Below are positions 1 through 64,000 of a DNA stretch of 64,000 nucleotides, one piece after another. A program made the position numbers and the translations under genes. Origin of the DNA: Candidatus Curtissbacteria bacterium (GTDB lineage: Bacteria; Patescibacteriota; Microgenomatia; Curtissbacterales; GWA2-41-24); NCBI GenBank assembly GCA_016183325.1, contig JACPEV010000013.1, positions 4,837-68,836 of the forward strand, in the 5' to 3' direction. Numbering within the stretch: position 1 is the stretch's first letter; each line of letters begins with the position of its first letter. The notes beneath the pieces are model-generated. The model saw only the letters and a list, made by a program, of their open reading frames with translations, searched no databases and was not told the DNA's origin.

Positions 1-433
<433 letters not shown>

Positions 434-502
434 CTAAAACTTTTTAAATTTTTAAATTATTTAGGTCAATTAGATCAATTAGAATAATTAGGTTAATTTT
501 CA

Positions 503-1354
503 TTATTCAAGTGCTGCTTGCGCTGTTACAATATCCAAAAGTTCTTTGGTGATAGCTTCCTGGCGTGCTTGATTATAGGTTAGCGTTAGGTCTTCAACTA
601 AATCGCTGGCGGCGTCGGTGGCATTTTTCATGGCGACCATTCTGGCGCTGTGTTCCGAGGCTTTGGCTTCAAGTAAGGCTTGATAGATGCGGGTTAAAAC
701 AAAATGAGGCAGGATACTTTCCAGGATTCTGTCAGGCGAAGGTTCAAAAAGAAGAATATCCTTTAAGGGCCCATTTTCTGGTGATTTCACTTCTTCCAGC
801 TCAATTGGGAGGAGTTTAATAGTGGTTGGGACTTGTTTGATAGTGGTGACAAATTGCGGATAGACTATAAAAACGCTATTGACTTCTTGGGTTACAAAAG
901 AGCCAATGGCAAGTCTAGTTAAGGTTCTGGCAAGGTCTAAAAATGGTTGTTCATCCGACAAAAAGCTTGCTAAGAGCGACTTGCCGGTTTTGACGGTGAA
1001 AGTGAGGCCTTTTTTGCCGACGACGACAAATTTGACTGGATTGCCATTCTTGGTAGCAGCTTCTCTAATAACATTCAGATTGAGACCACCGACCAATCCA
1101 CGATCGGATGTTATTAAAATAACTAACTGAGACGGAGCACCAGTGGGCGTGAGTAATTGATGACGCTGTTTGTGAGTTTTTGGGCGGACTTCTGAGATCA
1201 TTTGATTGAGGGCAATAGTATAAGGCCGGGAAGAGAGAGCTTTTTCTTGGCTTTTGCGCATTTTGGCGGCGGCCACAAGTTCCATGGCATGGGTGACTTT
1301 GGCTGTATTATTGATAGACTTGATTCTTCTTTTGATTTCCCTGATTTGAGCCAT
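503..1354 (-). CDS. atpG: ATP synthase F1 gamma subunit
   Basis: 283 aa. N-terminus MAQIREIKRRIKSINNTAKVTHAMELVAAAKMRK is the conserved gamma-subunit start. Lies between atpA and atpD. Confidence 0.9.
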   Translation of the reverse strand: MAQIREIKRRIKSINNTAKVTHAMELVAAAKMRKSQEKALSSRPYTIALNQMISEVRPKTHKQRHQLLTPTGAPSQLVILITSDRGLVGGLNLNVIREAATKNGNPVKFVVVGKKGLTFTVKTGKSLLASFLSDEQPFLDLARTLTRLAIGSFVTQEVNSVFIVYPQFVTTIKQVPTTIKLLPIELEEVKSPENGPLKDILLFEPSPDRILESILPHFVLTRIYQALLEAKASEHSARMVAMKNATDAASDLVEDLTLTYNQARQEAITKELLDIVTAQAALE

Positions 1355-1393
1355 AGCTGGGTTGTCAGGTCACTAGGTAATCTGGTTGTCAGG

Positions 1394-2995
1394 TTAGCGC
1401 CTCGACTTCCTCCTTTTTGGAACCGCTTTTTTGGGTTGCCTTTTTGTTTTACGTTCTTCCTGATTACCTGATGTCCCGGTCACCTGATTACCTAGCGACT
1501 GGATAAGTCGCTCTAATTCTTTGGTGGCATATTCATCGATTTCTTTTTTGGAATCAAGATAATCTTTAAGTTTTTTGTTGGTACTTATGGCAAGGATAAT
1601 TTGTTGTTCAACTTCGGTAACTTTAGAGACCGGAACTTGGTCAAAATAACCATGATTTGCCGCCCAGATGACAACAACCTGAAATGAGACATCCATGGGT
1701 TTTAACTGATCTTGCTTTAAAATTTCGACTAACCTCTTGCCGCGTTCGAGTCGGGCTTGAGTAGCCGCATCAAGGTCAGAACCAAACTGGGCAAATGTAG
1801 CAAGCTCTCTATACTGTGCTAGATCAAGACGAAGACTGCCGGCAACCTGCTTCATCATTTTAACTTGGGCGGCACCACCGACACGGGAGACAGAGAGTCC
1901 GGGATTAACAGCAGGCCTGATGCCGGCGTTAAAGAGGTCGGCTTCAAGGTATATTTGGCCATCGGTTATGGAGATGACATTGGTAGGAATGTAGGCAGAA
2001 ACATCGCCGGCTTGAGTTTCGATAATCGGTAGAGCTGTTAGGGAGCCGCCCCCGTGCTTGTCGCTCATTCTCGCTGCTCGCTCAAGTAATCTTGAGTGAA
2101 GATAAAAGATGTCGCCAGGATAGGCTTCACGGCCAGAGGGTCGTTTGAGAAGAAGCGAAATTTGTCGGAAGGCCCAAGCATGTTTGGTGAGATCGTCGTA
2201 GATTACCAGAGCATCACTACCCTGGTCCATGAAATACTCTCCCATTGCACAGCCAGCATAGGGAGCAACATATTGCATAGTTGCCGAATCAGAGGCTGAG
2301 GCGGCAACGACGATTGTGTGATCCATGGCCTTGTATTTTTTGAGAGTGGCGACAACATGGGCGATTTTGCTGGTTTTTTGGCCGATGGCAACGTAAATGC
2401 AGATAACATTCTTGCCCTTTTGATTGATGATGGTGTCGATACAGATAGCGGTTTTACCTAAAGTTCGGTCTCCGATAATAAGTTCTCGCTGACCACGGCC
2501 AATTGGAATCATTGAGTCGATAGCCTTAAGACCAGTTTGAAGCGGAGTGTTGACTCTCTGGCGAAAAATAACGCCGGGAGCTATTTTTTCGGTGGGGTAG
2601 AAGGTGCGAGTATTAATCGGGCCTTTGCCGTCAATGGGTTTACCAAGGGCATCCACAACCCGGCCAATAAGAGCGTCACCTACCGGGACTTCGAGGACTC
2701 TACCGGTTGTTTGACACTCATCACCTTCCTGCAGTTTTGCCCATTCACCAAAGATAATAACACCTACATTGTCTTGTTCTAAATTAAGAGCAAGACCGGT
2801 GATATTATGGCCACCGGCCCGGTGGGCCTCTGGCCCGGAGGGAGGGAAGGAAACAATTTCTGAGGCGGCTACGTCTGAAAGACCAGAGACTTGAGCTACG
2901 CCGTCGCCAATTTCGATGATTTTGCCCACGTTTTTGGGAGTTGTAGTCAGTTTTGCTCTGTCTATGTGCTTTTCGATTTCGTCGATAATGTCCAT
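1394..2995 (-). CDS. atpA: ATP synthase F1 alpha subunit with a Lys/Arg-rich C-terminal extension
   Basis: 533 aa. Walker A GDRTLGKT and conserved alpha-subunit blocks. The C-terminal tail [33 protein letters not shown] is encoded by 'ggtaatcagg'-type repeat sequence. Confidence 0.92.
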
Positions 2996-3164
2996 ATTTA
3001 GAAATTGGTTACTGGAAACTGGAAAGTGGTAATAGAAATTTGATAGTAGAAAATAGTTAACAGTTAATTTTCTATCTTTCTATTTTCCATTTTCCATTAC
3101 AATTTTCAACTTTCTAATAACCATTTTCTTCCTAATTCAGATTTCGTGTTTCGAATTTCGAATT

Positions 3165-3551
3165 TCATATCTCAGCTGTTAATTGTTTAAGTTTTGCCTC
3201 CAGTGTGGCGTCCCAAATCCAGTCGCCGTGAGTTATCTTGGTGCCTGAGATAAACACTGGGTTAGTTTTAAATAAAATTTTTCGGGCATGGGTTTTTTCA
3301 ATTAGAGTTTTTTCGAGTTGTTTCCAATTAGTCGGTTTTTGTGCGGCTTCCACAATGACTTCTTCTTTTGCGAGGGATGTTTCTACTTGTCTTTTGAAAG
3401 CTTTCAAGATATTAGAATAACCTGCCGGTTTTTGTCTTGATAGTGCTTTTAATACCAGGTGAATCTTACTGGGTTCAATGTGGCCTTCAGGAGTGCAGCA
3501 TTTTTTGCATAACGATTTAGCAATTTGGATAGTCTTTTTGCGGCTTATCAT
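3165..3551 (-). CDS. atpH: ATP synthase F1 delta subunit (OSCP)
   Basis: 128 aa ORF between atpF and atpA. Composition is delta-like, although it is short for this subunit. Confidence 0.65.
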   Translation of the reverse strand: MISRKKTIQIAKSLCKKCCTPEGHIEPSKIHLVLKALSRQKPAGYSNILKAFKRQVETSLAKEEVIVEAAQKPTNWKQLEKTLIEKTHARKILFKTNPVFISGTKITHGDWIWDATLEAKLKQLTAEI

Positions 3552-3552
3552 T

Positions 3553-4056
3553 TTACATTTGTTTAGTTATTTCTGTTATAGCTTTTGAGGTTAATTCTTG
3601 TTTTTCTTGAGTTTTTAGAGTTCGACCTAAAACTTTTTTGACTACTTCTGCAACGAGGACCAGTGTTTCTTTTTCAAGTTGTTTTTGCATCTGTCGCTTT
3701 TGGATTTGAGATTGGGCGATAGCTTCTTTTTTAGCTTCGTCAATCGTTTTTTTGGCTTCATCAAGCGCCTGTTGAGAGATACGCTCCGACTCTTTATTTG
3801 CTTGAGTGATTAATTCTTGGGCACTCTCTCTTGCTTCTTCAAGAATTTGGATGGATTTTTCTTCGGTCATTTTTAGGTTCTTTTCAATCAGATCGGCATT
3901 TTTTAAACTTTCCTCAATTCTTTTTTTGCGATCTTCCAGGGCTTTGGTGATGGGTTTATAAAAGAACTTTTTTAAAAGGAAAAGAATAATTAAAAAGTTG
4001 ACAATTTGGGCAAGAAGGTAAATTGGTTGAATGCCGAAATTATGTAAAATCTCCAT
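3553..4056 (-). CDS. atpF: ATP synthase Fo subunit b
   Basis: 167 aa with an N-terminal TM helix followed by a long charged coiled coil (EEARESAQELITQANKESERISQQALDEAKK). Operon position fits. Confidence 0.75.
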   Translation of the reverse strand: MEILHNFGIQPIYLLAQIVNFLIILFLLKKFFYKPITKALEDRKKRIEESLKNADLIEKNLKMTEEKSIQILEEARESAQELITQANKESERISQQALDEAKKTIDEAKKEAIAQSQIQKRQMQKQLEKETLVLVAEVVKKVLGRTLKTQEKQELTSKAITEITKQM

Positions 4057-4145
4057 AGAAATTTTGGGTTATCAGGTTTCCAGGTAGTCAGGTCGTCGGG
4101 AAACAAAACCTGATTACCCGATAGCCTGAATACCTGATTACCAGC

Positions 4146-4373
<228 letters not shown>

Positions 4374-4405
4374 CTAAGTCACTTAAGTCACTTAGGATAC
4401 TTAAG

Positions 4406-5212
4406 TCAATGCGTTTTCTGCGTTAAGATTACCATAAAAACTAAAGTAAGCATAGAGAAAATTAAGGCTTGGACAAATCCGATCAGAATTTCCAAGAAGT
4501 AAAAAGGGATCGGTACAATAAAGGCAAAAAGTTTTGTTGAGGCGGTTGCCAAAAGGACTTCGCCTGCAAAGATGTTTCCGAAAAGACGAAAAGATAGAGA
4601 TAGGATTTTGGTTATCTCACCGATGATTTCCAAAAAACCGACGAACAGGAAAATTGGATTAAGGCTCAGGAATTTTGCGATATAACCTGAGAGACCTAGA
4701 TATTTGATTGATAAATAATGTGTTGTTACCAGTGAGACTATTGCAAGAGCTACAGTTGTATTTAAATCGGAATTTATTGATCTAAAAAATGGTACGAAGA
4801 CTGGTAGCTGGCCTTCGGCTCTGAGGTCTTCGACTCCGAGGCTCAGACTCGAGGAGCTCAGACTCGAAGAGTTGCTGGTAGCTGGTTGCTGGTAGAATCC
4901 TATAGTGCCAACACCAGGAATTAACCCGAGATAATTGCCAAATAAAATAAAAAAGAAAAAACTGGCTATAATTGGCAAAAAAACTTTAGTTTTGTCACCG
5001 GCTATTGTAATGACTAAATCCTGGAATGACTCGAGCATGAATTCGGCAATATTTTGGAAACCTTGGGGAATGGCGGTAATTTTTTTGGTAGCGGTTAGGG
5101 CAAAAGTGATTAAGATAATCGTGACAAGCCAAGTTGTGAGAAGACTGTTGGTGACAGGCAATGGACCTATTGAAAATAATTTCTCTGCCGCTAGAGCAAC
5201 GTGCGCTTCCAT
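4406..5212 (-). CDS. atpB: ATP synthase Fo subunit a
   Basis: 268 aa polytopic membrane protein with the conserved LSLSFRLFGNIFAGE motif (subunit-a Arg). Confidence 0.85.
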   Translation of the reverse strand: MEAHVALAAEKLFSIGPLPVTNSLLTTWLVTIILITFALTATKKITAIPQGFQNIAEFMLESFQDLVITIAGDKTKVFLPIIASFFFFILFGNYLGLIPGVGTIGFYQQPATSNSSSLSSSSLSLGVEDLRAEGQLPVFVPFFRSINSDLNTTVALAIVSLVTTHYLSIKYLGLSGYIAKFLSLNPIFLFVGFLEIIGEITKILSLSFRLFGNIFAGEVLLATASTKLFAFIVPIPFYFLEILIGFVQALIFSMLTLVFMVILTQKTH

Positions 5213-5223
5213 GTCTAATTACA

Positions 5224-5586
5224 TTATAAAGGGCTGATTCCCTGAAATGTTGCAATAAGAGTATTAACAACGAGCGAAGGTTTAATTTCTCTTAGCGAGT
5301 TTGCAAACTTATTGGCGTTTTGGCGATGTGTTTCAATCGAATTGTCTTGTTGGTATGCTCCGCAATCTTCATGTTCGTAAATATAAACTTGGTCAGGGTC
5401 ATGAAGTCTTATAGAAAGCGCAGTAGCTTCGAGGACTTTATCGTGGTCTTTTGATGCTCCGGGCCAGGAGATGCGGTCGCAATTTCCTTCAAGATGTCGT
5501 TTTTCAAGATCTTTTTCGATCATTTGTTGAAAGCGGAAGTCGATACAGGTAATGGCAGCCGCTTGAGCTTTGTGTTTAACTGACAT
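5224..5586 (-). CDS. small beta-carbonic-anhydrase-like protein
   Basis: Carries CIDFR and HEDCG, matching the beta-CA zinc-ligand motifs CxDxR and HxxCG. Probable start is MSVKHK at 5586 rather than the upstream Met of the ORF track. Confidence 0.4.
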   Translation of the reverse strand: MSVKHKAQAAAITCIDFRFQQMIEKDLEKRHLEGNCDRISWPGASKDHDKVLEATALSIRLHDPDQVYIYEHEDCGAYQQDNSIETHRQNANKFANSLREIKPSLVVNTLIATFQGISPL

Positions 5587-5840
5587 AATTTTCCCTAAAA
5601 AAAGGCTGTTTGGACTATCCAAACGCCTCAAGGGGATTATATATCAGCCATGTTTTGATTGGCAAGCTGGTATACTAATAATCTAATCGAAATGATCTAC
5701 TTTCCTGAAGTCATTCTCGACCTGTCTGCTTCCAGCGACCCGCAGGGGTCGAGAATCCAGATCCTCGCTCTGAATTAATAATTCGAGTCGTAGACTTTCG
5801 CGAGGATGACAAATAAGGGCGCGGAATAACGAGAGATAAA

Positions 5841-5987
5841 GATGTTAATTAAATTTCTATTTTTTCTTCTTGCGATTGGACTTATCTTTTTAACGTTTTT
5901 TGTTTCGTGGTTTTGGAGGCTTCTTCTTGTGCCGATGATTGTGATTTTGTTGTGGGATGGAGTTAGAGGGTTGATAGGAAAGAATTG
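5841..5987 (+). CDS. possible small membrane protein (47 aa), not in the ORF track
   Basis: Manual translation: MLIKFLFFLLAIGLIFLTFFVSWFWRLLLVPMIVILLWDGVRGLIGKN. Hydrophobic with two TM segments. No homology claimed. Confidence 0.2.
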
Positions 5988-6080
5988 ACCTAATTCACCT
6001 AATTGATCTAATTTCTAACTTCGGTCAACTTAGGATTACAGCTCTTCGAGCTTAACCCTTCAACTGCGTTCAGGGTAAAG

Positions 6081-6953
6081 TTAGAGTTCCTCTAACTTTA
6101 CTTTCTCCTCGCCGTGGGGGAGTTGGATTAGGGAAAGATAGCGCTCGGTTGTGGAAAGACGTTTGTGGCCGGCGATTTTACTGATTAAGACGAGTGAGGC
6201 ACCGGATGAGAGGTGATGTGAAACCCAGGTGTGTCTGAGGTCATTGACTTTGGCGCCAGTAATTCCAGCTTTTCTGTAATTGCGGTCGATAGCAGTTCTT
6301 ATATTTCTGACTAGAAGAGGTTTGCCAGTTTTGGTAATGAAGAGAGCTTTGTTGGCGGTTTTTGGTCTGATTTCTATGTATCTTTTAAGAGCGATTTCGG
6401 CCGATTTGTTTAAGGGAACTGTTCTTTCGTTTCTGTTTTCCTGGGGTCTTACGTAAAGGTGGCCTTCTTTGCCATTACCAAAGAAGACGTCATCGGTTCG
6501 CAGGTTTGCCAGCTCGCCAATTCTGATGCCACATTGAAGTAGTACTTCGATAATGGCGGCGATTCTAATGTCATCTCGGGCTGCGTCGCGAAGAGCTCTA
6601 TATTCGGTTGGTGAGAGAATTCTTGGAGGTTTGGTTTCAAATTTTGGATGGTCAACGAGATTAGCCGGGTCATCGGTTATGTATTCCTGGATCTTTAGGA
6701 AGCGGAAGAAAGTTTTAGTGGAGTTTAACTTTCGAGAGATAGACTTTGGGGTATAACCATTTTTTTGAAGTTTGGCCAGAAAGCCGTTGATATCATCTGC
6801 CGTGACTTCGTGGACGTGAGCCTTGGATAGTTCCTGTAAAAATTCGACAAGCTGTTCGATATCTTTGCCGTAGGCTAAGATTGTGGCAGACGTACGTTTT
6901 TTATTTTTAAGATGCTCAATAAATTCCTTATGAGCTTCTGACAATTTCTTCAT
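6081..6953 (-). CDS. site-specific tyrosine recombinase, XerC/XerD family
   Basis: 290 aa. The C-terminal catalytic region LRHTWVSHHLSSGASLVLISKIAGHKRLSTTERYLSL supplies the R..H..R..Y residues, and the N-terminal domain is SAM-like. Confidence 0.85.
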   Translation of the reverse strand: MKKLSEAHKEFIEHLKNKKRTSATILAYGKDIEQLVEFLQELSKAHVHEVTADDINGFLAKLQKNGYTPKSISRKLNSTKTFFRFLKIQEYITDDPANLVDHPKFETKPPRILSPTEYRALRDAARDDIRIAAIIEVLLQCGIRIGELANLRTDDVFFGNGKEGHLYVRPQENRNERTVPLNKSAEIALKRYIEIRPKTANKALFITKTGKPLLVRNIRTAIDRNYRKAGITGAKVNDLRHTWVSHHLSSGASLVLISKIAGHKRLSTTERYLSLIQLPHGEEKVKLEEL

Positions 6954-7111
6954 AAGATCTAAGCAGACACATTTGGCAGTAGATAGGGTGGGGTATCACA
7001 AACAGTGGTCAGTATACTGCAGTCTATGGGTCTTGTCAAGAAGAAAACCTATGGGGTCTTATTTTAATTCAAACCGGGCGCGAGATATGATAGTTTAGGG
7101 GTTAACTTGGG

Positions 7112-7462
7112 ATGAAACGTAACCTGCTACTTTTAGGAGCCGTTTTGATTAGCATTATCTTGGTTGTAAATAGTACCAAGAAGATCATGATGTTTAGAAG
7201 TACATCGCAGAAGATAGATGATCTTGAGGCTAGGTTGGAGAGGTTAAGGGAAGAGAATCGCCAACTTAAAGAAGAGCTTGAATATAAAAAAACTGACCAG
7301 TTTGCGGAAGGTGAGATTAGGAATAAGTTGGGTTTGGTTAAGGAAGGCGAGGCAGTGGTGATTGTGCCCAAGGCCGACGAACGAGAAACGACTAACGAGG
7401 AAAGTCAAGGACCCAAGCAGTCAAACTGGCAGAAGTGGTGGGATATGTTTTTTGGAAGTTAG
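7112..7462 (+). CDS. septum formation initiator, FtsB/DivIC-like
   Basis: An N-terminal TM helix, then a coiled coil (IDDLEARLERLREENRQLKEELEYKK), then a conserved GEIRNKLGLVKEGE box. Confidence 0.55.
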   Translation: MKRNLLLLGAVLISIILVVNSTKKIMMFRSTSQKIDDLEARLERLREENRQLKEELEYKKTDQFAEGEIRNKLGLVKEGEAVVIVPKADERETTNEESQGPKQSNWQKWWDMFFGS

Positions 7463-7700
7463 TGACAGGGGTGGGAATCGAACCCACAACCTAGAGGTTA
7501 TATCTTCCTCTCGCCAAAGGCGAGAGCGATATATCACCTTGTGGCAACGGCAGGATTCGAACCTGCGACCTAGGCTTTATGAGGGCCCCGCTCTACCACT
7601 GAGCTACGCTGCCGAAGATATATCAGATTCCCGCTCTGCGGGAAGGCTGATATGATTCTCTCGCTCTACCATTGAGCTACCCTGCCGAATGTAAGAGGTA
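7462..7700 (-). tRNA. interrupted tRNA(CAU)-like gene; its 5' half (7617-7700) and 3' half (7462-7540) flank an intact tRNA
   Basis: Minus-strand reading of the 5' half: GGCAGGGTAGCTCAATGGTAGAGCGAGAGAATCATA. Minus-strand reading of the 3' half: CCTCTAGGTTGTGGGTTCGATTCCCACCCCTGTCA. The acceptor halves GGCAGGG and CCCTGTC pair with one G-U. Both D and T arms are canonical. About 155 nt, including a complete tRNA, sits in the anticodon region. Confidence 0.35.
7542..7613 (-). tRNA. tRNA-Met (anticodon CAU), elongator type; could alternatively be tRNA-Ile2
   Basis: Minus-strand sequence GGCAGCGTAGCTCAGTGGTAGAGCGGGGCCCTCATAAAGCCTAGGTCGCAGGTTCGAATCCTGCCGTTGCCA. G1-C72 is paired, the loop is CTCATAA and the T-loop is TTCGAAT. 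There is one 31-39 mismatch. Confidence 0.6.
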
Positions 7701-7862
7701 TTCTAACAAAAGTTTTTAGATAAAAAAAGACTCGGCCACTTGTGTCGAATCTTTTTTGATGTTCTATTTTGTTTTAACCAACTTCCGAAGGAAGTTGAAA
7801 CGAGAAATGACGTAGCGGTTAAGTTTCTTTAGAAGAAACTGTTAAGCGAAGTCCATTTCGAG

Positions 7863-7937
7863 TTGGTAGCGGGGGCGGGAGTCGAACCCACTTCTGGAGA
7901 TTATGAGCCTCCCGAGATACCGTTTCTCCACCCCGCG
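7863..7937 (-). tRNA. initiator tRNA-fMet (anticodon CAU)
   Basis: Minus-strand sequence CGCGGGGTGGAGAAACGGTATCTCGGGAGGCTCATAATCTCCAGAAGTGGGTTCGACTCCCGCCCCCGCTACCA. The first 11 nt and the 3' CCCCCGC(A/T)ACCA match E. coli tRNAfMet. Positions 1:72 are unpaired (C1:U72), a feature of initiator tRNAs. CCA is encoded. Confidence 0.8.
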
Positions 7938-8012
7938 TCGAATATTAATTCAGTTTGCCTATTTTAGCCTTAGACGAACGGCAAGTCAAGCCTGTAGTAT
8001 CAGCCCCATAGT

Positions 8013-8627
8013 TTGACGGGTTTGAAGTGGCTTGATATAATTCCGATTATTATGAGCAATGTGGAGAGGAATTTTATCCAGAGCAGAGGAGAGTTTTTTC
8101 CCGTAAAGGAGGTTTCAGCCGAGGGTGCTGAGCCGCAAAGTTTACTTGTAGCGCTTCTGAAAACACGGATAGCAGATTTGGAAAGGGCCGTACAGGTATT
8201 AGGGGAAGCTGCGAAGAGGGTGCAAGCTTCGGAGGCAAAAGCTCGGGAAGCTGAACAGAAAGCAACTTCATATGCAACGCGGCTTGGAGATACTTTAGTG
8301 ATTAACCAAAATTTGATTAGAGAGAATCAATCTTTAAGAAGAGAAAATGAAGCAATTAAACAAACAGCTCTTAATGCTGCTAAACCACGTGAACGAGCTG
8401 TGGATCCACGGGATCCACAAGGTTACTATAGAGCATTAGGAGTTGATCCTGACGATGTAGGGAGGATGCCTGTTGATGAAGCTGACGATTACATCACAAG
8501 ATTGTGGCGTACCCATTCAATGGTTCGACATCCAGATCATGGTGGAGATACAAGAAGGCAACAGGTTTTAAATGAAGCTTATGAGTTTTTAAAAAGTCCT
8601 CTTAATAGACGTCAATACGGTAGGTAG
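8013..8627 (+). CDS. J-domain (DnaJ-like) protein with an N-terminal coiled coil
   Basis: C-terminal J-domain YYRALGVDPDDVGRMPVDEADDYITRLWRTHSMVRHPDHGGDTRRQQVLNEAYEFLKSP, with HPD at the expected position. Confidence 0.7.
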   Translation: MTGLKWLDIIPIIMSNVERNFIQSRGEFFPVKEVSAEGAEPQSLLVALLKTRIADLERAVQVLGEAAKRVQASEAKAREAEQKATSYATRLGDTLVINQNLIRENQSLRRENEAIKQTALNAAKPRERAVDPRDPQGYYRALGVDPDDVGRMPVDEADDYITRLWRTHSMVRHPDHGGDTRRQQVLNEAYEFLKSPLNRRQYGR

Positions 8628-8737
8628 GTGATTTGCATCTTTTGACATTGGTTGATATAATTAGAATTGAAAAGTTGCAATGCTCTTTTGAGGTGGATTA
8701 GGGATCGAACTCGCCACCGAGTCAGACTCGGTTACAG

Positions 8738-9001
8738 GTGAGTTTTTTTGTGGGAAAAATTATGATTGAAATGATTTATGGTAACGGAGTACCCCAGGAA
8801 GTTAGGGTTAGGGGACAAAGGTCGGGTCATGTTTGTTCTTTCTGTGGGGATGTTGCTAAACATTCGATAATGGTAAGCGCTTTTTTTGATAATCAACGGA
8901 GCGAAGATTTGATGCGGTTTAGGACTTGTGGGGATTGCGAAGGGTTAAGAACGATAGGTGAACTTTCTGAAGACGACCTGATGTTACGTTATAATAAATG
9001 A
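8738..9001 (+). CDS. hypothetical small protein with two CxxC pairs (possible zinc ribbon)
   Basis: CSFCGD...CGDCEG. No further homology recognised. Confidence 0.3.
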
Positions 9002-9023
9002 CAAGTACCACAAAGAGGAGCAG

Positions 9024-9100
9024 ATGACTAAAAAGAGGATATTGACAGGAGATAGACCTACCGGCAGATTACATCTGGGGCATTATGTCGGCTCGCTTGA
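9024..9100 (+). pseudogene. duplicated N-terminal fragment of trpS (25 codons, ending in a stop)
   Basis: Encodes [26 protein letters not shown]. Nucleotides 9030-9098 match the start of the intact trpS (9694-9772) at all but about four positions. Confidence 0.6.
9030..9098 (+). repeat. direct repeat of about 70 bp (partner 9694-9772) flanking the inserted NYN-domain gene
   Basis: aaaaagaggatattgacaggaga(t/c)agacctaccggcagattacatct(g/t)gggcattatgtcggctc(g/a)ctt is present twice. Confidence 0.8.
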
Positions 9101-9622
9101 ATGAAAAGGAGTAAGAAAACCGTCAAGACTTATGCGTTTGTTGATGCCTCCAATATTATTTATGGAACGCGCGATGATGGATGGAAGGTTGATTTTAAGA
9201 AGTTGTTTAAGTATTTAAAAGAGCGTTATAACTGTAAGGCAATTTACTATTTTGGAGGGGTTGAGAAAAACAACGAAAAACAGCAATCTTTTTACAGGAA
9301 GCTCAGATTTTTTGGCTATGAACTTGTTCTAAAGCCAGTCAAGATCTATCGTCAGCCTGATGGTGGTTCTGTCAGGAAGGCGAATTGTGATGTGGACCTC
9401 ACGTTTTATGCGATGAGAGATAAGGACAAATTCGATCGTGGTATCTTTATGACAGGGGATGGGGATTTTGCAATTCTATTGGAATATCTTATTAAGAGCG
9501 GTAAACAAGTTCAGGTTATTGCAAGTGGCAAGCGTACAGCTAGAGAATTACGAAGGGTGGTAAGAGAATATTTTACTGAGATAGGATCATTGAGGCAATT
9601 ACTTAAGTATAAAAAAAGGTAG
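9101..9622 (+). CDS. NYN-domain (LabA-like PIN-fold) ribonuclease-family protein
   Basis: VDASNIIYG near the N-terminus and [14 protein letters not shown] later, matching the NYN/LabA acidic motifs. Sits between the two copies of the trpS 5' repeat. Confidence 0.6.
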
Positions 9623-9675
9623 ACTCTACGAACGAATCTACCTTATGTTTTATGAAATCAAGATAACAGATATTT

Positions 9676-10764
9676 ATGAATAAGTCAATTGTTAAAAAGA
9701 GGATATTGACAGGAGACAGACCTACCGGCAGATTACATCTTGGGCATTATGTCGGCTCACTTAGGAATCGGGTGAGATTGCAGGATGAGTATGAGTGCTT
9801 CTTTATTATTGCCGATTTGCACACGCTAACAACACGGCCGGGAAGAACCGAAGAATTAAAAGAAAACATCAAACAATTGGTTTTGGATTATCTGTCGGTT
9901 GGGATAGATCCAAAAAAGGCGACGATCTATGTGCAGTCGCAGATACCAGAAGCTGCAGAGCTGGCAGTGATTTTTGGAAATTTGACGACGGTGCCAAGAC
10001 TTGAGCGGGTACCGACTCTTAAGGATGTGATGAGGGATTCCCATATTCAAATTCCGTCGTTCGGACTTTTGGGATATCCGGTTTTGCAGGCTGCCGATAT
10101 TTTGATGGTAAGAGCTAATTTGGTACCGGTTGGCCGCGATCAGGCCTCGCATATTGAGGTAACGAGAGAAATAGCCAGAGAGTTCAACAAGCTCTATGGA
10201 GTTCACATCGGGAAATCCACTCCCGGTGTGAATGAACTACACACCGGGAGTGTAAGCGGGGGAGATGGGCAAGTTTTTCCGATTCCCGAAGCGTTGATTC
10301 CGGAGGATATAGGTACTTTGCCGGGAACGGATGGAAAAGCTAAGATGAGTAAATCTGTCGGCAATGTGATTAATCTTTCGGACGATTCCGAGACGGTCAA
10401 AAAACAGGTGATGGGGATGTACACGGATCCGAAGAGGGTGCACGGGGATGAACCGGGTAACGTAGAGAATAACCCGGTTTTTATATACTTGGATGCATTT
10501 AGTCAAAGTGAAAAGTCAAAGTCGAAAGTAAAAGAACTGAAAGATAGGTACAAAAACGGTACAGTCAAGGATGTCGAGGTAAAAGAGTTTTTGGTGCAAG
10601 TGTTGGAGGAGTTTTTGCAACCACTGAGGGGGAGACGTGAAGAATATGAGAAACAGCCGGAACTCGTAGAAAAAATCTTGAAAGAGGGAACAGAGAGCGC
10701 GCGGGAAGAGGCAAAAAAGACACTTTCGCTTGTTAGAGCTGCAATGAAAATTGAGTACTTCTAA
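9676..10764 (+). CDS. trpS: tryptophan--tRNA ligase
   Basis: 362 aa. Class I HIGH motif [17 protein letters not shown] and KMSKS motif both present. Carries an in-frame insertion of about 20 aa from a palindromic element at 10217-10252. Confidence 0.9.
   Translation: MNKSIVKKRILTGDRPTGRLHLGHYVGSLRNRVRLQDEYECFFIIADLHTLTTRPGRTEELKENIKQLVLDYLSVGIDPKKATIYVQSQIPEAAELAVIFGNLTTVPRLERVPTLKDVMRDSHIQIPSFGLLGYPVLQAADILMVRANLVPVGRDQASHIEVTREIAREFNKLYGVHIGKSTPGVNELHTGSVSGGDGQVFPIPEALIPEDIGTLPGTDGKAKMSKSVGNVINLSDDSETVKKQVMGMYTDPKRVHGDEPGNVENNPVFIYLDAFSQSEKSKSKVKELKDRYKNGTVKDVEVKEFLVQVLEEFLQPLRGRREEYEKQPELVEKILKEGTESAREEAKKTLSLVRAAMKIEYF
10217..10252 (+). repeat. palindromic element family B, diverged copy, in-frame within trpS
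   Basis: ccactcccggtgtgaatgaactacacaccgggagtg encodes KSTPGVNELHTGSV. The B family has arms cccccggggtg / caccccggggg; this copy has arms ctcccggtgtg / cacaccgggag. Confidence 0.5.
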
Positions 10765-10813
10765 ACATCTCGCTTTTTATTTTTTCAAGTGATAAAATTA
10801 TTCGGAGTTTAAA

Positions 10814-12751
10814 ATGGCAAAAGTAGAATCGCAAGAGAACGGAAAATTAGCGGGTAGGTCCCCGATACCGCGCGTGCCTTTGCCTAAAATGAACGGTAAA
10901 TCTTCCTGGAGGGGATTTTTGATTTATATTGTTTTGGGATTTATTCTTTTTATTTTCTTCGCGTTTTCTACCAATCCAGAGCAGCGATTTCAAACGGCTG
11001 AACCACTCTCAAAAGTGATTTCTGACATTCGTGACAATAAAGTCGAACAAGTCGAAGTCGATGGGGAGAGAATTTCAGTCAAATTAAAGGATGGTACGGT
11101 TTATGCTTCCAGAAAAGAGGAAAATCAGAGCATGACCGAAATATTGAAAGATGCTGATGTTGATCCAACTTTGGCCCAGATTAACGTTCGTGATCGGACT
11201 TTTTCGCAGGCGTGGATTACAATATTGACCACTTTTTTACCTTTGGTACTAATGGTTCTTTTCTTCTTTTTTATTTTCAGGCAGGCCAGAGAAGGCGCTT
11301 CTTCGGTTTTTGCTTTTGGCCAGTCAAAAGCTAGGCAATTCAGCCGCGATATGCCAAAGGTTACTTTTGCGGATGTGGCCGGAGTTGATGAAGCTAAGCA
11401 AGAGCTACAAGAGGTGGTTGACTTTTTAAGACATCCTGAAAAATATAGAGCAGTTGGTGCAAGAACTCCCAAAGGAGCACTTTTGATTGGGCCAGCTGGT
11501 ACCGGTAAAACACTTTTAGCAAAGGCTGTTGCCGGAGAAGCGGGAGTGCCTTTTTATTCGGTTGCCGGTAGTGAATTTATGGAAATGTTGGTCGGAGTCG
11601 GGGCTGCCAGGGTTCGCGATCTATTTTCCCAAGCAAAAAGAAGTGCCCCGGCAATTATTTTTATTGATGAGATTGAATCAATCGGCAGAATGAGAGGGAT
11701 GGGCTTTTCGGGAGGTCACGACGAGCGCGAGCAGACTCTAAATCAGATTTTGGTTGAAATGGATGGATTTAATCCAAATGATAACGTTCTGGTGATGGCA
11801 GCGACTAACAGACCTGATTTATTGGATCCCGCCCTGACCCGACCTGGCAGGTTTGATAGAAGAGTCACTTTGGATCTTCCTGATATTGAGGGAAGAAAAG
11901 CGATACTTAAAATTCACAAGAAGGGGAAACCGTTTGCGCCGGATGTTGATGACGAGCGGATTGCCAGAAGAACCGTAGGTTTTTCGGGAGCGGATCTTGC
12001 CAATATGTTAAATGAGGCAGCGATTTTGGCGGCAAGAACGGGTAAAAAAGCTATTGATAACTTGGATATTGAGGAGGCTGCCACAAAAGTTAAACTTGGG
12101 CCACAAAGGAGAAGGATGCAATCTGAGGAAGAAAGAAAGATGACGGCATATCATGAAGGAGGGCATGCGCTGGTTGCTCATTTCCTGCCGAATGTTGACC
12201 CGGTTCATAGAATTTCTATTGTTGCTCGAGGCGTGACAGGAGGGCATACATTAGTGCCGCCTACAGTTGACAGGTATACGGAAACTAAGACAAGGTTGAT
12301 GGAAAGAATTGCCACTTTGCTTGGGGGAAGATCTGCTGAGGAGCTGATTTTTAATGAGTTTACAACCGGTGCAGCTTCTGATCTGGAAATTGCATCAGGT
12401 CTGGCCCGGGATATGGTGACTGAGTTTGGCATGAGCGATCTAGGGCCTACCATATTTTCTCCGAGGCCTCAGTTTGGAATCTGGCCGGTGATGGAAGGGG
12501 GAAGTCAAGTGTCACCGGAGCTGGCTGCCAAAATTGATAAAGAGATTTCTAAGTTAATTGATGCGGGGCATAAAAAGGCAAGAGAGTTGTTGCAAAAACA
12601 TAAGGCGAAACTTGATCTTGTCGCAGAGACTCTTCTTGTGAAGGAGACTTTGGATCGAGATGAGTTTGAGAAGCTGGTCGGTAAGCCAGTTTCTACAAAT
12701 GGGGAGATTAAAATTAAGAGCTCTACTTCTGCCAAATCCGTCCAGGCATGA
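10814..12751 (+). CDS. ftsH: ATP-dependent zinc metalloprotease FtsH
   Basis: 645 aa. N-terminal TM helices, AAA Walker A GPAGTGKT, second region of homology (SRH), and zinc motif HEGGHALVAH. Confidence 0.95.
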   Translation: MAKVESQENGKLAGRSPIPRVPLPKMNGKSSWRGFLIYIVLGFILFIFFAFSTNPEQRFQTAEPLSKVISDIRDNKVEQVEVDGERISVKLKDGTVYASRKEENQSMTEILKDADVDPTLAQINVRDRTFSQAWITILTTFLPLVLMVLFFFFIFRQAREGASSVFAFGQSKARQFSRDMPKVTFADVAGVDEAKQELQEVVDFLRHPEKYRAVGARTPKGALLIGPAGTGKTLLAKAVAGEAGVPFYSVAGSEFMEMLVGVGAARVRDLFSQAKRSAPAIIFIDEIESIGRMRGMGFSGGHDEREQTLNQILVEMDGFNPNDNVLVMAATNRPDLLDPALTRPGRFDRRVTLDLPDIEGRKAILKIHKKGKPFAPDVDDERIARRTVGFSGADLANMLNEAAILAARTGKKAIDNLDIEEAATKVKLGPQRRRMQSEEERKMTAYHEGGHALVAHFLPNVDPVHRISIVARGVTGGHTLVPPTVDRYTETKTRLMERIATLLGGRSAEELIFNEFTTGAASDLEIASGLARDMVTEFGMSDLGPTIFSPRPQFGIWPVMEGGSQVSPELAAKIDKEISKLIDAGHKKARELLQKHKAKLDLVAETLLVKETLDRDEFEKLVGKPVSTNGEIKIKSSTSAKSVQA

Positions 12752-12917
12752 AATACCCCATTCTTGCGAATGGGGGCCCCAAGAAAGATAATATCTCCTG
12801 TATATATTGTTCGAGCTTGCTCGCCTCGCTGCGAAGCGGGTCGAGAACTTACTTTTAAATCTTGGATAAATCAGATCCTGAAACCCATTCGGGTCGATAA
12901 AATCAGACGAGTTCAGG

Positions 12918-14024
12918 ATGACGAAGAAGAAGGATGTATACTCGGAGATTAATAATATGGCTAAAAAGCTGCTTCTAATCGACGGGAATTCACTATTTCA
13001 TCGGGCATATCATGCACTGCCGCCGCTGACGGATAAAAACGGGGAGATGGCCAATGCGGTGTTTGGATTTTCTAATATGTTGCTTAAGGCAATTTCTGAA
13101 GTCAAACCGGATTATATTGCTTGTGCATTTGACACAAAAGCTCCGACTTTTCGCCACATTGAATTTGAGAAATATAAAGCTCAAAGAGTTGCGCCGCCGC
13201 CGGATCTTTATCCGCAACTGCCGAAAGTGAAAAAAGTTTTGGATGCGTTTGGAATTGCTTATTTTGAAAAAGAGGGCTATGAAGCAGATGATTTGTTGGC
13301 AACACTGGCAACTAGAGCCTTGGAATCTGTCATCCTGGAGGGAGTGAAACGACCGATAGGATCTAATGAAAAAAAGAGTAGAGATTCTATCGCTTCGCTC
13401 CAGAATGACAAAAGTGTAGATCAAGTAATTATTCTTTCTGGTGATAGAGACTGTCTGCAATTAGTTGACGGTAGAGTCAAAGTTCAGATGCCGGGATGGA
13501 ATTTGCAGGGGACTACATTATATGGATCGGAGGAGGTTCGGGAAAAATATGGACTCGAACCTCATCAGATGGTGGATTACAAGTCGCTCGTCGGAGATCC
13601 TTCGGATAATGTGCCGGGAGTCAGTGGAATAGGGCCAAAAACTGCAAGTCAACTTTTACAAAAATATCACACCCTGGAAAATCTTTTTAAAAACCTTAAC
13701 AAGATTCCTGAGGCTTTACGTCAAAAACTAGAAGTCGGCCACAAGACAGCCCTTGCTGCTAAGAAGTTGGTGGAACTGGACCGAAACATCGATTTACGAT
13801 TTACGATTAACGATTTACGATTTGAACCGGATTGGGAGAAGGTTCGGCGGGAATACGAACGATTAGGCTTTAAAAGCATAGTCGCGAAGATCCTTGGATC
13901 AGCTAACACCTCCGAGGTGGGTTTACCCCGAGCGGAGTCGAGGGGCTTTGACTCATCGGAGGTGGGTCAAGCCGCGAAGCGAAAACCCAAATCCAATAAC
14001 TCTGATCAGCTTGAGTTAATCTGA
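12918..14024 (+). CDS. 5'-3' exonuclease (Pol I N-terminal domain / FEN family), stand-alone, with a C-terminal extension
   Basis: KKLLLIDGNSLFHRAYHALPPL, then GYEADD, and H3TH GVSGIGPKTA. Probable true start is MAKKLL at 12957. Contains in-frame repeat insertions at 13329-13409, about 13790-13830 and 13906-13966. Confidence 0.8.
   Translation: MTKKKDVYSEINNMAKKLLLIDGNSLFHRAYHALPPLTDKNGEMANAVFGFSNMLLKAISEVKPDYIACAFDTKAPTFRHIEFEKYKAQRVAPPPDLYPQLPKVKKVLDAFGIAYFEKEGYEADDLLATLATRALESVILEGVKRPIGSNEKKSRDSIASLQNDKSVDQVIILSGDRDCLQLVDGRVKVQMPGWNLQGTTLYGSEEVREKYGLEPHQMVDYKSLVGDPSDNVPGVSGIGPKTASQLLQKYHTLENLFKNLNKIPEALRQKLEVGHKTALAAKKLVELDRNIDLRFTINDLRFEPDWEKVRREYERLGFKSIVAKILGSANTSEVGLPRAESRGFDSSEVGQAAKRKPKSNNSDQLELI
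13329..13409 (+). repeat. palindromic element family A, copy A1, in-frame within the exonuclease gene
   Basis: gtcatcctggagggagtgaaacgaccgataggatc...gattctatcgcttcgctccagaatgac, with inverted termini gtcatYctggag. Translated in-frame as SVILEGVKRPIGSNEKKSRDSIASLQNDK. Confidence 0.8.
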
Positions 14025-14061
14025 TGGCAATTAAAGCTGTCATTTTGATTTTGATGGGCTT

Positions 14062-14700
14062 TTGGTCAATACCCAGGAGTTAATAGATCTTTCTTATAAA
14101 GAGATTTTGGCAAGAAAGGGAGCCAGTATTACTCAGGAAGGTTTGGTAAATATGTTTGGAAGACCAGGTTTAGTAAACGCTCGCTATATTGTCGAAAAAT
14201 ATGGCCTAAATGATAAGCCTGAGGAGTTTTTGGAGGAAAGAAGAAAAATTGCTTTGGATTTATTCGATCAGAAGATGGAGCTTATGGAAGGAGTAGTTGA
14301 ACTTCTAGAAAATACCAGAAGGTGGGGAATCAAGTGTGCGATCGCAAGCAGCGGTTGGCGGGAGATTGTAATGGATACTCTTCAAAAATATGATATTACA
14401 CAATATTTTGATGAAGTGATTACTGCGGAAGATCTAAAGACCAGTGAAGGAAAGCCAGACCCAGAGGTATTTTTGATAACTGCAGAAAAGCTAGGAGTTA
14501 AACCGGAAGCCTGCTTGGTTCTCGAGGACGCACCTAATGGTATTGTAGCCGCAAAAGCAGCGGGAATGAGGTCGATTTTCGTGCCGAGTGTTGAATATAT
14601 AGCTCTTGATCAAGTGCCGGCTGATTTAGTTTTAAGGACATTGAGAGAGCTGAATAGTGAGGTGTTAAATGCGCTCGGTAAAGAAAGGTCACGCAATTGA
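14062..14700 (+). CDS. HAD-superfamily hydrolase (beta-phosphoglucomutase-like, HAD-IA); the N-terminus appears frameshifted
   Basis: C-terminal motifs LVLEDAPNGIVAAKAAGM. The nucleophile motif (A)VIFDFDGLLVNTQEL lies upstream from ATG 14024 but is out of frame by one base, at the T-run 14044-14047. Confidence 0.7.
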   Translation: MVNTQELIDLSYKEILARKGASITQEGLVNMFGRPGLVNARYIVEKYGLNDKPEEFLEERRKIALDLFDQKMELMEGVVELLENTRRWGIKCAIASSGWREIVMDTLQKYDITQYFDEVITAEDLKTSEGKPDPEVFLITAEKLGVKPEACLVLEDAPNGIVAAKAAGMRSIFVPSVEYIALDQVPADLVLRTLRELNSEVLNALGKERSRN

Positions 14701-14739
14701 AGCAAAAGTTTAAAAGAGCCTGCTATATGAGGAAATTTT

Positions 14740-15201
14740 TCAAGAAGACCTAGTTTTTAAGCTGCCAAGTAAGATGATATGTTTGTCTTTTTTAAACTGC
14801 CCAAAATATTTTTTGTCGGCAGTAATAAATAAAGAATCGGTAAAATAGGCAAGCAAGTGGTAAGAAGCATCGTAAAAACTAACATAATGAAGTTTGGCAA
14901 ATTTGCCAATGGTGACATTCTCGGTTTTGCTAAAAGAATATATCTCAAACGGTTGAGATAAAAGAAAAGCAAATTTTTCTTCAAAAAGCCCGGTGGAGAG
15001 TTTTCTAACTAGGGTATTGCCGACTTCGTAGTTCCAGAACGAGGGCAGAGTGATAGTTAGTTTTTGATTGGCGAATCGTTCGAACAGTAAAAGAGCTTCT
15101 CTAACATTCTCTTCATTTTTTTCGGGGAGGACAATTTTGACAAGGATTGAGGCGTCAAGAACTGCAGATTTTAATGGCTTTGCCGATCTTCCCTTATCCA
15201 T
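14740..15201 (-). CDS. PIN-domain toxin (VapC family)
   Basis: AVLDASILVKIVL near the N-terminus and later acidic residues, PIN-like. Overlaps the upstream antitoxin gene. Confidence 0.55.
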   Translation of the reverse strand: MDKGRSAKPLKSAVLDASILVKIVLPEKNEENVREALLLFERFANQKLTITLPSFWNYEVGNTLVRKLSTGLFEEKFAFLLSQPFEIYSFSKTENVTIGKFAKLHYVSFYDASYHLLAYFTDSLFITADKKYFGQFKKDKHIILLGSLKTRSS

Positions 15202-15413
15202 TGGACAACTTCTTCAAGACTAACCTTGGGGCCTTTTTTGCGAATTCGCAAGAGTTCTTTGTACATGTCTTTGTGACTCAATTGACTTAATCTTTCCTCG
15301 ATAGCTTCGGTAACGACCTTGCTTCTTTGCCCACGAGGGATAGCTCGGCGAAGCTTTTTGGCAGTTTCTTTTGGGATTAAGATGTTGATTCTTTCATACG
15401 TTTGTGTCTGCAT
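15171..15413 (-). CDS. ribbon-helix-helix antitoxin (VapB/CopG-like)
   Basis: MQTQTYERINILIPKETAKKLRRAIPRGQRSKVVTEAIEERL is an RHH N-terminus. Start chosen at the MQTQ Met (15413). Confidence 0.5.
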   Translation of the reverse strand: MQTQTYERINILIPKETAKKLRRAIPRGQRSKVVTEAIEERLSQLSHKDMYKELLRIRKKGPKVSLEEVVQWIREDRQSH

Positions 15414-15471
15414 GATATGATTTATCTTACACAATAGATTACACACTGTCAATCAGTCAGAATAAACTAGC

Positions 15472-16782
15472 ATGAAAATCGCCCTCGTCCATGACTACTT
15501 AAACGAATTTGGTGGGGCAGAACGGGTTCTTTTGGCGCTGTCGGAGATTTGGCCCAAGGCGCCGATTTATACGGCGTTTTATAAAAAGGGATCGACGGCA
15601 TACGAGCGATTTGCCGATAAAAAAATAATTGCTTCTTGGGCCCAAAATGTGCCCTTTTTTGCCGACTACTTGCACAGTCCCTTGAGATTTTTAGCTCCTT
15701 TGATTTGGGGCAGTTTTGATTTTTCGGGATTTGATGTGGTCATTACGTCGGCCAGTTGGTATGTGACGAAAGGCGTGATCAGGTCATCAGGTCATCAGGT
15801 AATCAGGACATCGGGAAAAAAGGGGAAAAATCCCGACAACCCGACAACCCGACAACCCGACAACCCGATTGAGGTTTGTTATTGTCACACGCCACCGAGA
15901 TATTTGTATGGCTATACAACCTCGGTTGATTGGCAGAAATATTGGCCGGTGAGGTTGTATGCACTGATAGTGAATCATTTCATGCGGGTTTATGATTTTG
16001 AAGCAGCGCAGAGGGTCGATCATTTTATTGCTAATTCGAAGGAAGTCGCAGGAAGGATTAAGAAGTTTTACAGACGTGATTCGACGGTAATTTATCCGCC
16101 GGTAGATTTACCATGTTCATCGTTAATTGTTAATAGTTCATCGGAAAAAAGAGCGATGAACGATAGGCAAAGCCTGCGGTCCTCGTCGAGTCAAGACTCG
16201 ACTCCGGGCCTAAAACGATCTACGATTAACGATTACTTCCTTGTTGTTTCCAGAATCGTCGGCGGTAAAGGTTTAAATTTAGCTGTTGAGGTGGCGATGA
16301 AAATGAACTTGAAGTTGAAAGTGGTGGGGAGTTCGGCGGGGTATGGAAGGGAATATCAAAAATTGAGAGAGATAGCCCGCCTCAGCTCGGCGAGGCAAAC
16401 TGGTCCAAATGTGGAGTTTTTGGGGTTTGTCGAAGATAGTGAGCTTGCCGAACTATACTGCGGAGCACGAGCTTTTTTGGCTTTGGCGCAGGATGAGGAT
16501 TTTGGAATAACGCCTGTTGAGGCGATGCTTTGCGGCACACCGGTGATTGCGTTTGATGGGGGGGGATATAGGGAAACGGTCATCCAGCGAAAAACCGGGC
16601 TGTTCTTTGATCCGGCGACAGCGGGTTCTTTAACTTTGGCAATTAATAATTTTTTAGATATGGAGAAAAAGGGGGAGTGGGACCGTGATTTTATCAAAGA
16701 ACACGCGCAGAAGTTTAATAAAGACAGGTTTAAGAAGGAAATAATCAAATTTGTACAGCATAAGATACGGATGGGAGAGTGA
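15472..16782 (+). CDS. glycosyltransferase family 4 (GT-B, RfaG-like)
   Basis: N-terminal MKIALVHDYLNEFGGAERV and C-terminal EDFGITPVEAMLCGTPVIAFDGGGYRETV (E-x7-E region). Two in-frame simple-repeat insertions at 15779-15870 and 16130-16240. Confidence 0.8.
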   Translation: MKIALVHDYLNEFGGAERVLLALSEIWPKAPIYTAFYKKGSTAYERFADKKIIASWAQNVPFFADYLHSPLRFLAPLIWGSFDFSGFDVVITSASWYVTKGVIRSSGHQVIRTSGKKGKNPDNPTTRQPDNPIEVCYCHTPPRYLYGYTTSVDWQKYWPVRLYALIVNHFMRVYDFEAAQRVDHFIANSKEVAGRIKKFYRRDSTVIYPPVDLPCSSLIVNSSSEKRAMNDRQSLRSSSSQDSTPGLKRSTINDYFLVVSRIVGGKGLNLAVEVAMKMNLKLKVVGSSAGYGREYQKLREIARLSSARQTGPNVEFLGFVEDSELAELYCGARAFLALAQDEDFGITPVEAMLCGTPVIAFDGGGYRETVIQRKTGLFFDPATAGSLTLAINNFLDMEKKGEWDRDFIKEHAQKFNKDRFKKEIIKFVQHKIRMGE

Positions 16783-16868
16783 TCACTGAAGGCACAGAAT
16801 ATGATCACAGAGGGCACAGAGGTCTCTGTGCTTTCTTATAGTTCAGTGACTTCTGTGATCAGGGAAGT

Positions 16869-17279
16869 ATGCGATCGCAGAGGGCACTGAATTTTATGAA
16901 GGCACAGAATTACAATTACAAACATAGTAATTTAACCGGTAAAATAATTGAGCTGGCAATTAAAGTTCATAAAAATTTGGGTTCAGCATACGAGGAGAAG
17001 CTTTATCAACGAGCGCTTTATTTGGAGCTTCAAAGATCAGGCCTAAGGTTTGAAAGGGAAAAGGAAATCAGTATTAATTATGGTAACGTTAGAATTGGCA
17101 AAAAGAAGTTAGATTTTGTTGTAGACGGCAAGATAGTTGTTGAATTGAAGAAGATAGATGCTATTGATAAAGTTCACGTCGCACAGGTAGTGTCATACTT
17201 GAAAACTTTAGGACTTAGCGTTGGTCTAATTTTGAATTTTGGCAATAGCAAACTTGAAATAAAAAGAGTAGTAGTTTGA
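16869..17279 (+). CDS. GxxExxY-family protein (PD-(D/E)xK nuclease-like)
   Basis: LGSAYEEKLYQRAL...VDGKIVVELKK. A paralog lies at 21871-22260. Confidence 0.6.
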   Translation: MRSQRALNFMKAQNYNYKHSNLTGKIIELAIKVHKNLGSAYEEKLYQRALYLELQRSGLRFEREKEISINYGNVRIGKKKLDFVVDGKIVVELKKIDAIDKVHVAQVVSYLKTLGLSVGLILNFGNSKLEIKRVVV

Positions 17280-17297
17280 TATAACTTATATGTTATA

Positions 17298-17579
17298 TTG
17301 TTGAATATGACTGACTGGAAAAACCTTCGAAAAGAATTGTTAAAAGATCCTGAATTTAAAGTTGAATATGAGAAGATGCAGCCTAAGTTCGAAGCAGTTG
17401 CTGCAATAATTGAGGCTAGGATTAAGAAGGGTTTGACTCAAGAGGCACTAGCGAGAAAAATTAGAACTAAGCAATCAGCTATTGCTCGGATCGAGAGTGG
17501 GAATGCGAATCCATCGGTTGAGTTTTTGCAAAAATTGGCGGAGGCACTAGGAAAGAAGTTGGTAATTCAATTTAAATGA
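17298..17579 (+). CDS. XRE-family HTH protein (HigA-like antitoxin)
   Basis: GLTQEALARKIRTKQSAIARIESGNANPSVEFLQKLAEALGKKL. Very similar to the HigA-like gene at 53868-54170. Confidence 0.65.
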   Translation: MLNMTDWKNLRKELLKDPEFKVEYEKMQPKFEAVAAIIEARIKKGLTQEALARKIRTKQSAIARIESGNANPSVEFLQKLAEALGKKLVIQFK

Positions 17580-17663
17580 TGAAAATCGAATTTTGGTTCA
17601 AAACCTTCCTGTCATGGCAGTGAGATTGTTGCATGTCCAGCGGTGTAGTGATTAAATGCATGT

Positions 17664-18545
17664 ATGGCAGATTCATCAGTGGAAAGTTCTGAAGGCGAAA
17701 AGTCTGGTAGATTACTAATAGAAGTAGCATCTCATGTAGCTGCAAGCCCTGATCACCCGGAATATACGGCTGATAGAGCCTACACAAGCGAAATTGCAGG
17801 GGGAAGAAGTGGGGTTATCGCTATTATGGATGGGGTCGGTTCGGGGGGGGCTCAATCTGCAAAAGCTGCAGAGTTTGTTCAGAGTCAAATCCGCAAAGAA
17901 TCGCCTTTTATAATTAAGATGCCTACTATTAATCAAGCAGCTGCAACACTGAAAAAAGCCATTTTTGCTGCAAGAGACGAAATACAAGCTCTTCAACAAG
18001 CTAGAGGTAATGAAAATATAGACACAACTGTTTCAGCTGCAATTCTTTGTGAAAGCCCAGATAGACAGAGACGATTTATGGTGATTGCAAATGTTGGCGA
18101 TAGCAGAATATATAAATATTCTCCCTCGACAGGCACGCTTGAGCAAATTACAAAAGATGACTCTTTGGTTCAAGGATTGGTTGATCAGGGACAAATTACT
18201 CCAGAAGAAGCTTTTAGTCATCCGAGACGTAACATTGTCACAAAAACAGTGGGTTCACTTTCAGATCCTAATGATGTAGGCATTGGTGTTTTTCAAGTAA
18301 AAGATGGAGATATATTCATAGCCGTTTCAGATGGCATTTCTGATAATATCACCCCCCACGGTTTACCTTTTGCCGTAAGAAATGAATTTGCAGCTTCTTA
18401 TGATTCGATTAAAAAACAAGCTGATTTGAAAAAATTCGCACAGCGTATTATCCAAAGAGCGGAGAATATCATGAGCAGTAGCTCGGCTTCTCAGGCCAAG
18501 CATGACGATGCTTCTGTCGCAGTATTAAGAACAAGAAGAGTATAA
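17664..18545 (+). CDS. PP2C-family Ser/Thr protein phosphatase
   Basis: IAIMDGVGSGG...ANVGDSRIY...VSDGISDNI are PP2C metal-binding motifs. Confidence 0.75.
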   Translation: MADSSVESSEGEKSGRLLIEVASHVAASPDHPEYTADRAYTSEIAGGRSGVIAIMDGVGSGGAQSAKAAEFVQSQIRKESPFIIKMPTINQAAATLKKAIFAARDEIQALQQARGNENIDTTVSAAILCESPDRQRRFMVIANVGDSRIYKYSPSTGTLEQITKDDSLVQGLVDQGQITPEEAFSHPRRNIVTKTVGSLSDPNDVGIGVFQVKDGDIFIAVSDGISDNITPHGLPFAVRNEFAASYDSIKKQADLKKFAQRIIQRAENIMSSSSASQAKHDDASVAVLRTRRV

Positions 18546-18579
18546 TTCATCACTTACTTATAAATCACTTCTGCGATAT

Positions 18580-19476
18580 ATGCCAGAACTTCCCGAGGTA
18601 ACCGTAATCACAAATAGTCTTAATAAGAAGATTAGAGGGTTAGTTATGAGAGGTATCGAATATGACTGGCCGAAGAAGTTTTACTGGGCCGCCGGCCCCA
18701 GAGGGCCTCTGGCCCGGAGGGGAATGGTTTATGTTCTTAATGATCTTTCGGGAATGAAAGTTGAAAGGGTTGATCGAGTCGGGAAAGTAATAATAATTGC
18801 TTTGGAGAAAGGAATTTCAATTCTCATCCATCTTAAACTTACCGGGCAGTTGATATATCAGGACAAAAAAACCAGAATTGCGGGTGGGCATCCGATTCCG
18901 CCTTTGAATTTGCCGGTTCCCAATAAGACCACGAGAGTCACTTTTGGATTCACTAACGGTGGACATTTGTATTTCAATGACATGCGAAAATTTGGTTGGG
19001 TAAAGATAATTGAAAATGGAAAATTGAAAATGGAAAATTTTCTTGGGAAATTAGGGCCGGACCCTTTAGTTATGAGTTATGAGCAGTTTAGAGATAGGCT
19101 TAGTAAGAAGAAAGGTCGTATAAAGAAAACCTTGATGGATCAGACTTTTATTTCCGGAGTAGGGAATATTTATTCGGATGAAGCTTTGTGGCTGGCAAAG
19201 ATTCATCCGGCCAGATCTGTTGAGAGTTTGGCAAAGACCGAGATAAAAGCTCTTTTTGATGGACTTCGAGAAAGTCTTAAGTTGGCGATAGAAAAGGGCG
19301 GATCGAGCGCAAATTCGTTTGTGGACAGCGGTGGGGAGCGGGGTTTATTTCTTTCTTTTGCCAAAGCCTATCATATGACGGGAAGACCTTGTGCACGCTG
19401 CAAAACACCAATCGTCAGAAAAAAAATGGACGGAAGAAGTGCGCATTTTTGTCCTTCTTGCCAAAAGCTTCTATGA
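18580..19476 (+). CDS. mutM: formamidopyrimidine-DNA glycosylase (Fpg/MutM)
   Basis: N-terminal MPELPEV, H2TH region, and C-terminal zinc finger CARCKTPIVRKKMDGRSAHFCPSCQK. Confidence 0.85.
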   Translation: MPELPEVTVITNSLNKKIRGLVMRGIEYDWPKKFYWAAGPRGPLARRGMVYVLNDLSGMKVERVDRVGKVIIIALEKGISILIHLKLTGQLIYQDKKTRIAGGHPIPPLNLPVPNKTTRVTFGFTNGGHLYFNDMRKFGWVKIIENGKLKMENFLGKLGPDPLVMSYEQFRDRLSKKKGRIKKTLMDQTFISGVGNIYSDEALWLAKIHPARSVESLAKTEIKALFDGLRESLKLAIEKGGSSANSFVDSGGERGLFLSFAKAYHMTGRPCARCKTPIVRKKMDGRSAHFCPSCQKLL

Positions 19477-20708
19477 GCTTGATCCCGAGTAAATATCTAA
19501 CGCTTCTCAAAAACAGAAATTTTTTTAATTTAACTTTAATCAATTTATTTTGCCAGTTTTCTTTTGCGGTTTTATCTTTGGTTCTGGTTAGTTCCAGTTT
19601 TGATTTGACTAGGAATAATTTTGGTGTTTCGGCGGTGATTTTGTCCTTTGCCGTGCCGGCAATTGTGACCGTGATTTTTGCTGGCTTAGCCGCGGATATT
19701 TTCGACAGGAAAAGGATCATTACTTACTCAGTAGCTCTGATGGTGTTGGTGACCATTGGTGTGGTGAATGCTCTTTCGAGTATTTTTTGGATGGTGGTTT
19801 TTTCTGCGATTTATCACCTTTTGATTCCGATTTTTTTACCGGCGATTTCCGCGTCATATGTCCAGGTGATACGCAAGAATCAGCTACTTGTCGCAAACTC
19901 AATTTTTACCTTGACTGTTATCGGAGGACAGGGGGGAGGTCTGATGTTGGGGTCAATCATGCAATATTATTGGGGATTTAAATTACCACTTCTAGTTAGT
20001 GCAGCATCCTTAATAATAACTTTATTCATCACAAGACTTTTACCAAGATTGCTTCCTAGAAAATCTTCAAATCTAATGATGGTTCCTGGCGCTGTTAAAG
20101 AAATAATTATTGCGATTTTGTTTGTTTTGCACCGCAAAAGGATTTGGTTTTATTTGTTATTTTTGGGATTCATTTATGGAATTTTCGTATTTGGAGCGAC
20201 GATTGGACCAGGATTTTTTGACGAAATTCTGGGACTTCCCGTAAGAGTTAGCCCGGTCTTTGTTCTTCCTTCAGTTACGTTAGGTCTTTTAACAGGGATG
20301 TATTTTTTGTATCAAAATCCAAGTATTAATGAGGGAACATTAATTGTTTTAGGGAGTTTAGCTGCAAGCCTGGCGACACTTGCAGTAGGGTTAATTATGG
20401 GCAGTGGAATTTTTGAGGAGTTTTGGTTAGTGCTGGCCGTGATTTTCGCTATGGTAGTCAGTTTTGGGGCTGTCATTGTAAGTATTGCCGCAAGAACTGG
20501 TCTGCAAAAACTTGTACCACACAAATATCAAGGAACGGTTTTTGCTATGATGATTATTTTTTCGGCGATTGCAGCAACCATAGCTTCGCCTTCAGCGGCT
20601 TTTTTGACTGTGATTTTAGGGTATATAAATATTTTGATTTTAGTGGGTTTTTTGCTTTTATTAGTTTCTTTAAGTATCGCGTTGCTTTCTTTTAAATGGA
20701 GATTTTAA
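19473..20708 (+). CDS. MFS-type transporter
   Basis: Twelve predicted TM helices with a DRKRI-like loop-2 motif (AGLAADIFDRKRII). Start set at MSLIPSKY, overlapping the mutM stop (ATGA). Confidence 0.6.
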   Translation: MSLIPSKYLTLLKNRNFFNLTLINLFCQFSFAVLSLVLVSSSFDLTRNNFGVSAVILSFAVPAIVTVIFAGLAADIFDRKRIITYSVALMVLVTIGVVNALSSIFWMVVFSAIYHLLIPIFLPAISASYVQVIRKNQLLVANSIFTLTVIGGQGGGLMLGSIMQYYWGFKLPLLVSAASLIITLFITRLLPRLLPRKSSNLMMVPGAVKEIIIAILFVLHRKRIWFYLLFLGFIYGIFVFGATIGPGFFDEILGLPVRVSPVFVLPSVTLGLLTGMYFLYQNPSINEGTLIVLGSLAASLATLAVGLIMGSGIFEEFWLVLAVIFAMVVSFGAVIVSIAARTGLQKLVPHKYQGTVFAMMIIFSAIAATIASPSAAFLTVILGYINILILVGFLLLLVSLSIALLSFKWRF

Positions 20709-21805
20709 GTTTAAATTTAATTAACTTCCGCAACTTTTCTTCTCAAAAGATAGCTTTTGATAAAAATTTAACGGTGGTGATTGGGCCCAATGGGGCTGGC
20801 AAGAGTAATATTTTGGAGGCGTGTGGGCTTTTGGCGACTGTCAGATCGAGCCGAGTCAAGACAGATTTGGACCTGGTCAAATTCGGCAAAAGCGAGGCCA
20901 AAGTAGAGGGCAAAGTTGAGAGTCAAAGTGGAAAGAATGTACTAACCATTAATTTTCAAGTTATCGATGAAACTTATGTGAAGAAATCGTATTTTATTGA
21001 TGAAATAAAAAAGCGATATATTGATTTTAGCGAGCATTTTTCGGTTGTTATTTTTGAACCCTTGGATCTGGATCTGGTTTCCGGTTCACCATCTTTGCGG
21101 CGGCATCATTTAGATATTTTGCTTTCCAGTGGTAATCGAGCGTATTGGCGGAGTTTAAGTTCTTACAATAAGGTAGTAGTCCGCCGCAATAAGGTTCTCT
21201 GGCGAATTGCGGAGGGGAAATCAAAGCCAAGTGAGCTTGATTTTTGGGACGAGCGGTTTTTGGAGCATGGCAAGATAGTTTCCCAAAAAAGGCATGATTT
21301 TTTTGAATTTTTAAATGCTTCGACAGGCTCAGCACAGGTTTTATCAGAATCCGCCAATTCCTCCACCCCCGGGGTGAAAAGAGCCTACACCCCGGGGGTG
21401 TCCCTTGGCGGATTCTCATGGGAACTGAAACAAAGCCTGCTTTCTGAGGAAAAACTTTTAAGAAATCGGGAAAGGGATATTGCGGCGGGGATAACTTTGT
21501 CCGGGCCGCACCGGGATGATTTTAGGTTTTTGTTCAAAAATAAAGACTTGGAGTTTTTCGGAGCACGGGGGGATCAAAGAATGGCGGTTTTGGCGCTGAA
21601 GCTGGCGGAGCTGGAGTATATGGCAACAAAGCGTTTTGCCAGACCGGTTTTGGCACTAGATGATATTTTTTCGGAGCTTGACCATGAGCATCGGGAAGCG
21701 GTTTTGGATGTGATTGGAAAACAGCAAGTGATTATTACGGCGGCCGAACCCGATTCTTTGCCAAAGAAGATTTTTACGAAAGCGAAGGTTGTGGAACTGC
21801 GGTAA
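20696..21805 (+). CDS. recF: DNA replication and repair protein RecF
   Basis: MEILSLNLINFRNF, Walker A GPNGAGKSNILEA, and C-terminal ABC signature and D-loop LDDIFSELD. Carries the family-B palindrome in-frame at 21361-21403. Confidence 0.85.
   Translation: MEILSLNLINFRNFSSQKIAFDKNLTVVIGPNGAGKSNILEACGLLATVRSSRVKTDLDLVKFGKSEAKVEGKVESQSGKNVLTINFQVIDETYVKKSYFIDEIKKRYIDFSEHFSVVIFEPLDLDLVSGSPSLRRHHLDILLSSGNRAYWRSLSSYNKVVVRRNKVLWRIAEGKSKPSELDFWDERFLEHGKIVSQKRHDFFEFLNASTGSAQVLSESANSSTPGVKRAYTPGVSLGGFSWELKQSLLSEEKLLRNRERDIAAGITLSGPHRDDFRFLFKNKDLEFFGARGDQRMAVLALKLAELEYMATKRFARPVLALDDIFSELDHEHREAVLDVIGKQQVIITAAEPDSLPKKIFTKAKVVELR
21361..21403 (+). repeat. palindromic element family B, copy B2, in-frame in recF
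   Basis: ctccacccccggggtgaaaagagcctacaccccgggggtgtcc encodes STPGVKRAYTPGVSL. Near-identical to 62775-62820. Confidence 0.8.
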
Positions 21806-21870
21806 TTGTGCGACAATTGGATACGAATGTATCCGAATGAAAATACTCCGAATAATTCCGAATAATTCAG

Positions 21871-22260
21871 ATGGCAAAATTGGTTTATCCTGATTTAAGC
21901 TATAAAATAATGGGTATACTTTTTGAAGTACACAATAGATTAGGTGGCAATTTCGAAGAGAAATATTACCAGAGAGCGGTAGAAAAGTTGTTAAAACTGA
22001 ATAATTTGAAATACGATAGAGAACTACTAGCAAATATTTCTTTCGAAGGTGATAGGATAGGTAACTATTATTTAGATTTCCTGGTGGAGGATAAAATTAT
22101 TGTGGAACTTAAAACAGTGCCAAAACTCTTACCTATTCATTTCAGGCAAGTTCGATCTTATTTGAAAGTGAAAAAATTACAACTTGGGATTTTAGCTAAT
22201 TTTAGAGGAAATGGCCTTATTTATAAAAGAGTATTAAATCCCGTTGCACTTAATTATTAG
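21871..22260 (+). CDS. GxxExxY-family protein (PD-(D/E)xK nuclease-like)
   Basis: LGGNFEEKYYQRAV...VEDKIIVELKT. Paralog of 16869-17279. Confidence 0.6.
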   Translation: MAKLVYPDLSYKIMGILFEVHNRLGGNFEEKYYQRAVEKLLKLNNLKYDRELLANISFEGDRIGNYYLDFLVEDKIIVELKTVPKLLPIHFRQVRSYLKVKKLQLGILANFRGNGLIYKRVLNPVALNY

Positions 22261-22296
22261 GATGTATTCGGACTATTATTATTAGGATAAATTAGA

Positions 22297-23361
22297 ATGT
22301 ACATCCCAAAATTTACCATTACCAACAAAATCCTAAAGGAGATTGGGAGAGTGGAAGCTTCTAAGGAAATAATTGAGAATGCGCCGCTTGTGCCGGCTTA
22401 TGAGGCCAAGTTTCGGGATGAGGCGATAATCAGAACCGTTCATCACGGAACACACATTGAGGGTAATCCGCTTAATACCGGCGAAGTAGCGGCTGTTTTG
22501 GAGGGTAGAGAAGTTGAAGCAAAGGATCGGGACGTGCAGGAAGTTTTGAATTATCGAAGGGTTTTGGCGTACATCGATAAACGACGAACGACTAACGACA
22601 AACGCCAAAACGTTTCAGAGAAAGATCTTCTCTCAATTCATCGTCTTACAGTAGAGAAGATTTTGGCTCCTAACAAGGCCGGAAAATATCGCAAAACCCA
22701 AGTGGTGGTCAAGAATTCGAAGACAGGCAAAGTCAGTTTTGTGCCGCCGAAAGCCAGTGAAGTGCCGACTTTAGTTCGCGATTTTATGGCATGGCTTTCT
22801 GAGAAGTCCGAAGAAATTCATCCGGTTTTGGCAGCAGGAATTACGCATTATGTTTTGGCGTTTATTCATCCCTTTGTGGACGGGAATGGGAGGTCTGCAA
22901 GGGCTTTGGCGACGATGGTTTTGTTTGCCAGAGGCTATGATATTAAAAAGTTTTTTTCGCTGGAGGAATATTTTGACAGAAGTGCCGGCAAATATTACGA
23001 AACGTTGCAAACTGTTTCCAATCAAAAAGCAGAAAGTTTGTCCGATCGCGATCTGACAGTCTGGCTGGAGTATTTTTGTCAGGGTTTAGCTGAGGAGCTT
23101 GCAAAAGTTAGGGGGAGGGTACAGAAATTGTCGCTTGATCTGAAGTTGAAAGGGAGGACAGGTCAGCTAGTGCTTTCGGAGCGGCAAATGAAGCTGGTTG
23201 AGTATCTTGAATCTTACGGATCGATTAGCAATCGGGCTTGGCGCAGCCTACTTTCGAAATTTTCAGACGATACCATTTTGCGTGATCTTAAAGATTTGCA
23301 GAAAAAAGGGCTGATAAAGAAAAAAGGTTCGACAAAAGGAGCCGTGTATGTTCTGAAATGA
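22297..23361 (+). CDS. Fic-family protein (Fic/DOC AMPylator-like) with a C-terminal winged helix
   Basis: Fic motif HPFVDGNGRSARAL. Confidence 0.8.
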   Translation: MYIPKFTITNKILKEIGRVEASKEIIENAPLVPAYEAKFRDEAIIRTVHHGTHIEGNPLNTGEVAAVLEGREVEAKDRDVQEVLNYRRVLAYIDKRRTTNDKRQNVSEKDLLSIHRLTVEKILAPNKAGKYRKTQVVVKNSKTGKVSFVPPKASEVPTLVRDFMAWLSEKSEEIHPVLAAGITHYVLAFIHPFVDGNGRSARALATMVLFARGYDIKKFFSLEEYFDRSAGKYYETLQTVSNQKAESLSDRDLTVWLEYFCQGLAEELAKVRGRVQKLSLDLKLKGRTGQLVLSERQMKLVEYLESYGSISNRAWRSLLSKFSDDTILRDLKDLQKKGLIKKKGSTKGAVYVLK

Positions 23362-23395
23362 ACTGCGAATTATGAAGTATGAATTATGAATTAAG

Positions 23396-25288
23396 ATGAA
23401 ATTTTCGACTTTGGCGCAATACTACGAAAAGCTTGAGGCGACTTCCAAAAGGTTAGAACTTGTGGACATTTTATCCAAGCTCTTTAAGGAAGCAAAAGCG
23501 GAGGAGATTGGGAAAATTTGTTATTTGATTCAGGGAAGAGTGGCGCCGTTTTTTGAAGCGACAGAGATTGGAATGGCAGAATCGATGGTGGCATCTGCGA
23601 TAGCCAAAGCTTTTGGTGAGGACAAAGATAAAGTTACCAAATCATATCGCAGTTTAGGAAACATGGGTTTGGCTGCACAAAAGCTATCGCAAGGTTCCCA
23701 CCAGAAGGGCGGGCAGGCGCCGTTCAAAGTTCACCCTTCGACTCCTTCGGCTTCGCTCAGGACAAGTTCGCTCAGGGCAAGCAGTTCAAAGTTGTCTGTT
23801 AGTGAGGTTTTTGATGAACTTTTAAAGATTGCAAAGTTTACAGGAAAGGGGACTGTTGAGCAAAAGGTTTCAACACTCTCTGAACTTTTGAAAAAGCTTG
23901 ATCCTGTTTCGGTTAAGCACGTTGCCAATATTCCGCTTGGGACTCTGAGGCTTGGGATTGGGGATCCGACTGTGCTTGATGCGTTGTCATTGGCGAAAAA
24001 AGGCGATAAGTCACTACGTCCAGTCTTGGAGGATGCTTATAACAAGACGAGTGATTTGGGATATGTGGCAGAGACATATTTTAAACTGCAAGAAGGCGGG
24101 CTTAAAAATATCAAACTTGTGGTCGGTAAACCAATACGACCGGCACTGGCAGAAAGATTGCCTTCAGCAGAAGAGGCGGTCAAAAGACTTGGCGGTGAAT
24201 TTGCGGCAGAGCCGAAATTTGACGGCTTTAGGGTGCAGGTGCATTTGTCCCCTTCCATCAAGTCTGAGGTAATTAGGGGTTCAACCCTTAAAGATCTAGC
24301 TCGGGCGACTTCGGGGGTTGAACCCCGATTGGAACACGTCAAATTATTTTCCAGGAATCTTGAAAATACGACGCATGCTTTCCCGGATATTGTAGAAGGA
24401 GTGAAGCGCGAAGTTGGTGCAAAGTCGGCAATACTTGAGGGTGAAGCGATTGCTTATAACCCCACTACCTCCGAATTCTTGCCGTTTCAGGAAACAACCA
24501 AAAGACGTCGTAAATATCAGGTTGAGGAAATGGTCAAAAAACTGCCTTTGGTTTTATTTGTCTTTGATCTTTTGTATTTAAACGGGAAGGATATAACAGA
24601 AAAACCTTATCGCGAGAGGAGAAAACTTTTAACAGGGATTGTGCCAAAGGAAGGTAAGGTTGTGAGACTGGCTGAGGAAAGAACACTAAAGGGAGCAGGT
24701 GAGATCACAAAGTTTTTCAACGAAGCTGTTTCCGAAGGACTTGAGGGTTTGATGCTCAAAAAATTGGACAGTCCATACGTTGCCGGGGGTAGGGGTTTTC
24801 ATTGGATCAAGTTTAAGAGAAGCCAGGCAGGAGAGCTGACGGATACGGTCGATTGTGTGATTTTGGGAGTATTTAGCGGTAAAGGGAAGCGGACTGAGTT
24901 TGGCGTCGGTGGGCTTTTAGTGGGGGTATATGAGAAGAAACGTGATGAATTTGTGACAATCTCCAGAATCGGGACAGGGCTGACGGATGAGGAGTTTCGG
25001 CAAGTTAATGAGCTTGCCAAAAAGTTGAAAGTTTCACACAAGCCCTCCAGAGTTAATTCTAAAATCGAACCGACTTTTTGGGTCGAACCAAAAGAAGTTT
25101 TGGAAATTTATGCGGATGAAATAACGCGTTCACCGATTCATACGGCCGGAGCCGATAAAGACGGCATAGGTTATGCGTTGCGATTCCCAAGACTGGTAAA
25201 GTTTAGAGGGAAGGACAAACGCGCTGAGGATGCGACAACTGTTGAGGAAGTTGAGAAGATGTATAAGCAACAGTATAAGAAGAAATAG
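23396..25288 (+). CDS. ATP-dependent DNA ligase
   Basis: Motif I AEPKFDGFRVQVH (KxDG). The N-terminal DNA-binding domain and OB-fold regions are typical of archaeal/eukaryote-type ATP ligases. A low-complexity Ser-rich insert (PSTPSASLRTSSLRASSSKLS) is present. Confidence 0.8.
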   Translation: MKFSTLAQYYEKLEATSKRLELVDILSKLFKEAKAEEIGKICYLIQGRVAPFFEATEIGMAESMVASAIAKAFGEDKDKVTKSYRSLGNMGLAAQKLSQGSHQKGGQAPFKVHPSTPSASLRTSSLRASSSKLSVSEVFDELLKIAKFTGKGTVEQKVSTLSELLKKLDPVSVKHVANIPLGTLRLGIGDPTVLDALSLAKKGDKSLRPVLEDAYNKTSDLGYVAETYFKLQEGGLKNIKLVVGKPIRPALAERLPSAEEAVKRLGGEFAAEPKFDGFRVQVHLSPSIKSEVIRGSTLKDLARATSGVEPRLEHVKLFSRNLENTTHAFPDIVEGVKREVGAKSAILEGEAIAYNPTTSEFLPFQETTKRRRKYQVEEMVKKLPLVLFVFDLLYLNGKDITEKPYRERRKLLTGIVPKEGKVVRLAEERTLKGAGEITKFFNEAVSEGLEGLMLKKLDSPYVAGGRGFHWIKFKRSQAGELTDTVDCVILGVFSGKGKRTEFGVGGLLVGVYEKKRDEFVTISRIGTGLTDEEFRQVNELAKKLKVSHKPSRVNSKIEPTFWVEPKEVLEIYADEITRSPIHTAGADKDGIGYALRFPRLVKFRGKDKRAEDATTVEEVEKMYKQQYKKK

Positions 25289-25293
25289 TTGAA

Positions 25294-25740
25294 TTAATAA
25301 AGGTCAACTTTTTCAGGTAGTTGAAGCCTTTGATTAGTTATTCTTCTTAAGCCTAAGCTCATTCCTCGATTGCCTAATTCTTGTAGAATTTCTTGTGTGA
25401 TACAAAAAGAAGTAGCTTCACTGGGTGCATTGGGATCAAGATAGAGTGCAACAGCAATGAAAATTCCATCTCCATTGTAGGAAACATTGACGTGGCTATC
25501 TACTTTGACTCCAAGGTTATTCAGTTCATTAGAAAACCACATAGGTAGGTCTGTTTCGTATTCCGTACCTCGTGAAGTTTTTCTTTCCCAAGCGGGAAGA
25601 ATATGGATGACTTGAGTTCCTGTTGGTTCTGTTCTCGATAGCTCAAATCGAGCAGTTTGAGATATCCGTTCCCCTAAACCAATACGCATGATGTTCCTCA
25701 CAGCCAAACCCAGTGCTTCATTAAAAATGCGTTCTCCCAT
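25294..25740 (-). CDS. hypothetical protein
   Basis: 148 aa ORF with no recognised motifs. Confidence 0.35.
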   Translation of the reverse strand: MGERIFNEALGLAVRNIMRIGLGERISQTARFELSRTEPTGTQVIHILPAWERKTSRGTEYETDLPMWFSNELNNLGVKVDSHVNVSYNGDGIFIAVALYLDPNAPSEATSFCITQEILQELGNRGMSLGLRRITNQRLQLPEKVDLY

Positions 25741-25931
25741 TCTTTATTTTAATATGATACAACTAAAAGCTAGTAACAAAATTCCAGTAAGTGTGCAAAG
25801 AGAAGCTTGGTTTTCGGAAGCTCAAGATGGGAGAGTAAGAGAGTTGGCTCGCGAAAAAGCTGCGGCGTAAATTTTTCCCTTAAAAAATATTAAAGCAATT
25901 ATTGCAATTTATTCAATGATCATTTAATATT

Positions 25932-26438
25932 TTGTTGATGGTTCGGGAAAAGTTGAGGGATGCGATTCTTTTGGCACTTGAGAAGGCGATTGATGGAGCA
26001 GTTGAGTTTGCAGATTTTTATGATAACCCTCGTCGTTATGTTTGGTATGGTCCTCGCTGGGAATATCCAAAGTCAACACTGTCAGCAGCTATCGCGCGGC
26101 TGCGCAAGGGAGGTTTAGTAGAAAAAATTATTGATGAGGACCGAGTCGTTTTGAAACTGACTGATGCTGGTCGTGACTGGTTACTGAGAAACAAATTAGA
26201 AGATCAGATGGAACATTGGGATGGGGTCTGGCGTTTAGTAATTTTTGATATTCCAGAGAGACATACACGAGTTAGGGATACTCTGCGAAGAAGGCTTAAA
26301 GAATGGGGATTTAATAAGTGGCAAAAATCGGTTTGGGCCAGCAAGAAACCTTTAACGGATCATTTAAGGAAATTAGTTAAGGAATTAGGAATAGAGAATT
26401 GGGTTCTTGTTGTTGAATCAACAAATACCGGCCTTTAA
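25932..26438 (+). CDS. PaaX-like regulator: a winged helix fused to a Cas2-like fold domain
   Basis: N-terminal winged-helix-like region, then WRLVIFDIPERHTRVRDTLRRRLKEWGFNKWQKSVW, which resembles the Cas2 / PaaX C-terminal pattern. Confidence 0.4.
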   Translation: MLMVREKLRDAILLALEKAIDGAVEFADFYDNPRRYVWYGPRWEYPKSTLSAAIARLRKGGLVEKIIDEDRVVLKLTDAGRDWLLRNKLEDQMEHWDGVWRLVIFDIPERHTRVRDTLRRRLKEWGFNKWQKSVWASKKPLTDHLRKLVKELGIENWVLVVESTNTGL

Positions 26439-26489
26439 CATTTTGTTCAATGATCATTGCATAAAGTGTCGATGGGTGAGTGTTGACAA

Positions 26490-28058
26490 TTGAGGATAAT
26501 TAGAACAAAATGGTTGCAAAATAATTTCTCCAAGGAGCATTTTATACGGGGCTTCGATGCTAAAATAAATTTGATGAAATTCGTTGCCGATTTGCATTTA
26601 CATAGCAAGTACTCCAGAGCAGTATCACAAGAAATGATTTTGCCAAAAATGGCCCAGTGGGCCAAACTTAAGGGGATAAATGTTTTGGCGACTGGAGATT
26701 TTACGCATCCTTTTTGGTTTGATCAGCTGAAAAAGGAGTTGATTGATGATGGCAACGGACTTTATCGGCTAAAGCCGACAATTGACAATTCACATTTAAC
26801 AATTGACAAAAGCAAGTCAAGTGTTAATGGCTCGCCTCGCTTCGCGCCTGCGTCGACGATAGTCGCGGGCGAAGCGGGTCAAATGTTAAATGTTAAACAA
26901 GAAGTTTACTTCATGCTCTCATGCGAGATTGCTTCCATATACTCTCAAGGTGGCAAAGTCAGAAGAATCCACAATTTATTCTTTTTCCCCTCTTTGGGCT
27001 CTGTTGAAAAATTTAACAGGGCGCTTCTTGCGCGAGGTGCTAGTCTGCGATCTGACGGTAGGCCAGTGGTGGGAATAAATTCGCGGGATCTGGCGGAAGT
27101 CGCGCTTAAAGTTGACAAGAAGGCTTTAGTGATTCCTGCACATGCATGGACTCCGTGGTTTTCTATTTTTGGCAGTTTTTCCGGTTTTGATTCTATTGCT
27201 GAGTGTTTTGGGGACATGAGCAAATATATTTATGGAATTGAAACCGGTTTATCTTCTGATCCGGCAATGAACTGGAGGATAGAAGACTTGGACAGCCGAG
27301 CCATTCTTTCGTTTTCCGATGCACATAGTTTGGAAAAAATGGGAAGGGAAGCGACAGTGTTTGAGGCGGAGGAGCTTAGTTATGAGAGCATTTATGATGC
27401 AATAAGGTTGTCAGGTAATCAGGCAATCGGGTTATCAGGGAAGCAAATGCCCGATTACCAGACATCCCGAGAACCTAGTAACCCGTCAAAGATTGCTTTT
27501 ACTATCGAATTTTATCCGGAGGAAGGGAAATATCATTTTACGGGCCATAGGGATTGTAATTTTCGTCAATCACCGGAAGAGACAGCCAAAAATGGGAATA
27601 TTTGTCCGGTTTGCAGGCGACCTTTGACTATTGGCGTAATGCACCGCGTGAAGCAATTGGCTTCACGCGAAATTTCCAATTTCAAATTTCCAATTTCAAA
27701 TGGGGTTAAATGGGTAAAATCAGAGGAGGGAAGGCCACCTTATGTTTCGATGGTGCCACTTGGAGAAATTCTTGCGGAGGCACTCGGAGCAGCTGTAAAA
27801 ACTCAAAAAGTGAGTGATACTTATTTTCAGTTGGTAAACAATCTAGGCAGCGAATTTAATGTTCTTTTGAAGGCTGACCTTTCCGATATCGCCAGATTTT
27901 CGAATCAAAAAGTAGCAGAAGGGATTGATCTTGTCAGACGTGGGGAGATTATCGTTGATCCTGGGTATGATGGCAATTTTGGCGTTGTTAAAATATGGCC
28001 GGATGTTCCTTCCAGCGAGCCAAAAGTTGAACCATCGCAACTGAATTTATTTGCATAA
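26490..28058 (+). CDS. PHP-domain nuclease, endonuclease Q-like
   Basis: ADLHLHSKYSRAVS is a PHP His motif, as at the EndoQ N-terminus. There is also a Cys cluster, CPVCRRPLTIGVMHRV. Probable start is MKFVADLHLH at about 26575. Two in-frame repeat insertions at 26775-26890 and 27405-27490. Confidence 0.45.
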   Translation: MRIIRTKWLQNNFSKEHFIRGFDAKINLMKFVADLHLHSKYSRAVSQEMILPKMAQWAKLKGINVLATGDFTHPFWFDQLKKELIDDGNGLYRLKPTIDNSHLTIDKSKSSVNGSPRFAPASTIVAGEAGQMLNVKQEVYFMLSCEIASIYSQGGKVRRIHNLFFFPSLGSVEKFNRALLARGASLRSDGRPVVGINSRDLAEVALKVDKKALVIPAHAWTPWFSIFGSFSGFDSIAECFGDMSKYIYGIETGLSSDPAMNWRIEDLDSRAILSFSDAHSLEKMGREATVFEAEELSYESIYDAIRLSGNQAIGLSGKQMPDYQTSREPSNPSKIAFTIEFYPEEGKYHFTGHRDCNFRQSPEETAKNGNICPVCRRPLTIGVMHRVKQLASREISNFKFPISNGVKWVKSEEGRPPYVSMVPLGEILAEALGAAVKTQKVSDTYFQLVNNLGSEFNVLLKADLSDIARFSNQKVAEGIDLVRRGEIIVDPGYDGNFGVVKIWPDVPSSEPKVEPSQLNLFA

Positions 28059-28392
28059 GATGAAAGATAGGAATAGAAATTTAGTAGCGACTATTTCTTA
28101 TTTTGCTTTTTTTATTACTGGCATTGTTGTTTTTTTGGCCGAGAAAGATGACAAATTTATTCGTTTCCACGCTCTGCAATCTATTATGGTTTTTGGAGGA
28201 TTGTTTGGTATAAGTGTGGTTTTAGGACTTTTGTTTGGACCATTTAGTTTTTTGGGAATAATCTCGAGTTTAATTAATAATGTGATTTGGATTGCCTGGC
28301 TGATTATTTGGTTGGTTTCTATGGTGAAGGCATATCGGGGCCAAATATTTAAGTGGCCGATAGCCGGTGAACTCGCCGAAAAATATGCTTAA
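28051..28392 (+). CDS. small integral membrane protein
   Basis: 113 aa with three predicted TM helices. Confidence 0.4.
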   Translation: MHKMKDRNRNLVATISYFAFFITGIVVFLAEKDDKFIRFHALQSIMVFGGLFGISVVLGLLFGPFSFLGIISSLINNVIWIAWLIIWLVSMVKAYRGQIFKWPIAGELAEKYA

Positions 28393-29021
28393 TGATTTTT
28401 GAAAATCGGTCTCAGGCTGGAGAATTATTAGCTCGCGAGCTCTCCAAAATTAAAATTGATGCCCACAATACGATAATTGCGGCCATTCCCCGCGGCGGGG
28501 TCGTAGTCGCTTCGGTCATTGCCAAAGCCTTGAATTTACCGTTGTCTTGCCTTGTTATCAAAAAATTGGGAGCGCCAGGCAACCCGGAGTTGGCCATCGG
28601 AGCGACGGCTTCTTTTGGCAAACCGGTTTTGGATCAGTGGTTTATTGCTGACTTGAAAGTTCCTAAGGAATATTTAAAAGCGGAGATTCTAAAAAAGAGA
28701 AAAGAAGCGCAAGGTCGGGGAAAATTTTTAAGAATAAACGTCAGTGATTTTATAAATCGGGATGTTATTGTGGTTGATGACGGACTAGCGACTGGACAAA
28801 CTGCCAAAGCCGCGGCGAAGATTCTTAAAAAGCTTGGAGCAAAAAAGTTAATTTTGGCGGTGCCGTGCGCTTCGCCTGCGACAATTGATTTGGTAAAGGG
28901 TGATTATGATGAGGTTATTTGTCTAGAGGTGAATCCAAGTTTAGTTGCCGTGGGGCAATTCTATCGTGATTTTCGAGAAGTTTCCGATGAGGAAGTGAAG
29001 AGGCTTCTTATTAACAATTGA
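28392..29021 (+). CDS. phosphoribosyltransferase-domain protein
   Basis: PRPP-binding motif VIVVDDGLATGQTAKAA. Confidence 0.7.
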   Translation: MIFENRSQAGELLARELSKIKIDAHNTIIAAIPRGGVVVASVIAKALNLPLSCLVIKKLGAPGNPELAIGATASFGKPVLDQWFIADLKVPKEYLKAEILKKRKEAQGRGKFLRINVSDFINRDVIVVDDGLATGQTAKAAAKILKKLGAKKLILAVPCASPATIDLVKGDYDEVICLEVNPSLVAVGQFYRDFREVSDEEVKRLLINN

Positions 29022-29054
29022 CAATTGACCATTAACAATTGACAATTTACAGCA

Positions 29055-29633
29055 ATGAAGTTAATTGCAGGGTTGGGTAATCCCGGAGAAAAATTCAAAA
29101 ACAATCGGCATAATGTTGGGTTTAAGGTGGTTGATGATTTTTCGCGAAGTAATGGTCTTTCATGGCGATATAGTCAGGATTTGATGTGCTATTGGATTAA
29201 GACTGTCCAATATGTTCTGATTAAACCGGTGACCTATATGAACAAGGCAGGCCAATCTATTAAATCCGTATGTGATTTTTACAAAATTGAGCCCAAGGAT
29301 GTTTTAGTGATTGCTGACGATTTGGATTTGCCGCTTGGGAAAATAAGAATGACTTTTAACGGTTCAGCAGGAGGGCATCATGGGATCGAATCGACGGTTG
29401 AAAGTCTCTCGACAATGGATTTTGCAAGACTTAGGATAGGCATAGGCCCGCTTGGACCAATCGGAGAGTCAGGTCCGCCAATGTCGAAAGAGCAAAAAGT
29501 GATCGAGCACGTGTTATCTGATTTTTCTGATAGCGAAAAAGAAAAGCTTGGAGACATTATAAGCCGAGCGATAGAAGCGGTACAGTCTTACGTGGATGAC
29601 GGCGTAGAAGCGACTATGAACAGATATAATTAA
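29055..29633 (+). CDS. pth: peptidyl-tRNA hydrolase
   Basis: MKLIAGLGNPGEKFKNNRHNVGF is the canonical Pth N-terminus, with the catalytic His in context. Confidence 0.9.
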   Translation: MKLIAGLGNPGEKFKNNRHNVGFKVVDDFSRSNGLSWRYSQDLMCYWIKTVQYVLIKPVTYMNKAGQSIKSVCDFYKIEPKDVLVIADDLDLPLGKIRMTFNGSAGGHHGIESTVESLSTMDFARLRIGIGPLGPIGESGPPMSKEQKVIEHVLSDFSDSEKEKLGDIISRAIEAVQSYVDDGVEATMNRYN

Positions 29634-29694
29634 CAGTTGACAGCTGACATTTGATAATTGACAAATTTAGAGCAAGTTAAATGTCAATGGTTAA

Positions 29695-30399
29695 TTGTCA
29701 ATTGTTATAACTATGCCTTCGGCTGCTGAACTGATAAATTTTGCGGAACAACTAATTATTCGCTGGGGAATTTGGTTAATACCGATCGGGGCATTTTTGG
29801 AAAATTCGATAATTTTGGGATTTATTTTTCCTGGAGTGACTGTGATTTTTTTGTCGGGATTTGTAGCCAGAACAAGCGGCGAAAATCTATTTTTAATAAT
29901 TTTACTGGCGACTTTAGGGTCATTTTTGGGTGACAATTTTGATTATTTAATCGGTAAGCGAGCAGGCAAGGTTCTAGAGGAAAAGCCACTTTTTGCCAAA
30001 CCAGTATCTTTAGTAGAGCCTTTTTTGCTAAAACACGGGATCTGGGCAGTTTTCGCCGGCCGTTTTTCTGCTTGGAGCCGAGCTTGGATAGCGCTGGCCT
30101 GCGGGATTATTCGGTTTAAGTACTGGAAATTTGCGCTAGTTTCGGCAGCGTCGGCGCTGATTTGGACTTCTGCCTGGATTATCGGTGGCTATTTAATGGC
30201 TGGTAATCGCAAGCTGATTGAGGAGTGGTTTGACCGAGCATCGGATTTAGTTATCCTGGGCCTTTTGGTCCTTATTATTTACTATTTCAGGACAAGATTG
30301 AAGCTGATTTTTGATTTGGTAGTTTATTTTATCCACAAAACAGGAAAGCGGGTAGTCGGAAAGGTGACAGGTAATGACCAGGACCGAGGGCAAGTTTAG
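29695..30399 (+). CDS. DedA-family membrane protein
   Basis: LIGKRAGKVLEEKP...GIWAVFAGRF is a DedA/SNARE-associated signature, with multiple TM helices. Confidence 0.65.
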   Translation: MSIVITMPSAAELINFAEQLIIRWGIWLIPIGAFLENSIILGFIFPGVTVIFLSGFVARTSGENLFLIILLATLGSFLGDNFDYLIGKRAGKVLEEKPLFAKPVSLVEPFLLKHGIWAVFAGRFSAWSRAWIALACGIIRFKYWKFALVSAASALIWTSAWIIGGYLMAGNRKLIEEWFDRASDLVILGLLVLIIYYFRTRLKLIFDLVVYFIHKTGKRVVGKVTGNDQDRGQV

Positions 30400-30850
30400 C
30401 GATCTGGTATATCAATTAGTCAGTCAGATCCCAAAAGGCAAAGTAGCAACGTATGGTGAGATAGTGGCAGAATTGCGCCAACAGGAACACCTCCGAGGTG
30501 TAGGCTCTTTCCACCTCGGAGGTGGAGGAGCTAGAGCGGTAGGCAATGCATTGCATCGCAATCGGGATCCGAAAGTTCCATGTCATAGAGTAGTGGATCG
30601 CAATGGACGGTTGGCGACGCATTTTGCGTTCGATGGGGCTGGTGAACAAAAAAGACGTTTAGTTGCGGAAGGCGTTAAATTCAAAGATAATATGCATGTA
30701 GATTTGGGGGAATGTTTATGGGACGAGAGAGAAACAGATATCTTCATCACAGACCTATTCATTCTCGAGAGAGGTCACATAATCGTAAATATACAATTGA
30801 ATTTTTGGCTGGGGCAATTTATTCCCTTAAAGAGTCTGACAATCCAATAA
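30374..30850 (+). CDS. methylated-DNA-protein-cysteine methyltransferase DNA-binding-domain protein (MGMT/ATL-like)
   Basis: Active-site context VPCHRVV (PCHR). An in-frame palindrome insert (family C) encodes GVGSFHLGGG. The C-terminal end is uncertain. Confidence 0.55.
   Translation: MTRTEGKFSDLVYQLVSQIPKGKVATYGEIVAELRQQEHLRGVGSFHLGGGGARAVGNALHRNRDPKVPCHRVVDRNGRLATHFAFDGAGEQKRRLVAEGVKFKDNMHVDLGECLWDERETDIFITDLFILERGHIIVNIQLNFWLGQFIPLKSLTIQ
30488..30525 (+). repeat. palindromic element family C (cacctccgaggtg...cacctcggaggtgg), in-frame in the MGMT-like gene
   Basis: Perfect 14-nt inverted arms. A related copy lies at 13906-13966. Confidence 0.7.
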
Positions 30851-30952
30851 ATCCTCAATATTTAATTACTAATCATCACAACTTGTATGAAAACATTCGT
30901 AATTATCCTGGAGGATGGCGTAAAGTCGTAACTGAGGCTGGATTCGACCCTG

Positions 30953-31264
30953 ATGAAGAAAATGCAGCTGGAATTAAAAAGAGACGGCAAGAAAATGGTT
31001 CAGGTTAAAGTTAGAATATATGGTTCAGTTCAAGGGGTTTTCTTTCGGCATTCGGCGAGAAAAGAAGCGGAGAGATTGGGATTGACCGGTTGGGTGAGGA
31101 ACAGTGACGACGGATCGGTGGAGGCAATAGCAGAGGGTTCCAAAGATAAGTTGGAGGAGTTTGTGGCTTGGTGTAAAAAAGGCCCGACGGCGGCAGAGGT
31201 GGAGAAGGTCCAAGTAGAGTGGAATGAAGCAGACGAAAATTTGGAAAGATTTGAAATTGTGTGA
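30953..31264 (+). CDS. acylphosphatase
   Basis: VKVRIYGSVQGVFFRHSARKEAERLGLTGWVRNSDDGSVE matches the acylphosphatase signatures. The start may be the internal Met at 30995. Confidence 0.75.
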   Translation: MKKMQLELKRDGKKMVQVKVRIYGSVQGVFFRHSARKEAERLGLTGWVRNSDDGSVEAIAEGSKDKLEEFVAWCKKGPTAAEVEKVQVEWNEADENLERFEIV

Positions 31265-31288
31265 TAGTGGTGACACAATGAATTTAGA

Positions 31289-33391
31289 GTGGAGCTCATT
31301 GCATTTCTTTTCTTCATAACAGCCCCAGTTTTTTACTTAGTTGGTCTTATCGAAACATTCAGAGCAATATTTAAGCCGAAGTCTAAACAAGAAGAAGAGA
31401 CACAACCGCTGAAATCATATAGTGAAAATTTACTTCTTGAGGAACTTTCGGAGGCGGTTGAGGCAAACGACCTGGAGAAGGCGAAGAGGATATTAAAAGT
31501 ATCAGAATATAAAGCCCAAAAAGTATCTTCAGTTGGAGCTTTGAAGTTTGAGGGTACGAAGACATGGTTTGAAAATTGGTATTCAGACAACAGCATCGAT
31601 TTATTATTATATCTCGGCGCCTTTTTAATCATTGCTTCAGCCGGGACTTTTGTCGGGTTTAATTGGCAGAGTTTTTCGTCAGAAATAAAAGCACTTTTAT
31701 TGGGAATTTTGACGGCAGCTTTCTTTTTGGCCGGTTTTTATCTTTATTTTGCAACCAAGAAGGTAAAAAGAGCCGGTTTAACTTTTATAGCAATTGGGAG
31801 TCTACTTATTCCTTTTAATGGATGGGCCTGGTATAACTTTGTTTTAAAACCGGAGATTGGTGCGGATGTAGTCTGGTTTTTTACTTCATTGGTGGGTGTA
31901 GTCATTTGGGCATTATTAGCAATTTTAATTAAAAGAAAATTTTTTCTTTATCTTGCGGGAGCCGGTGTTCTTTCAACTTCTGAGTCTTTGGTGTCAATAT
32001 CCAACCTGAGTTTTGAATATTACACGACAGCGGCGGTTTTTTCAGGTTTTGTGTTTATCTTGGCAAAAATGATGACTAGAGCGGAGAAAATGATAGAGGA
32101 TGCAGGCGAGACTTTTAGTTATTTAGCTTACGTTTCAATACCTGTAGCAATAATAGCTTCAACGTGGGCCTTTGCTTGGGTAGGGCGTGGGAGTTTTTTT
32201 ACGGGTATGATGACGATTAACTTATTTTTGATCGCTCTTTTTTTCAGAATTGCCCACTTTTTAGATTCTTCAGAAAATAAGCCAATTTTTATGATCGTAT
32301 CTCAAGTTTTTGGAACGCTAGGCGTTTATTCCTTTGTACAGGCCGCAAAAATTGAGCTTGTCTGGTCTCTTTATATTTTTGCGGGACTTTCTATTTTGTA
32401 CTGGGGCCTGGCAGTTTTGTTTAGAAAAGTTGGCTTTAAGACTGAGTCAGAAGGATCGGCTACTCTAAGTTTAATTATTGCTTTTGGCGTTTACTTAGTT
32501 GGATTGAGTTCATCTTCGGTTGAGAATTTACATTTAGTTTTTTTTGGCACATTGATAGTTCTTTTGTTCTGGAATGTATTTTATTGGTTTAAGCTAAATG
32601 GGGTTTTATATTTAAAAAATGCTTCTTGGTATTTTGTTTTGTGGCCACTGGTGAAGGAGATAAATGCATCAGTTGATGTATATCCTTACTATTTTGTAGG
32701 CTTGGCGGCAGTGATTTATTTAGTATCTTTTGCTTTTCCGAAAAGAGACGAAATTGCTACAGCTTATCGATATAGCGGACTCGTTGCTGCGCTATTATGG
32801 GTAATAATTTTTGGTATTTATAGTATTAGTTCTGTCAAATACAATATTTTGGAATTAAACGCTCTAATTACCAGTTATTTCACAGGTCTTTTATTTGCAC
32901 TGGAGGCCTCTCGCTCAAGAAGGTTTGACATAGGAATTGTAGCATCGGTTATTTTCTTGGGAACATTGCTTTGGAATTTTAAATACATTGAGCTTGAGAA
33001 TGTGCAGTTTTATTCTTTACCTCTCGCTATTTATCTTTTCGGTTTAGGATTTTTAGCGAGGCAAAAAGAAAAAGACTATAGCGATATTGTCGATTTGGCG
33101 GCAGGAGCGATTTTGATTTTACCAACATTTGTGCAGGCTGCCGGTGAAACCAACGGTTATTGGTATGCGCTTTTATTGGGGGCCGAAGGTGTATTAATTT
33201 TGGTGTTGGCTATCAGCTGGAATAAAGTGATTTATAAATATTTGGGAATAGCAGCTTTGGTTCTGGCAGTTATCAGTCAAACTTATGAATATCTGACGTC
33301 TTTGCCAAGATGGGTAATTATAGGAGGTGTAGGATTGGTTTTTTTAGCGGCAGCAATTTATCTTTTAGCTTCAAGGAAAGAAGACAAATGA
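31289..33391 (+). CDS. large polytopic membrane protein of unknown function
   Basis: 700 aa with more than 15 predicted TM helices. No catalytic motif recognised. Confidence 0.5.
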   Translation: MELIAFLFFITAPVFYLVGLIETFRAIFKPKSKQEEETQPLKSYSENLLLEELSEAVEANDLEKAKRILKVSEYKAQKVSSVGALKFEGTKTWFENWYSDNSIDLLLYLGAFLIIASAGTFVGFNWQSFSSEIKALLLGILTAAFFLAGFYLYFATKKVKRAGLTFIAIGSLLIPFNGWAWYNFVLKPEIGADVVWFFTSLVGVVIWALLAILIKRKFFLYLAGAGVLSTSESLVSISNLSFEYYTTAAVFSGFVFILAKMMTRAEKMIEDAGETFSYLAYVSIPVAIIASTWAFAWVGRGSFFTGMMTINLFLIALFFRIAHFLDSSENKPIFMIVSQVFGTLGVYSFVQAAKIELVWSLYIFAGLSILYWGLAVLFRKVGFKTESEGSATLSLIIAFGVYLVGLSSSSVENLHLVFFGTLIVLLFWNVFYWFKLNGVLYLKNASWYFVLWPLVKEINASVDVYPYYFVGLAAVIYLVSFAFPKRDEIATAYRYSGLVAALLWVIIFGIYSISSVKYNILELNALITSYFTGLLFALEASRSRRFDIGIVASVIFLGTLLWNFKYIELENVQFYSLPLAIYLFGLGFLARQKEKDYSDIVDLAAGAILILPTFVQAAGETNGYWYALLLGAEGVLILVLAISWNKVIYKYLGIAALVLAVISQTYEYLTSLPRWVIIGGVGLVFLAAAIYLLASRKEDK

Positions 33392-33559
33392 GCCACCGAT
33401 GGATTTACTTCTTTGAGATTCTTGATTAGATTTCGTATTTTCTACACCAAATTTGACCGATCGGACAAAAATGGTATAACTTCAGGAATTTAGCTTTGTT
33501 GTCGATAAGGTTCCTGATATAATTTATCCCGATGAAAAGGGAATTAGTAATCATCAAAC

Positions 33560-34849
33560 TTGGTGGAAGCGCTAATTTCGTCTCCTCTGATACGTGTGGT
33601 AGACTATCTCCGCTTAATGAAAACTTCTACAAGTATAGCCGTTTTGGGTTCTACGGGTTCGATTGGGACGCAAACTCTTGAGGTTGTTGATGAGTTGAAA
33701 GATCAACTTAAGGTTGTGGGACTTGCTGCAGGAGGAAACCTTGGGCTCCTGGCAAAACAGATTAAAAAGTATCGGCCAAAGATTGTCTCGATTAAAGAGG
33801 AAAATGAAAGTTTTAGAAGAATGTTCTCGACACATTCGATAAACTCAGTGTCGACCCTGAGTAAAATCGAAGGGTCGACAAGCTCGAACAGTAAAGGAAG
33901 GAGTACTGTTGTTGGATGGGGGGACGAGGGTAATTGCGAGGTGGCTACTATACCCGGTGTTGATAAAGTTGTTATTGCCACCCCCGGTCTTGCGGGCATA
34001 AAGCCAACACTTGCTGCAATTCGTGCCAGAAAGACGATTGCACTGGCCACGAAAGAAGTTTTGGTTGCGGCAGGAGAAATTGTGACGCGCGAGGCCGCGA
34101 AAAATAAAGTCAAAATTTTGCCTATTGATTCGGAACATTCGGCTATATTCCAGTGTCTTCAGGGAAGGGGCGTCGAAGAGGTTAAAAGAGTTATTTTGAC
34201 AGCATCAGGAGGGCCATTCAGGGGTAAAAAATCTAAAGATTTGAAGAACGTTCGGCCAGAGCAGGCCTTGAAGCATCCGAATTGGAAAATGGGTGCCAAG
34301 ATTACTATCGATAGTGCCACGTTGATGAATAAAGGGTTTGAAGTAATTGAGGCGATGTGGTTATTCGGGGTGCCTTTTGAAAAAATTAAAGTTATTGTTC
34401 ATCCCCAGAGTATTATTCATTCGGCAGTTGAGTTTGTTGACGGCTCGATAATTGCCCAAATTGGGCCTTCTGATATGCGACTTCCAATTCAATATGCACT
34501 TTTATATCCAGGAAAACGTCAGAAAAATAGATTCAGAAGATTCACATTCGGCGATTATTCAAATTTGTCATTTGAGGAACCAGATCTTATCACGTTTAGA
34601 TGTTTAGATTTAGCCTACAGGGCAATTAAAGCTGGAAAGACTGCACCTGCGGTTTTAACGGCTGCAAATGATGTGGCAGTTGAAGCGTTCTTAACTGAAA
34701 GATTGCCGTTTTGGCGTATTTGCGATGTCGTTGAGTCGATACTTTCAGCTCACGAACCGCGAAAATACTCATCTTTATCTGAACTTCTTGCGGTAGACCT
34801 GTGGGCGAGAGATAAAGCAGGGGAGTTTGTAGTAAAATTTGGCAGATGA
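33560..34849 (+). CDS. dxr: 1-deoxy-D-xylulose 5-phosphate reductoisomerase
   Basis: IAVLGSTGSIGTQTLEVV is the NADPH-binding motif, with conserved Dxr blocks such as LPIDSEHSAIFQCL. Probable start is MKTST at about 33620. An insertion of about 40 aa follows the first beta-alpha-beta. Confidence 0.9.
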   Translation: MVEALISSPLIRVVDYLRLMKTSTSIAVLGSTGSIGTQTLEVVDELKDQLKVVGLAAGGNLGLLAKQIKKYRPKIVSIKEENESFRRMFSTHSINSVSTLSKIEGSTSSNSKGRSTVVGWGDEGNCEVATIPGVDKVVIATPGLAGIKPTLAAIRARKTIALATKEVLVAAGEIVTREAAKNKVKILPIDSEHSAIFQCLQGRGVEEVKRVILTASGGPFRGKKSKDLKNVRPEQALKHPNWKMGAKITIDSATLMNKGFEVIEAMWLFGVPFEKIKVIVHPQSIIHSAVEFVDGSIIAQIGPSDMRLPIQYALLYPGKRQKNRFRRFTFGDYSNLSFEEPDLITFRCLDLAYRAIKAGKTAPAVLTAANDVAVEAFLTERLPFWRICDVVESILSAHEPRKYSSLSELLAVDLWARDKAGEFVVKFGR

Positions 34850-35550
34850 ATTGGTTGATTGTTGTCGCGGGAGGCCGCGGAGAGCGGATGGACTTGGGAT
34901 TTAATAAAGTTTTTGCAAAGCTTGGCAATTTGCCGCTTCTTTACTGGACACTTTTGGCATTTGAAAAAAGCAAAGTAATAGATAATATTATTGTTTCGGC
35001 AAGCGAGGATGATTTGAAAAAAATTAAGGAGATTGTCAAAAAGTACAAGTTTGGCAAGGTAAAAGAGGTTGTTAAGGCAAGCGATTCGAGACAAAATTCG
35101 ACCTTGGCTATTTTGAAAGCATTGAAGCCTAGAATGAGGCGAGGCGATTTAGTAGGTGTGCATAATGGGGTAAACCCTTTTGTACGGGAGGATGAAATTC
35201 GCAAAGTCTACGAAAACGCGAGTGTTTACGGAGCTGCACTTTTGGCACAAGCGGCAAAAGACACAATTAAAATTGTCGATAAGAGGGGACTGGTTGCAAA
35301 AACTCCTCCCAGACAATATTCGTGGTATGCTCAGACTCCACAAGTGGCAACTTTTGCCAACTTATGGAAAGCATATCTTGCGGCTGAGGCAGAGAATTTC
35401 ATTGGCACCGATGATGCACAACTTTTGGAAAGAATCGGTATCAAACCAAAGATTGTTCCTTGTTCAAACCAGAATTTTAAGATTACTTTTAAGGAAGATT
35501 TAGTGATGGCTCGTCATGTGCTGCAGAATTGGGGATATAATGGTGATTAG
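34846..35550 (+). CDS. ispD: 2-C-methyl-D-erythritol 4-phosphate cytidylyltransferase
   Basis: LIVVAGGRGERM is the IspD glycine-rich loop. Overlaps the dxr stop. Confidence 0.85.
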   Translation: MNWLIVVAGGRGERMDLGFNKVFAKLGNLPLLYWTLLAFEKSKVIDNIIVSASEDDLKKIKEIVKKYKFGKVKEVVKASDSRQNSTLAILKALKPRMRRGDLVGVHNGVNPFVREDEIRKVYENASVYGAALLAQAAKDTIKIVDKRGLVAKTPPRQYSWYAQTPQVATFANLWKAYLAAEAENFIGTDDAQLLERIGIKPKIVPCSNQNFKITFKEDLVMARHVLQNWGYNGD

Positions 35551-35568
35551 GGTGATAAGGGATATTTT

Positions 35569-36057
35569 ATGAGAATAGGAATTGGTCAGGATTCTCACAG
35601 GTTTGCAAATCAGCCAACTGACGGGAAAAACTTTTTGGTTCTTGGAGGGGTCAAGATAGACAACAACACTGGACTTGAGGGTAATTCTGATGGCGATGTA
35701 ATTTTACATAGCCTTTGTAATGCACTATCATCTGCGATTGGCGGGGATTCGCTCTCAACTTGGTTTGATGAGATGGTCGAGAAGGGAGTAACAGATAGCC
35801 AAAAAGCGGTTGAGCATATTTTCAAAAAGATCAGACAGGAGAAATATAGAGTTGAGAATGTGTCGATTTCGGTTGAGGCGAAAAAGCCTTATATTGAACT
35901 TAAAATTGCAAATAAGATGAAGGAAAATATTGCCAAACTTTTAGGAATCAAAAAAAACCAAGTAGGAATAACTTTTACTTCAGGCGAAGGACTGACTCCT
36001 TTTGGAAAAGGATTGGGGATTCAGTCGATTTCTCAAGTTCTGATTTCCAAAAAATGA
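35569..36057 (+). CDS. ispF: 2-C-methyl-D-erythritol 2,4-cyclodiphosphate synthase
   Basis: MRIGIGQDSHRF and SDGDVILHSLCNAL are IspF zinc and substrate motifs. Confidence 0.9.
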   Translation: MRIGIGQDSHRFANQPTDGKNFLVLGGVKIDNNTGLEGNSDGDVILHSLCNALSSAIGGDSLSTWFDEMVEKGVTDSQKAVEHIFKKIRQEKYRVENVSISVEAKKPYIELKIANKMKENIAKLLGIKKNQVGITFTSGEGLTPFGKGLGIQSISQVLISKK

Positions 36058-36923
36058 TTAAGGAAGATGCTTTTGCAAAATTTAATTTAAATTTGCATAT
36101 TATTCCAAAAGAATCCAAATCTGGCTTTTATCCTACAAAATTCTTAAATTGTCAGCTTGCTTTAAAAGACGAAATTTTTTTTGAGAGTCGAAAGCAAAGT
36201 ATTGAGGTCTTTTGTGAGAACAAAAATGTGCCTAAAGGAAAAAATAACCTTGTTGAGAGAGCAGCATTGTTACTTAAGAAAATATCGTCTGGTAAAAATT
36301 TGGGCGCAAAAATAATACTTGTGAAGAAGATTCCCATCAAAGCCGGTTTTGGTGGAGGATCAAGCGATGCGGCTGCGACAATAAGAGGGCTTCAGAAACT
36401 TTGGAAAATAGAGATTAGTGGAAGCCAGCTAGAAGAATTGACAAAAGAGCTGGGGCAGGATTTTTTCTATTCTTATTTTGGTGCGCTTTCTCAATTCGAA
36501 GGGGAAGATAATCGATATAGAACAATCCCTTTTGCCTATAAATTACCGGAAATCGAAATGCTGATTGTGGAACCAAAAGCTCAAAAACCCTCTAGTGCTT
36601 GGATGTATAATCACTTGATAACCAAAAATATTGGTAGAAACTTGCGAAAACTTGAGCTTTTAAAGGGGGCAATTGCCGAAAATAACTGTGAGGCAATTTT
36701 GGATAACCTTCATAACGACTTTGAGGGGTCAGTTATGTCATTTTATCCTGTTGTTAAAGAAATCAAAGACGATTTAAAAAATGTAGGTGCACGAAGAGCA
36801 ATTCTTGCTGGAGCAGGGCTTGCGGTGGTGGGGTTTTTTAACAGCAAAGAGGCTGTCAAAAGGGCAAGTGATAGCTTAAGAAAAAGATATAAACAGGTTA
36901 TAATTACAAAACCAAAAAACTGA
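36054..36923 (+). CDS. ispE: 4-diphosphocytidyl-2-C-methyl-D-erythritol kinase
   Basis: AKFNLNLHI and the GHMP kinase motif PIKAGFGGGSSDAAA. Confidence 0.8.
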   Translation: MIKEDAFAKFNLNLHIIPKESKSGFYPTKFLNCQLALKDEIFFESRKQSIEVFCENKNVPKGKNNLVERAALLLKKISSGKNLGAKIILVKKIPIKAGFGGGSSDAAATIRGLQKLWKIEISGSQLEELTKELGQDFFYSYFGALSQFEGEDNRYRTIPFAYKLPEIEMLIVEPKAQKPSSAWMYNHLITKNIGRNLRKLELLKGAIAENNCEAILDNLHNDFEGSVMSFYPVVKEIKDDLKNVGARRAILAGAGLAVVGFFNSKEAVKRASDSLRKRYKQVIITKPKN

Positions 36924-38026
36924 TGTATAAGCGCGAACAAACTCGTCCGGTAAAAATAGGCAAGGTTACCATTGGGGGAGGCAATCTTGTTCGAGTTCAG
37001 TCAATGACGCAAACCCGAACGCATGACGTAGATGCAACCGTCAAGCAGATTCATGAGCTTGAGGAGGCAGGTTGTGAAATTATTAGGGTAACAGTTCCGG
37101 ATATGGAATCGGCAAAGGCCATAAAATCCATTAAAAAACAAATCAGAATTCCCTTGGTTGCCGATATCCATTTTCAGTATTTGCTGGCGATTGAGGCTGC
37201 TAAACAGGGTGTAGATAAAGTGCGAATTAATCCGGGCAACATTGGAGGAGTTGATCGAGTCAAAGAAGTCGTAAAGGTTTGCCGAGCGAAAAATATTCCG
37301 ATGCGAATTGGTGTCAATATGGGTTCTTTGGAGCGGGATTTATATGCCAAGTATGGGGGTTTTGGTGTGCCCAGAGTAATGGTCGAGTCGGCAACGCGTC
37401 ACATTAAAATTCTGGAAAGCCTCAAATTCTACAATATTGTGGTTTCCCTTAAGGGTGATAATCCGGTTATAGCCCGAGAGGCCTATATACTTTTTGCCAA
37501 ACGCTATAATTATCCACTGCATGTCGGGATTACTGAAGCCGGGACATTGTGGGCAGGTTCAATTAAATCTGCGGTGGGTATTGGTTCAATCCTTGCTGAG
37601 GGTATCGGAGATACAATTAGGGTCTCGATTGCCGATGATCCGAGAGAGCAGGTAAAAGTCGGATGGGAGATTCTTAAGTCAGCGGGTTTGAGACAGAAAG
37701 GTGTTGAAGTCATTGCGTGCCCAACCTGCGGGCGTACAGAAATTAATCTTATTGAATTGGCGAAAAAGGTCGAGGCGGTTGTTTCGCCTCTTGATGCTCC
37801 TATCAAAGTAGCAGTTATGGGATGTGTTGTTAACGGGCCCGGGGAAGCAAGTTTTGCCGATATTGGTGTTTGCGGAGGAAAGGGCCAGGGGGCAATATTT
37901 AAAAAAGGAAAACTGGTTAAAACTCTTAAGGAAGAAGATTTGTTGCCAGAATTTATTGACGAGATCAAAAAAGTTCTTGTCGAGAAGGGGTATAGAGGAG
38001 AAATCAAAAAACTTCAGTATGGTTAA
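36923..38026 (+). CDS. ispG: 4-hydroxy-3-methylbut-2-en-1-yl diphosphate synthase (GcpE)
   Basis: TIM-barrel block VTVPDMESAKAIKSIKKQIRIPLVADIHF, and the cluster Cys CPTCGRTEI...GCVVNGPGE. Confidence 0.9.
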   Translation: MYKREQTRPVKIGKVTIGGGNLVRVQSMTQTRTHDVDATVKQIHELEEAGCEIIRVTVPDMESAKAIKSIKKQIRIPLVADIHFQYLLAIEAAKQGVDKVRINPGNIGGVDRVKEVVKVCRAKNIPMRIGVNMGSLERDLYAKYGGFGVPRVMVESATRHIKILESLKFYNIVVSLKGDNPVIAREAYILFAKRYNYPLHVGITEAGTLWAGSIKSAVGIGSILAEGIGDTIRVSIADDPREQVKVGWEILKSAGLRQKGVEVIACPTCGRTEINLIELAKKVEAVVSPLDAPIKVAVMGCVVNGPGEASFADIGVCGGKGQGAIFKKGKLVKTLKEEDLLPEFIDEIKKVLVEKGYRGEIKKLQYG

Positions 38027-39017
38027 AAAAATACTTCTGGCTGCTCCTCGCGGGTTTTGTGCGGGGGTTGATCGGGCGATTGATGTGGTCGAGGCTACCT
38101 TAGCGATTTTTGGTCCGCCAGTTTATGTTAAGCATGCGATTGTGCACAATCTGCATGTTGTTGAGGATTTGGAAGTTAAAGGAGCAGTTTTTGTTGAAGA
38201 TTTGGATGAAATTCCTCCTAAATCAGTAGTGGTTTTTAGCGCACATGGCACAGATCCAGCTATAAAGGAAGAGGCAAAGAGACGCGGCCATAAAGTTATT
38301 GACGCGACTTGTCCTTTGGTTACCAAAGTCCATTTAGAAGCGGCAAGATATGCAAGAGAAGGGTATTTCATAATTTATGTAGGTCACAGAGATCATCCTG
38401 AGCCAGTCGGAGTTTTCGGAGAGGTGCCAAAAGGCACGATGACTTTAATTGAGAATGCTGACGAAGTGTCTAAAGTCAAAATTCCACAAAATGATAAATT
38501 AGTCTATCTAACCCAAACAACTTTGTCTATTTCTGACACACGTGAGACCGTTGAAGCGCTTATGCGGCGATTTCCAAATATTATTGCGCCACCTTCCTCT
38601 GACATTTGTTATGCGACCACCAATAGGCAAGCGGCAGCAAGGGAGCTGGCCAAATTATGTGATCTAGTTTTGGTAATTGGCTCGAAAACGAGCTCGAATT
38701 CACAACGCTTGCGGGAAGTCTGCGAGGAGGAAGGAGTGAGGGCCCATCTAATTGATGACGAGACGATGATTAATTCCGACTGGTTCAAGAATGTTAAGAC
38801 TTTAGGAATCACTTCAGGAGCTTCGGTACCAGAGTATCTGGTGAGTCAGCTGGTGCAGTTTATAAAAAAGAAAAACCCGAAGGCTTCTGTTGAGAACTTG
38901 GAGATTTTGCGCGAAGAGATTAAATTCCCTTTGCCTGATGATCTAGTCGCTTTGGCAAAACAATCAGAAAAGGGTGTTGGCTGGGTTGAAAAACATAGAG
39001 TGGCTTCACAGAGATAG
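38019..39017 (+). CDS. ispH: 4-hydroxy-3-methylbut-2-enyl diphosphate reductase (LytB)
   Basis: [24 protein letters not shown], with conserved Cys residues and HNLHVV. Start set at ATG 38019. Confidence 0.9.
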   Translation: [332 protein letters not shown]

Positions 39018-39048
39018 AGGGATAGCGACAGCAAGCAACTTGATATTT

Positions 39049-39348
39049 ATGATAGAATATGGCCAAATGCAAACAAGGGTTTTAAACTATCGAATTATTA
39101 TAGAGCCGGAAAAACAAGGCAAAAAGACAGTTTATAATGCTTATTGTCCGACTTTGGGTCTTGCTGACTGGGGCGATTCCATCGATGATGCAATCAAAAA
39201 CATTAAAGCACTCATAAAATTTCATGTTGAAAGCTTGCTTGAAGAAGAGTTAGAGGTGCCCCAGGAAAATACCGCACAAGAGATTATTACTGCGACTACG
39301 GTTTCAATTCAAGGATCAGGCAGCACGCTTCATGTAGCAGTGGGATGA
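39049..39348 (+). CDS. hicB: HicB-family antitoxin
   Basis: YRIIIEPEKQGKKTVYNAYCPTLGLADWGDSIDDAIKNIKALIKFHVE is the HicB/UPF0150 pattern. The start is uncertain (39049 or 39067). Confidence 0.6.
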   Translation: MIEYGQMQTRVLNYRIIIEPEKQGKKTVYNAYCPTLGLADWGDSIDDAIKNIKALIKFHVESLLEEELEVPQENTAQEIITATTVSIQGSGSTLHVAVG

Positions 39349-39569
39349 GTGGGCTACCCCAAGTCAGACCTAAAGAGTTGGTTAGAGCACTCGAAAAAGC
39401 TGGATTTAACAAAGGACGCCAGACTGGCAGCCACGTATTTCTTAAGCACCAGGACGGAAGACTAACTTCTGTTTCTATTCATCCAAAGCCAATTCCAACA
39501 GGTACACTGCGGGCTATTTTAAGACAGACAAAAATAAAGACGGAAGACTTAAAAAAGTTGTTAAGATAA
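39345..39569 (+). CDS. hicA: HicA-family mRNA interferase toxin
   Basis: PKELVRALEKAGFNKGRQTGSHVFLKHQDGRLTSVSIHPK is the HicA/YcfA signature. Overlaps hicB by 4 nt. Confidence 0.7.
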   Translation: MSGLPQVRPKELVRALEKAGFNKGRQTGSHVFLKHQDGRLTSVSIHPKPIPTGTLRAILRQTKIKTEDLKKLLR

Positions 39570-39582
39570 AATTCTGGGGTCT

Positions 39583-39663
39583 GACGATTTGGTGTCCCTG
39601 GCCAAACAGTCGGATCAGGGAATTGCTTTGGTCGAAAAGCACAAAGTTGTCATTCAACGATAG
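39583..39663 (+). pseudogene. duplicated, diverged 3'-end fragment of ispH
   Basis: Encodes DDLVSLAKQSDQGIALVEKHKVVIQR*. The genuine IspH C-terminus (38937-39017) reads [26 protein letters not shown]. Confidence 0.6.
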
Positions 39664-39673
39664 TTTCTCAAAC

Positions 39674-40774
39674 ATGGATTTCCAGACACATCTAAAAGAT
39701 TTCTTGGCCAGTTTTGAGCCATATGCCCAAAAATATTTTCAGAACAAAATCAAAGAAGTTTCCAAATATCATCCTTTAATCGTCCAGTTTTACAAAGACC
39801 TTGCCGATTTTTCCTCCGGAGGGAAAAGAATGAGGGCGTTTTTAGTTTATCTTGGATATTTGATAGGAACTCATCTGCGGTTCAACCCCTCTGATGGGTT
39901 GAACCTCCAAAAGGATTTTCAAAAAATTTTGCCGATTGCCTTGGCGATTGAGATCATTCACAGTTTCCTTTTAATTCACGATGACATTATCGATAAATCA
40001 GACATGCGGCATGGAGCGCCGACTATCCATAGGCGCTATGAGAAGCTAGTTGGTAGCCCGCCTGCCGTCCGCCTGAGGGACGAGGCGGGTCATTACGGAT
40101 TAAGTCAAGCCATCCTGCTTGGTGATATTGCTTGTTTTGAGGCGTTTAGTTTAATTAATTCGTCGTCTTTTGATAATGATCTTAAGGTAATTTGCCAAGG
40201 ACAACTTATTAAAACTCTTTTGAATACCGGATACGGAGAAGCTCTGGACGTTGAGGCACCTTACAGAGGGGCGACGTTAGCGCAGATTAGACAGGTAATG
40301 GACCTCAAGACGGCAAGATATAGTTTTGTGGGACCGCTGAGCTTGGGAGCAATTTTGGGAGGGGCAGGGAAAGAACAGATTAGCAGTTTGACTAAGTTTG
40401 GACTCTCTTGTGGGATGGCGTTTCAACTCAAAGATGATATCCTCGGAGTTTTTGGTGATGAGAAGGTTACAGGGAAGCCAATGGATTTCTCGGAAGGGAA
40501 AAATACAATGCTTATTTATAAAACTTATGAGCTTGTAAATGCAAAAGAAAAAGCATATTTAAAGAAAATTTGGGGGAACAAAAACGCAAATTCTGGAGAT
40601 TTAAAGCGAGTTGGGCAAATAATTAGGGATTGTGGAGCTTTGGCATGGTGTGAGAAGGAACAAGTGAAACTGGCGAATGCGGCAAAAAAGGTTATTTTTG
40701 ATATAACAAATGATAAAGAATTACAAATTATCTTTGAGCAAATTGCAGATTTCGTAATAGGCAGAGAAAAGTAA
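39674..40774 (+). CDS. polyprenyl diphosphate synthase (trans-isoprenyl diphosphate synthase, FPP/GGPP-type)
   Basis: First Asp-rich motif LIHDDIIDKSDMRHG and second motif FQLKDDILGVFGDE. Confidence 0.85.
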   Translation: MDFQTHLKDFLASFEPYAQKYFQNKIKEVSKYHPLIVQFYKDLADFSSGGKRMRAFLVYLGYLIGTHLRFNPSDGLNLQKDFQKILPIALAIEIIHSFLLIHDDIIDKSDMRHGAPTIHRRYEKLVGSPPAVRLRDEAGHYGLSQAILLGDIACFEAFSLINSSSFDNDLKVICQGQLIKTLLNTGYGEALDVEAPYRGATLAQIRQVMDLKTARYSFVGPLSLGAILGGAGKEQISSLTKFGLSCGMAFQLKDDILGVFGDEKVTGKPMDFSEGKNTMLIYKTYELVNAKEKAYLKKIWGNKNANSGDLKRVGQIIRDCGALAWCEKEQVKLANAAKKVIFDITNDKELQIIFEQIADFVIGREK

Positions 40775-40881
40775 CACAACCCCCCGCCGAATTTAACAAA
40801 GGGTGGGTTGAAAAAGAAGTCTTTTTGCGATATCCTTTTGATTAACCCTCAAGTGGGCATTGTATTGTTTGGCAAAAATTA

Positions 40882-41571
40882 ATGAGTAAGACGATTCCCG
40901 AACATGTAGTTATAATTCCTGATGGAAATCGACGTTGGGCCAAAAAACACGGCCTGGCGCCAATAGAAGGGCATAAAAAGGGTCTGGAGACAGCACTTTC
41001 AGTGGTTCGCGGTTCAAGAGACCTGGGTGTGAAGATTTTAACCCTTTGGGGTTTTTCGACTGAAAATTGGCGCAGACCTTCAATGGAAGTTGGTTATTTA
41101 ATGAAACTTTACACTGTGTTTTTTAAGAAACATACGAAGGAATTAATGCGGGAAGGAGTAAAATTTAACTGGCTAGGACGAAGGGATCGAGTGCCAAAGA
41201 CACTAAGACGAATTCTTGAAAAGATCGAGGCAGAGACTGAAAAGAACACTCGCTATATCCTTAATATTTGTTTAGATTACGGCGGAAGAGAAGAGTTAAT
41301 TGGTGTTTTTAAAAAACTTTTAAATCGTAAGATAAAGCCTTCACAGATTAACGAGCAGTTGATTTCCACAAATTTGCAGACGACTGGACTACCAGACCCG
41401 GATCTTTTGATTAGAACTTCGGGAGAAATGAGAACTAGCGGGATCATGCCATGGCAGACAATTTATACAGAGCTTTTCTTTTCTAAAGCTTATTTCCCAG
41501 ATTTTTCATTGGCGGAGCTTAAGCGAGCAATTGGTGATTTTGCCAGGCGCCAGAGACGATTTGGAGAATAG
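40882..41571 (+). CDS. uppS: undecaprenyl (cis-prenyl) diphosphate synthase
   Basis: VIIPDGNRRWAKK...LTLWGFSTENWRRP...IRTSGEMRTSG are UppS signatures. Confidence 0.9.
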   Translation: MSKTIPEHVVIIPDGNRRWAKKHGLAPIEGHKKGLETALSVVRGSRDLGVKILTLWGFSTENWRRPSMEVGYLMKLYTVFFKKHTKELMREGVKFNWLGRRDRVPKTLRRILEKIEAETEKNTRYILNICLDYGGREELIGVFKKLLNRKIKPSQINEQLISTNLQTTGLPDPDLLIRTSGEMRTSGIMPWQTIYTELFFSKAYFPDFSLAELKRAIGDFARRQRRFGE

Positions 41572-41655
41572 AAGTCAAAAAAAAGTATCACAAGTATCAA
41601 AGGTATCACAAGTACCACAAGCTTAGAAATATAAGCACTTGATAAGCCAATTCCC

Positions 41656-42093
41656 ATGAAGAAAAAGTTTAATAACGAGCCTTATGCCCGTCGAATCGAA
41701 AAGCCTTGGGGGTGGGAGATCCACTTTGTGCCTGACGATAAACCGTATATGGGGAAAATTCTTCATTTGAACGCTGGTGCAAGGCTTTCTTTGCAATATC
41801 ACGACGAGAAACTAGAAAGTTGGTTTTTACTGCGCGGGCGAGCGAAGCTCATTTGGGATGATGAGAATGGGAATCTTGTTGAGTTGGAACTTGAAACTGG
41901 AAAGGGTTACAGTTGTGAGGTTGGGCAAAGACATAGATTTGCAGGGATAACTGATTGTGACGTGATTGAAGTATCGACGCCGGAGATTGGGAAAACTTAC
42001 CGGCTTGATGATGACTATAATCGAGCCGGTCAAACAGAAGACGAAGCAGAGAGAGAACGCAGGAATAAGGGAATTCTGATAACTGATAAATGA
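41656..42093 (+). CDS. cupin-domain protein (mannose-6-phosphate isomerase-like small cupin)
   Basis: EKPWGWE...LSLQYHDEK...GQRHRF. The His/Glu metal ligands sit in a cupin arrangement. Confidence 0.6.
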   Translation: MKKKFNNEPYARRIEKPWGWEIHFVPDDKPYMGKILHLNAGARLSLQYHDEKLESWFLLRGRAKLIWDDENGNLVELELETGKGYSCEVGQRHRFAGITDCDVIEVSTPEIGKTYRLDDDYNRAGQTEDEAERERRNKGILITDK

Positions 42094-42208
42094 TCATCGA
42101 ACTCGAACCCGTATCGAGCTAGGAAAAAAGCTTGAAACGATATGGGATCGTCAAGCGTTAGACATTTTATTCAATGATCATGGAACAAAATGTTGATGGA
42201 ATTAATAG

Positions 42209-42820
42209 ATGAAGGACTTTACGCTTAAACATTATGCATCAAGAACTCACGAAAAAATGCGGGAGGTTCTGATGGATCCTAATGCAGTAGGGCCGGAGAT
42301 TCATTATCACATGGTGCGGGGAGGGACTGACCAGCGAAATATTACGACTTGGGAGCCGGGAACTGTTGGTGGGGAGTATATAAAAACATATGGGCATTAT
42401 CATGTTGGCAAGTTGGATGAGACGTATTGGGTGATATTTGGAGAAGGGGTGGTTTTGGTACAAAAGAGAGCCGTAGGAGTTGATGGAAGCCCAATCGACG
42501 ATGAAATAGAGCAAGCTTATGCTGTTCATGTTCGTCCGGGTGATGCATTGTTTATCCCTGCCGAGTGGGGACATTTGGTGGCTAATATCTCCAAGACGTT
42601 CTTTGTGACAGCTGATGACTCTCCGGTAAATTTTGATGAATCTAATCCTGTCTCTTTGCCGGGGCATGCGGATTATGAAGCTGTGAAGCGAATGCAAGGG
42701 TTTTGTTATTACATTGTAGAGAAAGGCGGAAAGCCTGCCTTGGTTAAGAATCCCAAGTACAAAAAGGTGCCTGAACTTGAAATTATCGAAGCTAAGGATT
42801 ACCCTTTGTCAAAGGACTAG
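42209..42820 (+). CDS. cupin-type glucose-6-phosphate isomerase (archaeal-type cPGI)-like
   Basis: TVGGEYIKTYGHYH...GEGVVLVQ...HVRPGDALFIPAEWGH resembles the cPGI motifs TxGxEYxKTxGHYH and xPxxxxH. Confidence 0.45.
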   Translation: MKDFTLKHYASRTHEKMREVLMDPNAVGPEIHYHMVRGGTDQRNITTWEPGTVGGEYIKTYGHYHVGKLDETYWVIFGEGVVLVQKRAVGVDGSPIDDEIEQAYAVHVRPGDALFIPAEWGHLVANISKTFFVTADDSPVNFDESNPVSLPGHADYEAVKRMQGFCYYIVEKGGKPALVKNPKYKKVPELEIIEAKDYPLSKD

Positions 42821-43238
42821 ACCAATTTCCTATATTAGGCTTACGAGCTTCCAATAAATCATGAAACAAAGTTCTCCTAAATTCAGTCTCAGCTTTTGGC
42901 ATGGGCTTGGGCCAATGATGAATTCTATAGGCCAAAGCAAGAGCAATTTCAGCTTGCCTTTTTTTTGCAAGCAAATATTTGAGCAGAGGTTTAAGAACAG
43001 GTATGACGTGAGTTCCAGTTACGCGCCACTTAGTTACAGGCAAATTTCTACCTCTTATCAACTCTGGCCAATAACTACCTCCGAATGTTTTCTGGAGAAG
43101 TTGCATTGGCTCTATATCCGTCATTCCTACTTCTACCATCGGTTTAAATTGATCTTTGCCATATTGAAAAGTTTTTCTTATAGAAATACAACCTTCGCCG
43201 TCAATAAGACCTGCGAGATAAGCATAAACAGTTTTCAT
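42792..43238 (-). CDS. free-standing LAGLIDADG-family homing endonuclease-like protein
   Basis: N-terminal YLAGLIDGEGCISI, a single LAGLIDADG motif of the homodimer type. Confidence 0.7.
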   Translation of the reverse strand: MKTVYAYLAGLIDGEGCISIRKTFQYGKDQFKPMVEVGMTDIEPMQLLQKTFGGSYWPELIRGRNLPVTKWRVTGTHVIPVLKPLLKYLLAKKRQAEIALALAYRIHHWPKPMPKAETEFRRTLFHDLLEARKPNIGNWSSPLTKGNP

Positions 43239-43336
43239 TTTAACTTGTGAGTTATATTATAAAAAATAATACCCGAATGAAACACGAATGTCAAATATAA
43301 ACATAATCACCATATTTAACTATAAAGGAGGTTAAG

Positions 43337-45151
43337 ATTTGCGGGATTTTTGGTTACGTTGGTAAACAGCGTGACGCTGCAAAGATTGTTTTTGAGGGTC
43401 TTAAGCGGCTTGAATACCGCGGTTATGATTCGTGGGGAATAGTTGCGGTGAGTGGAAAGTTGAAAGTTGAGAGTGGAAAATTATTAGTAGAAAAGCATGT
43501 GGGGAAAATCGGCAATTCAACTCTCAATTCTCAACTCTCAATTCTCAAATCAAGTATAGCTCTTGGCCACACGCGCTGGGCGACGCACGGGGGAGTGACT
43601 AAGGAGAATGCCCATCCACATTTAGATTGCAGCGGAAATTTGGCTTTGGTTCATAACGGCATTGTCGAAAATTATCAAGAGCTTAAAAAAAGCCTCAAAA
43701 AAAAGCATAAATTTAAATCTCAGACGGATTCGGAAGTGATAGTACACATGATCGAGGAATTGAGAGGCTTAATCTCTTCTAAGGTTGAACCTTCAACAAA
43801 GGTTCAACCTTTAAAAGATACTGTCAGGAAAGTGTTTTTGAAACTCACAGGACTTAACGCTATTGTAGTGATGAATGATGGAGAACTGGTTGTTGCTAAG
43901 AACGGATCTCCTTTAGTTTTGGGGATAGGCAGTGGTGAGTATTTAGTAGCTTCTGATGCGGCGGCGCTTTTGCCTCACACAAATAAAGTTATTTTCCTGC
44001 GAGACAACCAGATGGCAGAAATAACGGATAGTGGAGTAAATATTTTTGATATAGCCTCAGATGAGGCAGTAACACCAAAAGTAGAAATACTAAATTGGAA
44101 AATTGAAGAAGCAAATCTTGGAGGCCATAAACACTTCATGATCAAAGAAATTTACGAGCAGCCAAAGGTTATCAGGAACATATCAGAAACTTATATAGAC
44201 CAAATAAGTGATCTTTGTAAGGTAATCGAGAAAGCTCATGGCACATTTTTTATTGGGGCTGGAACCGCATTTAATGCTTGTCTTGCCGGGGCGTATCTTT
44301 TTTCAAAGATTGCAAAAGCGCATGTAAATACGATTGTCGCTTCCGAATTTAATTATCTGGAGCATTTTTTACATAAAGAAACTTTGGTGATTGCTCTTTC
44401 ACAATCCGGGGAAACAATCGACGTTATTGAGCCCTTGAAAAGGGCAAAAGAAAAAGGTGCCAAGATTGTGGCGATTGTAAATAATTTGGGCTCGACGATT
44501 TGGCAAATGGCAGATTATAAATTGTTACTTGGTGCCGGAGTTGAGATGGCGGTTGCTTCAACAAAAGCTTATGTTTCTAAACTTTCTGTTTTAATCTTGA
44601 TTGCATATGGACTCGTGAATAGACTGGACGAGGGAAGAAAATTGCTTGCAGAGGCTGCTGATGAGGTTGAAAGACTATTGTTCGAGGAAGTGGAAAACAT
44701 AAAAAAAATCGCAAAAATTTTAGCAGTCCACGATCATATTTTTACCATTGGTCGAGGACTTTCGTATCAAACGGCCCTTGAGGCTGCTTTGAAGATGAAA
44801 GAGGTTAGTTATATTCATACGGAAGGATTGGCTGGAGGAGAGCTGAAGCACGGGCCGATTGCATTAATTTCAAAAGGGACGCCGTGCGTTGTTTTTGCAC
44901 CAAACGATGAGACACATGAGGCAATTATTTCTAACGCCACCGAGATTAAAGCAAGAGGCGGGTTGATTATCGGGGTTGGGTCAAAAAAGTCAGAAGTGTT
45001 TGACGAATGGGTCCAAGTGCGAGATTTAGGGGACGCTTCTATAATTTGCAATGTTATTCCAGCACAGCTATTTGGTTATTTTTTGGCGATTGAGAAAGGT
45101 TTGGACCCGGATAAGCCAAGAAATTTAGCAAAGTCAGTCACTGTGAAATAA
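43337..45151 (+). CDS. glmS: glutamine--fructose-6-phosphate aminotransferase, apparently initiating at ATT
   Basis: Frame reads (I)CGIFGYVGKQRDAAKIVFEGLKRLEYRGYDSWGIV, with the Ntn Cys directly after the initiator, plus two SIS domains and C-terminal ...KSVTVK. AAGGAGG sits 5 nt upstream of ATT 43337. The nearest in-frame ATG (43448) would delete the catalytic Cys. Two in-frame simple-repeat inserts at 43450-43550. Confidence 0.8.
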   Translation: MCGIFGYVGKQRDAAKIVFEGLKRLEYRGYDSWGIVAVSGKLKVESGKLLVEKHVGKIGNSTLNSQLSILKSSIALGHTRWATHGGVTKENAHPHLDCSGNLALVHNGIVENYQELKKSLKKKHKFKSQTDSEVIVHMIEELRGLISSKVEPSTKVQPLKDTVRKVFLKLTGLNAIVVMNDGELVVAKNGSPLVLGIGSGEYLVASDAAALLPHTNKVIFLRDNQMAEITDSGVNIFDIASDEAVTPKVEILNWKIEEANLGGHKHFMIKEIYEQPKVIRNISETYIDQISDLCKVIEKAHGTFFIGAGTAFNACLAGAYLFSKIAKAHVNTIVASEFNYLEHFLHKETLVIALSQSGETIDVIEPLKRAKEKGAKIVAIVNNLGSTIWQMADYKLLLGAGVEMAVASTKAYVSKLSVLILIAYGLVNRLDEGRKLLAEAADEVERLLFEEVENIKKIAKILAVHDHIFTIGRGLSYQTALEAALKMKEVSYIHTEGLAGGELKHGPIALISKGTPCVVFAPNDETHEAIISNATEIKARGGLIIGVGSKKSEVFDEWVQVRDLGDASIICNVIPAQLFGYFLAIEKGLDPDKPRNLAKSVTVK

Positions 45152-45172
45152 ATTTCTTGTCTTGCGGTCCTC

Positions 45173-45196
45173 CCCCGCCCTTCGCGAAAGGCGGGG
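45173..45196 (+). terminator. GC-rich hairpin downstream of glmS (possible terminator)
   Basis: ccccgcc cttcgcgaaag gcgggg. There is no clear U-tract. Confidence 0.25.
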
Positions 45197-45298
45197 TGCG
45201 GGCCTAAAACCACGGAACATTGCGAAGAGTGTGACGGTTAAGTGATTGCGTTTATCGTTTATGGTTTATTGTTTATCGCACGAGTTTCGCACATGATG

Positions 45299-45384
45299 TC
45301 ATCCTGGAGCGAAGTGAAACGAAGCGATAGGATCTACTTTAAGAATTAAGATTCTATCGTGGTCGTTGCCACTCCAGAATGACA
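45299..45384 (+). repeat. palindromic element family A, copy A2, intergenic and itself nested in a second inverted repeat
   Basis: gtcatcctggagcgaagtgaaacgaagcgataggatc...gattctatcgtggtcgttgccactccagaatgac. Flanked by cacgagtttcgc (45281-45298) and gcgaaactcgtg (about 45404-45415). Confidence 0.8.
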
Positions 45385-45464
45385 GATGAAAGTAGTTTAG
45401 TGCGAAACTCGTGTATCGTTTGGTTTGGCAATGAACGATTAACAATTTACGATTAACTGTACAA

Positions 45465-46058
45465 ATGAAACTTGGAGCTAAACAATTAAGAGTGAGTGAA
45501 CCAAGCGAAGCTGATCTTAAAAAGATCAAACGGCGGGAGGTTTATATTATTTGTGACAATGTTTTGGATACTTATAATATCGGATCGATATTTCGCTTGG
45601 CGGATGCTCTGGCAGTTAAGTGCGTTTATCTGTGTGGTGGATCGGAAACTCCTCCAAATGCTCGGATTGCTAAGGCCAGTGTGGGGACTGATAAGTGGGT
45701 ACCATGGCAATATAGAGCAACAGCGGTCGAGGCGATTTTGGATCTCCGGTCCCGTCATTCTGGAGGGAGTGAAACGACCGATAGAATCTCAAGAGATCCT
45801 ATCGCTTCGCTCCAGGATGACAGGATAGGAATCAAGGTAGTTGCAATAGAGCAGAGCAAAAATAGTCAAGACTTTAGGAAAGTGGAGTATACAGAGCCCG
45901 TGGCTTTTGTGGTTGGGCATGAAACAGGAGGGGTATCAAAAGAAGCTTTGAAGATGGCGGATCAAATCGTGGAGATACCGATGTTTGGTATAAACCGATC
46001 ACTTAACGTTATGGTTTCTCTGGCTATTGTTTTGTATCAAGCCGTAGTAATGGATTAA
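45465..46058 (+). CDS. SpoU/TrmH-family RNA 2'-O-methyltransferase (SPOUT)
   Basis: VVGHETGGVSKEALKMADQIVEIPMFGINRSLNVMVSLAIVLYQ are SPOUT motifs 2-3. An in-frame family-A palindrome lies at 45754-45821. Confidence 0.7.
   Translation: MKLGAKQLRVSEPSEADLKKIKRREVYIICDNVLDTYNIGSIFRLADALAVKCVYLCGGSETPPNARIAKASVGTDKWVPWQYRATAVEAILDLRSRHSGGSETTDRISRDPIASLQDDRIGIKVVAIEQSKNSQDFRKVEYTEPVAFVVGHETGGVSKEALKMADQIVEIPMFGINRSLNVMVSLAIVLYQAVVMD
45754..45821 (+). repeat. palindromic element family A, copy A3, in-frame within the SpoU methyltransferase gene
   Basis: gtcattctggagggagtgaaacgaccgatagaatc tcaagagatc ctatcgcttcgctccaggatgac, translated as RHSGGSETTDRISRDPIASLQDDR. The reading frame differs from copy A1. 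Confidence 0.8.
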
Positions 46059-46060
46059 TC

Positions 46061-46594
46061 TCAATTGGGACTGATGGTATAACTAACTGTATTTGTTGAA
46101 ATGGGGCAAACGGTAGTATTTTGGGTTGGGTCTTTTTGGGAATCGTTTTGATTTTCAAGACAGGCAACTATTGAATAACCAGTGCAGGCGTTTGGCCCGC
46201 AGCTTGCGGGAGTTGGAGTGTAAGTATAAGCTGATCCGGTTTTGGGATCCTTTGGAACAGCTTTTATATAAGGATTTGATGCTGGGGAAAGATCCGGATT
46301 GGTCGAGGTTCCGGTTATGCCACAACTGCCTGAAACGTAAGTATCACAACTTGGATAATAATAGGCACCGGCGGTGTCTTGTCTGGCAAGCTCCAGAGCT
46401 TTTTTGGCGGCATCAAGATCTGTTTTGCGCCGGGAATCACGGCTTCTGGCTTGTGCTCCGCTGAAAGAGGCAACTGAAATTGTAGCTAAAATGCCGATAA
46501 TCGCGATAATGACTAATAATTCAATAAGAGTGAAGCCAGTGCGCCTTTGGCGCAAGTGATGAGTGATGAGTGATGAGTGATGAGTCGTGGGCAT
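46061..46594 (-). CDS. type IV pilin / pseudopilin (prepilin-type N-terminal methylation domain)
   Basis: GFTLIELLVIIAIIGILATISVASFSGAQARSRD is the class III signal and hydrophobic helix. A His-rich leader is encoded by (catcactcat) repeats. Confidence 0.75.
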   Translation of the reverse strand: MPTTHHSSLITHHLRQRRTGFTLIELLVIIAIIGILATISVASFSGAQARSRDSRRKTDLDAAKKALELARQDTAGAYYYPSCDTYVSGSCGITGTSTNPDLSPASNPYIKAVPKDPKTGSAYTYTPTPASCGPNACTGYSIVACLENQNDSQKDPTQNTTVCPISTNTVSYTISPN

Positions 46595-46649
46595 TAATCT
46601 AAGGATAAAAGATTATATAGATGTTGTCAAAGAAGAAGAAAAAGAATGC

Positions 46650-47321
46650 CTAGTCGTTACAAACGTAATAGGGTGTTTCTCCTGCTACGGCCGCGGCACC
46701 GGCACTTAAGCATTGTGTTATGGATGGAGCTGATTGAGGATCATTTTTATTTTCGAGAAGCGCCCGAAGCAGAAATGTCGGTGCTCCTGTTACAGCAAAA
46801 GTTGGGGGAGTTGCAGTACTTAGACAAGCGTTGGCAGTTGTTGTTCCGGATGTTGTATAGTGATAATCGTTTGCACCTGTTTTACTAGGGTCAACAGGGA
46901 CTACTTTTATATAGGCTAGATCAGCGTCATCAAGATGTGCTTCCAAAGCGTCATATCTGACATCTGCACTGGCCCCGGCCATTACGGGGTAATAGGCACT
47001 ACCAAGACAGTCTTGCTTAGCCATGTCTAGGGCTTTTTTAACGGCATCAAGATCTGCTTTTCTTCTTGAATCACGGCCTCTGGCTTGTGCTCCAGCGAAA
47101 GAGGCTACGACAATGGTTGCTAAAATGCCGATGATGGCGATAACGACTAATAATTCAATGAGAGTGAAGCCATTGTTAGATTGCTCGCCTCGCTTCGCTT
47201 GCGAAGCGGGTTGAATTGTTAGATTGTTAAGTAGATTTTTCTTTTTGAACAATTTAGCAATGAAGCAATGTAGCAATTTATTGATGTGCATTAACTTTAG
47301 CATAAGTTGCATTGACAGCAT
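46650..47321 (-). CDS. type IV pilin / pseudopilin, paralog
   Basis: NGFTLIELLVVIAIIGILATIVVASFAGAQARGRDSRRKADLDAVKKALD. The leader is unusually long, so the start is uncertain. Confidence 0.7.
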   Translation of the reverse strand: MLSMQLMLKLMHINKLLHCFIAKLFKKKNLLNNLTIQPASQAKRGEQSNNGFTLIELLVVIAIIGILATIVVASFAGAQARGRDSRRKADLDAVKKALDMAKQDCLGSAYYPVMAGASADVRYDALEAHLDDADLAYIKVVPVDPSKTGANDYHYTTSGTTTANACLSTATPPTFAVTGAPTFLLRALLENKNDPQSAPSITQCLSAGAAAVAGETPYYVCND

Positions 47322-47721
47322 TTGTCAAGCGGTGTAGAATTAGTCGCGCGATATGCGAATACTGTTTGGTAATTTTTCTTCATTCTTACAAGTTCGCAAT
47401 TCATAGCTCTTTAACAACTGAAAAGTATGCCGCTTTTCAGTATTCTTTTGTTTGATCTTGATCCGCCTACGCTCTTCGAGCTTCGGCGGACTGCGAGTTC
47501 AAGCAAGCTTGAACTCTGAAAAGTGGCACCCAAAAAACCGGAAATCGGAATTCGGAAATCGGATTTCGGACTTTTTCTGAGATCTGATATCTGATATCTG
47601 AAATCCGGGAATAATCCTTAGAGTTATTTAAAATCGAGTTCAGATTAAATTCTTTTTTGAGAGTTTGATCCTAGCTCAGGATGAACGCTGGCGGCGTGCC
47701 TTAGGCATGCAAGTCGAACGG

Positions 47722-48155
47722 CCGGAGATCAGATTTCGGAAATCGGATTTCGGATATAATTAGAGAAGTGATGGATGTAACGGAATTGAGAGTGTATAGG
47801 CAATCATTAGATGCATTTCTATTAATTGAAGAGATTGCAAAACAATTGCCAAAAGAGTTAGCTGATACAAGAAGACAAATATTAAGATGCTCAAAAGCTG
47901 TTGCACCCATTATTGCAGAGGGTTTTGGACGTAGACATTCACAAAGAGAATTTGGACATTACGTAATTCAAGCTATGAGTTCTTCAGATGAGACAATAAC
48001 CCATTTGAGAACAATTGCTATTTCCAAATTTAATACTGTTTCAATCGATCAGTTGAAACATGCGGCGAGTGTCTATAAATCTCTTTCCAAACAACTCAAC
48101 AAACTTTTCACTTCTTTAATAGTCTGAAATCTGACTTCTGATATCCGATCTCCGG
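47722..48155 (+). other. intervening sequence in the 16S helix-6 region, bounded by inverted repeats and encoding a protein
   Basis: ccggagatcagatttcggaaatcggatttcgga (5' boundary) and tccgaaatc...atccgatctccgg (3' boundary) are inverted repeats around ORF 47768-48127. The mature 16S resumes with cagtggcggaagggtgagtaatg. Confidence 0.65.
47768..48127 (+). CDS. four-helix-bundle protein of the family known as rRNA intervening-sequence (S23-like) proteins
   Basis: LRVYRQSLDAFLLIEEIAKQLPKELADTRRQILRCSKAVAPIIAEGFGRRHSQREFGHYVIQAMSSSDETITHL matches the family pattern, including AEG[FY]GRR. Confidence 0.7.
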   Translation: MMDVTELRVYRQSLDAFLLIEEIAKQLPKELADTRRQILRCSKAVAPIIAEGFGRRHSQREFGHYVIQAMSSSDETITHLRTIAISKFNTVSIDQLKHAASVYKSLSKQLNKLFTSLIV

Positions 48156-48929
48156 CAGTGGCGGAAGGGTGAGTAATGCATAGGAACGTACCTTTTGGTG
48201 GGGAATAACCCGGCGAAAGCCGGGCTAATACCTCGTAATCCCGCAAGGGTATAGGGCTTAACCGCCCGCCGAAAGAGTGGCCTATGTCCTATCAGCTTGT
48301 TGGTGGGGTAATGGCCTACCAAGGCAACGACGGGTAGCTGGGCTGAGAGGTCGGCCAGCCACAAGGGAACTGAGACACGGTCCCTACACCTACGGGTGGC
48401 AGCAACCGGGAATTTTGGACAATGGGCGAAAGCCTGATCCAGCGACGCCGCGTGGAGGAAGAAGGCCTTAGGGTTGTAAACTCCTTTTGGCCCGCATAAT
48501 GCGGGCAGAATAAGCACCTGCTAACTACGTGCCAGCAGCCGCGGTGATACGTAGGGTGCAAGCGTTATCCGGATTTACTGGGCGTAAAGGGTTGCGTAGG
48601 CGGCTTGTTAAGTCAAAACTGAAATACTCTCGCTCAACGAGGGGGACGGTTTTGATACTAGCAGGCTTTGAGTCTTTCAGAGGTAGCTGGAACTTGCAGT
48701 GGAGCGGTGAAATGCGTTGATATTGCAAGGAACACCGAAGGCGTAGGCAAGCTACTGGGAAAGATCCCTGTACCATTCGGTACGGGACGGGCTGCATCGT
48801 AAGATGCGCCTAGTCTGACGCTGATGCACGAAAGCTAGGGGAGCGAAAGGGATTAGAGACCCCTGTAGTCCTAGCCGTAAATGATGGATACTAGATGTCC
48901 GGCTCGCAAAGTCGTATGACTTTGCGAGA

Positions 48930-49022
48930 ACATTTGACATTTAACAAATTAACATTTGACTATTGGAAAATTTTGTAAATTTTTTAAGTCAATTGTTAAA
49001 TGTTACTAGTTAATTGTTCGAG
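48930..49022 (+). repeat. insertion of about 90 nt in the 16S helix around E. coli position 840, built of 'acatttgaca/caattgtta' repeats
   Basis: gaacatttgacatttaacaaattaacatttgactattgg...gtcaattgttaaatgttactagttaattgttcg lies between conserved cgcaaagtc...gacttt and gctaacgcgttaagt. Confidence 0.55.
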
Positions 49023-49084
49023 CAAAATCGTAGATTTTGCGAGCTGGATGTCGCAAGCTAACGCGTTAAGTGTCCCGCCTGGGA

Positions 49085-49152
<68 letters not shown>

Positions 49153-49356
49153 CAATTCGACACAAAGCGAAAAACCTTACCAGGATTTGACATCCTAACT
49201 GCACCCTAGTGGAAACACCGGGCTTCTTCGAGAGTGTTAGGACAGGTGCTGCATGGCTGTCGTCAGCTTGTACCGTGAGGCGCACCCTTAAGTGGGTCAA
49301 CAAGCGCAACCCCCATCCTGTGTTATATTTCACAGGAAACTGCCCGCTAAAAGCGA

Positions 49357-49387
<31 letters not shown>

Positions 49388-49588
49388 CGGCCCTTATGTC
49401 CTGGGCTACACACATCCTACAATGGGTATTTGACAACAGGTTTGCAATCCGGTAACGGAAAGCTAATCCCCAAAAATACCCTCAGTTCAGATTGAGGGCT
49501 GCAATTTGCCCTCATGAAGTTGAAATCGCTAGTAATCGCGGATCAGCAGGCCGCGGTGAATACGTTCTCGGGTCTTGTACACACCGCC

Positions 49589-50545
49589 AATTTAAAAAAC
49601 GCGCGTGGCAGCATAAATGGCTAGTTGGTTCAAATCCAACTCACGTTCATGAAACTGAACGTGATAGTCAAAAAAATTAGACAGTTCCGACAGAGTAATT
49701 TGTCGGTACGGAGGGTCTGAGACAAATAGCAGTCCATTTAAAAAAGTTCTTTTCATGAATGATCTCAGCCGGGCGGTTTGAGAGAAATTCAACTAATAAA
49801 GTAGAAGAATTGATGGAATGCTAGGAATAGTTATTTATGTAACCCATGGAGATCCTATCAGGAAGAGGTTATTATCTGGTAGGAAGTCAGCTGTTTCATA
49901 GTAAGTAAATTAGAGGATTGATTTTGTTGCTTGATAGAAGTAAACTAAATTAACCCGAATATTTACCGAAGGGAACAACGAAGTGATAACGTCAGATTAT
50001 ATTGTTGGTTTTACCGACGGCGAAGGCTGTTTTTATGTACAAATAAGAACAGATTTTCGTATCGTGCTTCGATATTTTATAACCCAACGATTTGACAACA
50101 AAGAAATCTTAGAAAATATTTTAAGATTCTTTGGAGTTGGATATGTGCATTTAAAAGCACAAGAGTGGGGTAGGGAATATAGAAGATCTCGGTTACCAAC
50201 ATATGTCTTTGAGGTGACTAAACAGGAACATATTCAAAATGTGATTGTTCCTTTCTTTAGAAAAAATCCACTTCAAGGAGTGAAACAGTTCTCTTTTGAA
50301 AAATTCGCAAAGATTGCAGACCTTGTAAAAGGTCGGCAAGACACGCGACTACTTTCTGAAGAGGAACTTGAATTAATCTGGCAGTTGAAACGTTCTATGA
50401 ATGTTTTAAACACTTCGGCTCGCCTGGTGCCGGAAATCGGCTCGCCGGTCCACCTACGCTAAAGCTACGGTGGATCCTCCGAAGCTCCAAAGGAGCGGAG
50501 GAGGAGTGGGAACGGGAACATACCTCTAAGTATCCCAATCCGTCA
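49589..50545 (+). mobile_element. intron-like insertion of about 0.95 kb near the 16S 3' end (around E. coli 1400), carrying a LAGLIDADG endonuclease ORF
   Basis: The conserved gtacacaccgcc is interrupted at about 49588. A 16S-like sequence (..cgtcaagcc..aagtcggtagtgcctgaag..gtcgtaacaaggta) resumes at about 50545. The exact boundaries are uncertain. Confidence 0.55.
49983..50462 (+). CDS. LAGLIDADG homing endonuclease encoded within the 16S insertion
   Basis: IVGFTDGEGCFYVQI is the LAGLIDADG motif. 159 aa. Confidence 0.8.
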   Translation: MITSDYIVGFTDGEGCFYVQIRTDFRIVLRYFITQRFDNKEILENILRFFGVGYVHLKAQEWGREYRRSRLPTYVFEVTKQEHIQNVIVPFFRKNPLQGVKQFSFEKFAKIADLVKGRQDTRLLSEEELELIWQLKRSMNVLNTSARLVPEIGSPVHLR

Positions 50546-51189
50546 AGCCAACAAAGTCGGTAGTGCCTGAAGTTCCTGCGCAAGCCGGACCCAAGGCAAG
50601 ACCGGTGATGGGGACTAAGTCGTAACAAGGTATCCGTTCTGGAAGGAGCGGATGGATCACCTCCTTTCTAAGGAGCTAAAGCTCCTATTCGCTGATTAGC
50701 GCTGATTTATTTGCGGATTTCCGCTGATAAGTCATCTGATTTCGAACGGGAGTCAAACAGGTTTGGCTCACGGGCCAAACGTGACGAATGGTGATTCGTA
50801 AAATTACCGGGTTATTTGCATGCCCAACATGCAATCTCTAGGAATAACATTTGACATTTAACATGTGACATTTGACTTTTTGTCAATTGTTAATGGTCAT
50901 TTGTCAATTGTTTCCGCCCGAAAGGGCGGAATGGGTGCCACTTTTGAGGATTTAAATAGAATACGAATTTATCCGAATGCTCCAACTATTTAAATAATTC
51001 TCTCGTAATTTATTCTTTCAATATTGATTAACTCGAACAGTTTCATCATGCGAATTTATACGAATAGGTATCGTAATTGTCCACCTTCGTGATAATTTTA
51101 GCCCCGAAGGGCGCAAGCTTTGCTTATTCTTCGAACGAGCGTAGCGAAGTGAGAAGTTTAGATAATAGTTCTCGCTAATCGCTCGAACA

Positions 51190-51250
51190 ATAAGAGAGCT
51201 TGTTTCTCGCAAGCTCGAAATAAGAGAGCTTGTTTCTCGCAAGCTCGAAA
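51190..51250 (+). repeat. tandem duplication 2x30 bp (taagagagcttgtttctcgcaagctcgaaa)
   Basis: Exact tandem copies. Each contains the hairpin gagcttg tttctcg caagctc. Confidence 0.8.
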
Positions 51251-51844
51251 TAATGAAAATATCAGAAACGTGGACTGTTGCTAGATATCAATTTTGTGCG
51301 TGATTATGGTGGTTGTGTGGTAAAATAATCTGTCGATATGATTAAGGAAATAGCAACAGGAGTTTTAAAAGGTGTAGTTAGGTTAGGTGGTAAGGGAGCT
51401 CAACATTTTGCTAAAGGTGCGTTGGCGCACTCAGCTATAAAAGGTGAACCAGTGACAAGCGCAGCGGTTACGTGGGCAGCCGGTAAAGCTGTTGAGAGAG
51501 TCGTCAGCAGAAAGCGCAAATAATTCTTCTTTGATATAAATTCCCCATGAAACTTTTTGTAAACAAAAAGTGCGGGTCGTGCTTTCGTAGACAGCTCAGA
51601 CTTATTTTGTTAAAATTCTTTCTGCCATGGCCCAGGTGGAGGCAGCACCAACTAAAGAATCTTTTCTTGATTCAAGGTTAGTTAAAGCTGGCATAATTTT
51701 GGCGGCGGCTGGTCTTTTGATGGGAGCATTTGAGATCAAATTTGCAGCCAAGGTGGCGGCCTTGGGAGTTGTCCTCTTTGGTGCTGGTTTTGCTTGGCAC
51801 TGGGCAACAAAGAGAAATTGAGAATTCGAGAAATTTTTGACCGC

Positions 51845-51916
51845 GGCGCGGTAGCCAAGAGGTAAGGCAGCGGTCTGCAAAACTGCTATACGTGGGTTCG
51901 ATTCCCATCCGCGCCT
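51845..51916 (+). tRNA. tRNA-Cys (anticodon GCA)
   Basis: GGCGCGGTAGCCAAGAGGTAAGGCAGCGGTCTGCAAAACTGCTATACGTGGGTTCGATTCCCATCCGCGCCT. Acceptor ggcgcgg/ccgcgcc, anticodon loop CTGCAAA, T-loop TTCGATT. No CCA is encoded. Confidence 0.8.
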
Positions 51917-52170
51917 CTCTAGTCCCGGTCCTTCGGACCAGGGACCGAGTCGGTTTTGACGAAGTCAAAACCAGACTCCTTCGGACCAGGGACCGAGTCG
52001 GTTTTGACGAAGTCAAAAACCAGACTCCTTCGGACCAGGGACCGAGTCGGTTTTGACGAAGTCAAAACCAGACTCCTTCGGACCAGGGACCGAGTCGGTT
52101 TTGACGAAGTCAAAACCAGACTCCTTCGGACCAGGGACCGAGTCGGTTTTGACGAAGTCAAAACCAGACT
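51917..52170 (+). repeat. tandem array of five 48-bp hairpin-forming units with no spacers
   Basis: Unit tccttcggaccagggaccgagtcggttttgacgaagtcaaaaccagac x5; one copy has an extra a. Each unit contains the perfect hairpin ggttttgac gaa gtcaaaacc. Confidence 0.85.
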
Positions 52171-52227
52171 CCTTACGTTCAGGTCGATTTTAACTTTCAG
52201 TTAAAATTAGACTCCATTATCAGGACC

Positions 52228-52500
52228 GTGTCTGGAATGTTTTACTATGTTTATATTCTTTTCAGTCTAAAGGATAAGAACTTATATGTTGGAAGAACTA
52301 GCGATATATTCAAAAGGCTAGAAAGACATAATAACGGACGAGTAATTGCAACTAAGAGTAGAAGACCTTTAAAGTTAATACATCTGGAAGTTTTTAAAGA
52401 TGCTGGAAAAGCTTTTTTAAGAGAAAAAGAACTTAAGTATCCAAGCGCAGGGAAATTTAAAAAGGAATTAAGAGAAAAATTAGGAATAGATAGAGTCTGA
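52228..52500 (+). CDS. GIY-YIG nuclease-domain protein
   Basis: FYYVYILFSLKDKNLYVGRTSDIFKRLERHNNG contains the GIY...YIG...R..H/E-N core. Confidence 0.75.
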   Translation: MSGMFYYVYILFSLKDKNLYVGRTSDIFKRLERHNNGRVIATKSRRPLKLIHLEVFKDAGKAFLREKELKYPSAGKFKKELREKLGIDRV

Positions 52501-52657
52501 ATATTTTGCTTTGCAAAGTATCGACTTGGTCTCTTGTAAGCAGACACAATGGGCGGTTAGCTCTGTGGTCTAACATTGTTTTGTTTTGCAAAACGTGTCG
52601 ACTCGTTTTTGCTGTCGCAAAATTAGAGTAGAGCGTTACACTGCTTTTTGAAAATTT

Positions 52658-52732
52658 GGGTCCGTGGCTCAGTGGTAGAGCGTCACACTGATAATGTGAA
52701 GGTCGGAGGTTCAATTCCTCCCGGACCCACCA
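52658..52732 (+). tRNA. tRNA-Ile (anticodon GAU)
   Basis: GGGTCCGTGGCTCAGTGGTAGAGCGTCACACTGATAATGTGAAGGTCGGAGGTTCAATTCCTCCCGGACCCACCA. CCA is encoded. Flanked by the inverted repeat ttttgaaaattt / aaattttcaaaa. A partial tRNA-like duplicate (agagtagagcgttacactg) lies about 30 nt upstream. Confidence 0.85.
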
Positions 52733-52927
52733 AATTTTCAAAAATATCGCTCTCGCGATAGCGAGAGGAAGATTTAATATCGATGTCGAAGGAGAGGATG
52801 TGCCAAGCTAAGTCACATTGAAGGTGGATTAGTAATTGAAGGTGGATTAGTAAGCTAAGTCACATTGAAGGTGGATTAGTTGGTTGAAGGTGGATTAGTT
52901 GGTGGATTAGTTCAAATATAATTTTGA

Positions 52928-53797
52928 ATGCAAGAGAATTTGCGTGTACTTGAAAAAGAGTCTTTAAAAGACAAAATTGTTTTGATTACTGGAGGTTCTG
53001 GGGGAATAGGTGCTGTAATAGTAGCACAATTATTAGCTGAGGGTGCAAATGTTATTATCCTCGACAAGAATCCCAATCATCCAAAGTTTGAAGTTAACCC
53101 AGATCAATTCTTTGATTTCGTGGAGTTTGATCTCCAAAACGTCGACCAAATTACTCGAGTAGTAGCCAGTATATTAGAAAAACACGGAAGAGTTGACGTT
53201 CTAGTTAATAATGCAGCTCTCCCAGGAGCTGGAAACACCATTGAGGATGTCTTTACAGTTGATTTAGTTTCTCCTTTAAAACTAATTGATCAACTAGTAC
53301 CAATAATGACAAAGCAAGGTGGGGGCAGAATTATAAATGTCAGTTCTATAATTGGGGTGCTTCACCAGCTTTCCAATGAGGATTCTCAAAAATACTTCAA
53401 AGCACTCGAAGGCGATTCACCAGATGTTTCAACACTTAAATCTTTGTGTCCAAACACAGAATATGCTTATGCTGTCGCCAAAAGGGCTCTAATTGAGATC
53501 TCAAGGAAGATGGTTAGAGAAGTGGCCAAGGATGGCATTACAATTAATTGTGTAGCTCCAGGGTACATAGCCACCGAAGGGAACAGGGCAAATATAGAAA
53601 ATCCAGAAATTTTCGATGAAGCGATGAAACAAATCCCAATTCAAAGACCTGGAGAACCGGAAGAAGTAGCAGACTTAATTGTTTACCTATGCCAATCACC
53701 GCCATTTCTTACTGGAACAACTATCCTGATCGATGGAGGTCAATCAACTTATTATCAAAATCCTTTAGAGGGAAAACATTCTTTGCTCAACTTGTAA
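52928..53797 (+). CDS. short-chain dehydrogenase/reductase (SDR) family oxidoreductase
   Basis: TGGSGGIGAVIV is the glycine-rich NAD(P) motif; catalytic YAVAKRA (YxxxK); NNAA. Confidence 0.85.
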   Translation: MQENLRVLEKESLKDKIVLITGGSGGIGAVIVAQLLAEGANVIILDKNPNHPKFEVNPDQFFDFVEFDLQNVDQITRVVASILEKHGRVDVLVNNAALPGAGNTIEDVFTVDLVSPLKLIDQLVPIMTKQGGGRIINVSSIIGVLHQLSNEDSQKYFKALEGDSPDVSTLKSLCPNTEYAYAVAKRALIEISRKMVREVAKDGITINCVAPGYIATEGNRANIENPEIFDEAMKQIPIQRPGEPEEVADLIVYLCQSPPFLTGTTILIDGGQSTYYQNPLEGKHSLLNL

Positions 53798-53867
53798 ATA
53801 AAAACCTGAGGTTTCTACTTAACCAACACCGGGGGTTGGTAATTTGGTAAATGTTTTAAAAAAGTAT

Positions 53868-54170
53868 TTACCTAGAAATAAATTTAATTTCTAAATGAGA
53901 GTTTAATGCTTGAGCTAGTTTTTTGAGAAAACCTATTGAGGGATTTGCATTTCCTCTCTCAAGTCTTGAGATTACGGATTGTTTAGTCCCGATCTTTTGG
54001 GCAAGTTTGTCCTGAGTTAACCCTTTCTTTACCCTGGCATCGATCATGGCCCTGATAACAGCAAACTCTGGTTGCAGACGATCATATTCTGCCTTAATTT
54101 TAGGATTTTTGAGAGATTCTTTTAGAAAAACGTCAAAATCTAAATGTTTCCTATCTTTAGGTTGGATCAT
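53868..54170 (-). CDS. XRE-family HTH antitoxin (HigA-like)
   Basis: GLTQDKLAQKIGTKQSVISRLERGNANPSIGFLKKLAQAL. Downstream of the HigB-like gene on the minus strand. Confidence 0.65.
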   Translation of the reverse strand: MIQPKDRKHLDFDVFLKESLKNPKIKAEYDRLQPEFAVIRAMIDARVKKGLTQDKLAQKIGTKQSVISRLERGNANPSIGFLKKLAQALNSHLEIKFISR

Positions 54171-54180
54171 AGCATATATG

Positions 54181-54510
54181 CTATAAGATTTCTTTCATTC
54201 TGTCAAGTGCTATTTTTATTTCTTTGGCTGGTGTCTTTTGCATTTTCTTTTTAAATGCATGCAGCAGATAATATTCTCCATTTTTCATTGTATAGAAGAT
54301 TCTGACTGCGATTTTACCGGGGATACGAAGTTCATATAGATTAGATCTAAGCTTCTTTGCATAAGGAGGTTTTAGGAATGGACCACCATTTTTTAAGAGT
54401 AAAATTGAGTGAAGGATTTTAGCATAAGTGGTTTCGTCTTGATCCTTAATAAAATCTTCAACAGGAGACTCGCCTCGCGCATTCTGATAGGAATTTACCT
54501 TCCAAGCCAT
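54181..54510 (-). CDS. RelE/ParE-superfamily toxin (HigB / Gp49-like)
   Basis: 109 aa basic protein. Pattern AKILHSILLLKNGGPF...LYELRIPGKIAVRIFY...YYLLHAFKKK is typical of HigB/phage Gp49-like toxins. Upstream of the HTH partner (toxin-first order). Confidence 0.6.
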   Translation of the reverse strand: MAWKVNSYQNARGESPVEDFIKDQDETTYAKILHSILLLKNGGPFLKPPYAKKLRSNLYELRIPGKIAVRIFYTMKNGEYYLLHAFKKKMQKTPAKEIKIALDRMKEIL

Positions 54511-54714
54511 AAAGATTTGATTATTTTAGCAGAAACGGGTAGCTAATGGAGACAGGCACTTTTCAAAAATATATCGCGGATTGGAGAGGCATCTAACAGT
54601 ATTTAAGATAGTAAAAATTTGGGTGGTATGGGGGACATGTGGTTTGAGATAGAGGAACGGTAGTCCACATAACAGCAAAAATATCGCTCTTACTGAAAGT
54701 GAGAGGAAGATAAC

Positions 54715-55113
54715 TTACCAGACCACTTTTAAACCGTGATCTTTGTAGATGGCAAAGTTGGCATCTTTGGTCAGTAAAGAGTAATTTGTACAAATCGCTT
54801 GCCAGGCAAGCATCCTATCGAAGGGGTCTTTGTTTTTGAATCTTGGGAGCTTGTAAAATGTCGACGCAGTATATGAGTCTAGGTCCAGAAAATTAAAACC
54901 CATACTCAACACCGCATCGGGTATTTCACTAGGCACCCTTTTTTCTAGTTTTATCTTTCCCATGCTGTATTTTAGAGAGATTTCCCAAACCGAAATGGCG
55001 CTTACAAATTTCTCTGATGTGGGTTCAGAGAATATATCTTTTAATTTTACTGAAAGTTTATCAGGTGAAAATAAAACCCACAAAAGTATGTGAGTATCAA
55101 GAAGATAGTTCAT
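54715..55113 (-). CDS. PIN-domain toxin VapC
   Basis: MNYLLDTHILLWVL is the conserved PIN N-terminal Asp box, with later acidic residues. Confidence 0.7.
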   Translation of the reverse strand: MNYLLDTHILLWVLFSPDKLSVKLKDIFSEPTSEKFVSAISVWEISLKYSMGKIKLEKRVPSEIPDAVLSMGFNFLDLDSYTASTFYKLPRFKNKDPFDRMLAWQAICTNYSLLTKDANFAIYKDHGLKVVW

Positions 55114-55120
55114 TGAGTTG

Positions 55121-55360
55121 TTAGGATTTTAAAAACTCTTCTTCGGTCATCTTGAAATCTTTTGCCAGCTTAAAAGAACCCTTGTCTTTCCAAATTCCAA
55201 GTTTTATCTTTTTCTTCTTATTGTAGGTCTTAAAAGGAACGAAAACCCCTATCGTTTCTTTTTTCTTTCCGTAAGAAACTGCTATTTCCTTGCCTTGGAG
55301 GACTTGGGTGATTACTTCAGAAAATTTTGCTTTAAACTGTCCGACGGTTAGCTGAAACAT
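55121..55360 (-). CDS. antitoxin partner of VapC (Phd/YefM- or AbrB-like small protein)
   Basis: 79 aa gene immediately upstream of the PIN gene, with an 8-nt gap. N-terminus MFQLTVGQFKAKFSEVITQV. Confidence 0.45.
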   Translation of the reverse strand: MFQLTVGQFKAKFSEVITQVLQGKEIAVSYGKKKETIGVFVPFKTYNKKKKIKLGIWKDKGSFKLAKDFKMTEEEFLKS

Positions 55361-55513
55361 ATGACTGTAATATAATATTTTCTTGACAACTTGTCAAGTA
55401 TTTATGGACTTGCTCAGGGAGGTCTGTGGCCGTATGAGATAAGCTGCAACTTCGGGAGTTGTACTGTCGCTTCTTTTTTCTTTTAAGGGCCTTGTTGGTA
55501 TAATACCCTATCT

Positions 55514-56086
55514 ATGTTAGACGAAAGAGGTGGTTTGTCAGAAGAGAATCTGAGGGCCTTCGAAATTTATAGATTAGCATTTTGTCGTGCGTTTTCTTCG
55601 CGCATCCATTCTTCTGATACCGATCAGACACTTGCCGAAATAGAGGATTCGGGATGTTTAGTAAAGTTACAAGCAGAGGCAGAGGGCCGATATGACCAAA
55701 TAGATTTTCCTACAACTGTAGAAAATTTAGTACGGGGTGTTTATGTTGACTTGCCACCAGTCGTGGCAAGAAGAGTTATATTAAGTGAGACTGCAGCAAT
55801 AATTGATTTTAGAGCAAAAAATAGGGGTGAGATAGTTTTGGCTGGTGATTTCTTTAAAATCAGCGAGAAAAAACAAATTGCTCCTACAATATTTTTTTAC
55901 TTCGATCGCGGTGAGTATGCTGTTGGCAGAAGGGATTTCGATAGAGAATGGGTACATAACAAATACATAGAAAATGCTGAATGGGAATCACACGCTCTCA
56001 GTCCAGAACTGACGCGTGATTTTGCTCTTCTCGTTACGGCTGTAAATTCAAGAGCAGGTAGCGCACTTGTGGTATACAGACCGTAA
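55514..56086 (+). CDS. hypothetical protein
   Basis: 190 aa ORF with no motif recognised. Confidence 0.35.
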   Translation: MLDERGGLSEENLRAFEIYRLAFCRAFSSRIHSSDTDQTLAEIEDSGCLVKLQAEAEGRYDQIDFPTTVENLVRGVYVDLPPVVARRVILSETAAIIDFRAKNRGEIVLAGDFFKISEKKQIAPTIFFYFDRGEYAVGRRDFDREWVHNKYIENAEWESHALSPELTRDFALLVTAVNSRAGSALVVYRP

Positions 56087-56112
56087 ACTCCTTCAGGGAT
56101 TAATTAAATAAG

Positions 56113-57168
56113 TTAGTGATTTGGCGGAGGGGCGGTAGATTCTCTTACTACGAGTTCTGTTTGAACCATAATTTGATTTCCAGGTGGTGTTTTGTCTTCT
56201 TCGAGCAACTCGATGAGAGCTTGATAGGCTTTTACACCAAGTTCAGTTGTGGGGACTGAGATTGTTGTTAACTGTGGGTTAGTGTAAAGACATTCGGGTA
56301 TGTTGCCGAAACCGATCACAGAAATATCTTGCGGTACTTTTAGTCCTTTGTCGTATATAGCACGAATAGCTCCAATGGCGAGGTAGTCGTTATCAGCCAT
56401 AATTGCTGTCGGGCTATCGGTTGAATCAATTAGATGTCTGCATGCATGATAGCCTTGCGATAAGAAGTTGGTTTCTCCTGAGTACGCAACGATTCCCCTC
56501 CCGAAACTTTTATCTTTGATGCTTTTTTCATATGAGGCAAGTCGCTGCCGACTTTTAGGGTAAATATTTCCAATATAAGCAATTCTTCTATGGCCGAGAT
56601 CTGCAAGATGTTGAATAGCGGTTTCAATGCCTTGAGTTTCATCGACGTCTATGCGAATGAATTCTGGTCCAGGTTGTAGTATGGGGTTGGCGTTAATAGC
56701 AACTATTGGTTGAAAATAACGACCCGGCGCAGTAAAATTTGGAGAAGATGGATTTAAAAAAATTAAGCCTTCAATTTTTTTGCTTCTGAAGAGTTCAGCA
56801 GTCTCACGTTCTTGGTAGATATCATCGTTACCACTCAGAAAGTGAACGTTATAGCCCTCATTCCTGGCTAGTTCTGAGATTGTATCGGCAACTTGGTTGT
56901 ACAAAGGATCGTCAAATTTTGGGACTAAAACTCCAATAACAGCTGATAAGTGCTTTTCTCTGAGATACCCTATCTCCTTTGCCGCATTTTGCACTAATGC
57001 CACTGTCTGGGGCGAGATAACTGGGGAATGGTTGAGAGCAAGACTGACTGTTTTTCGGCTTAAACCTAAAGCTTCGGCGATATCTTGCTGAGTTACACTT
57101 TTAGGTTCTTCGTCGGTAGCAGGTGAATGCGAAGAGCGTTCGCCTTGTGGCATGGGCGTATTATACAT
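56113..57168 (-). CDS. LacI-family transcriptional regulator
   Basis: N-terminal HTH ITQQDIAEALGLSRKTVSLALNHSPVISPQTVALVQNAAKEIGY, followed by a periplasmic-binding-protein-like sugar domain. Confidence 0.85.
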   Translation of the reverse strand: MYNTPMPQGERSSHSPATDEEPKSVTQQDIAEALGLSRKTVSLALNHSPVISPQTVALVQNAAKEIGYLREKHLSAVIGVLVPKFDDPLYNQVADTISELARNEGYNVHFLSGNDDIYQERETAELFRSKKIEGLIFLNPSSPNFTAPGRYFQPIVAINANPILQPGPEFIRIDVDETQGIETAIQHLADLGHRRIAYIGNIYPKSRQRLASYEKSIKDKSFGRGIVAYSGETNFLSQGYHACRHLIDSTDSPTAIMADNDYLAIGAIRAIYDKGLKVPQDISVIGFGNIPECLYTNPQLTTISVPTTELGVKAYQALIELLEEDKTPPGNQIMVQTELVVRESTAPPPNH

Positions 57169-57299
57169 CTATGAGGCAAGGTTGACTTGCTCTGGGAGGG
57201 CCTTTGGCCGTATAATGCCTTCAGTCCGAGTTTACCAACACCCCTTTCTGCCTACCTGTAGATAAAGTTTGGATCTGATTTTCTTCTAGATAGCAAGAC

Positions 57300-57638
57300 A
57301 TGAAGAAATTAAAACGTCGAAAAAAATCTAAAAAGAAAGTAAAAAGGCCCTTTTCCAAAAAGGAGAAGACTTATTTTGGCCTGTATTTTAAAAAATCCCA
57401 AAAGAAATTGCGAAAGTCCGGTAGGTTGATTTACAGATTTTGGAGAAGAAGAACTCGGCGTTATCGAAAGAATTTATTTTACGGAGTAACTTTGGTCGTG
57501 GCATTTATGCTGATCTGGAGAGGATTTTGGTATTTGGCAGACGAAACCCCGGCTCTTGAAAACCCGATTATTTCCATTGCAATAGGCGTGGCACTTATTC
57601 TTTTCTTGGGCGCGAGGACGAAACTGGTGGAATTTTAG
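57300..57638 (+). CDS. hypothetical small basic membrane protein
   Basis: Lys/Arg-rich N-terminus followed by two TM helices. Confidence 0.3.
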   Translation: MKKLKRRKKSKKKVKRPFSKKEKTYFGLYFKKSQKKLRKSGRLIYRFWRRRTRRYRKNLFYGVTLVVAFMLIWRGFWYLADETPALENPIISIAIGVALILFLGARTKLVEF

Positions 57639-57663
57639 GATTTGCCGTGTTATATTATAAGTA

Positions 57664-58050
57664 TTGAAAAGGCCCAGGGGGTCTTTTTTTAAGATGACAA
57701 TTGAAATTAAAACTATGTTGTTTGGACTTTTCCCTGTTAGTCGGACGGAACTTATGCCGGGTGAAAAAGTTCCTTTTGTGAGAAGGGGGTCTTGCAGACT
57801 ACAAGATGATTTTGTGCCCAAAGCCGGTGAGTTAATGGTAGTTAATGGCAATACAGTGAGATTGCCCGGAGGCGAGCTGGTAAGTGGTGGAAGTGGTAAT
57901 GGTTTGAGAACAGGGGATCAGATTTTTAGACCTGTCGAGCTGAGAAGAGATGAGATTAATATGGCAGACCTCCAACGCATATCTGATTCAAATAGCCATA
58001 GGCAAGGTGTAAGTGTTTTAGTTGAAAAAATTGTTTGGAGAAAGGATTAG
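57664..58050 (+). CDS. hypothetical protein
   Basis: 128 aa ORF with no motif recognised. Confidence 0.3.
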   Translation: MKRPRGSFFKMTIEIKTMLFGLFPVSRTELMPGEKVPFVRRGSCRLQDDFVPKAGELMVVNGNTVRLPGGELVSGGSGNGLRTGDQIFRPVELRRDEINMADLQRISDSNSHRQGVSVLVEKIVWRKD

Positions 58051-60467
58051 GAAACGAAGCCGAGCAGGGTTGTGGCGGGGATCGTGTCGCCGTTTCTAAT
58101 CTGGGAAGCGATGATCATTCTGGCGATGCCATCCTGGAGCCTGTCGGCAATTAATCTTCTGATTGGTCTTGCACCAAATTGGGGATCGTAGCCGGCCGTG
58201 GCAATTTTTTGGGCAAGCTCCGGGCTAATTTCAAGCGTAATATTTTTGGTGTCTTTAAGCTCCTGGGCCAGTCTTTGCAGCATCAGAGTAGTTACCTGGA
58301 TGACTTCTGGCGGGGCCAGGGGTTTGTAAACAACGACTGCGTCGAAGCGATTGATAAGCTCCGGAGAAAAGAAGCCTTTTTGCAGGACATAATCAATTAG
58401 TTTTTGACTGAGGGTTGAACCCTTCTTAGGGTTCAACCCTTGGGATTCTTGACTGGCTATCCCTTCCCTGATAAACTCGGCGGCGGCATTGCTGGTGGCA
58501 ATAATGATGATATTGTCAAAGCTAACCCTTTTGCCAAAGGCGTCGGTCACAAAACCTTCCTCAAAAATTTGCAAAAATAAGTTGTGCACAGCAGGCGCAG
58601 CTTTTTCGAACTCGTCAATCAAAAGCAGGCTAAAGGGATACTGGCGCACCAAAGATGTCAGTTGGCCGGGCATTTTGGTTTGGGCATCGCCAATGAGCCT
58701 TTCAATAGCCTCCTTGCTGTTAAACTCCGACATATCCAGTCTGATCATCCGCTCCTCAGAACCAAAATAAGTTTCTGCTAAAGCCTTGGCCGTTTCGGTT
58801 TTGCCAACACCGGTAGGGCCCAAGAAAAGAAATGAACCGACCGGCCGCCTGCCAACTTCAATACCGGCACGGGCTCGCCTTAAGGCGCGGGCTATTTGGA
58901 TAATGGCTTCATCCTGGCCAATCACCCGTTTGTGCAAAATTGCCTCCAGGTTGGTCAGTTTTTCTGATTCCTTTTCGGTGATTTTGCCAACGGGAATTTT
59001 GGCTATTTGAGAAATGACTTCATCAACCAAGGTTGGGGCAATGATTGCAAAATTGCGCCTTTTGGCTTCGGCTATTGAGTCTTGAAGGATTATAATTGAT
59101 TTGTCGGGCTGATATCTGGCGGCAATTAACTTTTGCGACTTTTGGACCATTTCGCTGATGGCCGCTAGACTCGTGGCGATTTTCTCTTTTTGATAAATTG
59201 CCAGGACTCTGCCGATTAAAATAATTGTAGTTTCTTCTGCGCTGGTTTCAGTAACATCTATTTTTTCAAAAACTTTTAAAAGGCTGGCATTTGGCCTGAT
59301 AAATTCATTAAATTCGTCAAGGGTGGTGATACCGATAATCGGCAGGGAGTTGTCGGTTAAAATTTGGGTTAAAACTTCGGTTAGATCGATGCGTCCTGCC
59401 GCCGAGCTGGTGATCCTGTCAATATTGTCAATCGCCAGAATAATATTGCCGGCATGTTTAGCCTCGGCCAGGATCGCTTCAAAGTTACTTTTAACCTCAA
59501 GCATGTTTTTACCGGTACCGGCAAGAGCAGTTGAGTCAAGAAGCATGACGCGGCGGCCAATCAAAGATTTAATTTGGGATCTTTGAATTTGCGAGGCCAA
59601 GCTTTCCAAAACTGTATGTCTGCCGACTCCCGGCTCACCGACTAGAAGAATGTTATTATCAAAAGGACGATTGATGACCTTTTCGATTTGGTCAATCAGT
59701 GGTTTTCTGGGGTATGATGCCGGCAGACTTTGTTTGGTTAACTGGGTGCTGAAAGCATCCAGTGTATTGGTGTAACCAAAGTTGAGCATTTGGCCAAGTG
59801 GGATACCCGCGAATTTGACAGGATTTTCGATGTGGTCTTTGAGGTAGTCGACAAGAGTTAGAAACTGGGAGGTCTTGAGATTTTTTTGCTCCAGGAATCT
59901 TGTTAAAGTGGGCCAATTTTGGGCTAAGTTCGTAACTATTTCGTAGGGGTTTTGCCCTTCTTTGATTTTTAGGGAGGCTGGAGGAGGCATATTTTGGAAA
60001 ATCGTTTTTAGATCTTCTTCAAAGAAAATACTTAAAAATTTAAATAAGGCAGTTTTTTGCAGTTTTTGTAAAAATTTTTGGGCACTTTCCAAATCAGTCG
60101 CGAAAAAATTATTGTTTTTAAAGTTTTGATACTGGGGATATGAGAGAAAGGGGAAGACCAAGTAAGCCAAGATGGCAATCGGCTGGAAAATAATTACAAG
60201 CAAGGTAGCAAAAAGGCCGGTTAGTATCAAAAGGCTTCTGACTGCGGCGCCAACGATTCTGGAGATGATGTCAAAGGAAAGTCGATCAAGAAGTTTTTCC
60301 TTGGGTTTGGCGGTGAGTCTACGGTAGGGTGCGAAGAGATTTTTAAGAAGGCCGGCGATGTTGAAGTAGGTAAAGACGGCAGCAATTTGCTCTTGGCGTG
60401 AGTTGATAAAGTCTGGTAGAGCTTTTTCGAAATGCCAGGATAGGTAATCGGGTTTGTCCATCCTCAT
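58047..60467 (-). CDS. Clp/Hsp100-family AAA+ ATPase (ClpA/B/C-like) with an atypical N-terminal membrane-spanning region
   Basis: Two AAA modules: Walker A LLVGEPGVGRHT-like in D1, FLFLGPTGVGKTETAKALAE in D2, and the sensor-2 GARPIRR. The first ~120 aa contain hydrophobic TM-like helices instead of a Clp N domain. Confidence 0.7.
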   Translation of the reverse strand: MRMDKPDYLSWHFEKALPDFINSRQEQIAAVFTYFNIAGLLKNLFAPYRRLTAKPKEKLLDRLSFDIISRIVGAAVRSLLILTGLFATLLVIIFQPIAILAYLVFPFLSYPQYQNFKNNNFFATDLESAQKFLQKLQKTALFKFLSIFFEEDLKTIFQNMPPPASLKIKEGQNPYEIVTNLAQNWPTLTRFLEQKNLKTSQFLTLVDYLKDHIENPVKFAGIPLGQMLNFGYTNTLDAFSTQLTKQSLPASYPRKPLIDQIEKVINRPFDNNILLVGEPGVGRHTVLESLASQIQRSQIKSLIGRRVMLLDSTALAGTGKNMLEVKSNFEAILAEAKHAGNIILAIDNIDRITSSAAGRIDLTEVLTQILTDNSLPIIGITTLDEFNEFIRPNASLLKVFEKIDVTETSAEETTIILIGRVLAIYQKEKIATSLAAISEMVQKSQKLIAARYQPDKSIIILQDSIAEAKRRNFAIIAPTLVDEVISQIAKIPVGKITEKESEKLTNLEAILHKRVIGQDEAIIQIARALRRARAGIEVGRRPVGSFLFLGPTGVGKTETAKALAETYFGSEERMIRLDMSEFNSKEAIERLIGDAQTKMPGQLTSLVRQYPFSLLLIDEFEKAAPAVHNLFLQIFEEGFVTDAFGKRVSFDNIIIIATSNAAAEFIREGIASQESQGLNPKKGSTLSQKLIDYVLQKGFFSPELINRFDAVVVYKPLAPPEVIQVTTLMLQRLAQELKDTKNITLEISPELAQKIATAGYDPQFGARPIRRLIADRLQDGIARMIIASQIRNGDTIPATTLLGFVS

Positions 60468-60527
60468 TTAAATTTAACAGATGGGCATAGTTGACTTCAA
60501 AGACCAGTCTGTGTTAGATTTCGCCGA

Positions 60528-61262
60528 ATGAACCCGGAATTTGGGGCAATTCACCAGCTGGCGCAAGAAAGAGCAGGCCAGCTTTTTTCAGAGCGAGAAC
60601 GGCAAGTTTTGCAGGAGCGAGTGGACGGCAAAACGATGGTGCAGATTGGCTTGGCTTTGGCTATTACTACCGGTACCGTTGCTAAACATCTCCAGAACAT
60701 GTCTGAAAAGACTGGCGAATTCATGGGTGATGACCCCGAGGATTCCGTGGCTAAACATTCTTTGTTAGCCATGGTTGTGCTGGTGCGCTATAAGTTGGTT
60801 GACATAAGCGGCCTACCAAAAAGTTCCAAAGATGTTTTAACCCCAAGGGAGCAAGAGGTGGTCGGGTTGTTGGTCCAGGGTTTGGGCGCAGCGGCGATTG
60901 CCGACAGACTGACAGTTACCGAATCGACAGTTCATAAACATCAGCTGAACGCCCGGGCCAAACTTGGTATCCACAGTGTCTTTCAGCTGTTGGCTTGGGC
61001 TACCAGGGAAGAGCTTGACGTTCAAGACAATTCAAAGCCTGTTACCGAAAGACAAATCGAGGTTTTGCAGAGAATTGCATCGGGTTTAAATTTAGAGGAA
61101 ATTGCCCGTGATTTGGGAGTGGCCAGATCAACTGTTGAAGATCACCGGCTGAACATCATTAAGAGGTGCGGTAGTATTGCCGAGGCGCTGGAAATGGGCG
61201 CGCGCCAAGGATGGATTGAGCGTAGTACGAGTAATATACCTCATCTAATTCCGATTGCATAA
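60528..61262 (+). CDS. protein with three tandem LuxR/GerE-type HTH domains
   Basis: RERQVLQERVDGKTMVQIGLALAITTGTVAKHLQNM; TPREQEVVGLLVQGLGAAAIADRLTVTESTVHKHQLNARAKLG; TERQIEVLQRIASGLNLEEIARDLGVARSTVEDHRLNIIKRCG. Confidence 0.65.
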   Translation: MNPEFGAIHQLAQERAGQLFSERERQVLQERVDGKTMVQIGLALAITTGTVAKHLQNMSEKTGEFMGDDPEDSVAKHSLLAMVVLVRYKLVDISGLPKSSKDVLTPREQEVVGLLVQGLGAAAIADRLTVTESTVHKHQLNARAKLGIHSVFQLLAWATREELDVQDNSKPVTERQIEVLQRIASGLNLEEIARDLGVARSTVEDHRLNIIKRCGSIAEALEMGARQGWIERSTSNIPHLIPIA

Positions 61263-61726
61263 TTGTACTTCAAAGATTAGAATTTGCAAGCAATGTTTCG
61301 TGATTATTACGAGGTTCGGGATTGGTTGGAGAGTTTTATACCTTTAGTTTATGGGAAAGAAGAGTTGGGTTTGGCGCGGATTGAATACCTTTTAAAACTT
61401 CTTGGAAATCCTGAGCGAAAGTTTAAGTCTGTCCATATTGCGGGGACGAGTGGGAAGGGAAGTACGGCGTTTTATACGGCGAAGCTCCTTCAGTGGGTCA
61501 GTGAGTCAGTGAGTCAGAAAATCGGTGAATCAGTGAATCAGAATCACCGAAATACCGAAATACCGAATCACCGAATTGGTCTTCATGTTTCGCCGCATTT
61601 GGTGGATATTCGGGAGAGAATGCAGATATTTAGAAGTGGAAAGTGGAAAGTGGAAAGTGGAAAGTTTGAGGATTCATTAATGTCAATGGATCGATTCATT
61701 AGATTAATGAATGAAGTTAAGGCAGT

Positions 61727-61778
61727 GGTTGAGAAAATACAGAGAACAAAACCAGAATGAGAAAATACAGAGAACAAA
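61727..61778 (+). repeat. exact 26-bp tandem duplication inside the folC-like gene
   Basis: gagaaaatacagagaacaaaaccagaat is present twice in tandem. 26 is not a multiple of 3. Confidence 0.85.
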
Positions 61779-62774
61779 ACCAGAATTGACTCCTAGTTAT
61801 TTTGAGATTTTGGTGGCAGCGAGTTTTAAATATTTTGCAGAGGAGAAAGTGGACTGGGCGGTTGTGGAGGTAGGTCTTGGTGGGAGACTTGATGCGACAA
61901 ATGTCTTGCAACCAGAACTTACAGTGATTACTAATGTGGGGCTGGATCACACTGAGATTTTGGGAAAGACAGTTGAAAAGATTGCATGGGAAAAGGCGGG
62001 AATCATTAAGTCAAAAGTATCAAAAGTACCAAAGGGAGACAAACCCGGTTTGAATGAACTACAAACCGGGTTTGGGGTGAAAATGGGTATTCCAGTCATT
62101 ACAGCAGCGAGAGGAAAAGCGCTGAAAGTGATAGAGAAGGTGGCGAAAGAAAAGGGTGCAGAAGTGATTTTCCGATGGTCCATTTTTGGCATATGAGGCA
62201 GTAAAACAGCTAGGTTTATCTTTTTATTCTTCGAGCCTCTCGAGCAAGTCTCGAGGTAAACTGAGTCGAGAAGTTTCCTCTAAGAATATACTAGTTTCTA
62301 AGGTAGGTTCTCGACCCTTCGACAAGCTCAGGGCTCGAACAATAATTAAAAAGGTGTTTTCGGAAACTTTCCCGGGAAGATTTGAGGAGATTGACAGGGG
62401 TGTGATTTTGGATGGAGCGCATAATCCCGACAAAATTCGCTTTTTGATCAGGTTGATCAAAAAGACATTTGACATTAAACATTTGACATTTGACAAAGAA
62501 AAAAAGAAGTCAATGGTCAATGGTCAATGGTCAATTGTTCTTATACTTGCTTTCAAAAAGGGGAAAAATTGGAAAGAGATAATTGATATTTTGATGAAGA
62601 ATTTGCCTGTTAAAAAAGTGATAGCGACAAAGTTTTGGGCCAGTACGGATATGGGAAAATTTCAAGCGGTTGAACCGGAAGAAATAGCGGAATATATCAG
62701 AATTAAGAATTATGAAATAAGAATTAAGGATAAAGAAAATTCACAAGAGGCGGTTTTTGAGGCTGTAAGTCTTG

Positions 62775-62820
62775 CTCCCTCCACCCCCGGGGTGAAAGGA
62801 GCCTACACCCCGGGGGTGTC
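62775..62820 (+). repeat. palindromic element family B, copy B3, within the folC-like gene
   Basis: ctccctccacccccggggtgaaaggagcctacaccccgggggtgtc, translated as STPGVKGAYTPGVSL. Confidence 0.8.
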
Positions 62821-62984
62821 TTTATCTTTAATTTTAGTTACCGGCTCGCTTTACTTAGTCGGTGAAGTGCGGACGATGTGGGAATTGCCATCCTTCTCCG
62901 GCAAAGCCGGATTCGGTGGGCGAGCCGGAATTTTGAGCATTTTTGCTGCTTGATACATACACATCTTTGTGCTAAAATGTATGT

Positions 62985-63227
62985 ATGTTAAATAAAAGGA
63001 CAAATATCTTGTTTGATGAGAAGATGTGGCAGAGGCTAACTAACAAGGCAAAAGAAAGAAAAACTTCCGTAGGAAAGCTGGTCAGGCAAGCCGTGGAGAA
63101 AGCCTATGTTGCGGATGAGGAATTGGAAAAGAGGAAAAAAGCATTGGAGGAAATTTTAAAGATTAGAAAAGTTAGCAAAAAACGAATCGATTATAAGTTT
63201 CTTATTAACTATGGTCGTAAGTATTAA
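62985..63227 (+). CDS. ribbon-helix-helix-type antitoxin (VapB-like)
   Basis: 80 aa. ILFDEKMWQRLTNKAKERKTSVGKLVRQAVEKAY is an RHH-like N-terminus. Overlaps the downstream PIN gene. Confidence 0.5.
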   Translation: MLNKRTNILFDEKMWQRLTNKAKERKTSVGKLVRQAVEKAYVADEELEKRKKALEEILKIRKVSKKRIDYKFLINYGRKY

Positions 63228-63621
63228 AGCCTTTGTTATCGATGCCTCCTTTGTGCTTTCATCACTATTACCAGACGAGGAATCTCCCGAAGCCGACAAA
63301 TTATTAAAAAAATTTGTTATTGGAGAGATTGACCTGGTATCAACAAACGTATTTGAGCTGGAAGTATTTAACGGTTTTAGGTCTGCAATTTTGCAAAAGC
63401 GTGTTTCCAGTGAAAATGTTTTAGCAATTGCGGAAAGGTTCCTCAAACTTGGAATCTCTTGCGAGAATATCGATTCCTATGGGGCCTTTTTGATTTCGCA
63501 GAAAGAAAATCTAAGCGTTTACGATGCTTCGTATGTATGGCTTGCAAGATCAAAGAATTTCCCACTTTTGACACTCGATGCCAAGTTAAGACGAATTCTC
63601 AGCGAACATAGGCGAAATTAA
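63211..63621 (+). CDS. PIN-domain toxin VapC
   Basis: AFVIDASFVLSSLL...YDASYVWLA are the PIN Asp boxes. Confidence 0.7.
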   Translation: MVVSIKAFVIDASFVLSSLLPDEESPEADKLLKKFVIGEIDLVSTNVFELEVFNGFRSAILQKRVSSENVLAIAERFLKLGISCENIDSYGAFLISQKENLSVYDASYVWLARSKNFPLLTLDAKLRRILSEHRRN

Positions 63622-63787
63622 GCAAAGCCTTTCTACGAATAAAATACTGGGTCGGCGAGGTCTGACCTTGTGGCAGTTGCCCTCCTTCGCATGAAGTTTC
63701 GGAGGGTGAACCCTCCTTCACGTAAAGTTTCCGTTGACGCTAAAGCTGTATCGGACAAGTCGGTTGGACGAGCCGGAGCTTTGAGAG

Positions 63788-64000
63788 TCATCCAAGGCTT
63801 AGGCCAATGGTGCCTAAGACTACTAGTAAGATGCCGAGTTTTTGGAAAAATTTAAGTTTTTCTTTGAAAAGGAGTGCGGAAATGACGGCCGTTGCGGCGG
63901 GAATGGTGCTGAAAATTACGGTGACGAAAGAGACTTCGTAGATTTCTATAGCTTTATTGTAGGCAATGAAAGACAAAACATCACCGGCGGCGATGAAAAG
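63788..64000 (-). CDS. C-terminal part of a membrane protein, possibly DMT/EamA-type; gene runs off the window end
   Basis: Hydrophobic C-terminus ...VIFSTIPAATAVISALLFKEKLKFFQKLGILLVVLGTIGLSLG. Confidence 0.3.
   Translation of the reverse strand, partial: LFIAAGDVLSFIAYNKAIEIYEVSFVTVIFSTIPAATAVISALLFKEKLKFFQKLGILLVVLGTIGLSLG

What the first reader, a model, noticed from the sequence alone, without database searches (positions are those of the whole stretch)
38937..39663. hicBA toxin-antitoxin cassette inserted behind ispH, carrying a diverged copy of the ispH 3' end
The genuine IspH C-terminus ([26 protein letters not shown], 38937-39017) is followed by hicB-hicA. Then comes a second, nucleotide-diverged but protein-conserved copy (DDLVSLAKQSDQGIALVEKHKVVIQR*, 39583-39663). 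The pattern suggests an element that integrated at the ispH terminus and carried its own replacement gene end, presumably from another ispH allele. That fits a mobile TA cassette splitting the MEP/isoprenoid operon from the downstream prenyl-synthase genes.
Basis: partly seen in the sequence, partly recalled or inferred. Interest (0 to 1): 0.65.

Follow-up and report, generated by a model that had tools for sequence, protein, structure and literature searches.

The report
hicBA insertion with replacement ispH end
In this Candidatus Curtissbacteria genome, a 647-base piece of foreign DNA carrying a toxin-antitoxin gene pair and its own copy of the last 34 codons of ispH landed inside the end of ispH, keeping that gene intact and leaving the old gene end as a dead remnant; this is a clear but fairly ordinary recombination scar.

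Summary
ispH (38019-39017) ends in [26 protein letters not shown]. An intact hicB (39067-39348) and hicA (39345-39569) follow. A second ispH end lies at 39583-39663: 17/26 residues and 52/81 bases identical, same TAG stop.

Six Curtissbacteria relatives have ispH abutting the polyprenyl synthase gene with no hicBA, so this is an insertion.

The second copy keeps the native position, 10 nt before the synthase start. It is decaying: one frameshift and three residues never or rarely seen in 118 real IspH tails. It really begins at 39563 and supplies hicA's stop codon.

The functional tail has a separate history from the gene body. It is 78/81 bases identical to the tail of another lineage (L170), whose ispH body is only 77% identical.

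No integrase, terminal repeats or shared core longer than 6 nt are present. Homologous hicBA pairs sit behind lon, pyrG, khpA and a B3_4-domain gene elsewhere. The two of these whose downstream DNA could be read (B3_4, khpA) have no duplicated gene ends.

My best reading is one-sided homologous plus illegitimate recombination of DNA from a related donor, not a self-integrating element. A second scar of the same type sits at the glmS end in this window.

The parts
38019..39017 (+). ispH (4-hydroxy-3-methylbut-2-enyl diphosphate reductase), intact, 332 aa. Its start overlaps the ispG stop.
   Evidence: Pfam LYTB 311 bits. NCBIfam NF002190 417 bits, above its cut-off of 389. 100% identical to a protein named Candidatus Curtissbacteria IspH.
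38905..39017 (+). Tract of separate ancestry inside ispH. It is about 94% identical to L170 (107/114 over the last 38 codons including the stop; six mismatches within 38905-39017), against 77% for the rest of the gene. It contains the functional tail, copy 1 (38937-39017). The duplicated segment is 38916-39017.
   Evidence: Last 27 codons 78/81 nt and 25/27 third positions identical to L170. Binomial P about 1e-6 against the body rate. Mismatches are dense up to 38904, then only 6 up to the stop. L165, L166 and L167 show no such rise.
39018..39066 (+). Spacer between the ispH stop and hicB. It has no counterpart in relatives. It holds a weak promoter-like site, GCGACA-17-TATGAT, at 39025-39053.
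   Evidence: The promoter-like count (3) is not above the shuffled expectation (2.1).
39067..39348 (+). hicB antitoxin, 93 aa from the conserved MQTRVLNYR start (an alternative ATG lies at 39049). It is a single-domain protein with no recognisable DNA-binding domain.
   Evidence: Pfam HicB_lk_antitox E=1.4e-6, 28.9 bits. Homologs at 57-86% identity start at the equivalent Met.
39345..39569 (+). hicA toxin, 74 aa, intact, with the GSH motif. It overlaps hicB by 4 nt (ATGA). Its last codon (AGA) and its stop (TAA) come from the ispH remnant.
   Evidence: Pfam HicA_toxin 66.4 bits, covering positions 2-58 of 58. Homologs end in ...KKLL (L168 with a stop; P0121), whereas this one ends in KKLLR*.
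39561..39564 (.). Right (illegitimate) junction between the incoming DNA and the resident ispH.
   Evidence: Read directly from the sequence. Homology to ispH codons EIKF begins at 39563, immediately after hicA's last conserved Leu codon.
39563..39663 (+). Displaced remnant of the resident ispH 3' end (copy 2). It reads (K)IKF, then a 1-nt frameshift, then DDLVSLAKQSDQGIALVEKHKVVIQR*. It is untranslated and decaying.
   Evidence: for the similarity. K12Q and S/T24I are never seen, and W16L is seen in 2%, of 118 real tails. Each is a single-base change, and the likelihood falls in the bottom 5%. The TAGTTT...ATG spacing to the next gene resembles L165.
39674..40774 (+). Polyprenyl diphosphate synthase gene, which directly follows ispH in relatives.
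   Evidence: Pfam polyprenyl_synt 166 bits. Homologs align from residue 2-4.
40882..41571 (+). Undecaprenyl diphosphate synthase (UPPS), the next conserved neighbour.
   Evidence: Pfam Prenyltransf 247 bits. Syntenic in L001, L085, L086, L166 and L177.

Best explanation
The ancestor of this strain carried ispH followed directly by the polyprenyl synthase gene. DNA from a related Curtissbacterium, in which a hicB-hicA pair lay just behind ispH, recombined into this site. On the left it crossed over by homology inside ispH, at or before 38905. On the right it joined illegitimately, at the very end of hicA, to the resident ispH 34 codons before its stop (39561-39564).

The result is a net insertion of about 647 nt (38916-39562). 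It consists of a donor-type ispH end, a 49-nt spacer, hicB and hicA. ispH stays functional because the incoming DNA supplies the conserved C-terminal tail. The resident tail was pushed 646 nt downstream and is now an untranslated, frameshifted remnant abutting the synthase gene.

This is the geometry of homology-facilitated illegitimate recombination (HFIR) seen in naturally transformable bacteria. HicA is presumed to be an mRNA-cleaving toxin neutralised by HicB, so the pair could stabilise itself once acquired.

Shown: the insertion, the two alleles, the decay of copy 2, and the separate ancestry of copy 1. Inferred: the donor arrangement, the uptake route and the toxin-antitoxin activity.
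For: 1. Empty sites. ispH is followed by the synthase within 0-50 nt in L165 (86% IspH identity), L001, L085, L086 and L177.
2. Copy 2 keeps the native position: stop, 10 nt, then the synthase ATG, with the same TAGTTT motif as L165.
3. Copy 2 is decaying. It has a frameshift between IKF and DDLV and three single-base changes at near-invariant positions.
4. Copy 1 has separate ancestry. It matches L170 at 78/81 nt, against 76.8% for the body, with P about 1e-6 and a sharp switch at 38904/38905.
5. Divergence between the copies (52/81 nt; third positions 10/27 identical) equals that between tails of different species (45-67/81). It therefore predates the event.
6. Both flanks share the same near relative. 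L165 is 86% identical in IspH and 70% in the fast-evolving synthase, where other pairs are 38-62%. This argues that the flanks are resident and the middle is the insert.
7. hicA lost its own stop at the junction, since homologs end in KKLL.
8. The insert contains no recombinase, terminal repeats or long shared core.
9. GC content of the insert is like the flanks, fitting a related donor.
10. [quoted passage not shown]
Against: - No donor arrangement (ispH with tail 1, then the same spacer and hicBA, with no remnant) was found.
- L170 has the tail, but its sequence diverges right after TAGA and its contig ends 8 nt later.
- The L170-like tract begins only 11 nt before the duplicated segment, so the visible homologous anchor is short.
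- Direction cannot be proven. The same structure would arise if tail 1 were resident and [hicBA + tail 2] came in.
- Natural competence of this organism was not examined.
- Microhomology at the joint cannot be defined without the donor sequence.
Confidence: 0.55

Rival explanations
1. A small, integrase-less or trans-mobilised circular cassette [ispH end + hicBA] integrated into ispH, either by a single Campbell-type crossover or by site-specific recombination. It would use its gene-end copy as a homing arm or att site.
For: A single crossover of a circle carrying a gene-end fragment gives exactly this direct, diverged duplication flanking the cargo. The left edges of both copies share AGAT(T/A)AAATTC. 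hicB homologs at 57-86% identity sit at five different loci, each just behind a housekeeping gene: ispH, lon, pyrG, a B3_4-domain gene and khpA. This shows evolutionary mobility of the family.
Against: There is no recombinase in or near the insert. The longest in-register exact match between the copies is 6 nt, and they are only 64% identical, which is poor for RecA-mediated or site-specific exchange. L168 and L176 show no duplicated gene ends around their hicBA. The exact HicA sequence occurs only in this strain and this context. There is no match in plasmids, phages or IMG/VR contigs. hicA's stop codon was clipped at the junction, which suggests an imprecise joint.
Confidence: 0.15
2. The foreign part is the downstream side. 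hicBA had earlier inserted cleanly behind ispH, whose native tail is tail 1. A later incoming fragment, beginning inside another lineage's ispH end (tail 2) and carrying the synthase gene, replaced the resident downstream genes. It would have joined illegitimately at the hicA end. It may have extended about 5.6 kb to the second scar at the glmS end (45152-45245).
For: Tail 1 matches the family consensus and the closest relatives at 22-25/26, whereas tail 2 reaches 20/26 at most. The synthase gene is highly variable and evidently exchanged among Curtissbacteria: L085-L086 are 78% identical in IspH but 81% in the synthase, while L165-L166 are 86% and 48%. A second tail scar of matching polarity lies 5.6 kb downstream at glmS.
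Against: L165 is the nearest relative for both the ispH body (86%) and, nearly, the synthase (70%, against 68% for the best full-length hit). This is not expected if the synthase block were foreign. A separate recombination would be needed to explain the 96% identity between tail 1 and L170, and it would have to end within the last 16 nt of homology. The odd residues of tail 2 are single-base changes at invariant positions plus a frameshift, which fits decay in place.
Confidence: 0.12
3. An in-situ duplication of the ispH end accompanied the hicBA insertion (a long target duplication). The downstream copy then diverged neutrally.
For: The direct-repeat geometry fits. Copy 2 shows some signs of relaxed constraint.
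Against: 14 of 17 conserved residues use different codons, and differences are concentrated at third positions (7/5/17). That is the pattern of long divergence under purifying selection, not neutral decay. Neutral decay to 64% identity should have destroyed the reading frame and the stop. The near-identity of copy 1 to L170 is unexplained.
Confidence: 0.03
4. An assembly chimera joined two strains' ispH ends.
For: Metagenome-assembled genomes of CPR (Candidate Phyla Radiation) bacteria often mix strains. In one run the contigs break inside hicB.
Against: Eight contigs from five independent runs are 100% identical across ispG-ispH-hicBA-remnant-synthase-UPPS.
Confidence: 0.01

Closest known systems
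HicAB type II toxin-antitoxin systems (Pfam HicA_toxin PF07927 / HicB_lk_antitox PF15919)
   Same: Adjacent small genes with a 4-nt overlap. HicA has the full domain and the GSH motif. HicB has the N-terminal HicB-like fold signature. As is typical of TA pairs, this one is patchily distributed and sits at different loci in relatives, and several relatives carry decayed toxin genes.
   Different: The gene order is hicB then hicA. HicB is short (93-99 aa) with no detectable RHH/HTH DNA-binding domain. There is no NCBIfam hit for either protein. Activity is untested.
Homology-facilitated illegitimate recombination (HFIR) during natural transformation (Acinetobacter baylyi, Streptococcus pneumoniae, Pseudomonas stutzeri)
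   Same: One end of the new DNA is continuous with a homologous (here homeologous) gene segment of foreign ancestry. The other end is an imprecise joint with no recombination-site features. The outcome is a net insertion with replacement of a short resident segment.
   Different: It is known from laboratory selections. Here it is inferred from a natural scar in an uncultivated CPR bacterium. The donor, the microhomology and competence have not been observed. The visible anchor is short.
Integrative elements that insert into the 3' end of a gene (tRNA, tmRNA or protein-coding) and restore it with an element-borne copy (attL/attR)
   Same: The target gene is kept intact by an incoming replacement end, and the displaced original end remains on the far side of the insert.
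   Different: There is no integrase, no identical att core and only 545 nt of cargo. The repeats are only 64% identical.
Tn7-like insertion downstream of glmS (attTn7)
   Same: This is relevant only to the second scar noticed at glmS. The glmS 3' end is a classic hotspot for acquisition of foreign DNA.
   Different: Tn7 inserts downstream of the stop without duplicating the coding end. No Tn7 genes or ends are present here.

Membership tests
HicAB type II toxin-antitoxin | Toxin with a HicA domain (dsRBD-like fold, conserved His) | tested here: met
   PF07927 at 66.4 bits (cut-off 27), covering model positions 2-58 of 58. The GSHVFLKH motif is present (sequence).
HicAB type II toxin-antitoxin | Adjacent antitoxin with a HicB-like domain | tested here: met
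   PF15919 at 28.9 bits (cut-off 27), E=1.4e-6, a marginal hit. hicB homologs at 57-86% identity were recovered; in the contigs examined each is followed by a hicA gene or a decayed hicA.
HicAB type II toxin-antitoxin | Operon organisation with overlapping or abutting genes | tested here: met
   The hicB stop and hicA start overlap in ATGA at 39345-39348.
HicAB type II toxin-antitoxin | HicB C-terminal DNA-binding domain (RHH/HTH) for autoregulation, present in many but not all HicB proteins | tested here: not met
   No second Pfam domain was found. The protein is only 93-99 aa.
HicAB type II toxin-antitoxin | RNase toxicity neutralised by the antitoxin | not testable with these tools
   Requires expression experiments.
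Site-specific integrative element in a gene 3' end | Integrase or recombinase encoded by the element | tested here: not met
   The only ORFs in 39018-39569 are hicB and hicA. The neighbours are isoprenoid genes.
Site-specific integrative element in a gene 3' end | Identical core sequence at both junctions (attL/attR) | tested here: not met
   The longest in-register exact match is 6 nt (AAATTC). The copies are 64% identical.
Site-specific integrative element in a gene 3' end | Target gene restored by an element-borne end, with the displaced end retained | tested here: met
Transposon / IS / MITE | Terminal inverted repeats, a short target-site duplication and a transposase | tested here: not met
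   No inverted repeats bracket the insert and there is no transposase.
HFIR scar | Donor-type sequence continuous from a homologous anchor into the heterologous insert | tested here: met
   The L170-like tract 38905-39017 runs straight into the spacer and hicBA.
HFIR scar | Illegitimate joint at 3-10 bp microhomology | tested here: inconclusive
   The joint is localised to 39561-39564 and hicA's stop codon is clipped. The donor sequence is unknown, so microhomology cannot be read.
HFIR scar | Recipient takes up DNA (natural competence) | not tested
   Competence genes were not examined. The window covers only 64 kb.

The most novel reading that the evidence does not exclude
Tail scars of this kind (a functional gene end of foreign ancestry, a short cargo, then the displaced resident end, protein-conserved but saturated at synonymous sites) may be recurrent in CPR genomes. 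Two occur within 6 kb here, at ispH and glmS, among 118 ORF tails tested. They could mark either a routine mode of one-sided, transformation-driven gene acquisition, or a class of recombinase-free mini-cassettes that use ends of essential genes as homing arms. Either way they would give a sequence-only footprint for measuring DNA uptake and recombination in uncultivated bacteria.
Probability: 0.2. Interest if true: 0.6.

Novelty: new member of a known kind. Interest (0 to 1): 0.35.

Why it matters
The finding documents, base by base, how a toxin-antitoxin pair entered a conserved isoprenoid operon of an uncultivated CPR bacterium without destroying an essential gene. The incoming DNA brought a replacement gene end, and the old end remains as a datable remnant.

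It also shows that the ispH/synthase boundary is a recombination hotspot in Curtissbacteria. At this boundary, relatives carry NUDIX genes, an unknown 242-aa ORF, or synthase-NUDIX fusions.

With the second scar at glmS, it suggests a simple search criterion: a protein-conserved but DNA-diverged copy of a gene's tail just downstream of that gene. This could be applied genome-wide to quantify illegitimate or homeologous recombination in organisms that cannot be grown. By itself it is an instructive example, not a new biological principle.

Tried and rejected
- The genome-contig scan with IspH returned only one Curtissbacteria locus (L001) among 80, because the patterns were too general. The metagenome scan gave four useful loci.
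- A concatenated HicB+HicA query found HicB relatives but few HicA relatives, and did not return the window's own proteins.
- An exact-sequence look-up of HicA found only the same strain and context.
- P0123's contig (hicBA behind lon) had no retrievable DNA.
- Looked for duplicated gene ends around homologous hicBA in L168 and L176 and found none. L171 is too short to tell.
- Tested whether P0083 (L177), whose tail shares the rare Gly15, carries the tail 1 allele or hicBA. It carries neither (64/81 nt, empty site).
- No similarity to plasmids, phages or IMG/VR contigs.
- No Rfam family in 38500-46200.
- Promoter- and terminator-like sites are not above the shuffled expectation.
- No compositional anomaly in the insert.
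- No bracketing inverted or direct repeats other than the tails.
- Rejected the reading that copy 2 is the synthase N-terminus (wrong frame, stop codon, and homologs start at 39674).
- Rejected in-situ duplication on the codon-position pattern.
Full report
**Observation.**
- ispH runs from 38019 to 39017 and ends in [26 protein letters not shown] (38937-39017).
- A 49-nt spacer follows, then hicB (39067-39348; an alternative ATG lies at 39049) and hicA (39345-39569).
- A second ispH end, DDLVSLAKQSDQGIALVEKHKVVIQR*, lies at 39583-39663.
- The polyprenyl synthase gene starts at 39674.
- Pfam supports all assignments: LYTB 311 bits, HicB_lk_antitox 28.9 bits (just above its cut-off of 27), HicA_toxin 66.4 bits, polyprenyl_synt 166 bits and Prenyltransf 247 bits.
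- The two ends share 52/81 bases and 17/26 residues, with the same TAG stop. Of the 17 shared residues, 14 use different codons. Differences fall 7/5/17 over the three codon positions.
- The match is far beyond chance: tblastn E=2e-8 against the whole window and 3e-10 against the downstream 1.5 kb.
- The organism is a Candidatus Curtissbacteria bacterium (CPR/Patescibacteria), since the IspH is 100% identical to a protein so named.
- Eight contigs assembled independently from five sequencing runs are 100% identical across the whole structure, so it is not an assembly chimera.

**It is an insertion.**
- In five relatives ispH is followed by the polyprenyl synthase gene within 0-50 nt, with no hicBA. 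These are L165 (86% IspH identity), L001, L085, L086 and L177.
- L170 (84-87%) has an ATG 3 nt after the ispH stop, after which its contig ends.
- Two further relatives (L166, L167) carry NUDIX genes at this boundary, and L169 has an unknown 242-aa ORF before the synthase. The boundary is therefore variable in this group.

**Which copy is which.** Copy 2 keeps the native relation to the synthase gene: stop, 10 nt, ATG, with the same TAGTTT as L165.

39563-39574 (AAG ATA AAA TTC) matches ispH 38916-38927 (GAG ATT AAA TTC, EIKF) at 10/12 positions. It is shifted by one base relative to the DDLV frame, and the PLP codons in between are degraded and one base short. The remnant is therefore frameshifted. 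hicA's last codon (AGA) and its stop (TAA, 39567-39569) lie inside it. hicA homologs end in ...KKLL (L168 with a stop codon), whereas this one ends in KKLLR*. This places an imprecise joint at 39561-39564.

Against 118 real Curtissbacteria IspH tails, copy 2 has three residues that are never or hardly ever seen: K12Q (0%), W16L (2%) and S/T24I (0%). Each is a single-base change, and its likelihood falls in the bottom 5%. Copy 1 has no such residue. Copy 2 is thus a displaced, decaying gene end and copy 1 is the working one.

**Separate ancestry of the working tail.** Against L170, the ispH body (codons 1-295) is 76.8% identical, with 52% identity at third positions. The last 27 codons are 78/81 identical, with 25/27 third positions matching. 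Mismatches are dense up to 38904 and then number only six up to the stop (binomial P about 1e-6). L165, L166 and L167 show no such rise. After TAGA the two sequences diverge.

The two copies in the window differ as much as tails of different Curtissbacteria species do (45-67/81). The two ends were therefore already distinct alleles when they came together. An in-situ duplication followed by neutral drift does not fit.

**Which side is foreign.** The synthase evolves fast in this group: 38-62% identity between genomes whose IspH proteins are 71-86% identical. Yet L165 is both the closest IspH (86%) and about the closest synthase (70% over the 195 residues available; the best full-length hit is 68%). 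This favours both flanks being resident and the middle (tail 1 + spacer + hicBA, 38916-39562, 647 nt) being the incoming piece. The reverse direction cannot be excluded. In that case tail 1 and hicBA are resident, and tail 2 plus the synthase gene came in.

**Mechanism.**
- The insert contains only hicB and hicA. It has no recombinase, no bracketing inverted repeats and no shared core longer than 6 nt. Its GC content matches the flanks.
- hicB homologs at 57-86% identity sit just behind other housekeeping genes: lon (P0123), a B3_4-domain gene (L168), pyrG (L171) and khpA in the rpsP-trmD operon (L176). The family does move over evolutionary time.
- L168 and L176 have no duplicated gene ends.
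- Several relatives have decayed hicA genes: a premature stop in L171, an internal deletion in L168, and fused or frameshifted forms in P0121, P0125 and P0131.
- The exact HicA protein occurs only in this strain.
- Nothing similar is found in plasmid, phage or IMG/VR collections.

The anatomy has donor-type sequence continuous from a homologous gene segment into heterologous cargo, and an imprecise joint on the other side that clips a stop codon. This is what homology-facilitated illegitimate recombination produces in naturally transformable bacteria (PMC6382021 and the primary papers it cites). I judge this the most likely route (about 0.55). The rivals, in order, are:
1. A Campbell-type or site-specific homing cassette (0.15).
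2. Replacement of the downstream block (0.12).
3. In-situ duplication (0.03).
4. Assembly artefact (0.01).

**Consequences.** ispH remains full length with a consensus tail. In relatives the synthase start abuts or overlaps the ispH stop, which suggests translational coupling. Here the nearest translated stop (hicA) lies 105 nt upstream, so the synthase must initiate on its own. No terminator-like site separates the genes on the + strand, and a promoter-like site before hicB is no better than chance. Co-transcription is therefore plausible but untested. The hicBA pair looks intact and could act as an addiction module. That is inferred from family membership only.

**A second scar.** Scanning the last 30 residues of 118 ORFs against their downstream 1.5 kb found only one other clean case. 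glmS (43448-45151) ends in ...KPRNLAKSVTVK*. Beginning 56 nt downstream of the glmS stop (55 nt intervening, including a GC-rich hairpin) lies KPRNIAKSVTVK* (45207-45245). This copy is 24/39 bases identical, with Ser TCA/AGT and Arg AGA/CGG codon-family switches. It has the same architecture with a tiny cargo. This suggests the process is general recombination in this lineage rather than a property of hicBA. I could not examine relatives at that site.

**Verdict.** The idea of a self-mobile element targeting ispH is not supported. This is a well-resolved example of known processes: acquisition of a HicAB toxin-antitoxin pair and a one-sided recombination scar. It is of moderate interest, mainly as a template for detecting such scars in uncultivated bacteria.

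Noticed in passing
window 45113-45245: A second gene-tail scar. glmS ends in KPRNLAKSVTVK* (stop at 45149-45151). A protein-conserved, DNA-diverged copy, KPRNIAKSVTVK*, lies at 45207-45245 (24/39 nt identical). The two are separated by 55 nt that contain a GC-rich hairpin, CCCCGCC-CTTCGCGAAAG-GGCGGGG (45173-45196), which is unique in the window.
   Followed up: partly
window 45277-45415: Inverted repeat CGCACGAGTTTCGCAC / GTGCGAAACTCGTGTA flanking about 110 nt, between the glmS remnant and a SpoU methylase gene (45465-46058). It is MITE-like or a structured element. It has no Rfam match and no other copy in the window.
   Followed up: partly
window 42792-43238 (-): A free-standing LAGLIDADG endonuclease ORF (Pfam LAGLIDADG_1, 25.6 bits) that overlaps the 3' end of the cupin-type glucose-6-phosphate isomerase gene (42209-42820). 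At about the same position relative L177 has a 23S_rRNA_IVP gene instead.
   Followed up: no
window 61731-61786: A perfect 28-nt tandem duplication (GAGAAAATACAGAGAACAAAACCAGAAT twice) that shifts the frame and splits a gene into ORFs 61284-61760 and 61711-62196.
   Followed up: no
window 53868-54510 (-) and 16869-17576 (+), 21871-22260 (+): Other small, possibly mobile or defence-related genes. There is a Gp49/HigB-like toxin with an HTH_3 antitoxin-like partner (54181-54510 / 53868-54170). A paralogous HTH_3 gene (17280-17576) lies next to a PDDEXK_3 nuclease gene (16869-17279), which has a paralog at 21871-22260.
   Followed up: no
window about 38121-38201 (ispH codons about 35-61): A patch of ispH that is unusually conserved at synonymous sites across several relatives: third-position identity 0.75-0.9 against L170, L165 and L167, compared with about 0.5 for the gene overall. 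Unexplained.
   Followed up: no
L166 3652-4788; L167 3271-3834; L169 101-829; proteins P0155, P0159, P0161 and others: The ispH/synthase boundary is variable in Curtissbacteria. Some relatives have NUDIX genes inserted, one has an unknown 242-aa ORF, and many have the polyprenyl synthase fused to a NUDIX domain (proteins of about 520 aa).
   Followed up: partly
L171 523-578; L168 4315-4452; proteins P0121, P0125, P0131: In relatives the hicA toxin gene of this hicBA family is often inactivated, by a premature stop, an internal deletion, or HicB-HicA fusions or frameshifts. hicB is retained in these cases.
   Followed up: partly
L084 end / L174 start (window 39156-39185): In run SRR12113383 the assembly breaks inside hicB with a 30-nt overlap between the contigs. 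This hints at a graph branch, possibly another hicB variant in the community.
   Followed up: no
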